From Hydrolagus affinis (taxonomy: Eukaryota), in assembly GCA_012026655.1 (NCBI GenBank), contig JAAILG010000182.1, forward strand, positions 1 to 64,000: DNA of 64,000 nucleotides. The letters are read 5' to 3'. Under the pieces are notes generated by a model. The model saw nothing but the letters and a program-made list of their open reading frames with translations. It was not told the DNA's origin and made no database searches. The position numbers and the translations under genes are program-made. Each line of letters starts with the position of its first letter. The first letter of the stretch is position 1. Positions 1 through 64,000 of this stretch are shown in pieces.

Positions 1-165
1 CCAGAAGAAGCCTTCCGGGGGTGCATTGAAGCGTGGAAGAAGAGGATGGACAAGTGTGTGAGACTGGACGGAAACTATTTTGAAGGGGACAAGCTGTGAT
101 TTCATGATATTTTTTGGAATAAAATTTCTGTGATGTCAGTCCCGTTACTTTTTAGACGGACCTCG
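1..165 (+). mobile_element. Mariner (Tc1/mariner) DNA transposon, 3' end with transposase C-terminus and right TIR
   Basis: Frame 1 (1-99) reads PEEAFRGCIEAWKKRMDKCVRLDGNYFEGDKL*, matching the mariner C-terminal W-x-x-R-x-x-KCV-x-x-x-G-x-YFE motif. The terminus TCAGTCCCGTTACTTTTTAGACGGACCTCG is followed by TA (166-167); its reverse complement begins TA-CGAGG, typical of mariner TIRs. Confidence 0.8.
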
Positions 166-564
166 TACAGTAAAACCCGCGTAATTCTGACCTGTATAAA
201 TCATGTAATTGCCAAATTGTACATCTATCCAAGTTCTGTTCAACAATTTATATTATATCGGGGGGGAAATGACCATGGATTTATGTGATGTGGACCAACG
301 CTGGAAAACGAAAGCATTCAAGGTCATTGGCAGCCTCTATTCTGCGAGATACCTGTTGTTGACAACAGACCTGACAATATCTCCTGTACTTTTCATTGCT
401 GTACAAACAGCTATTTGTGTTGAAGCTTTTTATCAGTATCCAGCTGTCATTCAATTTCTAACCAGAGTAATTAACTGTTCCTGTACTGTTGACCTTGAAA
501 GTTACATAACTTTCTTAAAAACCTAATCCTATTTGATTTAGGTTATTTTTAAGCCACAGAAGCA

Positions 565-672
565 CTTGTGTGCACAATTGGCTGACGCGTTTTGCCCACA
601 AATTACACAATATATTCTGTAAAGCGCTTTGAGACATCTCAATGACGTGATGAATGCAAGGATTATTTATTA
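565..672 (+). mobile_element. 3' fragment of the Deu-domain SINE family
   Basis: Contains GTGCACAATTGGCTGACGCGTTTTGCCCACAA...GTAAAGCGCTTTGAGACATCTCAATGACGTG...ATGCAAGGATTATT, the same tail as the full-length copies. Confidence 0.6.
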
Positions 673-1394
673 TTAAGAAAACTTGAAACATCTCGGCAGA
701 ATACAGAAGCTTTCAATGTATCATTTGTAAAGACAACTTGAAATGTTCATGGGCATCTTGACACAAATGTCGCTGTATTTGGGGAAACAAAGTTGCAGAA
801 TTTCAATGAAACTAGTTTTTATAAAAGGAGCAAGATGGCTTTTGCGATGAATTACTATTTAATAAAAGGTTATTTGTAACTGTCCAGATATGTCGATCAA
901 AACTTATTTATCCTTTACGTGTAAGACTTATCTTTAAAAACACCCTTTTCAGGATTCAATGTCAAAGGTTGCGCAAAACATTTGCGGTAGGAGATGATTA
1001 TGTAATACCGTGGTTCAAAACAAATTCTTTATTACATCCTGTTTATCTTGTCCAATTAAAACAAACTTAGGCCGTTGTTTACTTTTATGCAGCAACATTT
1101 TTGACTTCTCATTGACTTCTGGGCGTTTTGCAGTGTTTTATTATTCTTTACACAAACGTGCGCTTTGATATTGTGACTATTCAGCTGTTTCATTCCCTAG
1201 TGTAAATGGGCCATGAGGTCTTGGCTCTGGAAAGCAGATTTGAGTTGTAATATCATCATTTATACAAAAAAAAGAATAATAAAAGCAGGAGGTTTTGTGT
1301 CAGAATCGAATCTGTAAAATAATAACTTTTGCATTTGATTCAGTGCCTTTCAAGTCGTAGAGTAGGTCTCCATGTGCTTCACGGGATTTACTAT

Positions 1395-1590
1395 CAAGTG
1401 GAGTCAGTATGTCTTTTGTAGGCAAATGTGACGGCCAATTTATGCACGGCAATGCCCCACAAACAGCCATGAAGTGAATGTTCTGAATGTATCCAGTAAA
1501 CTTTTGGCCTGGATGCCGGTGGGCACGTTTTGGATAATGCCATGTAATCTTTAATGTTCACTTGAACAGCTAGATAGGATATCTTCTTAA
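1395..1590 (-). mobile_element. Old SacSINE1/AmnSINE1-like Deu-SINE fragment
   Basis: Reverse complement of the Deu core (GGCCAATTTATGCACGGCAATGCCCCACAAACAGCCATG) plus a degenerate upstream body similar to 61043-61403. Confidence 0.45.
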
Positions 1591-2984
1591 CATTTCATCT
1601 CATCTTCCTAATATTACAAGTCAGTGCACCCACACCCACCCTTCCCCCTCCACACACCCTTCCCCCTCCACACACACACACCTGGAATGTTAATCTATTC
1701 TATGCTCTTTTTGGAGCAAGGTTTTGAGAATGTGCAGCTGGTAAAACTGAGGGAGACAAATGGAGGTTGTGTGTGGCCCTGGCAGAGTCTCTATTCCAGA
1801 AAATTGCAAAATTGGGATGAAGGTACACATCACACACGCTAGTCTGTATACTGTGTAGAGTGAGATAGTCTTGGAGTATTACCGACATGCCTGGTTGAGG
1901 AAATGAACTACTGTACCAAATAAATTTTGCTAGTAAGTCTAGTCAATTTTGCCAACAAAATATGCAGTCAATTCACTTTACAATGTATTCTGTGCGATAT
2001 TTATTAAATGCAAGATGCTATATCAAATGCAAGGATTATTATGGTCAAGGAAATCCTTCTCATCTCTATTCAAAAGTGACCAACTGAGTTGGTGTAACCA
2101 TATTTAAAGATTGCACTTGAGAAAGTGAAACTATCAGAATGAGCAAAATAATAGATGATTTAAATGATGAGTAAAATAATCTTAGGATTGATGAAAGCAT
2201 TTTATTGTATCCACCACTTTGTTTTAACCTATGTAACTACAGAAAAAAATGTGAGTCAAACAATAATCTGCTGTGGAACAAATGAGCAATATCTAGCGAT
2301 GCCTTAGAAAATATCTCTCTAAATGTTAGACTGGAATCCACCCAAGTGATTCAAATGGCTTTATAATTCATGAGAGAGAAACCCTGGGTGGTTTATTCAT
2401 GCGTCCAAGCCCTTTACAGATTATAAACTGCAATGGAACAGTCCATTCAATGTTATAATAAACTGGAGGACCATAGATCAACAAATCATTATAATGTAGG
2501 GTTTTCCAATTTGCTAAACTGAAGCTCCCGTCTTTCAACTTGCTCTTTCTTTAGTTCCGTTATTATCTTGTTGTGCCGAGTGATTTTGACAACATTCAGA
2601 AATGAGATTGGTGTGTGAGTGGGGATATAGACTTCTATTCTGCAGCAATGTTTGCTTGTAGTATATAAGGCATCTGTTAAACAGATGGACCAAAAAAAGC
2701 ATTAATGTAAATGAGAGAATAGGAATACAAATTCCTCACACTTCGCTTTTACACTGTGTCAACCCAGAAACGAATTCACCAATGTTGGAAGGTCAGGCCT
2801 TTCATCCCACTCAAATTTAATTGTTCTGTTTCCAAAGCTGCCTTTTGCACTAGTTGGAAGCTCTAATAAATCTAAAATAAGGGTTACAGTGCATGTTACA
2901 AAATAAGCGTTAGCTTTGAATTTCGCTGCGTTTTAGAGTAATTAAACATTGAGTTGGCTGATTTTTTTTTCATTTTTGATAGTA

Positions 2985-3262
2985 ATAACAACAACTTGCA
3001 TTTATACAGCACCCTTCATGCGAGGTAGTGTCTCAGAGCATTTCACAGTGGTAGATTCTGACACTGAGCCAGGAGGAGAGGGAACGGAGAGGCGACCGAT
3101 CAAAAAAGAGAGTGTTTAGGTGGTCTACGAAGGTAGTGAGGAAGGTGGAAAGATGGAGGGACTGAGATAGAGAGTTTCAGAGTTTGGAGCTATAGTGGCT
3201 GAAGGCTGACACTGATGGTGCAGGGGACGAGGAACAATCAGGAGACCGGTGCCAGCCAAGCA
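2985..3262 (-). mobile_element. L2 LINE 3' end lying in the APOBEC4 3' UTR
   Basis: The minus strand gives a degenerate L2 ORF2 end (GLLIVPR...FSHYAPKL-NSL-like), the CCTGGCTCAGTGTCAG motif shared with 45235-45565, and a tail ending ATAAATGCAAGTTGTTGTTATT. Confidence 0.7.
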
Positions 3263-3278
3263 GAGGCTGAGGCTACAT

Positions 3279-4337
3279 TCATTTTGAAAACATTTGCTTT
3301 TTTCCTCTCCTGCTTTTCTTTAAGCCGGCTGGCGTAATCTTTGTATGAATTTCATAAATGTTCACTTCCACTGGGCGTCTGTTGCCTGGGGTTGGCAAGA
3401 CTGAAGGTTTCTGTTCAGACAGCTTGGGCATGTTGAGGTGTCTCACGACTTTCTTTGGTTTTCCTGCCTGTGGTGGGTTTGGCCTCATTGACCAAGGCGC
3501 CATCATTGAGTTCAGGAAGCCTGCGTACTGTTGCTGCAGAGCTATCAATCTGCCATTTGGAACTGGAGGCAGAGGTGGTGGTTTTGGAGCCAAATTGACA
3601 GGTTTTCGTTGAGTGAACGCATCCGCGTATGAAGGGTTAACTCCGGTGATGGCGGCTATCTGTTGGGCATTGTGACAGTCTGCAGATGCCCTCGAGGCCA
3701 AAACTGAACCGCGGTGTTCGTGAGGCACGCTGTTCACATATCTGTGTACAAGAATGGACCACATCCCACTGCAGATGGGACTGATGGTCACCCTGGGCCA
3801 GAGGGCGGCCAACCTGTGCAGCGCTTGTCGATTCCATCCAGCTTCAGGAAAGCCCTCATCTGTGTGGTAGAGCTGAGAAAAGTAAATGTCCAGCCGAGCG
3901 CTGGGATAGTTCAGCAGGAAATCGTGCATTTTCCTCACGCATTGTTGCATTGATTCATTGCATGGGGTGTAATTGGAATACAGAGTAATGTAGGCAATGT
4001 TACCATAAGAATACATGAGCGAACTCAGATACCCATCGGTGTCGAAGAGCATCGACTCTGGATGAAGCTGGTGTGAGGTGCAGTTAGTCACTTGCCCTTT
4101 CTGCAATAAAGTCCCAGACGTCAACTTAAGTTCGTAGAACAGAAGATGCCGGCTGCACTGCGGTTGCCCGTAGGGGAACCCGAACGTCTTGTAGAATTCC
4201 AAGAAGCTGACGCGAGCTTCTTCCCCGGTTCTGATGTGATACGGACACTTTTGGCAGCCTGCGGTGAACTGCAACCATGAGTAAGGCTTCACCAGAGTTC
4301 CTTGAGGAGCAATGTATTCTTGGTAGCTGGTAGCCAT
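3279..4337 (-). CDS. APOBEC4: APOBEC4, putative C-to-U deaminase of the AID/APOBEC family, 352 aa, CDS in one exon
   Basis: The protein follows recalled human APOBEC4 along its length: KPYSWL, CQKCPYHIRTGEEARVS, FGFPYG, FYELK, HPESMLF, LYSN-x-x-PCNE, IYFSQLYHT, WNRQAL-x-x-LA-x-LWPRV, AITGV-x-P, VVRHLNMP and a basic C-terminal tail. It has the Zn motif H92-x-E94...P-C126-x6-C133 and a strong Kozak context (ACAACG-ATG-G). Confidence 0.97.
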   Translation of the reverse strand: MATSYQEYIAPQGTLVKPYSWLQFTAGCQKCPYHIRTGEEARVSFLEFYKTFGFPYGQPQCSRHLLFYELKLTSGTLLQKGQVTNCTSHQLHPESMLFDTDGYLSSLMYSYGNIAYITLYSNYTPCNESMQQCVRKMHDFLLNYPSARLDIYFSQLYHTDEGFPEAGWNRQALHRLAALWPRVTISPICSGMWSILVHRYVNSVPHEHRGSVLASRASADCHNAQQIAAITGVNPSYADAFTQRKPVNLAPKPPPLPPVPNGRLIALQQQYAGFLNSMMAPWSMRPNPPQAGKPKKVVRHLNMPKLSEQKPSVLPTPGNRRPVEVNIYEIHTKITPAGLKKSRRGKKQMFSK

Positions 4338-4400
4338 CGTTGTTCTTTATCCTGATCCAATTCCAAGGAAAACCTCATTGCAGTAGATAATCCTTAAAGA

Positions 4401-4415
4401 CTGTGAAGTAAAAAC
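4401..4415 (-). promoter_or_regulatory. Candidate splice acceptor of the APOBEC4 coding exon
   Basis: The minus strand reads GGCAGTTTTTACTTCACAG|TCTTT, a pyrimidine tract plus AG about 64 nt upstream of the ATG. A weaker alternative AG lies at 4352-4353 (GGATCAG|GATAAAG). Mammalian APOBEC4 has a non-coding first exon. Confidence 0.5.
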
Positions 4416-4520
4416 TGCCATTAAATAAATCGTCGCTCTGCATGACTTGTGCAACAGTGTTCACTAATGTTCCCCCATTACATCAATCATTTTGCTGTTT
4501 GATCATGTAGAGGCCTTTCA

Positions 4521-4608
4521 GGAACATGGGAACAGGAGTCAGCCATTCCTCCCCTTGTGTCTGTTCTGTTAGACGGTGGCTGATCTGTACATCAACTCCA
4601 TTCACCTG
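4521..4608 (-). mobile_element. CR1-type LINE 3' tail fragment
   Basis: GGAACATGGGAACAGGAGTCAGCCATT...GGCTGATCTGTACATCAACTCC is a degenerate version of the tail at 59432-59570. Confidence 0.5.
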
Positions 4609-4609
4609 G

Positions 4610-4775
4610 GATTATTACCCCCAGACAGCGATCCGGCAATTAAATAACAACTGGTTTTGTACTTACTGCTAGGTAAACAGAGGCGTGTGGAGTAAGGAAA
4701 CTTGCCAAAGGTTTTGCCCCACCCGAGAATCGAACCTGGGCCCACTCGCTTACAAGGGGAGCATGCTAAGTATTT
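4610..4775 (-). mobile_element. tRNA-derived SINE 5' part (long subfamily)
   Basis: Minus strand shows a B-box-like GGTTCGATTCTCGG, then GGCAAGTTTCCTTACTCCAC and CTCTGTTTACCTAGCAGTAAGT. Confidence 0.7.
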
Positions 4776-5199
4776 CAGTCTGCATGTAAAAAGGCCTGAT
4801 GTGAAGTTGAATGTTAAAAGCAGGTGGAGTAGGCTTGGTCTTTCTTTACAGTGCAGAGCTAGTGTTTACCTGTTACCAGGAGACTGTTGAGCTTGAGCAG
4901 TTGCTGTCATAGTTCTTCGCCTTTTTCATCATTTTATTCCAAACGTCTGTCTTCTGTTCGTATCAATGTTTAGTGAGTTTGGTGAGACCGGCCCATACAG
5001 CAGAAGATACTAGTGTACTATAAATCTTCCACCTTTTAGACGGAGTATTTTCTGGTAGTTTCAGTGAGGGAGGGTGCAGCTGTAGATTCCTTTCTCAAGC
5101 AAAGCAATTGATCACTGAACCTGACTCCATGGCAATAAGTGTTGACACATGTGTTAAAATAAACCACAAGATACATACAGGTCTTGGCTTCCTTATACA

Positions 5200-5503
5200 T
5201 AATATAATCCTTGCATTTGATATAGCGCTTTTTACCTCTTCTAGATGTCTCAAAGCTCTCCACATAATATACTGTCAAGCGAATTGACTGTATATTTATG
5301 GGCGAAATGCGTTAGCCAATTGTTCACAGCAGTTGGCCCATAAACAGTCATGGATTGAAATGACCAATTTTTTTTTTTTTCTTGAGAGATTATTATCAGG
5401 CGTGTGGAGTAAGGAAACTTGCCCAAGATTTTGCCCTGGCTGGAATCAAACTCAGGTCCTTCGCTTGCAAGGCGAGTGCTTCAACCACTGAGCTATAGGA
5501 CTC
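5200..5503 (-). mobile_element. Full-length tRNA-derived Deu-domain SINE (short subfamily)
   Basis: Has a tRNA head (TCCTATAGCTCAGTGGTTGAAGCACTCGCC...GTTTGATTCC; A/B boxes), GGGCAAGTTTCCTTACTCCAC, a Deu-like core, a hairpin tail and a (TTA) end. Confidence 0.85.
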
Positions 5504-5719
5504 GGATAGATGTAGCTGTGTGTATGTTTTTTAACAAAATGGACTGTTTGTCAGAGATCGCACTATAGTTTCCTAAAATGATCAGTTCATTGAATGTCAC
5601 AACAGTAGAAATGAGAATTCCGATAATGTATTGTATTCAACAACTTTCATTTATATTAGTGGCCTTTATGCAAGATAACTTCTTAGAGTTCTGAGCAATA
5701 GCAATGGAGTTTGATGCCT

Positions 5720-5950
5720 TGCTGGGAAGAAAGGGGAGGCGATAGTTCAAAGAGGAAAGTCTTCAGGTACAAATTTGTAGAATGATAAAGGGGGGGCAAG
5801 ACAGAGGGTTGAGGCAAGGAGCTCCAGAGCTTCAGGGCCTAGGAGCTGAAGGTGTGTCTAGCAATGTTGGAAGGGATGGGTTAGGGACGTTCAGAAGACC
5901 TGAGCTGACCCAGCAAAGGTAGAGGAGTGGGTGAAATGGAACATTTGAGT
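5720..5950 (-). mobile_element. Degenerate L2 3' fragment
   Basis: Purine-rich plus strand with GGAGCTCCAGAGCTTCAGGGCCTAGGAGCTGAAGG, the antisense of an L2 FS-x-x-GP-x-LWNSL-like end. Confidence 0.45.
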
Positions 5951-7714
5951 TTAATAATTAAGCAGGTCATACAATATACTTATTGAAAACAACTCTGAGA
6001 ACTATGTTTCGGTGTCATCAAAATACCAAGTTTCAGCAACTACTTCCATCTTCCATAAGGCTTTTTAAAAACAATTCTGTAGTTGGTTTAAAACAGTTAT
6101 TAGTTCTGACTGCAATGGGTGGCATTTTGTAGACTTGAGGGAATGAGATTTGCTAGTGCTTTAGTCAGATTTCGATCATTGCTTGACATGTAGATTTGTA
6201 GTATTGTGTAACTAGGATTACATTAACACCAGAATTTGGATTCCAAAACTGTCTTTCCAGTAATTATGATTGCGCTCGACTGGCTTTGGGTTCAGGGCAC
6301 ACTTGAAACCATTCATAGGTTCCGTTTCCAGTGTAAGAAGTGATTCATTATCTCGAGTGATTTTGGCAAGCTTAAAGAATGATTTCCTCTCATTATCCCC
6401 TGAGTGTAATGCTAGGAACTATAAGTGCGCCAGACTCCACGTGCAACCATCCTGCACTCTAGTGAAACAGGGTCAAAGTATCAAGTTTCTTTAAAATTCC
6501 TTTTCAATGCATTAAGATGCAAAAAAAAGAGTAGGCCAAGTTTCCTGGAAGCTGTTACTTATAGAGTAGTGACCGACCTCATCAGCATCCTGCAAGCTTA
6601 CACCTAACTTAGCATGTTTTCTTGCTGGCTAAACTCTGATGAGAGAGTTCCTTAGACTTGTATAGATCACCCTCAAAACACACATGGCAGCCAATTGCGC
6701 ACAGCAGTGTCCCACAACACTCAATGAGTGACCAAATTAGTTTGCAGAGTAAATATGCAAGAGGACTGAGGGTTGGTTTCAATGCGGCTTCAATGCAGGG
6801 AATTTTTTAAGGAATTGTCACTGGTGGGGATGGAACTCAAAGGGGCACTTTTATCCCAGAAGCATTAAAAACAGATATCTACCAATAAAGCGCACTCAAT
6901 GTGTTTGTTTCAAACTGTAGAATGGTTGAAATAATAGGAAAGCAGGAATCTAGTAAGTATTCATACAATGTCTTTAATTACCAAATAATATACTGTAAAA
7001 TCTGTCTAAAATTCTGTTTTTTTTAAAAAAAAACTGCCTAAACAGTGACTGCTTGATGACTGCCGATGAAATCACCATTACCTTTATTGTTGTTATTAAT
7101 ATTATGGAAGGGCAGTTTACTGGGCGGAAATTCTTGAGGGCTGGTGGGGATTTTCCCCATCACTTGTTAAAAAATGCCCTCCCTCAAAGTCATGCAATTT
7201 ATTGTCAATGGAATTTGAATTGGACAGTGTTTTACCACTGAGGACTGCCTTTATTTTTATGACAGCATGAGAAATGTCCACGGAGAGCAAATACGAGGAA
7301 AGTGAATGAGATTTTAAATACCGATGTTTCGAAGAGAAATTACTTTGGCTGAAACAAGGCTTTTTTCCCCCCTCTTCACACAGACAGATTTAAGATGATT
7401 TAAACCCACGGTCAGCATTACTAAGCTATTAGGGATTTCGGCCAAAAGAAAAAAAATACTGGTGGGTAGTTGAATGCGTGTATCACAAGCTGCCTTTCAC
7501 TTACTGTGCGACTGTGTGGTAAGCAGGCCCTTATAGTGATGTGACGCAAAGGAGCTTGAGTTGTGCAGTGAGTTAGTAGTGTGGGTGCTTATTGCTGAGC
7601 TGCATATTTGTGTTGGCAATGTCGATGCGTCATTCAATCAGCGTGTGAGGTGCTCCTGAGTATTATTTTCATTGAAGTTTAAAACTGAGTCTAGTTTTCA
7701 CCCATGAAATACAC

Positions 7715-7815
7715 AATGAATCCACTTTACAGTATATCCTGTGAAGCGCTTTGAGACGTCTCAATGACGTGATAAGGCGCTATATATCAAATTCAAGGAT
7801 GATTATTATTTTTAT
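7715..7815 (+). mobile_element. SINE 3' tail, little diverged
   Basis: CACTTTACAGTATATCCTGTGAAGCGCTTTGAGACGTCTCAATGACGTGATAAGGCGCTATA...GATTATTATT, with CpGs intact. Confidence 0.75.
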
Positions 7816-9169
7816 TATAATGTACTTTAACTTGCAGCAATACGTTTGAATGGGCGGTGGGATAGGGGACCAGTGAGAAAATGCAAGGCGGACATAGATC
7901 AAAGGGCTTGGTGCTATTTGTGAACCAAATACCATAAAAATTCCCAACTTATAGCACTCATTATGTGATATAGTAACCTGCATGTACCCAGTTCATTACC
8001 GTGTATAGTGTGCTGACCTTTATAATGTTAGAGCTGTGGTATAGCACACCATTGCTTGTTTTATTGCTTCTTTATGGTCTGCCAAAGTCCATCTGTTTAA
8101 AGCCCATTTCTTCACAGTAGAGTTGGCAATCAACTTTTTTTTCCTTTAGTCCTGGGTTCAAGGAAATAGGAATAGAACATGAACACTGGCAATCTACAAT
8201 CCTTTCTGAATGACGAGTGGTTAAAAAGCTGCGGGTGGGGGTGGGTGGGTGGAAGAGGGGAAGGAATCAAATTTTAACCTGAATTGTATGATAACTAGTT
8301 CACTCCAGATTCTGAAGTTGTCTGAGCTCTCTGGCTCCCTTCTTTCTCAAAGCTGCCAAATGTTGGGGAGTTTGCTCCCACCAACTCTTTTGAGTAAACA
8401 TTGTCATTCTGCTCATGTTTGTTCCCACTCGAATCATGTGGCTTTGTTCTCATCTGTTTCCATAGTTTCCTGTTTATATTGTGGTAAAAGTCTGAATGAA
8501 GCTGTGCTATTACCCTCAGGAGAGAGACAAGAGTTTATTAAATATTGCAATTTGGGAGCCTGGGTTCCATGATTCTGTAATAAACCATAATCCTTGCATT
8601 TATATTATGTCTGTAATGTCACAATGTCTTGATGTCACATCACTAAAAGGGCCAGTTTATCACAGTAAATGAAAAGCAACTTGTGATATAACTTTTTGAT
8701 GCACTTCTCATTTGATTGTGGTCAAATGGAATGGCTTTATTTTCTGCAAATACAGTAACAAACGGGATGAGACATATAGCACCGCTCACACAGGGGATTG
8801 TCCCAGAACACTTATCTGTGGCAGAGCATGACACCAAGCCAGGGTGAGGGGGAATGCGTCCGTAAGCATGGCCGAGGGGAAGGTCTTCAGCCACCACATA
8901 TATTAATAGGGCTATTGAGAATAACAATCAGCTTATGCAATAACCATGTTTAGAATCTTAAACCCAATCTACTGCTCCTTGTACCTTACTTCAAAACCCA
9001 ATCTAACAGATTGAAGGCCTTGGAATAGATTAACAGCCACCCTTTTGGTGGGAAGATAATGTTTGATGTGTAGAGACTTGGAGCGAAAATAGACTGGGTG
9101 AGACTGGGTGCTCTGATTGAGAAGACAAGTGTTGGGGTTTTACCAGCAAGAGTCTGCATAAACACTTGG

Positions 9170-9630
9170 AGTTCCAAAGCATATGGGCAGAGAGGCTGAA
9201 ATCCTGGTCGCTGACGGTAGGGCAGGTCAGGTGGGAGACATGGAGCAGGCCAGAGCCCGCCGAACGGAGGCAGCGGATAGGATGATAGTGGGGTCAGCAG
9301 GTCAGAGAGGTAGGAGGGGGCACAGCTGTGGAGGGCTTTGAAAGTGAGGACAAGAATCTTGAATTCTGTCCTCTGAGGAATGGGGAGCCAGTGGAGTCAG
9401 GTGAGGATGGTGGTGATGGGGTCGAGGAATCTGGTGCGAGAGAGGACATGAGCTGCAGAGTTTGGGATGATCTGTAGCTTGTGGGGGATGAGTTGGAGAG
9501 GCTGACAAGGAGGGAGTTGCAGTAGTCGAGCCTTGAGGTGACAAAAGCATGTGTAACGGTTTCAGCGGCCTGAGGGGTTAGGCAGTGACGGAGACGGGCG
9601 ATGTTGCAGAGGAGGTGGAAGGCGGTCACG
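9170..9630 (-). mobile_element. L2 LINE ORF2 C-terminal fragment (post-RT region), frameshifted
   Basis: Translation gives TAFHLLCNIARLRHCLTPQAAETVTHAFVTSRLDYCNSLL. Other frames give LHWLPIPQRTEFKILVLTFKALH and FSLSAHMLWNS. These are characteristic L2 motifs. Confidence 0.85.
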
Positions 9631-10189
9631 GCTGGTCATGGCTGGTCAAATGTTGATTTCATGTATCTTAACAAACTTAAGAGCGACGCATCTCTTTGAT
9701 TTGGTCAGTTGGGTGTCCAGGTAGATGTGGAAATCCATCGCTATAGGAAGTGAGGTTTTACAAACTCACTTTTGTATGTCCTTTACAAAAACGATAACCC
9801 GAATACATCTGTGTGTGATTCTCGTGAGCGTTTCAGTGGTGGATTGCTTGTTTAAAGAAAAGTGCTTAGAGACTTTTATGGCTCTTGGAGAGATGACTGC
9901 CTGCAGAGCATGTGCTGAACACATCAGGCAGCACGTGGACGGGAAGTGTCTCAGTCAGAGAAGCCGCTTGTGACCCAGGAATGATCTAAGATTTCCAGCT
10001 GGCAGGCCGTCCATTTAAATAATAATGAGTCAATTTAAAGCTTGCCTAGAGGAACATGTTTGGATGTTTAGCTATGAATGTGATGCTGTAACCTTTAGCC
10101 CACTGAGTAATTTACAGGTGAAATCTATATCTTGACATTTCGTGCTTGTTCAATAAATGAAAGCTCATTAAAAACAACAAGGTTTATAC

Positions 10190-10460
10190 AATGCAATTGA
10201 TATCTATCTACAGGCCCAAAACAACAGAGCAAGAGGGTACAGCGTTTAGGATGCAAAGGGCAACTTCAGGGCAGACACCAGGAAGTATTTATGGTACTGT
10301 ATTTATCCAGAGAATATCTAATAACTGGAACAGATTACCGGGAGGATAGTTGAGGCTATGACGTTCAGAATCTTAAGAAACTGCTTGAAGCTGTAATGGG
10401 AGGACAGTTGGGTAGATAATCTGCAAAGCAGGATATCAAATAGATTGATGGGACTTATTT
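10190..10460 (+). mobile_element. Degenerate CR1 LINE 3' fragment
   Basis: AGAGCAAGAGGGTACAG...GGGCAACTTCAGGGCAGACACCAGGAAGTATT...TGGAACAGATTACC...GTTGAGGC resembles the CR1 ORF2 end (TRGH...FF..R....WN.LP..VVEA). Confidence 0.5.
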
Positions 10461-12169
10461 TCAAAATCCGAGACTGTTTTATGATCTTGTTGTGAATAAG
10501 TGTTGCAAATGCTATTCTCTTCTAGCTGCGTATTCCTTTCATTTTACCATTGAGGTGCCTCTGTATCCACCTTAGGCGTTGTTGGAGTTTTAAAGTTAGG
10601 GTCTTTGCAGCTTCTTGTGCATTACCAGGGGAGATGTGGAGACTATATGAAACCTGGAGATTCACAACCGGTTAACTGATCCATCCTTCTATTTCATGGC
10701 CAACATTGCAGGTGTTTTTTTTTTTGAGGTGGTGGATTTTAGCTTGCTGCAGAAGAGCTCAGGACCTCAGAGTTAAGTCCATTTGTGGCAGTTCCAGAGA
10801 TGATATTTAACCCATTAATCTCTTTGGTTTAGATGGTGCTCTTAATTGCTGAATCCAATCGATCCCTGGTTGGGGTGTGCTGTTTCTTAACCGCTTTGAT
10901 CAAAAGATCACAACTTGAGCTTGGTTGAAGAAGTCCATTCGGCCTATTTGAAATCCTTCCAGATCACCATTCCATCTACCATCTTCCGATCACAGTATTA
11001 AGCTTTTTTTTTGCTTTTGAAAATGAAATAGCCAAGCAACCAAGATAGGTAGGCACTTAGTTAGGGAAACTGAAAGTTTCTCACCTTCAATCATACGCTT
11101 CTCAGTCGAGCATGTTTTGTCTAGTTGTTAGATTGAGAAACCAGGTATTTTATGTATTAAGCAGTGTGGTGCTTTGATGTCTAACTGGCCTCAATTTGAA
11201 TTGTAGAATTCTCTAGCTGAAGGTCCATCTATCAGCCTGGAGAAGGGAAGTCTTCGAATTAGACTGTTGTTGCATTTTAAAGAAAAATACATTCACATAT
11301 GCTCATGCTTTTCCCCCAGGAATGAGGTGGTATAGACCGAAACATGTACGTTTTGTAATCAGAGAGATGGTTTTGATCAACAGTGCTGTGGTGCTTTGGT
11401 GTTTAAAGGTTCCTGCAGCTTGATCTGTTTATACAGGATTCTTTTTTCCTTGTCGAGTGGGAATGAGTGAGGGTGGGTGGAGAACTAAACCACATTAAAC
11501 CAGGTCACCCGAGAAAAACAAACTGCGTAGAAAATCCAGCAGCTCTATTTTATAACTTTTTAAGAAAATCAAGTTTTTCTTCCCTTAAAAGGGACCAGGA
11601 AAAGGGAAAGAATTTACATTTAAAATTGTCAAATAACTCACTGTATGTACAAATGTACTACAGATAATATTTTCACAGAGTGTACAGCGACAGTTGGGAC
11701 AAAACAGACTAGCATTTTTTCAATGGACTTTATCTCCATTCACCCAATGATATTAAAAACATCAAGCTTTTGTGAAAAAGCCTGTGATCTGCCTTCTCTC
11801 CACATATTACAAATCTCGAAGTTTGTTTTTTCACATTTTGGAAAATGACAGCAGCGCTTAGGAATGTTTTCATATATTGAGATGTTTTCTCTCGCGCTCT
11901 CCCTCTCTCCCTTCATTGGTGAAATGCAAAATATTTCAATCTTTCCCGTTTTTTCTCTTATTTTCAAAGTTAACCCAAAACAATTTGAAAAGATTTTGTG
12001 GAACAGATTACTGTATTGTGCATTTTCAGTTTGTTTAAGGATTAATCGGATTTAAAAACGACACCAGAGCAACAAAGGAGCATTTGTGTCAAACTGCAAA
12101 GGAGACTGTTATAAATATGAAGTAGTCCCTTGGCACCACAAGGATAGCTGTTTTTCTTCTCTCGCTTGC

Positions 12170-12198
12170 ACTCGCGCTCTCTCTCTCTCTCTCTCTCT
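12170..12198. repeat. (CT)n microsatellite
   Basis: Direct dinucleotide run. Confidence 0.9.
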
Positions 12199-12574
12199 CC
12201 CCCACTGCTCTTAGAGCAGGAGTCACGCAGTTTGTGTGGGAGCACGGTGCAGATTAACCCAGCTCAACAGTGCACTTCCGCCAATTGTTTCTGGACATCT
12301 CCCATTAAGGTTGGAAAGGGGGGGAGAAAAAAAAGCACCAGCCTTTTCTGGCGCTTGACAGCTTTCATCGTGGAAGAAGGCGTTTTTTTTGCGGACTCCT
12401 CTGGTAAACCCTGGCTGCTTTTGATCTCCGAGCACAGTTTGTTTTCAGTAGAGACAGCGAGATATCTGGTGAAACCCCACCAGAGCTGCCTGGAGGATGA
12501 CTTGCTCGAACAACGCTCTATATGATTCTGGTTATAACTCATGCTGAGTCAAGTGCAGAATATGGTCGAAAAGT

Positions 12575-12595
12575 ATGGCTTATTTCCCTTTGTTG
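12575..12595 (+). other. Candidate alternative first mini-exon (MAYFPLL, phase 0)
   Basis: AAGT-ATG-G (A at -3, G at +4), seven codons, then the strong donor TTG|GTGAGT at 12596. It follows a GC-richer UTR-like stretch (12150-12540). Upstream ATGs in other frames (12522, 12541, 12562) make the reading frame ambiguous. Confidence 0.3.
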
Positions 12596-13404
12596 GTGAG
12601 TACTGGCATAAGGCAAAAAAAATAATCTGACAATGGAAATACATCTCTTTCACGTTGCGACTTCCAAGTATTTGTTTAAAATTAAGTTTTAAAAGGCTTT
12701 ATGAGATTTGCCGACTGCATAAAATTTACTGGCAATTTAAAGTTGTTTAATATTAATGGGAACTATACGCACAGATTCTTACTTAAATGGAGACTATATG
12801 TATACAACCTACATCTGTAATGTAATGTGCCACACATTAGGATTTTTATTTAATGTATTTAAAGAATACTCTGAATTTGATGATCTTTCCTTCCTTAGTG
12901 ACCAAGGAATGTGGCAATGGATTTATTTTACCTAATCTGTTTGCTGATTTAGTATAAGGTTAATATGATGGATCTTGTATTGTTTTGTGCATGTTTGTCA
13001 CTGGTGAACGTTTATCATAGTATTTATACATATACATAAGTGCGACCATATATCTTGGATCAAAATTTTATTTTGTACTTTATAAACCCAGGAAAGCTTT
13101 TTGCCAAAAAGAAGCTTTTCTTCATGCAGTTGTGTTTTATATTTTTTCCATAAATATTAAATTTATCCTGGGATGCTCCATTGGGAATGTAAATTCCTAA
13201 CGAGCACACTGTAATATTGGCAGACAATATGCATTATCTTGAAATGGAAAAACTATCTCCTAAAACTACTCTTTATTGATTGATGAAGCGCTGTTCTATA
13301 TCAGTGCTTGGCATTTTGGTGATGGATAGAAAGCGATTAGTTCAGAAGCTAAATACTGTATTGGTATTTTCCCGGTTTAGCTTAAATAAGTCCTGTAGAG
13401 TCCT

Positions 13405-13712
13405 GTAATTCTGTGATTATTCTTGTTAGCACTCGCCTTGCAAGCAGGAGACTTGGGTTTGATTCCTGCTAGGGTGAAACTTTGGGCAAGTTTCCTTACT
13501 CCACATGCCTGATAATAGTCCCTCAAGAAAAAAATCAATAATAAATTGGTCACGTCAATCCACAACTGTTCATGGGACACTACTGTGTGTGTTTGGCTGC
13601 TGCATTTTGCCCACAAATATACAGCCAATTCACGTTACAGTACATTCTGTGAAGTACTTTGTATCTAGAAGACTTGAAAAGTGCTATATCAAATGCAAGG
13701 ATTATTATTATT
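13405..13712 (+). mobile_element. Full-length tRNA/Deu SINE (short subfamily)
   Basis: Head (AGCACTCGCCTTGCAAG...GGTTTGATTCC), GGGCAAGTTTCCTTACTCCAC, Deu core and an ATGCAAGGATTATTATT tail. Confidence 0.85.
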
Positions 13713-14959
13713 TTTATTACGAATATCCTGTGCTTGACAAGCGATTTATTGGGGTCTTTAGGAGGTTGGAATTTGACTCACTACTGTGCTGTCGGTTGGC
13801 CTGGTGACCTGACAATGGTGACCTGGTGAGAGATGCTTCCTTCTCGCACTGTAAGTTTATTGATGTCAGGGTCTGTCCACCATTGCTCACATCACACTTG
13901 CCAGGAAGTTCCTGGAAGAGTTGAAAGTGCTGTGCTTTTTTGTTTCTCTGCTGATATGAAATATATTCCTTAGTGAGAAAAAAGTTTGACCCCCAAGCAT
14001 CCCATAGTGCCGCACGTCAGGAAATAATGTTCAAGTGCTTATTGAGCGCTGAACTATGCCATGATTCGTGCTGGGTTTCTTAGTTCAATGGGGTGTTTTG
14101 TGAAAGGGGTTTGTGCACAGGCTTGCATTGGACAAAATAATCTAGTCCTTGTTTTGTGCATAATATTTTACAGCTCAAGTTTTCTGCAAGTGCTTTGTGC
14201 ATGAGGAATGTAGTTTTCAATGCAATTCTTCACAACCCCTTGATCCAGCTGGTGGTGCAAAGAGCTGTGTAATGTCCAGAACACTCCAAACACTGATTGG
14301 TCACTCATTCATGACTGTTTGTGGGACAAACTGCCACATTTTGGCGACAAAATACACAGTTAATCCACTTTACCAATACATTCTTTGAAGCATTTTGAGA
14401 CATCTCAATGACATGGTAAAGTGCTATATCAAATGCAAGGATTATTATTAAGCACAACAGCAAAATAGTAATAATGTTGGTGTGAATTAGAGCCTTTTAA
14501 CCAAATGGTCGTTGCAAGTCCTATCTCAAGACCCTCCTCTTCGACAGTGCCATCGGATACCCCGTTCTCCCCCATTCCCTCCACCCTCCCCGATCCCACC
14601 CCTAGCTTGGGTCCAAAACACTGACTGTCCAGTGCCTTGGGACGTCCTCAAGGACAATGTGAAAGGCGCTATACAAGTGTAATTTTGTTGTTGTTTTTGG
14701 TCCGTTCAATGTTTCAATCTGAATATTCTCTAATGTCACACGCTTGCTGAATTGTTTCTGAACAGTCAAATCTTTTGTAAGAATGCTTAACTTGAGAATA
14801 ATTTGTGAAATAGCACATGAGACTATCTTTGATCATCATTAACTCAGTCATTAGTCAACAGTTGTAATGAAATTGTAGAGAATTAGTAAGACAAAGATCT
14901 AAAAAGGAGAAATAAAGCAAGGTTTGGTTGGGAAAAAAGTTAGCATTAATTAGATAATA

Positions 14960-15328
14960 ATAATAATCCTTGCATTTGATATAACGCTTTTCACTTCTTC
15001 TTGACGTCTCAAAGTGCTTCACAGAATATACCGTAAAGTGAATTGACTGCATATTTGTGGGTGTAATGCGGCAGACAGTTCTGGACGAAATCTGGTAGCC
15101 AATTGTGCACAGTAGTATCCCGCAAACAGTTATGGATTGAGTGAACAAATTAGTAAAATTTTTTTTAGGGATTATTAGCCCTGGGAAAAGAATCCACCAA
15201 TTCACTAACAGATGGGTTCCTACTTACTGCTCAGGCGTGTGGAGTAAGTAAACTTGACCAATATTTTGCCCAGCCGGGAATGGAGGCCAGGTGAGGCAAG
15301 TGTTCTGGCCACCGAGCTATAGGTCTCC
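14960..15328 (-). mobile_element. Full-length tRNA/Deu SINE (long subfamily)
   Basis: Same family in the reverse orientation, including the extra internal segment GCAGTAAGTAGGAACCCATCTGTTAGTGAATTGGTGGATTC. Confidence 0.8.
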
Positions 15329-15689
15329 ACAAGTCTTATAAAGTGCTGTAACCCTATGCATTTTTTAGGCAAGAAAGCTATCAGAGATGCAGCTTGGGCA
15401 CTGTGGGCTAAATAACAATTGTGTGCTCTATATTCCTATGATTCAAAATGATTAGTATGTAAGCAAAGACACCCAGCATTGAGAAAATTTAACATAAGCA
15501 CTTGGACTTGTGACTCCTTGAAACTTGTTGTGTTGGAAGCATATATTTGATCTTTTGCATTCTTGTGCAATAGATTACACAATGTATAAAGTAAGCAGGT
15601 TTTATTCTTTGGTTCTGAGTCATTTTCCTTGCTGATTGTAGGTGGAAAATTGAATCAGATGTAACTTGATACTGTGCTAAGATCTATAA

Positions 15690-15985
15690 AATGCTGAGTT
15701 TTGACAGGGAGGATAGGGAGAAATTATTGCTGTGGTCAGTGAGCTAGAGACCAGCATCAATTTAAGATGATTACCAAACGGGAACGATTAGGAGAATTTA
15801 CATAATGTCCTACAGGAACAGTGTTGAACAGCTTTTAAGAGGGAAGTACAGGTATCCAAAAAGGAGACTTTCCAGGAATATGGGGAAAAAGCAGGTAGAG
15901 AGGACTGATTAGATTGCTCTTTCAAAGAGCCAACAGAGGCATGATGGAGCCGAATGACCTACATCTGTGCTGTAAAGTTCTATAG
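15690..15985 (+). mobile_element. CR1 LINE 3' fragment
   Basis: TTTGACAGGGAGGATAGGGAGAAATTATT...GGAATATGGGGAAAAAGCAGG...GCTCTTTCAAAGAGCC...GGAGCCGAATGACCTACATCTGTGCTGTAAAGTTCTAT parallels the end of the CR1 at 40450-41512. Confidence 0.65.
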
Positions 15986-16679
15986 GGTGGTTTCTGAGTT
16001 CATGGTCCTGGAGAGATTGACTATTTACCAATGTGTTAGTCCCATAGGCCCATTGTCCATTTCAAGCTCCAACAATCCTGGTTATCTCTGTGTTTGAACT
16101 ATATAGCAGTAAGGATGAGATTCTACTCACACCTGTCCAAGAAGAGAGAGAGAGAGATTTTTCCTTGGTTGCAATATCAGCGTCTCATAGTGCTTCATAA
16201 ATAATCACAGTGAAGTGTGGTGACTGTCCTCCCGACGCTTTGGGATGTCCTCCCGACGTGAAAGGCGCTATATGAGTGCAATTTTGCTGCTGTTGTTGTT
16301 TCTGTTGACAAAAGGTGGCAATTCTTTGTATCAGCAAAGCCCCAGCAGATAGATAGCCATAAAGTGAAGGATCAATTAATCTGGAGGATCGCAAGCCAGG
16401 AGAAGGGGGAGAAATTTATTTTGAACAGTGCCACAGGATTGTTAACATGCACCCAAACAGGCAGCAGGCAGGAGAAAAGAGAGCCAACCTTTGCTGTTGG
16501 TAATGTTTGCAGGATTATTGGATTGTTGCATGGTACAGCTGCAACATCTGATTCCGGTCATACACATGCAATTCCCTCTTTGGCTTGAGCTACAGCTGGA
16601 CTGTTGAAAACTAACAAATCCCTCCCTCAGGACGGATGAGCCTTAAGGTTACTAGGGAAGACACAGCAGGAGATTCCAC

Positions 16680-16893
16680 CACTGGGAAAGTTCCAACAGG
16701 CTGAGAAGTAAATGTTCTCCTGTTCAATAATGGTGATGTAACCATACCTAACAACTGTAGATCCTTCTGCCTGATGTGAATAATATAGATAATGGAATCA
16801 TTCATCAGAAAGAAAATAGATTACTTGGGTACAAAATAATCTAATAAACAACAGTCAACATGGATTCAGAAAGGGCAGATGTCTGATTGACTA
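16680..16893 (+). mobile_element. CR1 LINE RT N-terminal fragment, degenerate
   Basis: Remnants of W..ANV.P.F..G...P.NYR and YLGTK.S.KQQSQHGFRKGRCL (CAACATGGATTCAGAAAGGGCAGATGTCTG). Confidence 0.6.
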
Positions 16894-18297
16894 AGGATCA
16901 TTTGTTAGATCACCTTTTCCCTCCACCCCAACCCCTCCCCACATCCCCCCAATCCAGTTATATGAAGAGCTTTGAGACATCCACCTGATGTGAAAAGCAC
17001 TACATAAATGTAAATTGATGTGTAATTCTAAAGAAGCCAAGACCCAACAAACAAACACTGTGTGATTCATGGCTTCTGTCAGGTGTGGCTGGCATCCAGC
17101 TGCAGTGTAAAACCAGTTTGAAAGAGACAAATAGTATTTTGCCTAAGAAGTATTTTGTTTAAGTACAGGTAACTGATGTTCATTTAGTGTACTCAGCATC
17201 GGGGTTTATTTTGAGAGAGTGAATGAGACTTCTTGGCTGTCGTTCTCCTGAATTACGGATCCTCCGTGCTCGTTAACTCCAGTTATGTCCCACTGCCAAT
17301 TTGTTTCTCTGAGGTCGGTGCCATCGGTGGTATGTGCCAATAGAAAGATCTTCATAACTGCTACTCCACTGGCTAGGATACAGCCAGGATTCACAGTCTT
17401 TAATCTGACAGTTGACCCATGAAGTTGAGCCTGGAGTGAAGAGATGCAATGCAGTTCTTTCTTCAGACTCTAAGTGGTGCTGTTTACAAGTCACCTTAAG
17501 CCAACGTTGAGGAGTTGCTGAATTTGTGTAAAGTATTGCTTTAGTACAGAACAATATGAGGCTGAAGCATGTGTGAGAGACTAGTAAACGTACCTTGGAT
17601 TACTCTGAAATATTATTTCAGATTTCCAGCATCTGCAATAGTTTGCCCTTTGTACCTTGGAATCTTCTCATTTAAGGAAAGCTCAGTTGCACGTACAGAA
17701 TACAAATGTATACATTTGGGTGAAGTTTACCTTTTTAGTTTAAAAAATATATATACCATGCATTTGTTGTAGCTCCTTTCACATCAGAACACTGCAATTG
17801 TAAAATATATCCAATGAACTTCAACCCATTATTTGTACTCCTGCCGTGAAAGGCGCTCTATAAATGTAATTCTATTGTTGTTGTAAAATGCTAAGTGGGC
17901 CAGGGATGTTATATTAATGTTCCATTCATTAAAATTATGAATTTCTACAATGAAATTTATATTTATATAGTATCTTTCCAACCATGTGGACAATTCAATG
18001 ATTGGCTCTGCTGACGAGGCACCCGAGCTGGGGAGTAAGAAGTTGAGTGAATTTGAAACTACTGAGATTTATAAACTATTCGCTCCATCAACACAATTTA
18101 AGTGATTGACTGTTTCCCTTCAAGGGTGACTGGGACTTCTTAGTTTCATTTATCCTATCAGTCACCAATTCCTGTGACTGTCAGCTGACCATGACCTTAG
18201 GAAGCTCTGAATAGCTTTTGCTGCTTCCAACAAGCGGGGTTTTAAAATCTTGCTTTGTCAGTTCCTTAATCAGCAGCAATCTGACTCATGCGTCTAG

Positions 18298-18790
18298 TGT
18301 GCCAGTCTGGCTCAATTGGTACACTCTTGCCACTGAGTCAGATCATTGTGGATTATGCCTCATTTTGAGATCAACCTAGACTGAGCTTTGACTGAGACTG
18401 ATCTCAGTCTAGGTTAACAAACCTACAGTTAATTTTCCTACTTTCCTTCTCCAAACTCTGTGAAGCGCTTTGGGATGTCGATAAGATGTGGAAAGCGCTA
18501 TATAAACTTAAGGATTACTTACTTACTAATAGTGCTGCGTTGGCAGAAGTATTGTTAAATCAAGGCCTTCTCTGCCTGTTTGGATGGATGTTAAAGATTC
18601 CGTTGCTCACTTCAGAAAGAGAAAGGAGCTACTCCTGCTATCCTGACCAACAGTACCCAAATAATTGGTCATTCATTTCATGGCTGTTTGAGGAATTTTG
18701 CTTTGCGTAAGTCTGATGGCCTTGTCTGCCTACAAAGTAGACTATCACTACACTTGGTAGTAACTTCTGTAACGTAATTTGAGACATTTC
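18298..18790 (+). mobile_element. Old SacSINE1/AmnSINE1-like Deu-SINE, interrupted
   Basis: Head GGCTCAATTGGTACACTCTTGCCACTGAGTCAGA, body TGGATGTTAAAGATTCC, Deu core CATGGCTGTTTGAGGAATTTTGCTTTGCG. A younger SINE tail interrupts it at about 18455-18515. Confidence 0.55.
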
Positions 18791-19849
18791 GACTCTTAAT
18801 GGGCTGTATGCTCCCAACGTGAAGGGACATCCTCCCGACGTGAAGGGTGCTCTATAAATGCAAGTTTGTTTGTTTGTATCAAATGCAAGGGTTATTATTT
18901 AGCATTTTTCACAAATTGTGTCTAAAACTTGGATATTGGAAGGAAAGATTCAGGCAGTACCACAGACTCTACAGAACGTGGACAGACATTTTGAACTAAT
19001 TTCATGCTTGAAATCTGTTCAGAAATTGCCTTCACGTACAATAGCTGACTTTCGAGGTAAAACATTTTTTTTTTTAAATTCTCTTTAAGACAGTAAAGCT
19101 CTCCTCCCTTAAGTTAAGCAAAAGATTGTTATGTTTTTGTTACCAGTTTTCCGGTAAATTGCATCTGCATCCAGTGGATGCACCGAAACACAGAGAGGAA
19201 ATGTAATCATGTGGTGAGAAATGGTTAACATGGTGAGAAATCCTGAGGCGCGTATTTATGTATGTTAATACAAATGATAGTTACTTAACACTGCTCAGCT
19301 GCCAGATTCTATATCTAAACTGCTGCATTTTGTAGTGAACTCATATACGAGGAATTCATGATTTCTGGCTCGTGAGCCCAGTGCTGAATTTGAGGCCTTA
19401 CGAGATAATGGAGGAGTTCATGGTTCTGTGTTCTGACGTAGTGCTTGGAAGCACTTTCTGTGCTTTTTAAACCAAGGCTTTATTGAAAGCTCCTGGGTAG
19501 GTCCAGATAATTTTTGTGTGCAAATGACAGCTGTTTTCAAGATGAGTCCCAGATGCAACAGTTCGAAAGGTTTACGAGATGATATGCTTGTTTGGCATTC
19601 CAGTCGGACTTTCCACGCAAACTGCACACAGCAGGGAATTTGAACATCTTGCAATGCAAAATAATTAACTTTGCACGAGCATTAGTTTAGGGTCAAAGAG
19701 ATTTAATGTGAAGTAAATTGCTACATCAAAGTGGCAAGGAAGGGAGAGGGAAATTATCTGTTTTGAAGGTAGATGCTTTAATCTGAATAAGCAACATCCC
19801 ATATGTTCCATCCTTTTTGTGGTGTTGGATGAGAAAGAACTAAAGAGTC

Positions 19850-20270
19850 ACAGAATCATAGAAGTTTTCATCATAAAAGGAGCACATTCGGCCCATCTCT
19901 TTGAAAAGAGCTATTCAAATTCAATCCTACAACCCGGCTCTCTCCCCATAGCCCCACAAAGCCATCCTGCCAATATAACCATCCACTCTCTTTTAAAAGT
20001 TGTTATCGAATCGTCCTCCGCCACCCTTTCAAGCAATGCATTCCAGATTCGAACAACTAGCTAACTATTTGGTGTGGACACCTCGACACTCTGCTTTTTT
20101 TTAACCTTGTGTCACAGAATGTTTTGACTCCCACCTTGATCTCCGTTCTAATATCTCGAATAAGAATAGAAGCACCAAGTGCAGAAATCCCTTTAGTAAT
20201 GCATTTGGTTTTAACTGATGGCAGGTACCTTGGCAATGTTTCAGCAACTGGGATCATGATCTTATCCATT
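19850..20270 (-). mobile_element. CR1 LINE 3' fragment
   Basis: Antisense CR1 end: AGAATCATAGAAG...ATTCGGCCCATC...TTTGAAAAGAGC...CTCTCTCCCCATAGCCCC...CTTTTAAAAGTTGTTATCGAATC...GCAATGCATTCCAGATTCG. Confidence 0.7.
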
Positions 20271-20796
20271 TCTTCCCGCTCCGTGTACTGTCATGAACTG
20301 GCGGTCAGACTGCAGCAGGGCATAAATGGCCACTATATTTTATAGGGGAATATAGCAGTTGATTTGTGCTCAATGATATCCCATAGACAGCCATGACGTG
20401 AATGAATGTCCAATTTTGTCTGGCCAAGATTGTTGGCAGAGAAGGGAGTCCTTTCCTGTAATGTATGTACTGTACTTCTAATACAGCACGATGTTGCATG
20501 TCTAACTGTACTGCCAATAAAGAATGCTCCTTTTAATGTAAATTCCACCACTTACAATTGAACCAGTTTTTCCATTGTTAAGTCCTAGCATCTGCAGTGT
20601 GTTTGAAAATCGTGCATATGTGTGTCTCCATTGAACTGTATCCAGCACAGCCTTTGAGAGCTCAATTTCAGCAACTTAATGAAGAGTGATTTTTTTTTTG
20701 CAAAATGGATCTGGTGTTCAGCATATCAGGAGTGAATTGCAATTCTGTGTAACCTTTATATCCTTTCAAGTATTCTTGGTTTGCCTGCAGTTAGGA

Positions 20797-21125
20797 GGCC
20801 TGTAGCGTATTGGTTAGAGCACTCACCTCTCAAGCGAGAAGACCCATGTTCGAATCATACACAAAGTGAAACCTTAGGCATGTTTCCTTCCCAATTGTTG
20901 GTCGATTGGTGGATCGCATTCTGGGGGGGTAATAATACATTCCCCAAACTAATAATAGTTTGGTTACTCAATCCATGACTGTTTGTGGGACATTAATATG
21001 TGCAATTTGCTGCTTTGTCTTGCCCACAGTATATATAGTCCATTCACTTCACAGTATATTCAGTGAAGTGCTTTAATATGTCACTGACATAATCAGGTGC
21101 TATATCAAATACAAGTGTTGTTATT
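20797..21125 (+). mobile_element. Full-length tRNA/Deu SINE, diverged
   Basis: Head CCTGTAGCGTATTGGTTAGAGCACTCACC...GTTCGAATC, Deu core CATGACTGTTTGTGGGAC, and the family tail. Confidence 0.8.
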
Positions 21126-23134
21126 ATTGGTTGATGTGATATTGCATATAAGAAGTGAATGAACACCATTACAAGGAAGTGTCAGGTTCATATTTGTTCC
21201 ATTCTGTAGTATGTCTTGCTCTGCTTAAGATGGAGGAGATTGAGCCCGATTTCAACAGATGGTTTTGATTCAATGTTTTGTGATGCCATAACGCTTGATG
21301 AGTTACACTAGAATGTGTCTTCAATGCTATGTTTGGGTTTGTAACTTGTTTGTTTTGTTTCCAAATAATGTTAATTATTCCTTGAATTAATTGAACTTTG
21401 ATTTGCTCATGTGTGAAAAATCTAACCAAACGTGGATTCTGACAAAGTATCATGGTTCTGAACTAATGTTTATGAACCTCCCTTGACTGAAATGTAGTTC
21501 AATAATAATGGTTGTATTTGATCCACCTTAGCACATCATTGAGATGTCTTGAAGCACAAAGAGCAGTAACTACATTTTGTCAGTGATCTCGGCAGGGGAT
21601 TTGTGAACTGCAATGTCCCATCTGGGTTTGGAGATCCACAAAAAAAACCTCCAAACAAAATCTTCAGCGGAAACGGATTGCGTGAGTTGTGTCAGCACTC
21701 GAGTGTTGCCTGAGCTGATGTGCGTTACAGTTGGAAATAATTTCTGGTGTTTTGCTTGGCACTGGGCTTCTCAGCACCAAAGAGCTCCACACAAAAATAC
21801 AGGCTCCAGTTACAGTTTTTATTGCATATGGGAGAGTTGGGTGAAAATGTGAAGTCAGCCTTTTAACTGGTAAACTACTAAAGGAAATGGATTCTCTTCA
21901 TTGTCCTGCAGCTTTTAAAGTTGAAACCTGTGCATTTCTCACAGGGCAGTTTAAAAAGTTCAGTCCACTGTAAACATTTGATTAAAGTGCCCTCTGTGCC
22001 AGTGAATACAATCCAAGCCTAACTAGCCTTTCATGATAGTTTAAACCCGTTTCTCCCAGCCTCATTAAAGGAAATGATGAATGTGGTGTTTTTTGCACAC
22101 AATACAGTAAAAAAAAATGCTCCGTCTTGTACGTGTCTGCAGAAAATCTTAAATCTGCAAAATTACATTTTTAAAGGCGTTATACAAATGTAAATTTGTT
22201 GTTGTTACTGCCGAAAGAAGCAATTACATTTACTCGTATAAAAGTTTTGTAAGCATTCATCTTTGCTTTGTGAAAATCAAATTCAGCTTTGAAATTGCTC
22301 ACATGGCAGTTATTTTAATTTTAAAACAACATATTTTGTCTTCTTATTTAGGCTACAGGAAGACAGCCTCTGTACAACAATTAAACGCAGCATCGTTCAT
22401 GAAACTTGAAAATTCCATTTGACCAATCAAGCCTGTTTTTCTCTCTCTCAGATTTCCCCACTGACTTTGTGGAGAGCAAGATTGCGTCTAGATTATTCAT
22501 CCAGCTTCACACCTCCATTATTCAAAACCTGACCTCCATCCCATTGCCACAATCCACGTAGCAGCATGTAAATCAGTCATTCAGGACTATGTGGCTGGTC
22601 CAAAGTAAAGGAATGTCAGTCATTGCTTCTACAATGTGTTGAAGCTCCTGTCTTTTTAGCCAGCTCCCTCCCCTAGTCCAGGAACTGAAGCCAATTCCTG
22701 CCTTGGCTGAAGCCAAACTGAGATCAGCCATTGCAGGTTTAGAGGCACCCCGGTTTCCACTGGTCTTTGCCACACTGCGGATTGGAACAATAAAATAATA
22801 ACAATTTGGTGACTCAATTCACCACTGTTTGCAGGACACTGTGGTGGCAATTAGCTGCCACATATTGGGAATTATTATTATTATCATTATTTACCCAGAG
22901 AACTATGAGCGAAATTGGTTTCCCTTTCACTAGTTGCTTATCTAGTGTAATCAGTGTGAATTGATAATGGAGAGCACATGGAAGGGTTCCTGGTTGTGAC
23001 GTGTACTGCAAGTTTATTGAATGGTAATCAAAGTTAATTACCAGTATCTGGTGGGCCGGGAAGTGTACACGTAGTGTTACTTGGGTTCGAATGCTTGGGT
23101 TGTGTGGTTTGCGGTGGTCGAATCTCTTGTCTCG

Positions 23135-23269
23135 ATGCCCTCAACCACCTACGGATCAGTTTTAGAGTTGATCAGACCCCTACCAGTTTTGTACCGAATA
23201 TGTGTTATGCACATCCGTGCCTCTTCAGTGCAAAGCAACAAGATCAAAGGTTTGCAAATGTTTGAAAAG
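23135..23269 (+). other. Candidate alternative first exon (45 codons, MPSTTYGSV...LQMFEK, phase 0)
   Basis: Open frame from ATG 23135 to the donor AAG|GTAATT at 23270. Unique sequence upstream contains TGACGTGT and CCGGGAAGTG motifs. The Kozak context is weak and I recognise no homology. Confidence 0.2.
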
Positions 23270-24527
23270 GTAATTTTCTGTTTTATGTAATATTGATATA
23301 AATGTAATTTTTACAGTTGTTGATATACTTGCATTTCATTTTTGGGCAGATGTCTTAAAGTGCTTCACAGGATTTACTGTAAAGTGTAACGACTTTATTT
23401 TGTAGGCAAATGCTATACATTTATGGGCTAGATAATGTGCAGAGTTTAACCTTTAGCGCATTGACGCACAACTGTCGATGTCTGGAAATTGCTGTCTTGA
23501 GTAATGGCTCTATTATGTCATTCACATTTCACTTTCTTCTGTCTTTCTACTGAGCCCATCTGAACCTGTACATGTCAGAATAGAACAATGGCGTGTTTAT
23601 CTTGATCAGGAAAACAAGATCTTAGTTTAATGTCTCATCTGAATGATGGCACCGCCAGCAATGCAGCAATTTCCCAGCACAGCGTTTGAGTATTCGCCCA
23701 GACTGTGATCTGAAAACCCCCGCATGGGGCTTGAATATCAACAATAACAACTTGCACTTATATAGGGCCCTTCCCATGGGGCAGCATCTCAGAGCACTTA
23801 AGCAATCCGGCACAATAGTCAATTATTATCATCTGCGGATTCAGACAAGCTGAGCACAAGACAGAAGGATGAACTAGGTAACAGAGCAGATACTTAGTCT
23901 GGAATTCTACTTCCTCTTTCAAACTTTGTACACAATGTGCATTACATACTTGGTCTCCAGAGAACTCACTGAGCTCAACGTGTGAAATTGTCTACCATAA
24001 CATCAATGGGTGGTTGTCATAAGTCCCCAGTCTCTCAGAGATCTTATCATTTCAATCATGAACACTATTAATTGCGCTCATTCATGTTGTCACACGGCAT
24101 CAGTCACTAGGTGTGTATTGCACTCACCATTCATGCAGGTATATTTGGGAAAGCAACAGATTACGTTGACGGAACATTTGTTTTTTTTAAACAAAAGTTT
24201 GGTTGATACCCTGATGTGATCTCAGGTGTTCCTGTGACGCATGGATCATTTTGGGGCAGAATTATTTTATCCTTGGGTTAAATTCAGTGGGCTACAAAAT
24301 CCACAGACACTCCACTGTATAACAACATCCTGCATTTATATATCAGCCTTTACACGGGGTAGCATCTCAGAGCACTTTACAGTTAAATGCTGGGTAGTGT
24401 TTTGAAACAAGATGTCTTCTCAATGTAAAACTTACTATATCCAATGTACAGATTATTTTTTTATTTAGGATTTATATGTAGGAGGCAGCTCCTGTAATCC
24501 TGCAAGCCAAAGCTTGGTTTGTATAAT

Positions 24528-24842
24528 ATAATAATAACAATCCATGCATTTGATAAAGCACTTTTTCCACTTCTTCTAGATGTCTCAAAGCACCTCACAG
24601 AATATACTGTATAGTGAATTGACTGTGTATATTTGTGGGTGTAATGCAGCAGACAGTTGTACACAGCAGTGTCCCACAAACAGTCGTGGATTGAAATGAC
24701 CAATTTATTATTGTTTTTTTTCTTGAGGGATTATTATCAGGCAGGTGGAGTAAGGAAACTTGCCCAAGGTTTCACCCTGACTGGAATCGAACCATGTCTC
24801 TCATTTGCAGGGCGAGTGCTCTAACCACTGAGCTACAGGAAT
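24528..24842 (-). mobile_element. Full-length tRNA/Deu SINE (short subfamily)
   Basis: The minus strand begins TCCTGTAGCTCAGTGGTTAGAGCACTCGCCCTGC...GGTTCGATTCC (clear A and B boxes) and continues through the Deu core and tail. Confidence 0.88.
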
Positions 24843-25754
24843 GCACAATATGGGAGTTATTCCAAGGAGAGAGTGAGATACGGAGAGGAAGATTTGCTAA
24901 ACAAACTGTTTCTGAATGGTTCAATGTAGCTCACCTAAAATGAGGTTTAAGTGCTCAGTGAATAGCAGTGCTGAGCAAGTAGAGCTATTTGATGAGTTTT
25001 ATATATTTTGCTGACAAAATACACAGTCAATTTACTTTACAGTATATTCTGTGAAGTGCTTTCAGACGTCGCAAAGATGTGATAAGACTGTCATTGGCAG
25101 TAATTGTATAGCACTTTGAAACATTTTGATGTGACGAGGTGCCATTCAAAGATATAAGTGAGATGGATTCGTACAGCGGCAATGGGAAGAGCAAGAAATA
25201 TCCCACTCATTGGGATCTAAGGCTTTGTCTGTTTTAGACTACGTTTTAGTTCCTGCCTTTTTGTGCGAGATGTCCTATCATAGCACACGATGATACACTC
25301 AAAGTGCAACAGCTTGGCTGCTAAGGATTGCGTTAGCGAGGGTGGAAATTTAGTCTGTTTTGCAAATTTCAATAAAAATACAGCAAACACGTACATAGAC
25401 TGGATCCAATATTTACTGAGTTCATAAAATGAAGTAAAGCATGGTCGTAGCGCTACAATTCATTAAAGTTGACAACTTGACCCAGGATCTTGTTGAACTG
25501 CCGATCATCTTTTAAAGACTAGATGGGTCAGACAAGCGTAAACCATTTCTGCTTCGTTTTGCTTTCCTGATCAAATCGGGTTGAAAGCCCATTGCATACT
25601 CTCCATTTTAATTTAACCTCTACATTTTCCAGTCCTCAACTGGGCATTAAACTGTGGCGAGGCACAATTAGCCTGAAATGGGCAGGATCAGATCAAGTCT
25701 GTCTGACATATTATCACAATTGTTCAAGTGCAGTGTTTACACCATTTGTAGAGT

Positions 25755-25875
25755 CCTGTAGCGTATTGGTTAGAGCACTCACCTTGCAAATGAGACAATC
25801 TGCATTTGATTCCCGGGCAGAGTGAAACCTTAGCCAAATTTCCTTACTTCACATGCCTCTGTTTACCTAGCAGTC
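25755..25875 (+). mobile_element. tRNA-SINE 5' half (long subfamily)
   Basis: TCCTGTAGCGTATTGGTTAGAGCACTCACC...TTCCTTACTTCACATGCCTCTGTTTACCTAGCAGT. Confidence 0.7.
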
Positions 25876-28800
25876 TGTAAAGCACCAGGATGGAAAGCTG
25901 GAATCTATGAAGCAATGTTACTTTCGTTTTGATTAAGTTAACTGTAGGTTGTGAAATTGAAAGTGATAGTGATGAAATATGAGGGAAGGATAATTGGCTT
26001 TGGAGAAATCATATGAAATGCTGTAAGATGGAGATGCTAATATTGATATTGACTCATCAAAATGAGAAAGGAATTCTCCAGGGGTCCTGGCCAACACTAA
26101 TCTTCACTACTGTGCCCACTTCTCCAAGATTTAAATCCATTCACTCATTTTACTTGCCTTGATCCAGTGACTGCAGCTTGTTTCTCAATCTATGGTGAAT
26201 CTTTGTACTTTATTAAATTAGTTTAGTACATAGATCTATCCTGTTGCCTTTCTATAAACTATTTCCCATGTACCCCTAAATATGTGTGTTTGTGTATCTT
26301 TATATATGTATATAATATAAAATATATATATACATACACACACATTTTCCATCTATTCACAACAATGAAAACTGAACAATATCTCTCTGCTTCAAAGCTT
26401 TTTAAGCGCTAGCATTATCTCCTTGTGTTTCTGTGTATTTGCCGATGCACAACAACCTATTTGCTTTGGCAATTCAAGATAACATGTCCAATGTTTGCTC
26501 TAAACCACTTCAATGTTTTTCTCCTGCTGTGCACACTCATAAAGGGAGTAAATTTGGAAGGTCTGCATTGTTTTGTTGGGCAAATTGTTATGCCACCTTA
26601 GCCATAACAATGAGTTGCATTTATGCAGCACCTTTCACATAGGGAGGATGTCCCAATTTGTTCGACAGTGAAAGGTATACACTGGAATATAGTGATGCTT
26701 TAGCCTTCTACTCATTCAACAAGAAAAAGAAGTGAATGGCAAAAGCTGAGGAATGCTGAACAATTACAAGATGAAGCTTTTAGATCTCCTTAGCCAAAAG
26801 ACTATGTAACTAACCTTGCTAACACAGCCTCGCTATTTATTACCATCAGACACCCTTCTCCTCACTAGATGTAACTACCTATTGTGAAAATGACCCATTT
26901 AAATCATTACTGAGAAATAAACCCTGGTTTATCTCGTCCCCAATGTGTTTATCGATTCTTGTCATGTAAAGCTCTGTTGATACCTTTGTTGGTACCACTG
27001 TTTCCACATTGAGAAATTTGCTTGGAAACTCATTCAAATTAAATGCCTGTATCTTAGTCTCGGCTTTTGTCCTCATTATAAAAGGATTTGTCATGCGCTT
27101 AAACAAGGGATAAAAGCACCTGTACTGTTGAATGGGATTTATTTTAGACAAAACCTAAATGGAACATGTTCTGAGGGAGGATAACAAAGCGGAAAAACTA
27201 AGCTCTTCTAGCAATTTAAAAAAAAAGATTTGAAACAAAAGACTAGCGAGTGTCTGGAGGAGAATCCCTTTTTAGTTGGAAGAAACAAAGAGATTGGGTT
27301 GTCTGCTCCTTCACTGATTGATGTCTTGTTGTTCTAAAAGCAAGTTCACATATGTTGTACCAAAGCAACAATGGCTGAATGGAGATTGACCCCTGGGGGT
27401 GCAGACAGTCCACATTTAGAGAGTCGAGTGCTGTTTTGCTTATAGCTTTCACTAGCTATACCAGTCCTTGTTACAGTGCCTTTCGTATCAAGATGATATC
27501 AAAACAGGATTTACTGTAATGACTCAGACTTTAAGGAAATACCCCTTCAGAACATCTGAAAGTGACTTCCTCCAAGATCCAAGCCCTAGCAAATGGTGGG
27601 GGTGGGGGAATGATCTGGAGCAATATAACCAAATCCATTTCACAAGTTAATATTTTGCACTTATTAATAACCCTTGCATGCTGAAGAGGCTTCACGGAGG
27701 CATAATTTTCCACTTAACAGGATTTACTGTAAAGAGTAGTGACCCTATATTTTGTAGGCAAAATGCCCACATAAACAGGCAGATGGAACCTTGATTTGAC
27801 ATCTCATCCAATGGGTAGCACCTCTGACATGCAGCCTTCCCCCACCCCACTTCCCTCTAGTGCGATGTCCTCCTGACGTGAAAGGCCTTATACAAATGCA
27901 ATTTGCATTTGTTGTTATTATTGAAGTGTCAACTTAAACTGAGCTCAAAGCCCCAAGGCGGGAATGGGATATGAAACGATGCAGTTTGCTGATTTGAAAG
28001 TATGTAAACCAGTGTTGGTTAACATCTTTGGTTGGGCAAACAAAATAAATGCTTCCTGATGGAATATTTCTTGATTGATGGCATAAATCTCTACTATTTT
28101 GTTATTTGTATGATTAATTTATTGGCCAACCAAAACGATTGAAAGAAAATGCACTCTTTGTTCGGAAGTGACTAATATTAAATAATGTTCAACTGTTAGA
28201 GCTTCATTGAAACAAAGGAGTGAGTATGGAGTCTGAGGTACACACACAGTGATGGAATACTACAAGTGCCATCTGTTTGTTTTGCCACCTTGGAATGATT
28301 GGTATGTGCACTGTGGAGACATATAAGTAGTACAGCAGGAGTTAGAGCCACCACCCGCTGTCAAAAGCCAGTCGTCTCTGTCACAGCTGCTTGCCCCAGT
28401 TTATCAATGTTCAATGTCCTGTAGCTTTGAGGCATCACTTCCCTTGAAATTGTCTTTTTTACCCTCTGTGACATTTAAGTAGCAAAAAAAACATAGCGAG
28501 TCTACCCCCCAACATCGTGCGAGTTCCTGTGTTTAAACCTGATGACCCAGTCTTGGATTTTTGATTGGTGAACTCTCATCACTTTGGTTTGGAGACACCC
28601 AAGTGTGATGATGGGTTTCTACAAGTGTCAGTTAAGCAAAAGAGCATTGTTATCTAGAGAACATTGTGTAATCTGTCCTGTTACTGGTTTTCCTCTGAGT
28701 CCCAGGGCACTGAATCAGATTGTTTATACCCCTTGTGTTGCCCATCTGAGACACACTAACTCACCATAGGCTGGCAATTAAATCCATATCTTGCCAGCCT

Positions 28801-30907
28801 GCATGATTCAACCGCTTATTCAGAACTCACTGAGAAAATAAGGGAAAAAGAGAATGTTGTTAAGATTTGGCCCTTGATCTTGATGGGACCCAGAATATTG
28901 CAGAACTAAAGTTTCTATAGCAACAATTAGCCCGCACGGTAAGTAAGCAGTTACCGTGATTTGTGGGTGGGAAATGGTGAATTTCCTTTGGCTGTTGTGG
29001 TTAAGCTTGGACAGGAAAAGTATTTGCAATTTACAGTGCAAGGCTTGAAGCAACAGAGAGGAGAGAGTCAGGGGAATTTCCATACTTGTGTTGCATTTTC
29101 CAAAATTGTACATTGGAAATTAAGCATCCACATTGGAAATTCCAGAGATGGATTATTAGAATGGAATGTGCACTCTCTCCCTGGAGGAACATAACCTGCT
29201 TTAAAATTCCTACAAATAATTTTATTTATTATATTATATCGATTATAAATAGTCTAATTGCTGTTGTACACTGCTGTGCGCAATGGGCTGCCGCGTTTCA
29301 CCCACAAATACAGTCAATTCACTTTACAATATATCCTGTTAAGCGCTCTAGAAGACGTGAAGGCGCTTCTAGAATAAATGCAATATTATTATTAATAGGA
29401 TGAAAGGATTATTAATATTTTTCTACAAATGGTTTGCCTTGCTTTAAAGCAATTTCCTGTGAGATGCTTTGATCCTTTTGCCATTATAGGCTGCCAATTA
29501 GGATTGTCATTATTGTTGTGGCGATTGATGCCTCTGTGAAGCTTAAGTGTACAAAAGTTGTTCTGTAAAAGGTTTGAAATATTAATTAAGTGAATGGAAT
29601 TTCCCCTCCTCTACTCGTGCCATAGTTTGGATCTTAAAAATAGTCACTTGAAGATGTGCTGAGGTGGGTATTTCCCAAAGCTCGAGGAGTTTCACTTTCC
29701 AACTGGTGTCATGATCCACAAGTGCAGAACAAAACCATGCTGCATTCATTGATTCAGTCAGTCTACTCTATCTACTGAGTGAAGTCAGTCTTCAGTGCAT
29801 GAAGCATATTATCGTGTGGCCAGAGGACAATTTATGGATTGTGAGATACAGATCTGGATATTGCAATGAATCTTCCACGTAAGGTAAATCACTAACTGGT
29901 CTTGGCGTGATTCGGGTGAGAAAGTTGAACGACGGCATTAGCTTGAATGTACCTGTGGCAAATACAGATCATCATTAGAACAATGCCTATAATTAATCAA
30001 TCAAAACTTTTATATAGCGCTTTTCACGTCGAGAGGACGTTCCAAGGCACTGTTTAGTCAGGTAGCGACAAGAGCACGGAGGGAGGGGTGGGGGCAGGAT
30101 GAAGGAAAGTAGGAAAATTGACTGAATATTTGTGGGCGGAACATAACATGTTAACATTGAAATGTCTTGCAAGGAACATCACTGTCTAGTGTATTGACTG
30201 TATTTGTAGGCAAATTCATGTGTTTAGCAGTGTGGGAACCCTTCCCGAACCCAGAAAAATGACCATCTTGCATGTGGGGCTGCTCCAAAGCTTTGGTTCT
30301 TACTTTTTAATTTGAAGCTTTTACTGTACATAATTCCTGTTCCATGAACCAGTTTCTGATCGCATTTCCTAAGGCAATTTTCCCTGCGGCTTGCCTTCAA
30401 ATGCACCAAATCTCAAATAGATTTAAGCTTCACTGCCTAACATTCAGATCACCAAAAGGGGTTGTTACAACCCTTGCATTCTATGTGCATTACTAATATT
30501 GTGGTGCTTATTCAAGAGCATCTGGGATGCTGAGTTTGTGCTCAATAAAGCACTACAATTGCATTTTCCTTCCCTCTGGCACATGTGCAAATGGTTCATC
30601 CCTGCCTAGAATTCAATTGCAGTAAATTAGATGCAACCGTGTGAAGGAGGGTTCACTTATCTATGAACCTGGCTATCTGTTGTCATAACATAGCCTCAAA
30701 AATAGTTCTATTTACCGGTTAGTGCAATGCAATGGCTTGTTATTTTGCATGTAGACGAAAATTGAACCAATTTGCACACAGCATTGTCCTACAATCTGCC
30801 ATGCAGTCGATCACCAATTGTATCTGAGGGAATCGTTGGCCAAGATAAGGCAAGAAACTTGCTTCTCGTTTTGAATACTGTAGTGTAGAAAAGAAAGAAT
30901 AATATTA

Positions 30908-31298
30908 CCGTAAAACTTCCATAATCCGGCACAGTTGGGCCCACTCACCTCCCGGATTTCGGAGTTTGTCTGTATTTAGAAACCCACCTCAAAATGGCTG
31001 GGGAAGCTCGGCCCCATGTGTGCTAGAACAACAACAACAACAACTTTGATTTATATAGCACCCTCCACGCCGGACGGCGTCTCAGAGCGCTTTATAAACA
31101 CAGCACTGAGGCCAAAAAATGCCCGAGCTCCACCCACAGAGCTGGGACCAGCTACGCCAGGAACTACAAGCCTCTGTTCCAAACTTCAGGAGATGTGCCC
31201 GACATCTGAAAAAAATTTATACTGTAGGTTTTTTTGAAATCTTGCCAGTTTTAGGGAGTTTCCAACTTTCGCAATGTCGGATTATCAAGGTTTTATCG
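30908..31298. mobile_element. pogo/Tigger-like (Tc1/mariner superfamily) MITE containing a nested L2-type tail
   Basis: Imperfect ~24-bp TIRs: CCGTAAAACTTCCATAATCCGGCA versus the reverse complement of TGTCGGATTATCAAGGTTTTATCG. Both are flanked by TA (30906-07 and 31299-300). An antisense L2-type tail sits at about 31025-31110. Confidence 0.6.
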
Positions 31299-31329
31299 TA
31301 CTAATAATCCTTACATTTGATAAAAAGAT

Positions 31330-31437
31330 AGGGGTGGGTAAATGAAATTAGGGTAGAAGATCAGCCATGATCAAATGACTGGGCAGGCTCGAGGGGCCAA
31401 ATGGCCTACTCTTGCTCCTATGTCTTATGTTCTTATA
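31330..31437 (+). mobile_element. CR1-type 3' tail
   Basis: GATCAGCCATGATC...GGCAGGCTCGAGGGGCCAAATGGCCTACTCTTGCTCCTATGTCTTATGTTCTTAT is a canonical CR1/HER1-type terminus. Confidence 0.75.
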
Positions 31438-33444
31438 TCACTTTTCATGTTGTTGAGGCATCTTAAAATGATTACATTTCATATACTGTTACTATCAAGT
31501 GGTGTGACTATTTTGTGGGCAAATCCCACAATGTGGAAAGATTGGTTTAATTGAAATTCAGATTTTGAAATGCTGATGCTAAGTCGATTCCTGGGCACTG
31601 TGCGGACACCAGCTTTGTTGGCATTTACCTGTCTCTTTTGACCTTGGCATTTTATGCAACCGAGACAGGTCTGTGTATGATTTCTAACCAATTGTTCAAT
31701 AATTGAATCTTAAACCAAATGCAAGCTCATAGCTTGAGCTACAACAATGCTGCCACGTTGCTGATCCATTACATGATTTTGTCATTTGTCTTCAGGTGTG
31801 ACCCTGATCTTTCAAATGGTAAGTCTGAGACAGAGATTACATTGATGCAGAAATAATTTGGCATGAAGAGAGTGCACTTGAAATAACCAGAGTGGGATGC
31901 TGTATTATACACAGCTAGGAGACTGAACCCAGCCAGGAGCACAATTGAGGAATGCAGGCAGCTCCAGTGGTTTAATATGTATCAATATGATCCTTTAACT
32001 GGTTGACTCATCATCATTCACTAATCGAAACTGTATGAGGCAGCAATACCAAAGGCAGAAAGGGTGCTGATCTATGTTTGCTAAATCATCCCCAGATGTG
32101 TCGTGCTTTGGTCTGAATGCACGCACAGTATTACTGCAGATCTGTTCAGTGTGGAATAAGGGGGTGCTGCCCACACCCAACAGGCAACAGAAGAAACCAA
32201 CCAGGATTATCCATCAACAATGTTAGAGGAATGAGCCTATAATAATTGTTACTTTTCATATAGTGCCTCGTCACATCATTAAGATGTCTCAAAAGTGCTT
32301 CATAGGATTTCACTGTAAAGTGTAGAGACTGTAATTTGCAGCGGAGGGGATGTTGATATTTGCTGTGAATGATGAGCAAAGTCTGTGGAGAGAGAGTGCC
32401 ATCCCTTTCAAATTTTAAGTTACATTAGGTTGAGATGAATAGTGAAGGTCGTGGGCTGTATTTTTTTGCCTACAAATACTGTCACTTCATTTTGCAGTAT
32501 ATCCCGTGAAGCAGTTTGAGACATCCTCCTGATGTGAAAGGTGCTATATCAAATGTAAGGATAATTATTATTATTATGGATTCTGTCAACTAACATGCTT
32601 AGTCAGCTGTATCCAAATTCATATCTGAATCACACTGTTTTAAAAAAAAACTTCACACATTTTTTTATGTTTTAGTTGTAATGACCTTAAATTGATGCCT
32701 CCAGTTACCACTCAGCGACCAGTAGAAATAGTTCGCTGCAACCTGTGCTCTAAACTTCAAGATATTATATGCCAAGATATCGATAAATGCTGTTGTATAA
32801 ATAAATGAAGCTGATTTTCTATGGGGAAAACTCCAGCCTGTTTGAAACATTAAAATTGTTTCTGCTTTCACACATGCCTGTAGCATGCAAACAGGAAAGA
32901 CTTCTGTAAACTAATGTTGCTGGACAGGTTGGGTGTAAAACTATCACCTTCTCTTACTGCAGTGTGAATTTGTGTTCACTGAGGCCGTCATCTTTAGCGG
33001 CTACTTTTGAAATGAACCCGTCAGTGCTCACACATCATACAGTTTAGTGTTAAAACAAGATAGGAAAATAGCTGCAGATTTGTCAAGATTATGCCTTCAT
33101 TCATATATGACTGATAACATGCTGAATGCATCATTCACAGTGTTTTCAGTATGGTGAGTGGATGGATGATGTTCAATTCTAGGTTTCAGCGTTGAGTGCT
33201 CTGACCAGTTTTGGTTCTATTTAGCTTTGAATTGCTAGCTTTAGAAAGTTTTTTCTTGAAGATTAAGATCAAATTTTCTTTTTCTTGTCTTTTCCCTCTT
33301 CCACCCTCTCCCACAAGTGATGACTCGTGAGCTAGTTTGCTTCCACCCTTCATACTTGAGTTAGAGACCGCAAGTGTCAGGCTCGATTTAGCTTGGAGGT
33401 TGGAGGGAATGGGGTATCATTGACTGATCTGATGAATCTCACAT

Positions 33445-33605
33445 AATAATAACAACAAGAACTTGGATTTATATAGCGCCCTCTACGCCGGACAACATCT
33501 CAGAGAGCTTCACAATAACAGATCCTGGGGCCGAACCAGGGGGAGGAGGAAAAAGGTGACCAAATGCGCAGTTGAAAAGAAAGGTCTTTAGCCGTGACCT
33601 GAAAA
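33445..33605 (-). mobile_element. L2 3' terminus
   Basis: AACAACAAGAACTTGGATTTATATAGCGCCCTCTACGCCGGACAACATCTCAGAGAGC...AAAAGAAAGGTCTTTAGCCGTGACC; ORF 33469-33723 includes RSRLKTFLFNCAFG, the L2 ORF2 end. Confidence 0.7.
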
Positions 33606-36174
33606 ATAATAAGCTTTGTATGTGATATAGTGCCTTATCATTATGTTGAGATGTCTCAAAGCGCTTCACATAATATAATGTGTATTTTGTGAGCCAAACA
33701 CATTTGCTAGTTGCGCACAGCAATGTTTCACCAAACCGCCATGGAGCTAACGCTAATCATTAGTCACTGACACTGCAGAATGCCTTCTCTCCACACCCCC
33801 CAACATGTGGTAATTAAAACAACTATTGTACCTTTTGCCCTTATTTTCCCTGCTTTCTAATACGCCACACACACAATGCATTTGTCAATTGAGCCACTGC
33901 AGAAAATTCAGTAAATGAATTGTGAGCGAGTAAGCAGTTTGTGTCTTTAAACTGGTAAAAACATTTTGGGAGTTGTGTCCAGGACGTGGGCACTTTTTAA
34001 ACCCCCCCCCCCAAAATCGACACTAACTAGCAAAGTGGCTGGTATGAATCTGAGTTTGCTTGCTTGTGCCTGGGCTGCAAAAGTTGCCGCCTAGGGGGAG
34101 TAGTTAATTGTAAGGCAGAATATGCTTTGGCAGGAGTGAAGCGATCTGACACAGTACAAAGTGTGTTCCATAATGTCTTTGGCAACTGGCACAAGTTAGT
34201 TTCGGTAAGGTGGATAATTCCACTTAAGAGTGGTGGGGGCTAGGGGGGGTTATTCAATCATTTTCCCTTAATATTAATCATTGATAATCAATGACCAATG
34301 TAATTGTTTAAATTCCACAAGACACTTGTTATAATCTGTCGCTTATTTAGCTTATTTAGCTCTTATTATAAAGTTTATTTATAAAATTCTCTCTAAAGTG
34401 CTGGAGCTGCCAATAGCATGGTCACAGCTAAGTGTATTTTGAAGGAAGGGTGCAAATGTTGCACATTAGATAGAAAAGTGCAGAGAGTAAAGGAAACTTG
34501 TTACTAATTAACTTATGGTATTTCAACTTCACTCCGTTTGGCTGTGTTGCCAGCCTTGTACCAGATTTTCCAGATAAGAGAATAACAGAATACAGATGTC
34601 TCTGTATCTTACATTTCAGTGTTAACAACAACATTTTCATAGCACCCTTAATGTAAGATAACGTCCCAGAGCATTTTTCAAATATTGGGGTGGACACTGA
34701 GTATGGGAGAGGACAAGGTGTTGCTGGCTGCTCATCATTAAAAGGGCCAGATCATGTTCTTTTTCCAATATTCACTGACCTATCATCATAAACAACCAAT
34801 AATCCTTGCATTTGATTTAATGCTTCAACACGTCTTCTAGACGTCTGAAAGTGCTTCACAAAATATACTATAAAGTGAATTGACTGTAGATTTGTGGGCA
34901 AAATAAAAAGTTACCGATTAATTAATAGTGATTCCGTTGGTGCTGTGTAATGTACCCAAATATGCACCAAGTCAACATCGCTGTGCTCCAGAAATACCCA
35001 ACAATCAGCTTTTCAACAAGCATTTGCCAGTTAAGATTACCTGTTCTGTCACTTTCTAAATGATCTTGGTTGTTTGTATTGACTTGCTTGCATATGGGTG
35101 TGTAAAATGTATAGCTGTAATAATGCAAGTGTGTCCTTTAGGCTCAGTGGGATTTTGATGCTTGGAAGGGAATGGGGATTATCTATGTTACACTAAGGTC
35201 TGTTCTCACGAAACCTGGGAGGTTATGTCTGTTCACACGTAACCTGAGAGGCTAGAACCTCTATTAACATTAGAACATATTCTGATTGATGGCAAGCTAA
35301 AGGGCAGGTGGATGTGTGCACCCAAAAGTGATTTTGGTGGCAAGAGTGTACCATTCATGGTATGTTGCCCCCTCAAGCTGTCACAGCCATGCCCCATGCA
35401 GTGTGAGCTACAGGCATTCCAAACCCACAAGTTGCCAAAGTAAGCACGGGTTTGAATTGTGCTCATTGTGCTCGTCCTTACCACTTTAACAACTGTGATT
35501 TTTTTTGGTTGCGCGGTTATCTTATTTTGTCATTCTTTGTTGACGGAACGTTTATGTAGAATTAATTAATGAATTTTATAGAATTAATTGCTATCAACAT
35601 CTATTATTGGAGTAGGCGACTACGAAGAATGGCATAAACATACAGCGTTTTCTTTATAGTCACCATCTCTTTTCTGTTGATCAACGTGTTAATATTTGCT
35701 TTGGTTATTCTAAAAGGTGGGCGGTGATCTGGTTGTAGGACCGATAACATTGGCACCTGAAAGGCTGGTAGTGATCATTCTGGATTCCAATTTGCTCCTT
35801 CAACTCCAGGCCAGGTTTTGTGCCTGGCGTTGTACAAGGAGCAAGACGGCTTCTCATTTAAATGAGCATGACATCACCAAGAGTGGTTGAAAGTTTGAGA
35901 AGTACTCTGGTTGGAGTGGCTGGGGCTGCATAATCGCTGCTTGCTCAGTGCAAAGTGGAAGCTTCAGGATTCAGCAGCAGCTGTTACTAATCACGTAGCG
36001 AGTGAGAGAAAGAGAGTGTCTCTCTGCCAGTTCATTGTTGAACAAAGCAAAAACAGACCAGAGCTCTCTGGCAATCTCTCTTGCTCTCATTTGTTTTTGA
36101 TAGAAATATACAATATATATTGTTTATATGTGTGGATATATATATTTTTGTGTGCTCTTTGGAAGCGTTCTCCA

Positions 36175-36369
36175 ATGATTTCTCCGTCACCTGTGGAACT
36201 CCTGCAACCCATGAACTGGAGTCCCAATGTGGGCAATCACAGCATGTTCGACCGAAGGCGCTCGACTGTGCGAAACATCCAGCAGAGTCTGGTGTTAGAA
36301 CTTCTCGGTGAGCCTAATGTGGCCCTGCAGAGCTACCAACCCCGGTCTCCAGAGGAAAGCAGCTCATTG
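36175..36369 (+). CDS. RGL1: Probable alternative first coding exon of RGL1 (RalGDS-like 1), 65 codons, phase 0
   Basis: MISPSPVELLQ...LELLGEPNVALQSYQPRSPEESSSL ends at the donor TTG|GTATGT. The VALQ-x-YQPRSPE motif resembles my recollection of a fish RGL1 N-terminal isoform. Phase 0 fits joining to the SS(I/V)QDWGEE exon, and RGL1 is the APOBEC4 neighbour in mammals. The downstream exons are not in the window, so the gene name is inferred. Confidence 0.55.
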
Positions 36370-39230
36370 GTATGTGAGAGCGAGAGAATGGCATAAGTCA
36401 GTCTGTGTGTATGTGTCCGTGTTCATGTGCAATTGGTGATGGGTGCACTGAGCAGATGTATAGCTGTCAATGGGTGTTCACTTTGCACTGTTGCATGGCC
36501 GGATCTTTGTTTTGGGTGATTTATTTAGATGACCTAATGATGGACAGTCTGAAGTGGTGGTTTTGGGATCGCTAAGCTTCAGTGCACAAATGGAAAAAGG
36601 CCTGTCACTGTGGCTCTCTGCTTTGAGCAGCATCGGCATAAAATATTTTCTTACTGTACTGTACTGCATGCCAATAGTGTTAACCAGTGCAGTAAATTGT
36701 ATTAGAAACAAAAACAGAGATCGCTGGGAACACTCAGTAGGTCAGGCAACATCTATGGAGAAAGGAAAAGTGAGTCAACGTTTCGGGTCCACGACCCTTC
36801 ATCAGAACTGGTCAGTAAATTGCTTTGTACAGCTGTTACATTTTAAAGTAATATTGACTGATCTGTTAAAACCATACACAAAAGATGATGGAACGTTCGT
36901 TGGTTTAAAAGAAATTCGGACTGTTGGTGTTGGTGTTTTTTCCAGAGTTTGAAGTTTTTACTCAGTTTTCCCCCATGCATGTGATTCTTATCGTATAGTC
37001 TTGTGGAAGATTGGAGGGAGACTGGACAGCCATCTGTGTTTGTTTTGTAAGCTTCTGGGCACTTGAGAGTGAGCTAGGCTACATTTCTGCTAAGCAGACA
37101 CTGAGGGTGCTGTTGGATTGGTTTTATCTGTTCTGAGTGGGTTCAGCATTTCAGAACCGACGCATGCCCTGTAGACAACAGACAAAGGCTCACTGACTTT
37201 GACCCACTGCTGTCACTTTGGAAATGGTGATCGCTCATCAAACAGTTTAATTGAAAGTGGTTGAACCGGTCTGTTTACAGGAGTGAAGTGGCATTTCCGT
37301 CTTGAAACTGGTATGCTTTAGCTTCACATTTTAGCTTTGCCAGCTATTACAGTCTGGGTTTGAAGTTCATTTTGACATGTCGAATGGACTTTTCAACCCT
37401 AAGCGAGTTGATGAATATTTTGGAATTCAATGTGAATTTCAAGAGAGCAGTGCCCTCCTCAACTACTGGGAATCTTTAGCTTTGGCGCTCAGGTTATCAC
37501 GTCGTCAATGTCTCAAATCACTTCACTTGATTTAACTTTGATATGTAATATCAATATGTAACACATACTGGTGTATTTGCAGGAAAACAAGGCAGCCAAT
37601 TTGTGCACAGCAACATTCTGCAAACAGCCACAAAGTGAGATGCTAATTTTATTTGACATTTAATGTTGAACCAAAGACAGTGCTGGGAGGAAAGAAATTT
37701 GAATGTGAAAGCTTTCAAGGGCAGCTAGTTATGAGTGTTACACCAGGAGCTCACTACCTGGAGTCCTAGTTCATGAATCCGGATTCATACATCCAGCATT
37801 GGGAATCCATCTTGATTTACCTGCAGAGAAGCCGGGTGGTGGTGGGAGGGAAAGAGATAAGTGGGGTCTCCTTGGAACTGAACTGGCTCCAAGGTGACAT
37901 GCATGGCAATGGAACATCGGAATCGAGCCAGCCCTTTGTGGCGGTCTCAGTAGTCTGGTTCCTGAGCCAGGCGAGTCCGCAGTATTCCAAGGAACTGCTG
38001 ATGACCGCACAGCCAGCCTGATTTATTGGCAGGATCTGCAAGGGCACACCAGTCACTGGGCTCCTGTTAACCCTGCAAGCCAAAGCCCTACAACAATAAT
38101 AAAATTACATTTATAGAGCTCCTTTCACGTCGGGAGGATGCCCCAAGGCGCTGGGTCACTCTTAACAGCTAGAGTGATCCTAGCTGGAAAAGCAATGAGA
38201 AAGCTTGCTGCACAATATCATTGGTAAGCAGTGTGGTGTTAGCTGGTTGGACACCAGCAGTATCCCAACACACATACTGGTCTCCCTATGCATTGGCTTT
38301 TTGCCAATCTGCACCTAATACATTCCGCAATTAGGTAAGCAGGATGTGTCTAAAGAGCTACCCCACGTGAAGGGCGCTACATAAATACAAGCTGTTGTTA
38401 TTGTTGTTGTCCTCCAGGGAGAGAGTGTGCATTCCATTCCAGCAATCTATCTCTGAAATTTCTAAATGTAGGTGGGATGCATGAAAATCTCAGTTTGGTT
38501 TGGATATCCTTAAGCATGGTGATGGATTTCTACATGTGTCTCACACTCGGCTGACCAAAAAGATAGCTCACTATTGTCGTGCCTTGACTCTTAACAAAAT
38601 GCATTCCTCCATGGGCCAAGAGTGTTTGCATGCTCAGACCTGCAGAAAATTTTGGTAGGAGCTATCCTGTTAAATTAACACAACCAGTTTTGGCACCCAA
38701 GTCTGTAACACCATAGGTTTCATTATTAATCTCAGGCAACCAGATTTTACTGTACATCTCTGGAATTATTTTCCATTTTTTATATGTGACAAGTTACTAG
38801 GAAAGCCGTCATTTCATACTGTATCTAACCTATTCCATGGAAAGGATAAACACTGTTACAAAAGTCCCTTCTTTCTGAGAGAGAGAGAGAGATTAAATTC
38901 TGGTTTCTAAGTCTATTTGACCTTTATCCTCTTAATCTGTTTCTTGTTAAGTGCTCGGATGCCAAACTTCAGAGCATTGGTACTGTGTTTTCTTAAAGCT
39001 TGGAATAATTTTCCTAATAGTAAAGAGAAGGAGAGTGGGTGGAATAAAGGTGGGGGGTGGGGGGAGGGTGGTGGGAGTGGGAGGGAGGGAGGCGTGCGTG
39101 CGTGCGAAAAGGGACGAGGAGTGGGAAAATAAAGGGACGAGCCCAGTGAAGCCAGTGTAAATCTTATTTTTTCAAGCCACAAACAATAAAAGCGTTGTGC
39201 AGGAGCTGGAATATCAAAGAACCCAAGTGG

Positions 39231-39236
39231 ATGGAG
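39231..39236 (+). other. Candidate first mini-exon (ME, phase 0) downstream of a G-rich promoter-like stretch
   Basis: ATG GAG|GTAATT, preceded by G-tracts and GGCGTGCGTGCGTGCG (39050-39110). Confidence 0.2.
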
Positions 39237-40449
39237 GTAATTGAATTCACGGTGGGGTGAACATGTTGCGAGGCCTCATGTGGAGACTCCACTTGGTTAT
39301 TGTGGGTGCGGGGGAGAGAGACACGGGAGAGGTCGATATAAACCTAAAACATCTTGTTCCGTTCCAAGTCCAGAATCTTGCTTCCAGAACTGCACAGCAC
39401 CACAATGAGCTGACATTCCATCTTGTAACCATTAACTTGCGCTTCCTACCGTGAAACTCTGCTTTTGTTAGCAGGTTTGCCTTTTCAGAGCATTTACGAG
39501 TGACGCCAAGTGCATTTAAATGGATTTTTGTTTTACATTCACGGGGCCTAGAGGAATGACTCTTCGTTTCTCCCAGCCGGAATTGATGTTCCAGCTATTG
39601 CACCAGCCTGTTGTAATTGATGCCTATATTAAACTGCTCATAAACATTCAATTTTGCATTCAAAACCTCCAGAATGTGGCCCAGGAGAGGAGAAAATAAG
39701 GCATTTTGCATTTCTCATTGTGAAGGATGGCAGCAGGTTCCTAGCGGGTAGCCCGTTGATTTTAATCTCAATTTCTATAAATTATTCTCCAAGGGCCAAA
39801 GGTAGCGTGACTTGGATGGGGAAGAGGGAGGAGAGAGTATAGGGGAAATGGAGGCCTCCTCACGGTTTTGATATTCATTTACACAAATAAGATGTATGCT
39901 CAGACCCTCCTGAAGTGAATTGTTTTTGGCTCCTCGCATCCCAGAGGGAATCCCAGACTCTGCAGTGGGGAAGCAGGGCTTTTTGTTCTGTTTTCTGGCT
40001 CTGGCATGTTAATAATTAGCAGAATTGTGGGCTGGGCTCAGCAATCTGCAGAGCAAAGCTTGAGCTGTGATATTGAGGGCACTTTTATTCGGTTAATAAC
40101 ATGCTCAATGCTGGATTTAGCATGTTGCTTTCCTTTGATGCAAAGAAGAATCCAAACCTGCACCCACTAGACAGCACAAATGCACATTTAGAGCATTGAA
40201 GTCTACCTCTGCTTCAACCTTGCATCATTCACAAGACCTGGGAGTCTGGAAGTGGAGTTAAGGTGTTATGAGTTGGTAACGACGCTGCTTTACACTGCCT
40301 TACTGTTCTCCTGAGCTGGTAGCTGGTTTGTTTCTACCTGTTCAGTTCTCAAAGTAACCCTGAGCATTGAATCCCAGTCAGCAATATGAGCTGGTGACTG
40401 TTCAATACTTTGTTCTTGTGCTGTGGCTGGAATAGAATGACCACAGCAA

Positions 40450-41512
40450 TCTAATAGAAAGAAAGCAGAGAGTTGTGGTGAGCAGCTATTTTTCAGACTG
40501 GAGAGAAGTGTGTAGTGGCATCTCCCAGGGATCAGTTTAGGGACCACTGCTCTTTTTAATATATATTAATGATCTGGACTTGGGTGTAGAGAGCACAGTT
40601 TCCAAGTTTGCAGATGATACTAAGTTAGGGAGAATAGTAAATAGTGAGGAGGATAATAACCATCTGCAAGAAGATATAGATAAAATGGTAAAGTGGGCAG
40701 ACACATGGCAGATGAAGTTTAATGCAGAGAAGTATGAGGTGATACATTTTGGGAGAAGAAATTAGGGGAGGCAATATAGGCAAGATAGTACAATTTTAAG
40801 GGGTGTGAGGAAACAGAGAGACCTGGGGATTTGTGTTAGTGACTCTTTGAAGATGGCAGGACAGGTAGACAAAGCCGTTAAGAAGGCATATGGGATACTG
40901 GGCTTTATAAATAGGGGTATAGAGTACAAAAGTCAGGAAATGTTGATTAACCTCTATAAAACTTTGGTTAGGCCTCAGCTGGAGTACTGTGTCCAATTCT
41001 GGTCACCACACTATAGAAAGGATGTTAAGGCATTGGAAATGGTACAAAAAAGGTTTACTAGAAGGGTACCAGGATTGAGGGACTTCAGTTACAAGGAAAG
41101 GCTAGATAGGCTAGGTTTATTCTCTTTAGAACAAAGGTTGAGAGGGGACCTAATAGAGGTTTATAAAATCATGGGAGAATTCGACAGGGTGAATAAGGAA
41201 AAACTGTTTCCACTGGTGGGCAAATCTGTGACTCGTAGTCACAGATTTAAAATAGTTTCAAAACGAAGCAGAGGAGCTGAGGAGAAGTTTTTTCACTCCG
41301 CGGGTTATTCGAATCTGGAAAGCATTGCCTGAAAAGATGGTGGAGGCCGATTCGATAACAGCTTTTAAAAGAGAATTAGATCTTTATTTAGGGAGAACAG
41401 GTCTGTTAGGTTATGGGGAGAGAGCTGGGCAGTGGGATTGAGTTGCTCTTTTCAAAGAGCTGGCACAGACTAGATGGGCCAAATGGCCTCCTTTTGTGCC
41501 ATAAGATTCTAT
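40450..41512 (+). mobile_element. 5'-truncated CR1 LINE (RT domain to 3' end), inactivated
   Basis: Translation gives RKQRVVV...[44 protein letters not shown], then RDLGI...KKAYGILGFINRGIEYKS...LYKTLVRPQLEYCVQFWSPHYRKD...RLRGDLIEVYKI. It carries stops and frameshifts and ends with the tail GATGGGCCAAATGGCCTCCTTTTGTGCCATAAGATTCTAT. Confidence 0.95.
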
Positions 41513-42304
41513 GAATAGCATCTCACTCAGGGGAAGATATTCCACCTGGCTCTTAGATTTACTCTATGTTCTTAGTATTTGGGAGCGTCTAGAACTTGGC
41601 AAATGGTTGAATTCAATCTTAGACATTGGTTTTCAACAGTACTTTAGAGCCTGCAAAAAAGGCTTCAAAATTCAGGTTGTATTTACAAATTTGTGTAATT
41701 TTGGAAACTCTGAAATGCTAAGTAAATAGAATAAATCTGGTTGGATTTCTGATATGTGTCCTAAAATTGCCTGTTGCAACTCTAAATCTAATTTTTTTTT
41801 GTTTTACTGACTCTCTTTCTCCCTCTTCCCTTTATTTCACTTACTCCCCACTCCTTACAAACACATTACACACTGAGCTGAGCAATGGGAGTTTGTAACA
41901 GAGACACCAGTTGGACTTTCATCCAATTTTTCTCTCTCTCTTTCTCTCTTTCTCTCTCCTGAGATGAACTGAGACCAAGAGCTTGCTGGGTAAGGAACCC
42001 TTCTACACAACACTGAGTTCAGCATCTGCCAAAATAATTGTGTTCAGTTGGAAAAGAATTTGAACAGACATTCATAATTCAGACATTTAATTTCTACACC
42101 CGAAGCAATGGGAATTATTTAATTTATCTACGTTGCATGAAATCTTGCCATCTGACCTCCTGTGATACCGAGCCGAGATGTCTGGTTTCTGTCCCGAATT
42201 TGTGCCATAACCTGCTCTTGGGAGGAAATTCCTTAAAATAATTTGATATCGATTTGATATAGTGCTTATAACATAACAATGACATGGGAATTACTGTTAA
42301 GTGG

Positions 42305-42600
42305 AGTGCCCGTTTATTTGTAGGAGAATTCAACAGCCAATTTGCAAACAGGAATCTTTCACAAGCAGCCATGAATTGAATAGCCAATTTCTTTGGATGA
42401 TTTTTGGCCAGGATAGTGGGAGAAACTCCCTTCTCTACCCAAACAATTATTTAGGTTCACATAAGCATGTAGATAGATCCTCAGTTTAATGCCTCATCCA
42501 AAGGATTGCTGAGGTAGCATTAAGTGTACTTTGCATCATGTGGCAGCTGATATGTTCTGACCCAAAGGCAAAAGAGTTACCAACTGAGCCACAGTTGGCA
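42305..42600 (-). mobile_element. Old SacSINE1-like Deu-SINE
   Basis: Antisense Deu core (CAGCCAATTTGCAAACAGGAATCTTTCACAAGCAGCC) and head (GGCAAAAGAGTTACCAACTGAGCCA). Confidence 0.55.
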
Positions 42601-43586
42601 ATGTGCATCTGTGGTTTTATGTTAGTGGAATCTTACAACTTTGGTACAGTATTTGCAAACCAGATTTGAAGATTGAATTGTGAGATTTGCATAACTGGCA
42701 AATTGCAATTCTGTGGGTCCAGATAACACCAGTCTTTGAGATTCCCAGTTTGAGTTTCATAAACCAACAAGATAAATAAAACTATTCACTCATTTTGAAC
42801 GGGTTACGACACAGAGGTCCAGTCTTTCTCCTGATGTTCCTACGTTATTAACTACAGTATATGGTTTAGATCTGTCTTATTTATTATCTTATTATGATAT
42901 GCTGGTTAATGTTGCTGTAGCTACATCTGTATCTGAGCCACATGCTGTTTTTTATCAAGTGTAACCACTGAAAGTAATCAAGTCCTGTAGCACAGAGTAT
43001 TCCTGCCTAATGACTAGTTTGATAACCAATGTTCCATGGACCGGCATTCCTTGTACAATGCCAGAAACTTTCTACTGAGACTTTCTGAAATGCACATACC
43101 GTATACAATATTATTTTGGAACTCTAGAGCTAAACCCAGTCACTCACCAACTGTGCAGAGTTAATGTTATGTTAGTGCCTGGCTATGTAGGAGAGAAGCA
43201 TTCATTTAAAGAAGTTGTGTGCCACTGATCTGGGTGTTGGTGTGTTGGGGGAGCTGGGGGGTGGGTGGGGGGCGTGCAATTTCTCATGTGCCAAGCATAT
43301 CCCTCAAAAAAGAAGTTACAATTGGTGGCTATCTCACAGAGGGAAAATCTAAAACTGAAACAGTTGTGGTTTGCACAGGTTGCAAGAAACCAGTGAGTGG
43401 AGAGGATATGGGGAGAGGGCAAGAAGAGGAGCCGAGAAGCCACAAGTACAATTAAAATTTAGTTGACACGACCAACCAATTGCATTTGTCTTATGCCTTT
43501 CAAATAGAATAACATCTCTGAGCATTGTACATTGACTGGGTCGGATACCAAACAAGGGGAAGAGAGAAGCTGAGGTGACCATAGGC

Positions 43587-43779
43587 CGGTGGTTTCGAAA
43601 CTGTGGGGCGCGCCTCCCTTGGGGGCGCATACCATTGGCTAGGAGGTCACAGAGCCCCCGAGTGCTGCGGAGCCGAGGATCTGAGTGTGTGGAGCCGAGT
43701 GTGAAGGACGGGGGAGGCACAGCGAAAACTTTGCTGAGTTAGTGGGGTGGCGCCGCTATTTAAAGTTTGGAAGCCACTG
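43587..43779. mobile_element. hAT (Charlie-type) MITE, 193 bp
   Basis: 16-bp TIRs CGGTGGTTTCGAAACT and AGTTTGGAAGCCACTG (reverse complement CAGTGGCTTCCAAACT). The 8-bp TSD is CCATAGGC (43579-86) / CTATAGGC (43780-87), matching at 7 of 8 positions. Confidence 0.8.
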
Positions 43780-45234
43780 CTATAGGCACAGTGGAAGAGG
43801 TGGATTTAAAGATGGGATTTAAAGATGGATAGACAGGACACAAGACAAAAAAGTAGGGAGAGAGAGGGAGCTCTGGAAATCAAGGACAGACACTCTGAGG
43901 ACTCAGCCATTCATTGTGACATGGAGAGGATGGGACAGGCAGTGAGCTCAGTTAAATGATCATCTACTTGCACATAACCACATGGTTCGGATCTTGCTCT
44001 TGCTGGCAGTTTTGTAATCTGGATTTAAAATGCAGTGGTTGTGATATTTTTATTGTTTTGAAACCATTGAGTAAACTTCCAAATGAACTTTTTGCCACTA
44101 TCTAAGTTCTCAATCTTTTCAAGTGTTCGTTTTCCTAGAATTGTGGAAATGTAATATTAAAATGATTTGTGTGCAGTATAGTACTGCTTGTTAGTCAGAC
44201 GCTGCCTTAATCTCCTGGCTATCTCATCACAGTTTATGGAAAAGGCCAATGGGATTAATGTGGATTCTTGGCTCTCTTATCCTGCATGCAACTGGGCCAA
44301 AGGTTATTCGTTTCAGCCAGGCTTTGTGAGATTAGAATATTTTAGCTGCCAACAAGTTATTGTCTTGCAGATTCTTTGACCTGGATTTCCAAGTCCTTTT
44401 TTTAAAAAAACAGTTGCTGCGATGGAACAAAAAGAGTTTCCAAAGACGACAGAATCATCTGTCCACTAATGAGAAACCCTTCAATAAGACCTGGACTGGC
44501 TGCAATTTTTCAGGGAGATCCAGCATCTGAGAATAGTCGTTCTTCTGATTTTTTTTACTCAAGTTACTTAATTTCTAATTATCTCTGTTCACAGGATAAG
44601 TCTATGCTGAAATCAGTGTGCTTTCCTTTTTGTTTAATCTGCTGGGTGGTTGGGGGCAACTCCTTAGTGTTAGACTGACGTGACCAGACTGTCAATGATC
44701 TGTCCAGATTCCTCCAAAGGGGACGAGGAGAGAGAGGAAGGGGTGAAAACGGGAATAAGTCTCCCAGCATTGCAAGCAATAAATGGTGTTTTGCGGATCA
44801 GCAATTTTGAAGCTGTGGAACCGCTTCAGGCTAAGCACTGCTCCTGTGTAACGAATAGGAAAAAGCAGTAAATGGGGCACCGGAAATGGGCCTTCCAGAT
44901 GCTGTCAGCTCCCCATCAGCAGCTTTGAAATCTGTTAGACTCTGGTTCCCATTCGTTCTGTGCCCCACGAGCAGCTGAGTAAACTCTCATACTGAAGTGG
45001 ATTTCATTACTTTTATGATTCGCAGTTAATTCTCCCCCAATCCCATTAGCGGGCATTTTTTTTAAAAAGTGTTTCCAGTAGAATTTTTTTTTGTGGGTGA
45101 ATGTACATTTCAGATGACTTGTTCCCGCTTACTGTGCAGCATTTAATCACCTTGAGATGCTCTCCTGGAGTGAAAGGCATACTGTACTGTAAATACATAT
45201 GGTACTGCAACATGTCTTGGTGCAGTGTGTCAAT

Positions 45235-45565
45235 GCATTGGAATAAATATATCCTCTCCAAATCACTTCACGCCTTGGCATCTCTCTACCTTTCCTACCT
45301 GCTTTCTCCCCACTCCACTATCCACTGCCTTCACTCAGGTGGCTCTGACCTCTTGCTTGTCCCTTGTGCTCTCCGCTCCACAATCGGCAGCCGCAGTTTT
45401 AGCCACTGCACCTGAAAGCTTTGGAACTCTCTCCCCCATCCTTCTCCTCTTTCAGGTTCAAGACCTTCCTCTTCAACCGTGCTTATGGTCCCTCCTCCTT
45501 CTCCCTGGCTCGGTGTCAGGCTCCGCTGCCCCTCACACACGCTATATAAATGCAAGTTATTATTG
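45235..45565 (+). mobile_element. L2 LINE 3' fragment
   Basis: Translation gives ILSKSLHALASLYLSYLL...LHSGGSDLLLVPCALRSTIGSRSFSH, then LWNSLP and RFKTFLFNRAYG in other frames, followed by the tail TATATAAATGCAAGTTATTATT. Confidence 0.85.
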
Positions 45566-45589
45566 TAAAGGTGGATGTGGGGCAGCTCG

Positions 45590-45772
45590 GTCCTATGTAT
45601 ATTTAACCTCAAGACACCCAAGCTTGGATTTACACACCAAACAATGCAGCACAATGCCCAATACTGCACTGGAGTGTCAGCCTGTACTGAGAGCTCAAAG
45701 TCCCAACATGGGGCTTGAACCCACAACCATGTGCCTCAGAGGCATGAGTGTGACCAACTGAGCCAGGCTGAC
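45590..45772 (-). mobile_element. SacSINE1-like SINE 5' part
   Basis: CAATACTGCACTGGAGTGTCAGCCTG...GGGGCTTGAACCCACAACC...CTCAGAGGCATGAGTGTGACCAACTGAGCCAGGCTGACA is the antisense of the tRNA-like head. Confidence 0.7.
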
Positions 45773-46164
45773 ATAGAATATGAAGTTTCTGCTGAGCTAT
45801 GTAAGCAAAGGCACAGCTGCAATCAGCGGCTAAACGCGATGTAATAATGTTCTGGAAAACAAAATGTGCTTAAAACAAATCACAATTGAAAAAGCTTTGC
45901 TGTGCTGGTAAAATGCTGGGGTCTTATTCTACCCTTTGTTGGGCAATCAATGTATTGGCAGTGCTCTGCGGATTGTATCTGCACTAAAGAATCTTTCGGA
46001 AACGCGAACCTCCCTTTTGTTGCACAAGCGTTCTGCTCTCGATCATTCTGAAGCCAAATGTGTAGCCGTGGCAACTGTTTTTGGAGCAGGCTGTTCCAGA
46101 ATTTATACCTCCTCCTCCTGTAATGTTTCATCTGAAGAACGGCACCCCCCACTCCCCCAGAACT

Positions 46165-46262
46165 AGAGTTGAAGGCGAGAGACTATGAGCTCAAAGTCCT
46201 GACTTGGAGTTGAACCCTCAACCTTCTGACTCAGAGGAAAGAGTGCTATCAACTGAGCCAAG
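46165..46262 (-). mobile_element. SacSINE1-like SINE head
   Basis: GAGTTGAACCCTCAACCTTCTGACTCAGAGGAAAGAGTGCTATCAACTGAGCCA. Confidence 0.7.
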
Positions 46263-47594
46263 ATAATGCCATTTCCTATTAGGCCGGATGGTGGAAATGA
46301 GTTCTGTGTTTGGTTTGTCATGTGCCGAACTCTCAGTAATTTGAGTTTTATTTTCACAGTTTTTATTAGCTTTGTCTTTGTTCCCAAAAAGGTTTCTCTA
46401 CTGCCTGTTCTGAATTCAAGATTTGCTTTGTATTAGATAACGTATGATGCGTGAATTCGAGCTGAACGCAAGACATAACTAAACTCAGAAATACTCATGT
46501 GTTTGACACCACACAGAAATGCTGTCGCAGCCAATATGCTATCAGTTGACCGTGAACAGAGGTTAAGACCCAATTGGTGCAGTTATTGGGCTCTTGGCAG
46601 CAACAGTAGCGATTAGCCTCGCTGACCCTGAAAACTGGCAGGAACGTGGAATTTCTAATTATTGATAACGTCCTCCCATATGTTGTGGCTCAGCACCCTC
46701 CTGCTCACTCTCTGCTGCTCCTCCGCATAATTTGGGAATTACAGGAAAATCCATTGGACACACATGCCAAACTGCTTTTTTAAAAATATATATATATATT
46801 ATCTAATATTAACCATTTTGGAAGTGGAAGGAACAATAAGCACATTCTAGATGTGCTTATTGTTCCGTCGCTCTGGATTACAGGAGGCTTGGGAGCAAAA
46901 TGCTGACTCGGGCAATTGCTCAATGTGTGAATTGGGGTGGGAGGTGGTTGGTATTGAGAAAGGAAGGGAGTTGTGAGAAAGTGGCTTCCTCAGTGAGAGT
47001 TTGGATCTGGATGGTCAGGAGGTACCTGGGTGAATGGGGAAGAGGGGAGGGCAGTGTCTGGTTTGGAAAATTCCAATCCCTGTTTTGGGAGCTTTGATCC
47101 CAGCTCCGACCTAGCTGATCTTCACTTTCGTTCATAGTCATGGCTCCCACTGCACTAATTTCTGAGTACAAGCGCTAGGGAGGAGGAAATTGGCTTGGGT
47201 CCCTTGCTTGTAATCACTGTCTGGTGACCATCCAGTGACCTTGCTGGAAGTGTTGTATTTGGTATGGCTGTGTAGGGATTTGAGAAGATGGGAGGATAAG
47301 GCTTAGGTGTGCTTCTTGCTGCTGAGCTGCTGTCCAGGACCGTGTAAATAGTAAACAACACACTGCGTTTGGGTACAAAATACAACCTGTATTTTTTTCA
47401 CCGTACAGTAAAATGTTGTGAAGTATTTCAACACTTTAAAAATTTGTAATCCTGCAGAATCCTGGAAAATTTCCTTTAAATTTTTTTTAAAAAATTCAAG
47501 CTTTTTTTGCTAAGAATTTCTGCCAACTGGTTGCTTAATTGAAGAATTTTGTGAAATATTACATTTCTTTATCACTAAATCTATAAAGTCTGTT

Positions 47595-47766
47595 NNNNNN
47601 NNNNNNNNNNNNNNNNNNNNNNNNNNNNNNNNNNNNNNNNNNNNNNNNNNNNNNNNNNNNNNNNNNNNNNNNNNNNNNNNNNNNNNNNNNNNNNNNNNNN
47701 NNNNNNNNNNNNNNNNNNNNNNNNNNNNNNNNNNNNNNNNNNNNNNNNNNNNNNNNNNNNNNNNNN
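47595..47766. other. Assembly gap (172 N)
   Basis: Run of N characters. Confidence 1.
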
Positions 47767-48006
47767 CAACCACTCAACCACTCACTCACTCACTCACTCA
47801 CTCACTCACTCAACCACTCACCCACTCAACCACTCACTCACTCACTCACTCACTCACTCAACCACTCACTCACTCACTCAACCACTCAACCACTCACTCA
47901 ACCACTCACTCAACCACTCACTCAACCACTCACTCACTCACTCAACCACTCAACCACTCACTCAACCACTCACTCAACCACTCACTCAACCACTCACTCA
48001 ACCACT
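47767..48006. repeat. Compound tetranucleotide microsatellite (CACT)n/(CAAC)n
   Basis: About 240 bp of interspersed CACT and CAAC units directly after the gap. Confidence 0.95.
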
Positions 48007-48654
48007 GACTTTTTGAGGAAGGACTTGTGGTCCTCCCATTCACGTGGGACGTGGGCACATGGCAGGGGATAACCTGCTACCACATTGACTCATTGCTTTT
48101 CTATAGCAATGTTGTGACCAAGTTACCTTGTGTGAAATGCTGTGTAAAAGCTGCCTAATGCTGTGGCGCTGGTGATGCACAAACCAAGTCTCGTTCAACA
48201 GTTGTGTTGAAGCGGCAGTCCCAGAAAGCATGCTCTGCCAAAGCAACAACTCACCAAAGAGGGAGATGTTGCACTGTGCTGAGAACTCTCAGGAAAGCCA
48301 TTACAGTAATGTTAAAGTAAATGCTTCACCTATTTGTTTTTGACAGGTGGCTGGTTTGACGTTGACGATGATTGTTAGACGGACTGAATGTTAAGTGCAG
48401 AGAAGACGGGAAGGCTCTGAAGCATAATATGTGCAGTTTGCAGGCATGATTACATTGAGCCCCTTTATCACTGCGCAAACAAGTATGACAGCACACAATG
48501 TGCGAGCTCGACCATCTCACGGATCTGAAAGTCGATTGTTCAGAGTAAATTGGTGGAGATTGAATTGGATCAGTGACTTTATTGATAGATTTTATTTCAG
48601 AGCAAATGGGCAAAATAACTATCTTACCAGTGAGCCGCTGAAATTTAGTTTTTA

Positions 48655-48950
48655 TGCATCGCAGACAATCACAAAATATACAGTCTACCCACTTTACATA
48701 TATTCTGTGAAGTGCTTTGAGACATCTCAATAACTTGATAACCTGCTATATGAAATGAAAGTATTATTATTATAGGTGGTCACGCAATCCACGACTGTTT
48801 GTGGGACACAGATTTGAACAAATTGGCTGCCAGATTTCACCCACAAAATACAAAGTCAATTCACTTTACAGTATATTCTGTGAAGCGCCTTGAGACAGCT
48901 AGAAGATGTGACTAGGCTCTATATCAAATGCAAGGATTATTATTTTATTA
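48655..48950 (+). mobile_element. Two tandem 3' halves of the tRNA/Deu SINE
   Basis: The tail motif ATATTCTGTGAAG(T/C)GC(T/C)TTGAGAC...GGATTATTATT occurs twice (about 48700-48772 and 48870-48950). The second copy carries the Deu core CCACGACTGTTTGTGGGAC. Confidence 0.75.
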
Positions 48951-49299
48951 TAGGTGTATGTGTGTGTGTGTACTGAATATCTGTTTATGCCAAATACCTA
49001 CTTGTAAGTACAATTTTGTGATCATATCCAGCAAAGGTTTGGGTGGTGTCTGATTCCAGAGCAAGTTTTGGAAAACTTTCATGTGCGAGGTGGAGTGGGG
49101 AAAGTTGTTGAGAAAAGTTGCATCTGTTACTGCAGTTTCCACTTTACAGATTCCAGTTAAACTACAAGTAAATGCTCTGTGAAAACCACATTGCTGATTG
49201 TATGATTGGGTAGCAATTCGCTGAGGGGTTGGTAAAGAGATCTGCTGGTCAGTGTTTAAGGACTGCCAGGCCTCTTCTATAAATAAAGGAAGCCTTTAG

Positions 49300-49642
49300 C
49301 AAATTGTTTGGAGCACTCATCTCACAAGCTAGAGGACCCAGGTTCAATTCACATGCAGGGCAAAATTGTAGGCAAGTTACCTTACTCCACCCGACTCTGT
49401 TTACCTGGCAGTAAGTAGGAACCCAATTGGCAGATCGCTTTCTGGGATGTAATAATCCCTTCAAAAAAACCTAATAATAATTTGGACACTCAATCCTTGA
49501 TTGTTTGTGGCCTGCTGCTGCGTCCAAATGACTGCCATGTTTTGCCTACAAAATTTTAATTCACTTTACAGTATATTCTGTGAAGTGCTTTGAGACGTCT
49601 CGGCGACACGATAAGGAACAATATGAAATGCAAGTATTATTA
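49300..49642 (+). mobile_element. Full-length tRNA/Deu SINE (long subfamily)
   Basis: Head GGAGCACTCATC...GGTTCAATTC, then CTCTGTTTACCTGGCAGTAAGTAGGAACCC, the Deu core and the tail. Confidence 0.8.
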
Positions 49643-52019
49643 TTACATAAGGTTTTGAGAATATTGTACCTCTCTTTAACAGCATTTACTGGCTTTAATT
49701 TTTTTTCATGAATGAAAACAATTGGCAGCAATTGGTCCCTCCCATACATGCCCCTCTTTGATTTGGCGCCTGTCTGTTTTCTTAACGTTGTTCAAATCAA
49801 AGTCGCATGTCAATGCAAGTGTTGCGATGTTGAGCATTCAGCACCTTGGGACATCCTCCTGACGTGAAAGGTGCTATACAAATGTAATTTTGTTGTTGTT
49901 ATTTTGTTGTTGTATTAGTGTGTCCCTGTGACTCCAGTCACAATGCCTCTGATTTGGGTTACAACTTCACAAGATCCTCCAGCCCCCAACTGAAGCCTTG
50001 TTTAATCTCATGTTAACCTAGCTAACTAGGGAACAACCAATTTTATTTCTGGTCACGTAGGAACTAGGCTGGGGAGAATACACAGAGCTGCCTATACCTA
50101 TCTGGCCCTTTGAAATTACAGGCAATATCTTTTGGAAAGTGGGAAGATACTTAACAATTTTCTCTTTCCTTTCCCCAACCTCCACCGCCATCCCCCCAGC
50201 CTTGAATGTTGTGTGTTGCAGTGGGTTTTCACTCATTATTCATAACATTTATAATTTATGCATAATATTGATCTAATGGAGCCTTTATGAATACATTTTA
50301 TCATTTCATTCCAGGAATACCCACAGACATTTCTCTGAACAGTAATGAACACAGAGGTATTCTGTCATTCCTTTTATGCACATAACCCTTCTCGTGGGTC
50401 ACTAGTACTGCAGTTGGGTTTGTGTGTGGATAGGTGCATGTAGTATAGTATACAGTCAGCAGCAGAGGAATGAGGTTAATGAAATCTGCATTGATCTCTT
50501 CTGTGTAAGTCACTGAAGCAGCACAGCCAGATAACAGGACCATCCTCCTGACAAATAGAGACTTTAAAACAGGTTGTTTGGAGCTTGCATTAAAACAATT
50601 TGCTCTTCATGCAGGGTAGTGGCCCCCTTTTTTGGGGTCAGCCACATGCCTGACACAAACGGAAACCTATCACCGATTGATGGATGATAGATCTACCATG
50701 CTTAAGTGTAGCCAAACCAAACTGAGAATTTCATGCAACCCACCTACATATGAAAATTCATGTATCTACGGAGGATCTACGGAGACCTAGCTTTCCCCTT
50801 CCTTCGCCACCAAGGAGAATAGTCTTGTCACGCTGCAGAGTGGTGGGTTTGGACCCTGAGTAAGGGATACATTACATTAGGTCAGAGAACTAGGTCTTCA
50901 GTCACCTTTCTTGAAAGAAAGATAGTAGTATAACAGGGTTTTGCTTTGTGCATTGCCGTTTTGTTCTGTATTACCCTCATCCCCAGGTGTATACCTCTTC
51001 CTGGACCAGTGTGAGATTATGAAATTTCACCACAAAACCTTCAAGGATTTCTCTGAATGAGATTGAAAACGTCACGTCCCTTTAAAGTTGAACAATGGGA
51101 GGCTATTATGTTAAATCTATAGTAGTTGCTTGTTCTACTCTTTCTTGGCATAATTCTTTGCCAATTGCTGCCAAATGCTTTTGAAAAGAAACGGTGGGGG
51201 GGGCGGTGGAATTGGGTGCCTCGTTGTAGTAATGAACCTTGGGAACAGTGAAATTGTACTTGAGTACGAAAGTCAGATGCTGGAATTTGACCTTCGACAT
51301 TTTTCTCAATCTAAACACAACATGCCCATGCCCATTGTTTGGTTTGTGTTGCACATTGTTGTGGCTTCGATGAATGAGCACACAGGAGCTTCGCTGGCAT
51401 GTGGGATTCAGGGATGGTTTCCTGACTACAGTATTACGTTTCAGGCTGGTGCTTTCCCACACTGCAGTCATTTCACCACAAGTGAAGTCTCGAGAAGTAT
51501 ATGATGTCTGAGCTATGATCATTTTAATTTTCTGTTCTATAATCTCTTCTTCCATCAACTGGGGGTGCCAAGGTGCTTTGATGCTATGGGAGAGGGTGTG
51601 TGGAGGAAAATGTTCCAACTAGAGCCCAACTAGGCTTCCCAGTCTTTCCATAACCCAAAAGAGTCCCACCATCAAAAGAAGAGTGTTCCTCATAGAACTC
51701 ATTTCTCTGATTTACAACTTGATGAATTAACTGATCTCAACAGGGATACAGTCTTGAGAGTTGGTTTTTCTCGGACACCTTTCCCTTTCTCTCAACCTGT
51801 CCCGACTTCTCTTGCTCCAGGCTGCCTGTTCATGATCTTGAGACCAGGCTGGAAGATAGGGGTGTGTGTGGCAGGCTAATGAAGACAGCATGGATGCTAT
51901 ATCCTATACAATTAAATGGCCTGGAAATCCTCATTGCAACATGAGCGTGCCTGGCACCCAGGAAACCTTACTCTAGTATGAGTAAAAGTCACGATGCTTT
52001 CAGAGGAAAGAAGGGAGGG

Positions 52020-52150
52020 GAACTTAGGAACAGGAGTAGGCCATTCAGCCCCTTGATTCTGTTCCACTATTCGATCAGGTCACAGCTTATCTGTACCTCA
52101 CCTGTATCTACCACCTGCCTTTGCTCCATATCCCTTGAAACCCTCACCTC
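52020..52150 (-). mobile_element. CR1-type 3' tail
   Basis: TTAGGAACAGGAGTAGGCCATTCAGCCCCTTG...GATCAGGTCACAGCT...CTCCATATCCCTTG. Confidence 0.65.
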
Positions 52151-53084
52151 ACAAAACAGGGTTAGAGGGAGAACATTGGAGGAGAAAATAAAACTTATTT
52201 TATGGAGTACACTGATCAGCCATGAGTGGAATTCTGATACAGTACTATATTTCTGACTCTCTGTGTTTATTTTTATTTTCATACCCAAAGGAAGGATTAC
52301 TGTTTTTTATTTTAAATCCCTTAACACCACAATTTCAGTGTTAAAGTTCAGTGGAGTCTCTTTTTTGCGTTTGTTCCAAGTTTTGTACCTTTTTTATCTA
52401 CTATTTATCGTCCTACTTGCAAGGAGACGGTCTGTGTATGTAAATAAATCAGGCTGAAGGTTTCCTTGTGCTTCTGTTTATACAAAATGTGAGGAGATAG
52501 CGCCCAGACTTCTGATAGTGTTGGCTACTCACAAGAAAAAGTAATAAAGAAATTATGGGCTGCATTGTCTAACTTCAGCTAACTCAAATAAACAAAACGG
52601 CTAATGGATGAGTGGTTGTTTATACGTAACACATTTAACAGTGGGAGTAGAAGTAAACAGTCAGGAAAATCACAGAGCCTTTGCGTTATGTTTAGGCTTC
52701 CATTGCAAACTCTTCAGATGTGTTGGGGGCTCTCACATTGCCTTCGGTTGTTCAACAAAGGCTAAGACTCAGGCTGGATTGTGTTGCCACCCACTGCTAG
52801 AGACTGAGCTCTCTGTTTATGCCCGTGTTAGTTATGTGTTTTTACCCAAAACACAAGCCTCAAGCTCAGCACCGTTCTCACTTTGTAGAGCAAGTTTCTC
52901 TGTTCTTTATTTGCCATCCCCTTCTTTCCAACTGAGCACATTTTACCAGAAGTTCCGCCTTGCCTGTGGTGGGCAGATCGAATCTCGAGCAGTTTACAGT
53001 CGTTGGTCTCTGCTCACACGGCTGCCGTTGCCCAGAATCTGATCAACATCTTTTGGTTAAAGCTGTTGATCGGGAGCCATCACA

Positions 53085-53087
53085 ATG
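53085..53087 (+). other. Candidate ATG-only first exon end (phase 0)
   Basis: CACA-ATG|GTGAGT: A at -3, a near-consensus donor, an in-frame TGA at 53067, and CpG-containing UTR-like sequence upstream. Confidence 0.3.
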
Positions 53088-54679
53088 GTGAGTGAATTCG
53101 CAACTTCTCTGTTGCTCTGAAGCAGATAGCAATTTGGGTTTTGATCTAGGATTCTGTTGCTTTGAGCAATGCCATTTTTGTCCATCAGAAATGCCCTCTT
53201 TCTAAACACTCCCGTGTTTGGGTAACAATTATGGTTGCTGGTTTCAGCGTGAATCTTGAATACTAGCATTTAAACATTCGCTATCTACAGGCTCATTTGC
53301 TGTTTCCTGCTCCAGTTACCGTACATATAGAAATAGCTGGGGAATATTGGTTTGGGTGGTGTAGTTTTTGTTCAACCTTAATTCAGCTGCTTTTTAATCA
53401 TAAAGATCTCTGGTGAGGTTGCAGTAATCTTCTTTACAATCTCTTTATACCTGCTGTGTATAAAATACCTTTTTGTTTGTTCCTTTGGCCCGTTGTATCT
53501 CTCTTGTCACGTAATGTGAACTATTCCTCTTGCGTGGTAATGCCATTGGTTCTCTAACTCACACCTAAACAGGCAGATGGCACCTTGATTTAATGTTTTA
53601 TCTGAATGACAGCGCATCTAACAATCCAGTGCTAATTTAAACTGTGGGTTTGAAGTCCGGACATGAGGTTTCATCCCAGAGTGAGAGTGCTACCGACTGA
53701 TCTGACATGCTATAATGTCCATTAATCTTGCAAATCAGCATCGGGAGACTAGTTTGCCAGTTTGCTAAGCTCCCTTTTCACAATTCTCATTCCTGCACAG
53801 CATTCATTCCCAGTCACCTGGCTACCCTCAGCTGACAGAATTAACCCAATTCATGAGCATGTGACAAACGCCCTAGGTCTTGCCCTAGAAGTACAAAATG
53901 AGTTACGTTGACAGCTGCAACTGAGCAGTGGCGAGCCATGGGCATTGGGATCTGTACGTGACCCATCTCCTCAGAGGTTGAGGTGCTGTGGCTGGCACTG
54001 ACCACATATAAGCTTTGCCAAGCATAACAACATCAAAATCAACAACAAAATTACATTTATAGAGCGCCTTTCACGTTGGGAGAACGTCCCAAGGCACAGA
54101 GCTCCCACTTGGCTGTGGTGCAGTTGCAGGAAGAAAATATTGTTCCCTCGGTGTGACCTGTTTCACTTATTTCATCAGCAAGACCATTATGAAATGGGAA
54201 GCAGCACTAATATTTACAGTATGCTAGCCAGAAGAATGCTCAAGGGACTCTGTGAGGTCCAATTTCATTCCTCTGCTCCAGCAATGAGTGATTCCTAGCA
54301 GTATTTTTTTCCTCATGTTTTAAGGCCAGCTTTGTTTGTGAATGTACATCATGAATGTTTGGGTTTTGTTGTTGTTTTCCTTCATAAATATTCACGGTTG
54401 TTTGAAGGACCCTTTAATGCCAGTTAATTGCACAGTCAGAGCTGCTAAAGGCGACGCAGAGTTTATGTGGGAAACAGACGCCGTTAGTTTTTCAGGCAGC
54501 GTTGCTCAGCGACTCAAGGATTACCTTAATAGTAATCCTTGCAATTGATATGACACTTTTCACTTTGGGAACATGTCTTGAAGCGCTTCATGGGATTTAC
54601 TGTAGGTGAACCTGCGGGCAATTTGCACCCAGTAATGTCCCCTCATTATCCCAGTCACCTCTCATTCCTCATCTCAAAA

Positions 54680-54852
54680 TACAATAATAATTGATTATTT
54701 CAATCCACGATCGTTTGTGGGATACTGCTGTGCGCAATTGCCTACTGGGTTTCACCCACAAATATACAGTCAATTAAGTATATTCTGTGAAGCGCTTTGA
54801 GACGTCTAGAAGACGTGAAAAGCGCTATATCAAATGCAACGACTATTATTAT
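54680..54852 (+). mobile_element. Young tRNA/Deu SINE 3' half
   Basis: Near-consensus Deu core GCTGTGCGCAATTGCCTACTGGGTTTCACCCACAAATATACAGTC and a CpG-intact hairpin tail. Confidence 0.85.
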
Positions 54853-56755
54853 CCTGGGTACATGCAGATGTTGTTGAATTTATAGCAATACTAATAATCC
54901 TTATATCTCACACAGTGCCTCATCATCTCATTGAGATGTCTCAAAGCATTTCACTGAATATTTTGTAAAGCATGCTGTGGAGTATTCCAAGCATAAACCT
55001 CTTTGAAATTTAGCCTTTAAAGAGCTGGTAGTCCATTGGCTGAGATGTTAAGATTCTGTCGCTTAGTCCTTTAGATAAGTGGTAAAAGTCCCGTGGAGGT
55101 GTCCTTTCAAACAATCTGCCAGGCCTCTCACTTGGTCATTCACCTCACGCTATTGGGAAACTTTTCTCTGTGCTAAAATGGCAGCTGAGATTTCCTTCAA
55201 CAACAGTCTAGACAGAAATGACCCTTTCAAGTGTTTGGTGTTTTGAGGCTCCACAAAATGGAAGTTTGTTCTCTCTTGTTAGCACAGTGCTGCGTATTTT
55301 CAAATTCCCTTTTATGTTGCAAGGGTAATATTTAGAGTTGTGAATGGCAATTTCAGAACAGCCACAGGAAGTTTCTCTTTACCCAGAGAACAAGTTAATA
55401 ACTGGAACAGGTTTTGCTGAGAAGAGGGTTGAGACCAGGCTGATGGACTATTTTGCAAAAAGCAGCTCCATGCTGTGAAGAGAGAACGAAGTGTTGGTTG
55501 GTGGGTGGATGGGTGGGTGTTTTGGAGGGATGAGTTCAGATAGGCTGAAGCCTTCTTCACCCTCACTGATCTTGTGAACACAGATTTAGTTTTTGGCCCA
55601 CCCCACCGTTTTCTCAAGGAGTTTACCCAGCTGTGCCCTTAAAGCTCTACCATTGTTTTGAAGCTTTCAGGCTACTCTCAAACCAGCTGCCTTTGTTCTT
55701 GTGCCTAGTGTAAAAATAGAGACAGAATATGCCCTTTGATGTATTTTGTTGCCTTAATATCCCTTTGTTGAAGAGTAAGTGTTGTCATGGCGCGGCGTCA
55801 CAGTGCTTGAATGAGCTTTGCTAATGATGTGGCGGGTCACTGGTTCAGCCCTCAGCTATAACACGCGTTGAATCTTGTTCTCATGATACAGCAACAGAGG
55901 AGAACTGATCAGTCATCTTGGCCTGTGTTTATATTCTTGTATCTAGCTGCAGTCAGCCCGATAGCAGAATTGACTGGTAGCAGTCCTTCAGTATAATAAT
56001 AATAACCTTTACATTTGATATAGCACTTTATCATGTCATTGAGACGTCGCAGCGTTTCACGTAATTGACTGAAAAGTGGATTGACTGTATTTTTGGTGGA
56101 TTTTTTGTTCTCCTCGATTGATTTCCCTAAATGAATTCCCCGTTTACTTTTTTTTGGTATTATATTACAATTTAAATTTATATAGCGCCTAGCAAGTCAG
56201 TAGGACATCTCAAAGCTCTTCAAATGTAGTTGTTGAAATACCCACTTCACATTTTCAGTGCAAGATGTACTGTGATCATTGCATGTTCAACTGTGCGTAG
56301 GGATATTGTCAGTTCTTATCTGAGTCTACATGGCAATGAAGGGAGGCGAAAGTTTTCTTTCCGATGTCAAAGACAACCAATGGTCCTTTTATCTGACCGA
56401 GCAGTGTAAACAGTAGGGAGCAGTGAAATGGGAGGAACAGAAGAAAAGTTAATAATAATCCTCACAGTTGATAAAGTGCCTTTGAGTCTGATAGAGCTTT
56501 GCAGGGTTTCACAGTGAAGTGTGGCGACTGTGCGTTTTCCAGACGAATGAAAACACTGGTTAAAGTTTAAATCTTAAATTAACTTTGCGTGTCTGTGCAA
56601 ACTTTGGTTTACTTTATCTTCCACCGCCCAAAAAAAATCCTGTTGCCCTTTTACTTGTTGCCAAGCGCTAAATCTTCCTGTTCTGAATCTCAAAATAAAA
56701 GGAGGAAACGTGGTCTATACCTCACTTTGACGTGATCAAAACAAGGGATTGTGTC

Positions 56756-56803
56756 ATGGAGTTCCTGCCTCCGTATTTGTCTTTTTTTGATGTTTCATTG
56801 AAA
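56756..56803 (+). other. Candidate alternative first coding exon (MEFLPPYLSFFDVSLK, phase 0)
   Basis: GTC-ATG-G (G at -3 and +4), 16 open codons and the donor AAA|GTAAGC at 56804. TGACGTGA (CRE/E-box-like) lies about 25 nt upstream. Confidence 0.35.
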
Positions 56804-57294
56804 GTAAGCAGGAGTTATGACCACAGATAACCTTTAACAAACTTCCTCGGTCAAACAAAAGATTGGAGCTTGCGACGGGTTCAGAGTCTAAACGGAGATG
56901 AAGAAATCTTCTCGCTTGTTGCGTGGGAGCCGGCAGGCTTGTTGTGCTGGGCAGGATTTGCTGAGTACAGTAAAATGGCTCCCTATGGAGCCGTGAGGGA
57001 TAATTCACTCGGATGCTTTGTTTTTGCTGCCAGCAGTTCCTCTTTGCTCACATCTGGAAAGAATAAGTCTGGCATCGGGTTTAAAGCCATCAAACTGGGA
57101 GAGGAGTCAGGATACGGGCAGATTTGGGATTTTTCCTGGATTAAAAAACACCCACCCACTTCCTCTATCATGTTGTTTCCTTGCTCTGAAGGTTTTGTTT
57201 TTGTGCAATTGCTATGAATAACTGGCACTTCAGATTCCACTGATGGTCCTTGAGTGTATCAGGAGTCCAATTTGACAGTAAAACTAGAAACGAG

Positions 57295-57500
57295 TGTCTA
57301 AGAATATAGAAACAGGAATAAGCGATTCAGTTCCTCAAGCTCTCCATTTTACTAGATCATGGCTGACCTGTACCTCAACTCTATTTAACCAGCTTTGCTC
57401 CATATCCCTCCATACCTTTAGTCTCAGGCTTGAGAATTTTTGTTGATCTGGCATCCACAACCTTTTGAGGGAAAGAGTTCTAGATTTCCACTACCCTTAT
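57295..57500 (-). mobile_element. CR1 3' fragment
   Basis: AGAATATAGAAACAGGAATAAG...GATCATGGCTGACCTGTACCTCAACTC...GGGAAAGAGTTCTAGATTTCCACTACCCT. Confidence 0.65.
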
Positions 57501-59431
57501 TCTGCTTGCTGGATTTGTTTGTTCAGCACCAGTGAACTTCAATCCTTTGGCATCCAATCTCCTGCTGTTCAATGCTGATGCTGTAAATCTTATTGAGGGA
57601 GTATCTCCCAGCATCCCAGCGAACAGGCCTCACATTATTTGACCATACATCTTAAGCAAACGCTTGTCTAAACTTTGCTGTAGGGGGGAAAAAAGCTACC
57701 TCGATGGCCAACCAAACCATGTGTACAAATACTTTGAAGTTTTGACACAAGGTGCAACTAAAAGTACGACTTTTTCTTCAACATACGATCCCAAACACTA
57801 CCAATCTTCAGTGGAAACAAAAATCATTTTTAATGTTTCACAGCTGAGACTGTGTTAGTGTGAAAAATGGAAGGGACAAATCAAAGGGTTTTGATGCAGT
57901 GGAATCAAATTCCACCAGTGCCAGCTGAATAATAATCTTTATTTAAATCTGTATCTGTGCTGCGTTAGTGGATCTGAAGCAAGAAGGTGAGTGCTTCTTA
58001 TCCTTGCTGTCACTAATCTCAGGAGGGTAGAATTAACCTACATCTTGATACCTGTCCATCATCCCTGTGGGAACTGGGCTTGGCGGGGGTTTGTCTGTAA
58101 CTGATGACCCTGTAGACATTGAGCCTTCATCTAAGCCTTTCCTGATTTTTGGCTGGGGTAGGCTGCAGCACAAATATACTGGCACCTCCGTGATGGGTCA
58201 AATACCCCATTCTGTACTGATATGTTTCTGTACAGTCAGTCTGTCGAGGCTCTTGTGTGAAGATCAATCGCTCGGCAAGCCAGGGTTGCTTTCAACAAAA
58301 ACAAAGAAACTCCACAAGGAACCAGCACACTGGCTTTGTCCAAAAGTCAAACCCAAGTCCCTGAGTGAGTGGCCACCTTCAGCAGAAGGCAGGTTGTGGA
58401 GAAAGATGCAATATTGCTTCTTTTGAAGATGTTGCACATAATAAACCCTTGCATTTGACACTCTGTAAACCCAGCCTTTCTGTTCCAGGCTGCAGGCATG
58501 CTCATGAATTACCCACCCACTATCTTGTGTTTTTCCATTACTGTGTACAGTTTTGCTAAAATATGATTCAGAAAAGCTCGAGTGAATCGTCAGTGTCTGA
58601 CTTGTGTAAAACACCTGCATGTGGCTAGACATTGGAAACCAGGTCAGGGACAAGATCTGAAAAACACTTACTAGAAAGTGTTTGCGAGGCGAATAATTGT
58701 GAAGTTTGAAGTTGCCTTAGGCTACTATGGCATCTATATCTCATCCCACGGCTATGTTTATCTTTCTTTTGCGTTACCCATATTGTTTGCTTAGTAATTA
58801 TCAATTCTAAGCCAAGTTGAACGTTTGGAACAGATTCTTTACAGTGCCCTGCTTGATGTGGCCAGTGTTCTTGTGTAGCCAGGCTTGATGGTTTCTTTAC
58901 ACGTTGATGTCTAAAACCTGATGAGTCCTTTATAAACATCCCGAATGGCAAATGGAGCTTGTTTCGGTAATCGGAACCTTGTCCTGCTGACAACTGCTGG
59001 GAATGCCATCCTGGAACTGTGGCGCATAAGAGTAGATGTCTCACTGGTCGCTGTGGTGTACTCCCAGTTATTGGGAACAGACCCCACTTTTGAGTCTTTA
59101 TTGAGGAATCTCATTAGAAATCACTGAGTATTGGACTCCCTGGTGCAAGTTTGATGTGTGATGGGTGTGGGGCTTCGATCTTCATACGCTCATGTTGTAA
59201 TTTGTTAGTAAAAAAAAACCAATTATTGCTGCAGTGCAGCTGGATTGAGCAATTGATACATCACATTGATCAACCAGGCTATTAACAGAATCTCTGATGC
59301 CACAATATCAATCTATAAAATAAACCTGCTTTCTGTTCCCTGGCATGATCAGATGTGATTCTGATGCGTCTACAGTTTGTCAAGATGGCTGTAAATCGAT
59401 TTTAAAATCTCTGGCTGCAACTTGAGTACAT

Positions 59432-59570
59432 ATGAACATAAGAATTAGGAGCAGGAGTAGGCCATTCGGCCCCTTGAGCCTGCCCCGCCATTCAATAAGA
59501 TGTTGTCTGATCCATTCTAACTCCACCCACCCGCCTTATCCCCATATGCCTTGATCTCTTTATCCACAAG
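59432..59570 (-). mobile_element. CR1-type 3' tail, well preserved
   Basis: ACATAAGAATTAGGAGCAGGAGTAGGCCATTCGGCCCCTTGAGCCTGCCCCGCCATTCAATAAGAT. Confidence 0.85.
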
Positions 59571-61042
59571 AAATTAGTACTTCAATGAATCCTGCTTCAG
59601 TTGGGACTCTGCCTTTCTAGAACCTCCACTACTTGCATGAATAAACATTACACTATGGTTGATCCAGTGGTTGTACTTGTTGGCAGGGGAATGTGTTTTG
59701 ATTAAGGCCTGGAACAGAATGTGATTTGGGGATTCTTGTCAGTGAATTTCTAGGACCAGACTCATTCAAGCAAATGTATAAATATTGGCATTTTGAAAGA
59801 TGGTATTGTGCAACAGTAGTTGGGGTCCATTTATTTGATAAACAGTTCCAGTGATTGATCTTCTTGTTTAGACCCTCTGACCTTTCTTTAGTTAAGGGAG
59901 GTAACCATACAGCAACACTCATTGGCTTTCCCAAACCTTTTAACCTGAAAGAACATTTTAACTGACTCCCCTGCCCTACCCTACCCCCTCATAAACAATT
60001 TGACCCAGTCCAACTTAATACTAAAATCATATAAATCATAATCCTTGCATTAAATACAGCACCTTTCATGGTAGGACATCTGAACAATGCCTGTCGCTTT
60101 TTTTTAGGAGAGATCAAGCTGCATAAAACAGTTTAACATGTCTTATTTTGGTGGAAAAGCAATGCATTCAGTGGATTGGTGGATTAGCGATGCTAATCGC
60201 CTTCTCACAGACCTAAACCAATAATCCATCTCCATCTTGTCTTGTATCTATCCCCCCCGATAGATTTCTATGCTACAGCCGCACGTTTTGTCTGACTCCA
60301 GCTAAATCAGCTGGTAGCTTACTTAAAATGGATCAGTAAAATGAACCACTTTCTTGGTATAATTTTGGAACAAGAATAATGGCTTCGATGGCACAGTTTG
60401 ATGTGCTGTAAGCAGAAAATTGATCCCATGTGTTGCAGTGTTTGCTCGAAACTGCCATTTGGCTATTCAGAATTGTTTGTGTTACAATATTTTGGGAATA
60501 ATGCAAAGCAGATTTCTAATAACGTGGCGGTTAACATGACATCCTGGAATTCACCAGCATGTTTTGAATGTTATTCAAGTTAAGTTGCTAGAGCTATGAT
60601 TTTTTTTCAAGTGGTGATTCATTAATGCGGTCTGCTCTCAGAATGTCAATAAGCACCGTCTGCAAGGCCATTTGATGTTCCTCCAATTTCAACCTTGTTG
60701 TTTTGCACCTTTCACTTGACTTTCTTCCTTCACTGTTACTAGAAAATCTAGTTTGCTATATGTGAAGTACTCCCTGAATATGATTTATGCCTTTGTTTTC
60801 ATCATCTTGTGGGAGAGAGACGCCCAAATTATCAGGAAAGAAAACCAGTTTTCAGAAGATGGGCAACTCCTGAATCCATTTACCATAAGACAAGTCTTTG
60901 CTTGCTTCTCCTTCTCATGGTGTCGTCATTGCAAGCAATATAATTGCTGTGCTTGTTTTACATATTACCTGGTGAAATCTGATGTTGTACATTGAAACCT
61001 ACAAGTTCCAGGAAAATAGAAAACCTTTTGCTTGTACTTCCA

Positions 61043-61403
61043 CTTAGTCATAAGTTTGTGGGTTGAAGTCCCACACTGGGACTTTGATCTTGTAGGCTAG
61101 GCTAACACTCCAGTGCTGTGCTGAGGGAATGCTGCATTGTCGGAGGTGCTGGCTTTTGAATGTCTGACAGTTCACAGGTTGTGTTAAAGATTCCATAGCA
61201 CTATTCGAAAAGAGTAGGGAGTTTCTTTCTCCTAGCGTTCTGGCTAACAAACCTCCAGATAACATTGGTCATTTGCTCATGGCTGTTTGTGGGACAATAA
61301 TGTGACTAAATTGACTGTTGGGAGTTTCACAACAAATCCATTTCAGAAAAAAACCCATGAAGGACTTTGAGACGCTTCGACGACTTGATAAGGCGCTATA
61401 TCA
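61043..61403 (+). mobile_element. Near full-length SacSINE1/AmnSINE1-like Deu-SINE
   Basis: GTGGGTTGAAGTCCCACAC...AGGCTAACACTCCAGTGCTGTGCTGAGGGAATGCTGCATTGTCGGAGGTGC...AAAGATTCCATAGCACTATTCGAA...CATGGCTGTTTGTGGGAC, followed by the tail. Confidence 0.75.
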
Positions 61404-64000
61404 TATGGATGCAGTGGAGCAGATCAAGCTAATGACGCTGGCTGCGTAGAACTACCAAGCCCCGATTAAAGACAAGTATCATTTGCCAAGGAGATTGAAA
61501 TACTCTCTTCTGCAAACCTTGTTTCAGACCAGGAAAACATGGCAAATGTTTGGTCCAGACATGATCACTGCTGTTTATTCAGCTGTAAATTAAATTGCAT
61601 CATCTTTTTCTCTTCAAGCTGATAGTCGGCTGATATTCACCTCCCCACTTGACAGCTAATATCCTGATCCCATAGTCTACGATGATGCTCCCGTACAGTA
61701 GTGGGGAAAGATAATGCAGTGTTAAAGGTGTCATCCAGTGGATGTACCTCTGAACTGAGGTGGCTGTTAAAAAATCTTGTGACACTATCTGAATATGGAA
61801 AATAATTAGTTTCTCACAATAGTCTGACCAAAATAAATTAGTCATTGGGTTGACGGTAGTTTGTCGGATGTTATTTATGGAATTAAATACACTGATTCAG
61901 AATTTCTGGTGTAATTAAATTAATATCAAGGGGTGTGGTGGATGTACAATTCATTGCTAGGATTAGTTTGCATTGAACAGGTATCACTTACAATAAATTC
62001 TCTGTCAACAGTAAAACTCCTCATTGCTGTAATGGAGTCTCAGACTAGATTATAAACTCAAACCCATAACTTTTTGCCATTGTGTGAACTAGCCAAACTG
62101 ACCTACCAACAGCCATCAGCAAATGCTATTATTGTTCTACTTGGTTCTTCTTTGATCTTAAAGGGCAATCGATGAGACTGAGTATTGAACTCTGTTGCAT
62201 GGTCTTAATTTAACCATTCAGAACTCATCACCTAAATGGAGGTATCCCAGAACACCAAAGTTTGAGGCTTATTTTTAAACCTCACACACACCATTATGCT
62301 CTCATTGAAAACTAATAGTGTTTGAATATTAATGTGACTCATTTCATTCTGTTGATTCCGTTTCCAAACCCAGATTTAAAAACTCTTGTGTCCTACACAA
62401 TAAGAGTTTGCACAATGCCCCTATAACAAAGCTGTTTGCAGTATTAACTAGTGATTTATCTTTCCTGAAAGGTTCCAAAGCATTTCACAACTACCTGCAT
62501 TTCACAACGACACAAGATGGTGTTTTAATGGGTAGTTTGGTTTGACAAGTGCCTCAGAATATTACTGCTCTTTGAAGGAGGTGTGGGATTTGACACTTAG
62601 TGAGACATGTAATTCTTTGCTCAGAAGTTTGAGATGTATTCATTACTTGTAAAGCTGCTTTCAGTCAGAGATATTACATTCTGGTTGTTGACTAAGTTGC
62701 ACTATCAATTCCGGTAACTACTAAAACCACCAATAGTTACTATGGTCACCTTCCCCTTATCCCTGCCTTGGCATCAAACTACGCCATTGTTAAGCACTCA
62801 GACATGCTATATAAATGCAAGTTGTTGATGTTGGTTCAAGTGGACAGACTTGTCAGTCTTGGAATCTCTTCATTGGGGAAAGTGGGTATAAGCATACTGG
62901 GTCTGAGCTATAATCTGGATCTGGTCCAAGATTAAGATTCTCCATCTGTTTATCTTGTATCGAGCAAAGTATTGTTAAATGATGGATTGTGTGCACTTGC
63001 AAAGAAAGACAAATGAGTTCCCTTCAGTATAATTTTTTTTGCTTCTGGTGAGAGCCAAAAGGTTAATGAGTTGAAATGACTAGTATATATTTTTTGTGTG
63101 GGCACAAGTGATAGTGCTCAGAGGCGCGCTAATTACTCTAGGAAAACAAATGAACTGCTTTGAGCTCATTAGATCTGTTTAGTTCAGGTCTGCAAACTGT
63201 GCAGGAGAGAGGAGATAAACAAACGACCATGAGTGCTGGTGACAATTTGTCAGCTGTGTATCCGAACATCTGTCTTGCCTTTGATGCCAGTGAAAGAAAG
63301 CAACGTCTCCGCCTCCCTCTCCCATCTCGAAGTGTCTCTTTGAGCTTAGACACTGCAGTTAGTTTCGACCCCAACATGAGATTGTCTGTAGGTTTCCATG
63401 GAGACGTACCATTGTCCAGTGATGATGCGGGGCTTGGTGAGATAAAGAGAGGCAGTAAGGCGGAGGGGGATTCATAACCTTCTCAATGAGCTGCTTTCAT
63501 CTTGGCATCTTTGTTGCCTTTTCTGCTTCTAATCCTTGTTGCGAATTTGTGATTAATATTGGAGCCCTTTTTATCATTTGGGGGCTGGGAGAGGGGTATG
63601 GGGTGGGGGGGGTGGGGGTGGAGGGGTAAATCAATAAGTGTGCTTTTGTCAAAATGCCATTGAACTAGAAAACAATTCAATAAGTGTCCAAATGAGTCCT
63701 TTGCCGGAGAATTTCCTGAAGCCACTGAACTTCTTGGAAGCATCCCGTTTTCTTTTGAAGTGCCTGGTTACCACAACGCACTTGCGTGTGAAAAGCAACC
63801 AGTCTTATCTCTCTTTTTAAAAAAAAAGTTTTCCAAGTGAACCAAACTATGGTGAGAATCCAGTTGGCTGAACCACCCTCGTTGCCGGGCCTGTTGGGAG
63901 GCACATCAGCAGCCGAGAGGATTTAAGGATTGATTACAGCCTTCTCCATTACAAAGTGCAGCCGTCCAGTTTGGCTGTGAAATCGTCCCCGTGCTCGATG

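What the first reader, a model, noticed from the sequence alone, without database searches (positions are those of the whole stretch)
3279..4337. Intact APOBEC4 orphan deaminase in an apparently early-branching jawed vertebrate
APOBEC4 is the least understood AID/APOBEC member; no substrate or deaminase activity has been convincingly established. This copy keeps the catalytic Glu (E94), all three Zn ligands and the unusual long C-terminal extension. It sits in a repeat landscape suggestive of a chondrichthyan, which implies long-term purifying selection. That makes it a useful distant ortholog for finding the substrate. It is probably already predicted in databases, so the novelty is functional rather than the gene's existence.
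Basis: partly seen in the sequence, partly recalled or inferred. Interest (0 to 1): 0.7.

Follow-up and report, generated by a model that had tools for sequence, protein, structure and literature searches.

The report
Ordinary APOBEC4 gene of a chimaera
This is the intact, evolutionarily constrained copy of APOBEC4, a vertebrate deaminase-like gene of unknown function, in a chimaera-type cartilaginous fish; it is an ordinary ortholog of a gene already annotated in a dozen sharks, rays and a chimaera.

Summary
Observation confirmed. Window 3279-4337 (minus strand) is one uninterrupted 352-codon ORF. It keeps H92-P93-E94, P125-C126 and C133 (HxE-x30-PC-x6-C), the APOBEC4-specific second metal site (C28, C31, H34, C86) and a long disordered basic tail holding the VVRHLNMP motif.

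It is a true APOBEC4 ortholog:
- It is 83% identical to Callorhinchus milii APOBEC4, and all 120 listed hits carry that name.
- Its predicted fold matches human, rat, mouse and macaque APOBEC4 at E~1e-40. APOBEC1, AID, APOBEC2 and APOBEC3 match at ~1e-11.
- It is sister to C. milii (100/100) in a tree.
- The locus is collinear with the C. milii locus beside an RGL-like gene.

The host is a holocephalan other than C. milii.

Two qualifications:
- Purifying selection is real. Four-species ω is 0.24, and the CDS has 2 in-frame indels against about 12 per kb in the flanks. It is weaker on the holocephalan branches (ω≈0.48 against 0.19).
- Transcription was not shown. Three poly(A) single-cell RNA runs gave essentially no reads on the ORF.

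The copy is not an especially distant ortholog, because lampreys carry APOBEC4 with the same motifs. Function remains unknown. Low interest.

The parts
3279..4337 (-). Complete APOBEC4 coding sequence, a single uninterrupted ORF of 352 codons plus stop
   Evidence: Start context is agaacaacgATGG (A at -3, G at +4).
3618..4337 (-). Deaminase domain (residues 1-240) with catalytic H92/E94/C126/C133 and the second metal site C28/C31/H34/C86
   Evidence: AF2 pLDDT is mostly 88-97 in 10-residue blocks (80 for residues 1-10 and 231-240). Foldseek matches APOBEC4, APOBEC1, AID and A3. The residues are invariant or ≥90% conserved in 85 orthologs. About 71% nt identity to skate and shark loci over 4321-3627.
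3279..3617 (-). Proline- and Lys/Arg-rich C-terminal tail (residues 241-352), predicted disordered, ending in a basic cluster KKSRRGKK
   Evidence: pLDDT mostly <60. Composition. ω=0.45 tree-wide against 0.155 for the domain.
3424..3461 (-). Conserved tail motif KKVVRHLNMP (V298, R299, H300 invariant or nearly so)
   Evidence: This is the only tail segment that still aligns at DNA level to skate and shark loci, at 87-89%. H300 is invariant and V298/R299 are ≥90% conserved in 85 orthologs.
2340..2445 (-). Candidate 3' UTR / poly(A)-signal block (AATAAA at 2397-2392), about 880 nt after the stop
   Evidence: About 96% identical to C. milii, above the CDS average. No RNA support, and not conserved with elasmobranchs.
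166..14437 (.). Segment collinear with the Callorhinchus milii APOBEC4 locus. In C. milii an RGL-like gene (RasGEF_N/RasGEF/RA) lies on the opposite strand upstream.
   Evidence: blastn chain. Neighbour genes.

Best explanation
This is the single-coding-exon APOBEC4 gene of a holocephalan (chimaera) and the one-to-one ortholog of human APOBEC4.

Shown here: it encodes a roughly 240-residue AID/APOBEC-fold zinc deaminase domain with the full catalytic set (His92, Glu94, Cys126, Cys133). It also carries the APOBEC4-specific second metal-binding insert, built from loop 1 (Cys28, Cys31, His34) and loop 3 (Cys86). A roughly 110-residue disordered, basic, proline-rich tail follows, whose only deeply conserved element is VVRHLNMP. 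The gene is kept open by selection.

Inferred mechanism (about 50% likely): a zinc-dependent C-to-U deaminase acting on a narrow, conserved nucleic-acid target (RNA or ssDNA), probably in germ cells. The metal-stabilised loop 1/3 insert would shape the substrate groove. The basic tail would give weak nucleic-acid contact, and the VVRHLNMP motif would dock a partner. Needing such a cofactor, as APOBEC1 does, would explain why the human protein alone shows no activity in vitro.
For: Identity:
- 83% identity over 100% of its length to C. milii APOBEC4, and all 120 listed homologs are named APOBEC4.
- An exhaustive phmmer search of 1.84 billion representatives gave only 30 hits. Every one whose name was checked, apart from one APOBEC3 at E=3.5e-5, is APOBEC4, lampreys included.
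- Foldseek against Swiss-Prot models: four reviewed APOBEC4 entries at E 1e-40 to 4e-38, then APOBEC1, AID, APOBEC2 and A3 at ≥1.5e-11.
- ML tree: window + Callorhinchus 100/100, and Chondrichthyes 100/100.
- The locus is collinear with the C. milii locus and has an RGL-like neighbour.

Selection:
- ω=0.241, with ω=1 rejected at 2ΔlnL=211.7.
- Holocephalan tips ω=0.48, below 1 at p=5e-4.
- The CDS has 2 in-frame indels in 1056 nt. The flanks have 36 in 2946 nt, 31 of them not multiples of 3.
- Only 3 of 86 highly conserved columns are changed, all conservatively.

Mechanism:
- E94 is invariant, and H92, C126 and C133 are ≥90% conserved in 85 orthologs.
- The second metal site is described in PMC5889660, which also reports near-zero entropy at substrate-contact positions.
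- Human A4 is testis-enriched and binds ssDNA weakly through its poly-Lys tail (PMC4889046).
Against: No deaminase activity has been found for human APOBEC4 on ssDNA in vitro, or in bacterial and yeast mutator assays. Its only reported cellular effect, enhanced promoter-driven expression, survived the E95Q mutation (PMC4889046).

No transcript evidence was obtained here: three poly(A) single-cell RNA runs gave depth of about 0-0.5 on the ORF. Constraint on the holocephalan branches is only moderate, and neither tip branch alone can be told from ω=1 (p=0.12 and 0.63).

The tree had only APOBEC3 as a non-APOBEC4 outgroup. AID, APOBEC2 and NAD1 were compared only through profiles and folds.
Confidence: 0.9

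Rival explanations
1. It is the same gene, but it works without catalysis. On this reading APOBEC4 is a nucleic-acid- or chromatin-binding regulator of gene expression in germ cells, and the zinc sites are kept for fold stability, as has been argued for APOBEC2.
For: Human A4 lacks detectable deaminase activity, and its expression-enhancing effect persists in the E95Q mutant. The C134A mutant was not expressed, which suggests a structural role for the zinc site (PMC4889046). The basic disordered tail suits binding rather than catalysis.
Against: The catalytic Glu (E94) is invariant in 85 orthologs from chimaera to mammals, and the HPE...PCx6C motif is also present in lamprey APOBEC4. A purely structural zinc site does not need the Glu. 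Substrate-contact positions are reported as nearly invariant (PMC5889660).
Confidence: 0.4
2. The ORF is an untranscribed or recently inactivated gene in this species, and its reading frame is still open by chance.
For: No RNA reads fall on the ORF in three poly(A) runs. ω on the window's own branch is not significantly below 1 (p=0.12). That branch is about 2.4 times longer than the C. milii branch.
Against: About 4.4% of random substitutions in this CDS would create a stop, so roughly 90 neutral substitutions would leave it open with P≈0.017. Flank indel density predicts about 13 indels, mostly frameshifting, but only 2 in-frame ones are seen. All catalytic and metal ligands are kept, and only 3 conservative changes occur in 86 conserved columns. 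The tissue of the RNA runs is unknown, and APOBEC4 is testis-restricted in mammals, so their silence is weak evidence.
Confidence: 0.04
3. It belongs to another AID/APOBEC clade (NAD1), as the top Pfam score might suggest.
For: Pfam NAD1 (PF18778) scores 85.5 bits against 73.2 for the APOBEC4 model.
Against: The APOBEC4 Pfam model has only 74 positions. Rat and aardvark APOBEC4 show the same ordering, NAD1 117 and 107 bits against APOBEC4 76 and 84, although eutherians lack NAD1 (PMC5889660). So the ordering is an artefact of model length. The full-length alignment, tail motif, PCx6C spacing, second metal site and synteny are all APOBEC4 features.
Confidence: 0.01

Closest known systems
Callorhinchus milii APOBEC4 (putative C->U-editing enzyme APOBEC-4, 357 aa; P0001)
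   Same: 83% protein and 89% CDS identity. Same motifs at the same positions (HPE at 92, CxxCxxH at 28, VVRHL tail motif). Single-ORF gene in a collinear locus beside an RGL-like gene.
   Different: 59 amino-acid differences. There are two in-frame indels (3 and 6 nt), and the window protein ends 3 residues earlier. The window's branch is about 2.4 times longer.
Human APOBEC4 (Q8WW27)
   Same: 44% identity across the full length. Foldseek E=1.3e-40 over residues 1-352. Same HxE-x30-PC-x6-C motif (E95/C134 in human, E94/C133 here). Basic C-terminus.
   Different: The tail is shorter and has a mixed Lys/Arg end (KKSRRGKK) in place of the human KKKKKGKK run. No expression or functional data exist for the chimaera copy.
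APOBEC1, AID, APOBEC2 and APOBEC3 (solved structures such as 6x91, 5jj4, 8cx0)
   Same: Same deaminase fold over about 200 residues (TM by target 0.7-0.8, rmsd 2.4-3.8 Å) and the same zinc-binding H-x-E / P-C-x-C chemistry.
   Different: Only 13-22% identity. They have PCx2-4C spacing, and none has the loop 1/loop 3 metal insert, the roughly 40-residue N-terminal β-hairpin extension or the long tail. Sequence searches do not connect them at E<1e-3, except one A3.
Lamprey APOBEC4 (Lampetra fluviatilis, Lethenteron reissneri; P0163, P0129)
   Same: HPE...PCx6C and CxxCxxH motifs are retained. phmmer E 7e-34 to 8e-33 over residues 28-240.
   Different: They are longer (405-566 aa) with an N-terminal extension, and no VVRHL motif was found. 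They are more distant than any chondrichthyan copy.

Membership tests
APOBEC4 | Catalytic zinc motif H-x-E-x30-P-C-x6-C (six residues between the two Cys, not the 2-4 of other AID/APOBECs) | tested here: met
   H92-P93-E94, then 30 residues, then P125-C126, then 6 residues, then C133. The motif is as given for human A4 in PMC4889046.
APOBEC4 | Second metal-chelating insert: two Cys and one His from loop 1, plus one Cys from loop 3 (PMC5889660) | tested here: met
   C28, C31, H34 and C86 are present and invariant in the 85-sequence alignment.
APOBEC4 | Best reciprocal similarity to established APOBEC4 rather than to other AAD clades | tested here: met
   There is a 29-order E-value gap between APOBEC4 and the next clade in the fold search.
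APOBEC4 | Phylogenetic placement inside the APOBEC4 clade, congruent with the species tree | tested here: met
   Sister to C. milii 100/100 and Chondrichthyes 100/100, with an APOBEC3 outgroup.
APOBEC4 | Long C-terminal extension with the conserved VVRHLNMP motif and a basic end | tested here: met
   Residues 241-352. VVRHL at 297. Ends in KKSRRGKKQMFSK.
APOBEC4 | Conserved genomic neighbourhood (adjacent to or nested in RGL1, on the opposite strand) | tested here: met
   The window is collinear with the C. milii locus, whose neighbour carries RasGEF_N/RasGEF/RA. In Mobula and Scyliorhinus APOBEC4 lies inside that gene's range. RGL exons were not mapped in the window itself.
APOBEC4 | Germ-line (testis) enriched transcription | tested here: inconclusive
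   Depth about 0 on the ORF in three poly(A) single-cell RNA runs of unknown tissue. No gonad data were reachable.
Active cytidine deaminase (AID/APOBEC sense) | Demonstrated C-to-U activity on DNA or RNA | not testable with these tools
   Never shown for any APOBEC4. Negative for human A4 (PMC4889046).
NAD1 | Specific affinity to the NAD1 clade beyond the generic AAD fold | tested here: not met
   The higher NAD1 Pfam score is reproduced by rat and aardvark APOBEC4, so it is an artefact of model length.

The most novel reading that the evidence does not exclude
The 2.5-fold higher ω on the holocephalan branches (0.48 against 0.19, p=9e-5; in the deaminase domain 0.39 against 0.12) could reflect a real lineage-specific relaxation or shift of APOBEC4 function in chimaeras. 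The alternative is the general tendency of short, recent branches to show higher ω.
Probability: 0.25. Interest if true: 0.3.

Novelty: new member of a known kind. Interest (0 to 1): 0.15.

Why it matters
It matters little by itself. APOBEC4 remains the orphan of the AID/APOBEC family, and every additional intact, constrained ortholog confirms that the catalytic Glu, both zinc sites and the VVRHLNMP tail motif have been preserved for more than 450 million years. That argues for a real, conserved biochemical role. However, at least eleven chondrichthyan and several lamprey orthologs are already annotated, so this copy opens no new route to the substrate. Its practical value is as one more sequence for conservation and co-variation analyses, and as a second holocephalan data point showing weaker constraint in that lineage.

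Tried and rejected
(1) NAD1 membership, suggested by the top Pfam score. Rejected after one search showed the same pattern in mammalian APOBEC4.

(2) A splice acceptor just upstream of the ATG (ttcacAG at about 4403-4401), which would imply a non-coding first exon as in mammals. The AG is CAA in C. milii and no RNA supports it, so the 5' structure is left undetermined.

(3) Transcription check. The single read-laying run gave only repeat-derived reads. X5 behaves like a DNA run of a 2-3% diverged relative (flat word depth of about 45), so it is neither an RNA test nor the same individual.

(4) A 'window-only' foreground model gave ω=0.70. The three-ratio model showed that changes cannot be split reliably between the two tips (0.45 and 0.56). 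Only the joint holocephalan estimate is reported.

(5) More chondrichthyan CDS for the codon analysis. Four of the seven look-ups gave no DNA, through over-large files or no record, so the analysis rests on four species.

(6) Getting AID, APOBEC2 and NAD1 sequences for the tree. The exhaustive search did not reach them, and I did not type sequences from memory.

(7) Measuring the geometry of the second metal site. Model coordinates are not exposed to scripts.

(8) Literature search for APOBEC4 together with Callorhinchus found nothing.

Full report
**Observation**

The window holds one ATG-to-stop ORF of 352 codons at exactly 3279-4337 on the minus strand. No other ORF in the 64 kb exceeds 178 aa. 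Translation gives H92-P93-E94, P125-C126 and C133, which is HxE-x30-PC-x6-C. This is the motif and spacing reported for human APOBEC4, E95/C134 (PMC4889046). The start codon sits in a good context, agaacaacgATGG. tblastn finds no second copy in the window.

**Identity**

- The word-indexed search of 5.8 billion proteins returned 209 hits at E≤1e-3. All 120 listed are named APOBEC4. The best is Callorhinchus milii at 83% identity over 100% of the query. Sharks and rays follow at 54-60%, coelacanth at 57% and tetrapods at 40-49%.
- No hit was 100% identical. This species' protein is therefore not in that collection.
- An exhaustive phmmer scan of 1.84 billion representatives found only 30 proteins at E≤1e-3. 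Nine of the ten more distant representatives I looked up are APOBEC4 or teleost relatives, including lamprey proteins. The tenth is an APOBEC3 at E=3.5e-5. APOBEC4 is thus a sharply isolated clade, and the ORF lies well inside it.
- Pfam at first looked ambiguous, with NAD1 at 85.5 bits and APOBEC4 at 73.2. The APOBEC4 model has only 74 positions. Rat and aardvark APOBEC4 show the same ordering, 117 against 76 bits and 107 against 84. Eutherians have no NAD1 (PMC5889660). The NAD1 score is an artefact of model length.

**Structure**

- AlphaFold2 on an 85-sequence alignment gave a confident domain for residues 1-240 (pLDDT mostly 88-97) and a disordered tail for 241-352.
- Foldseek against Swiss-Prot models ranked human, rat, mouse and macaque APOBEC4 first (E 1e-40 to 4e-38, whole length). 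APOBEC1, AID, APOBEC2 and APOBEC3 followed at 1.5e-11 and weaker, over residues about 20-235 only.
- Against solved structures, the best matches are APOBEC1, APOBEC3G and AID at E~1e-10 and 13-20% identity. No APOBEC4 entry appeared among the 50 matches listed.
- In the 85-ortholog alignment C28, C31, H34, C86, E94 and H300 are invariant. H92, C126, C133, V298 and R299 are at least 90% conserved.
[quoted passage not shown] 2018 (PMC5889660). This copy therefore keeps the clade-defining second metal site as well.

**Phylogeny and synteny**

- An ML tree (LG+C20+F+G4, 32 sequences, APOBEC3 outgroup) places the ORF as sister to Callorhinchus (100/100). Both sit inside a monophyletic chondrichthyan APOBEC4 clade (100/100).
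- The C. milii locus (L001) aligns collinearly with window 166-14437. Identity is about 80-83% in blastn blocks, and 82-91% in gap-free stretches, for non-coding DNA. It is 89% in the CDS.
- In C. milii an RGL-like gene (RasGEF_N, RasGEF, RA) lies upstream on the opposite strand. In Mobula and Scyliorhinus APOBEC4 lies within that gene's range.
- From my own knowledge, human APOBEC4 lies beside or within RGL1 at 1q25.
- The host is therefore a holocephalan other than C. milii. Earlier notes on other pieces of this genome also speak of chimaera-type immune loci.

**Selection**

- Pairwise against C. milii, dN=0.085 and dS=0.23, giving ω=0.37 (bootstrap 0.24-0.56). The domain gives 0.31 and the tail 0.50.
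- A four-species GY94 model (window, C. milii, Amblyraja, Chiloscyllium) gives ω=0.241. Fixing ω=1 is rejected, with 2ΔlnL=211.7.
- My own implementation reproduces that likelihood exactly. It shows that the two holocephalan tip branches have ω=0.48 against 0.19 elsewhere (p=8.6e-5), and that 0.48 is still below 1 (p=4.7e-4). In the deaminase domain the values are 0.39 against 0.12.
- Taken singly, neither tip can be distinguished from ω=1, with p=0.12 and 0.63.
- Independent signs of constraint are strong. The CDS has 2 indels (3 and 6 nt) in 1056 nt. The flanks have 36 in 2946 nt, 31 of which are not multiples of three.
- About 4.4% of random substitutions would create a stop, so roughly 90 neutral changes would leave the frame open with P≈0.017.
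- The copy departs from only 3 of 86 highly conserved columns (L197V, F200Y, P211S). The median across orthologs is 2.
- Against skate and shark loci, only two DNA stretches of the locus still align. One is the deaminase domain (4321-3627, about 71%). The other is a 35-nt piece (3461-3424, about 88%) that encodes KKVVRHLNMP.

**Transcription**

The only RNA runs served were three poly(A) single-cell libraries of a closely related or identical organism. They gave depth 0-0.5 over the ORF. All of their abundant reads fell on interspersed repeats. The fourth run (X5) has flat word depth of about 45 over unique sequence and 2-3% differences, so it is DNA of a close relative. Transcription is therefore not shown. 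Because mammalian APOBEC4 is testis-restricted (PMC4889046) and the tissue here is unknown, this is weak negative evidence.

**Mechanism**

*Shown:* an AID/APOBEC fold with all catalytic and both metal-site residues, a conserved tail motif, and purifying selection.

*From the literature:* human A4 is testis-enriched and has no detectable ssDNA deaminase activity. It binds ssDNA weakly through its poly-Lys end. It enhances promoter-driven expression independently of E95 (PMC4889046). Substrate-contact positions of APOBEC4 are nearly invariant, which suggests a conserved target (PMC5889660).

*Inferred:* most likely (about 50%) it is a cofactor-dependent C-to-U deaminase with a narrow, conserved germ-cell target. 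The main rival (about 40%) is a non-catalytic nucleic-acid-binding regulator.

**Verdict**

This is a correctly spotted but ordinary ortholog. At least eleven chondrichthyan APOBEC4 proteins are already annotated, and lampreys carry deeper ones with the same motifs. The copy is therefore neither novel in kind nor uniquely informative. The one mildly interesting result is the significantly weaker constraint on the holocephalan branches. That needs denser sampling before it can be believed.

Noticed in passing
window 2340-2445 (minus strand): A block of about 100 nt, 880 nt downstream of the APOBEC4 stop, is about 96% identical to C. milii, higher than the CDS. It contains AATAAA (2397-2392). 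It is a candidate poly(A) signal or 3' UTR element, and it is not conserved with the skate and shark loci.
   Followed up: partly
window ~401-800, 1401-1600, 1801-2200, 2801-3200, 4601-4800, 5201-5600; further copies near 13540-13720, 24520-24720, 48670-48950, 54680-54970: Very high-copy interspersed repeats, probably SINE-like. Word depth is 1e4-5e6 in a DNA run, with hundreds of RNA reads. They are shared with the C. milii locus and account for essentially all RNA-seq signal in the region.
   Followed up: no
window 40805-41332 (+) and 9294-9629 (-): ORFs whose translations look like the C-terminal part of LINE reverse transcriptases (...LEYCVQFWSP... and ...RLDYCNSLL...). This rests on my recollection and was not run against a family library.
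   Followed up: no
window 47595-47766: A run of 172 N (assembly gap or mask).
   Followed up: no
window ~4376-4378 (minus strand), about 40 nt upstream of the start codon: An out-of-frame upstream ATG is conserved in C. milii. If it lies in the 5' UTR, it would open a short uORF overlapping the main start. The transcription start site is unknown.
   Followed up: partly
runs X1-X12 against window 3000-4700: Every public run that holds this stretch shares only about 25-53% of 31-mers, and the laid contigs differ by 2-3%. They are probably a sister species or a divergent population.
   Followed up: partly
P0128, P0129, P0163 (lamprey proteins): Lamprey proteins annotated as APOBEC4 keep HPE...PCx6C and CxxCxxH. 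They carry a 70-100-residue N-terminal extension and lack the VVRHL tail motif. They are the deepest vertebrate orthologs seen here.
   Followed up: partly
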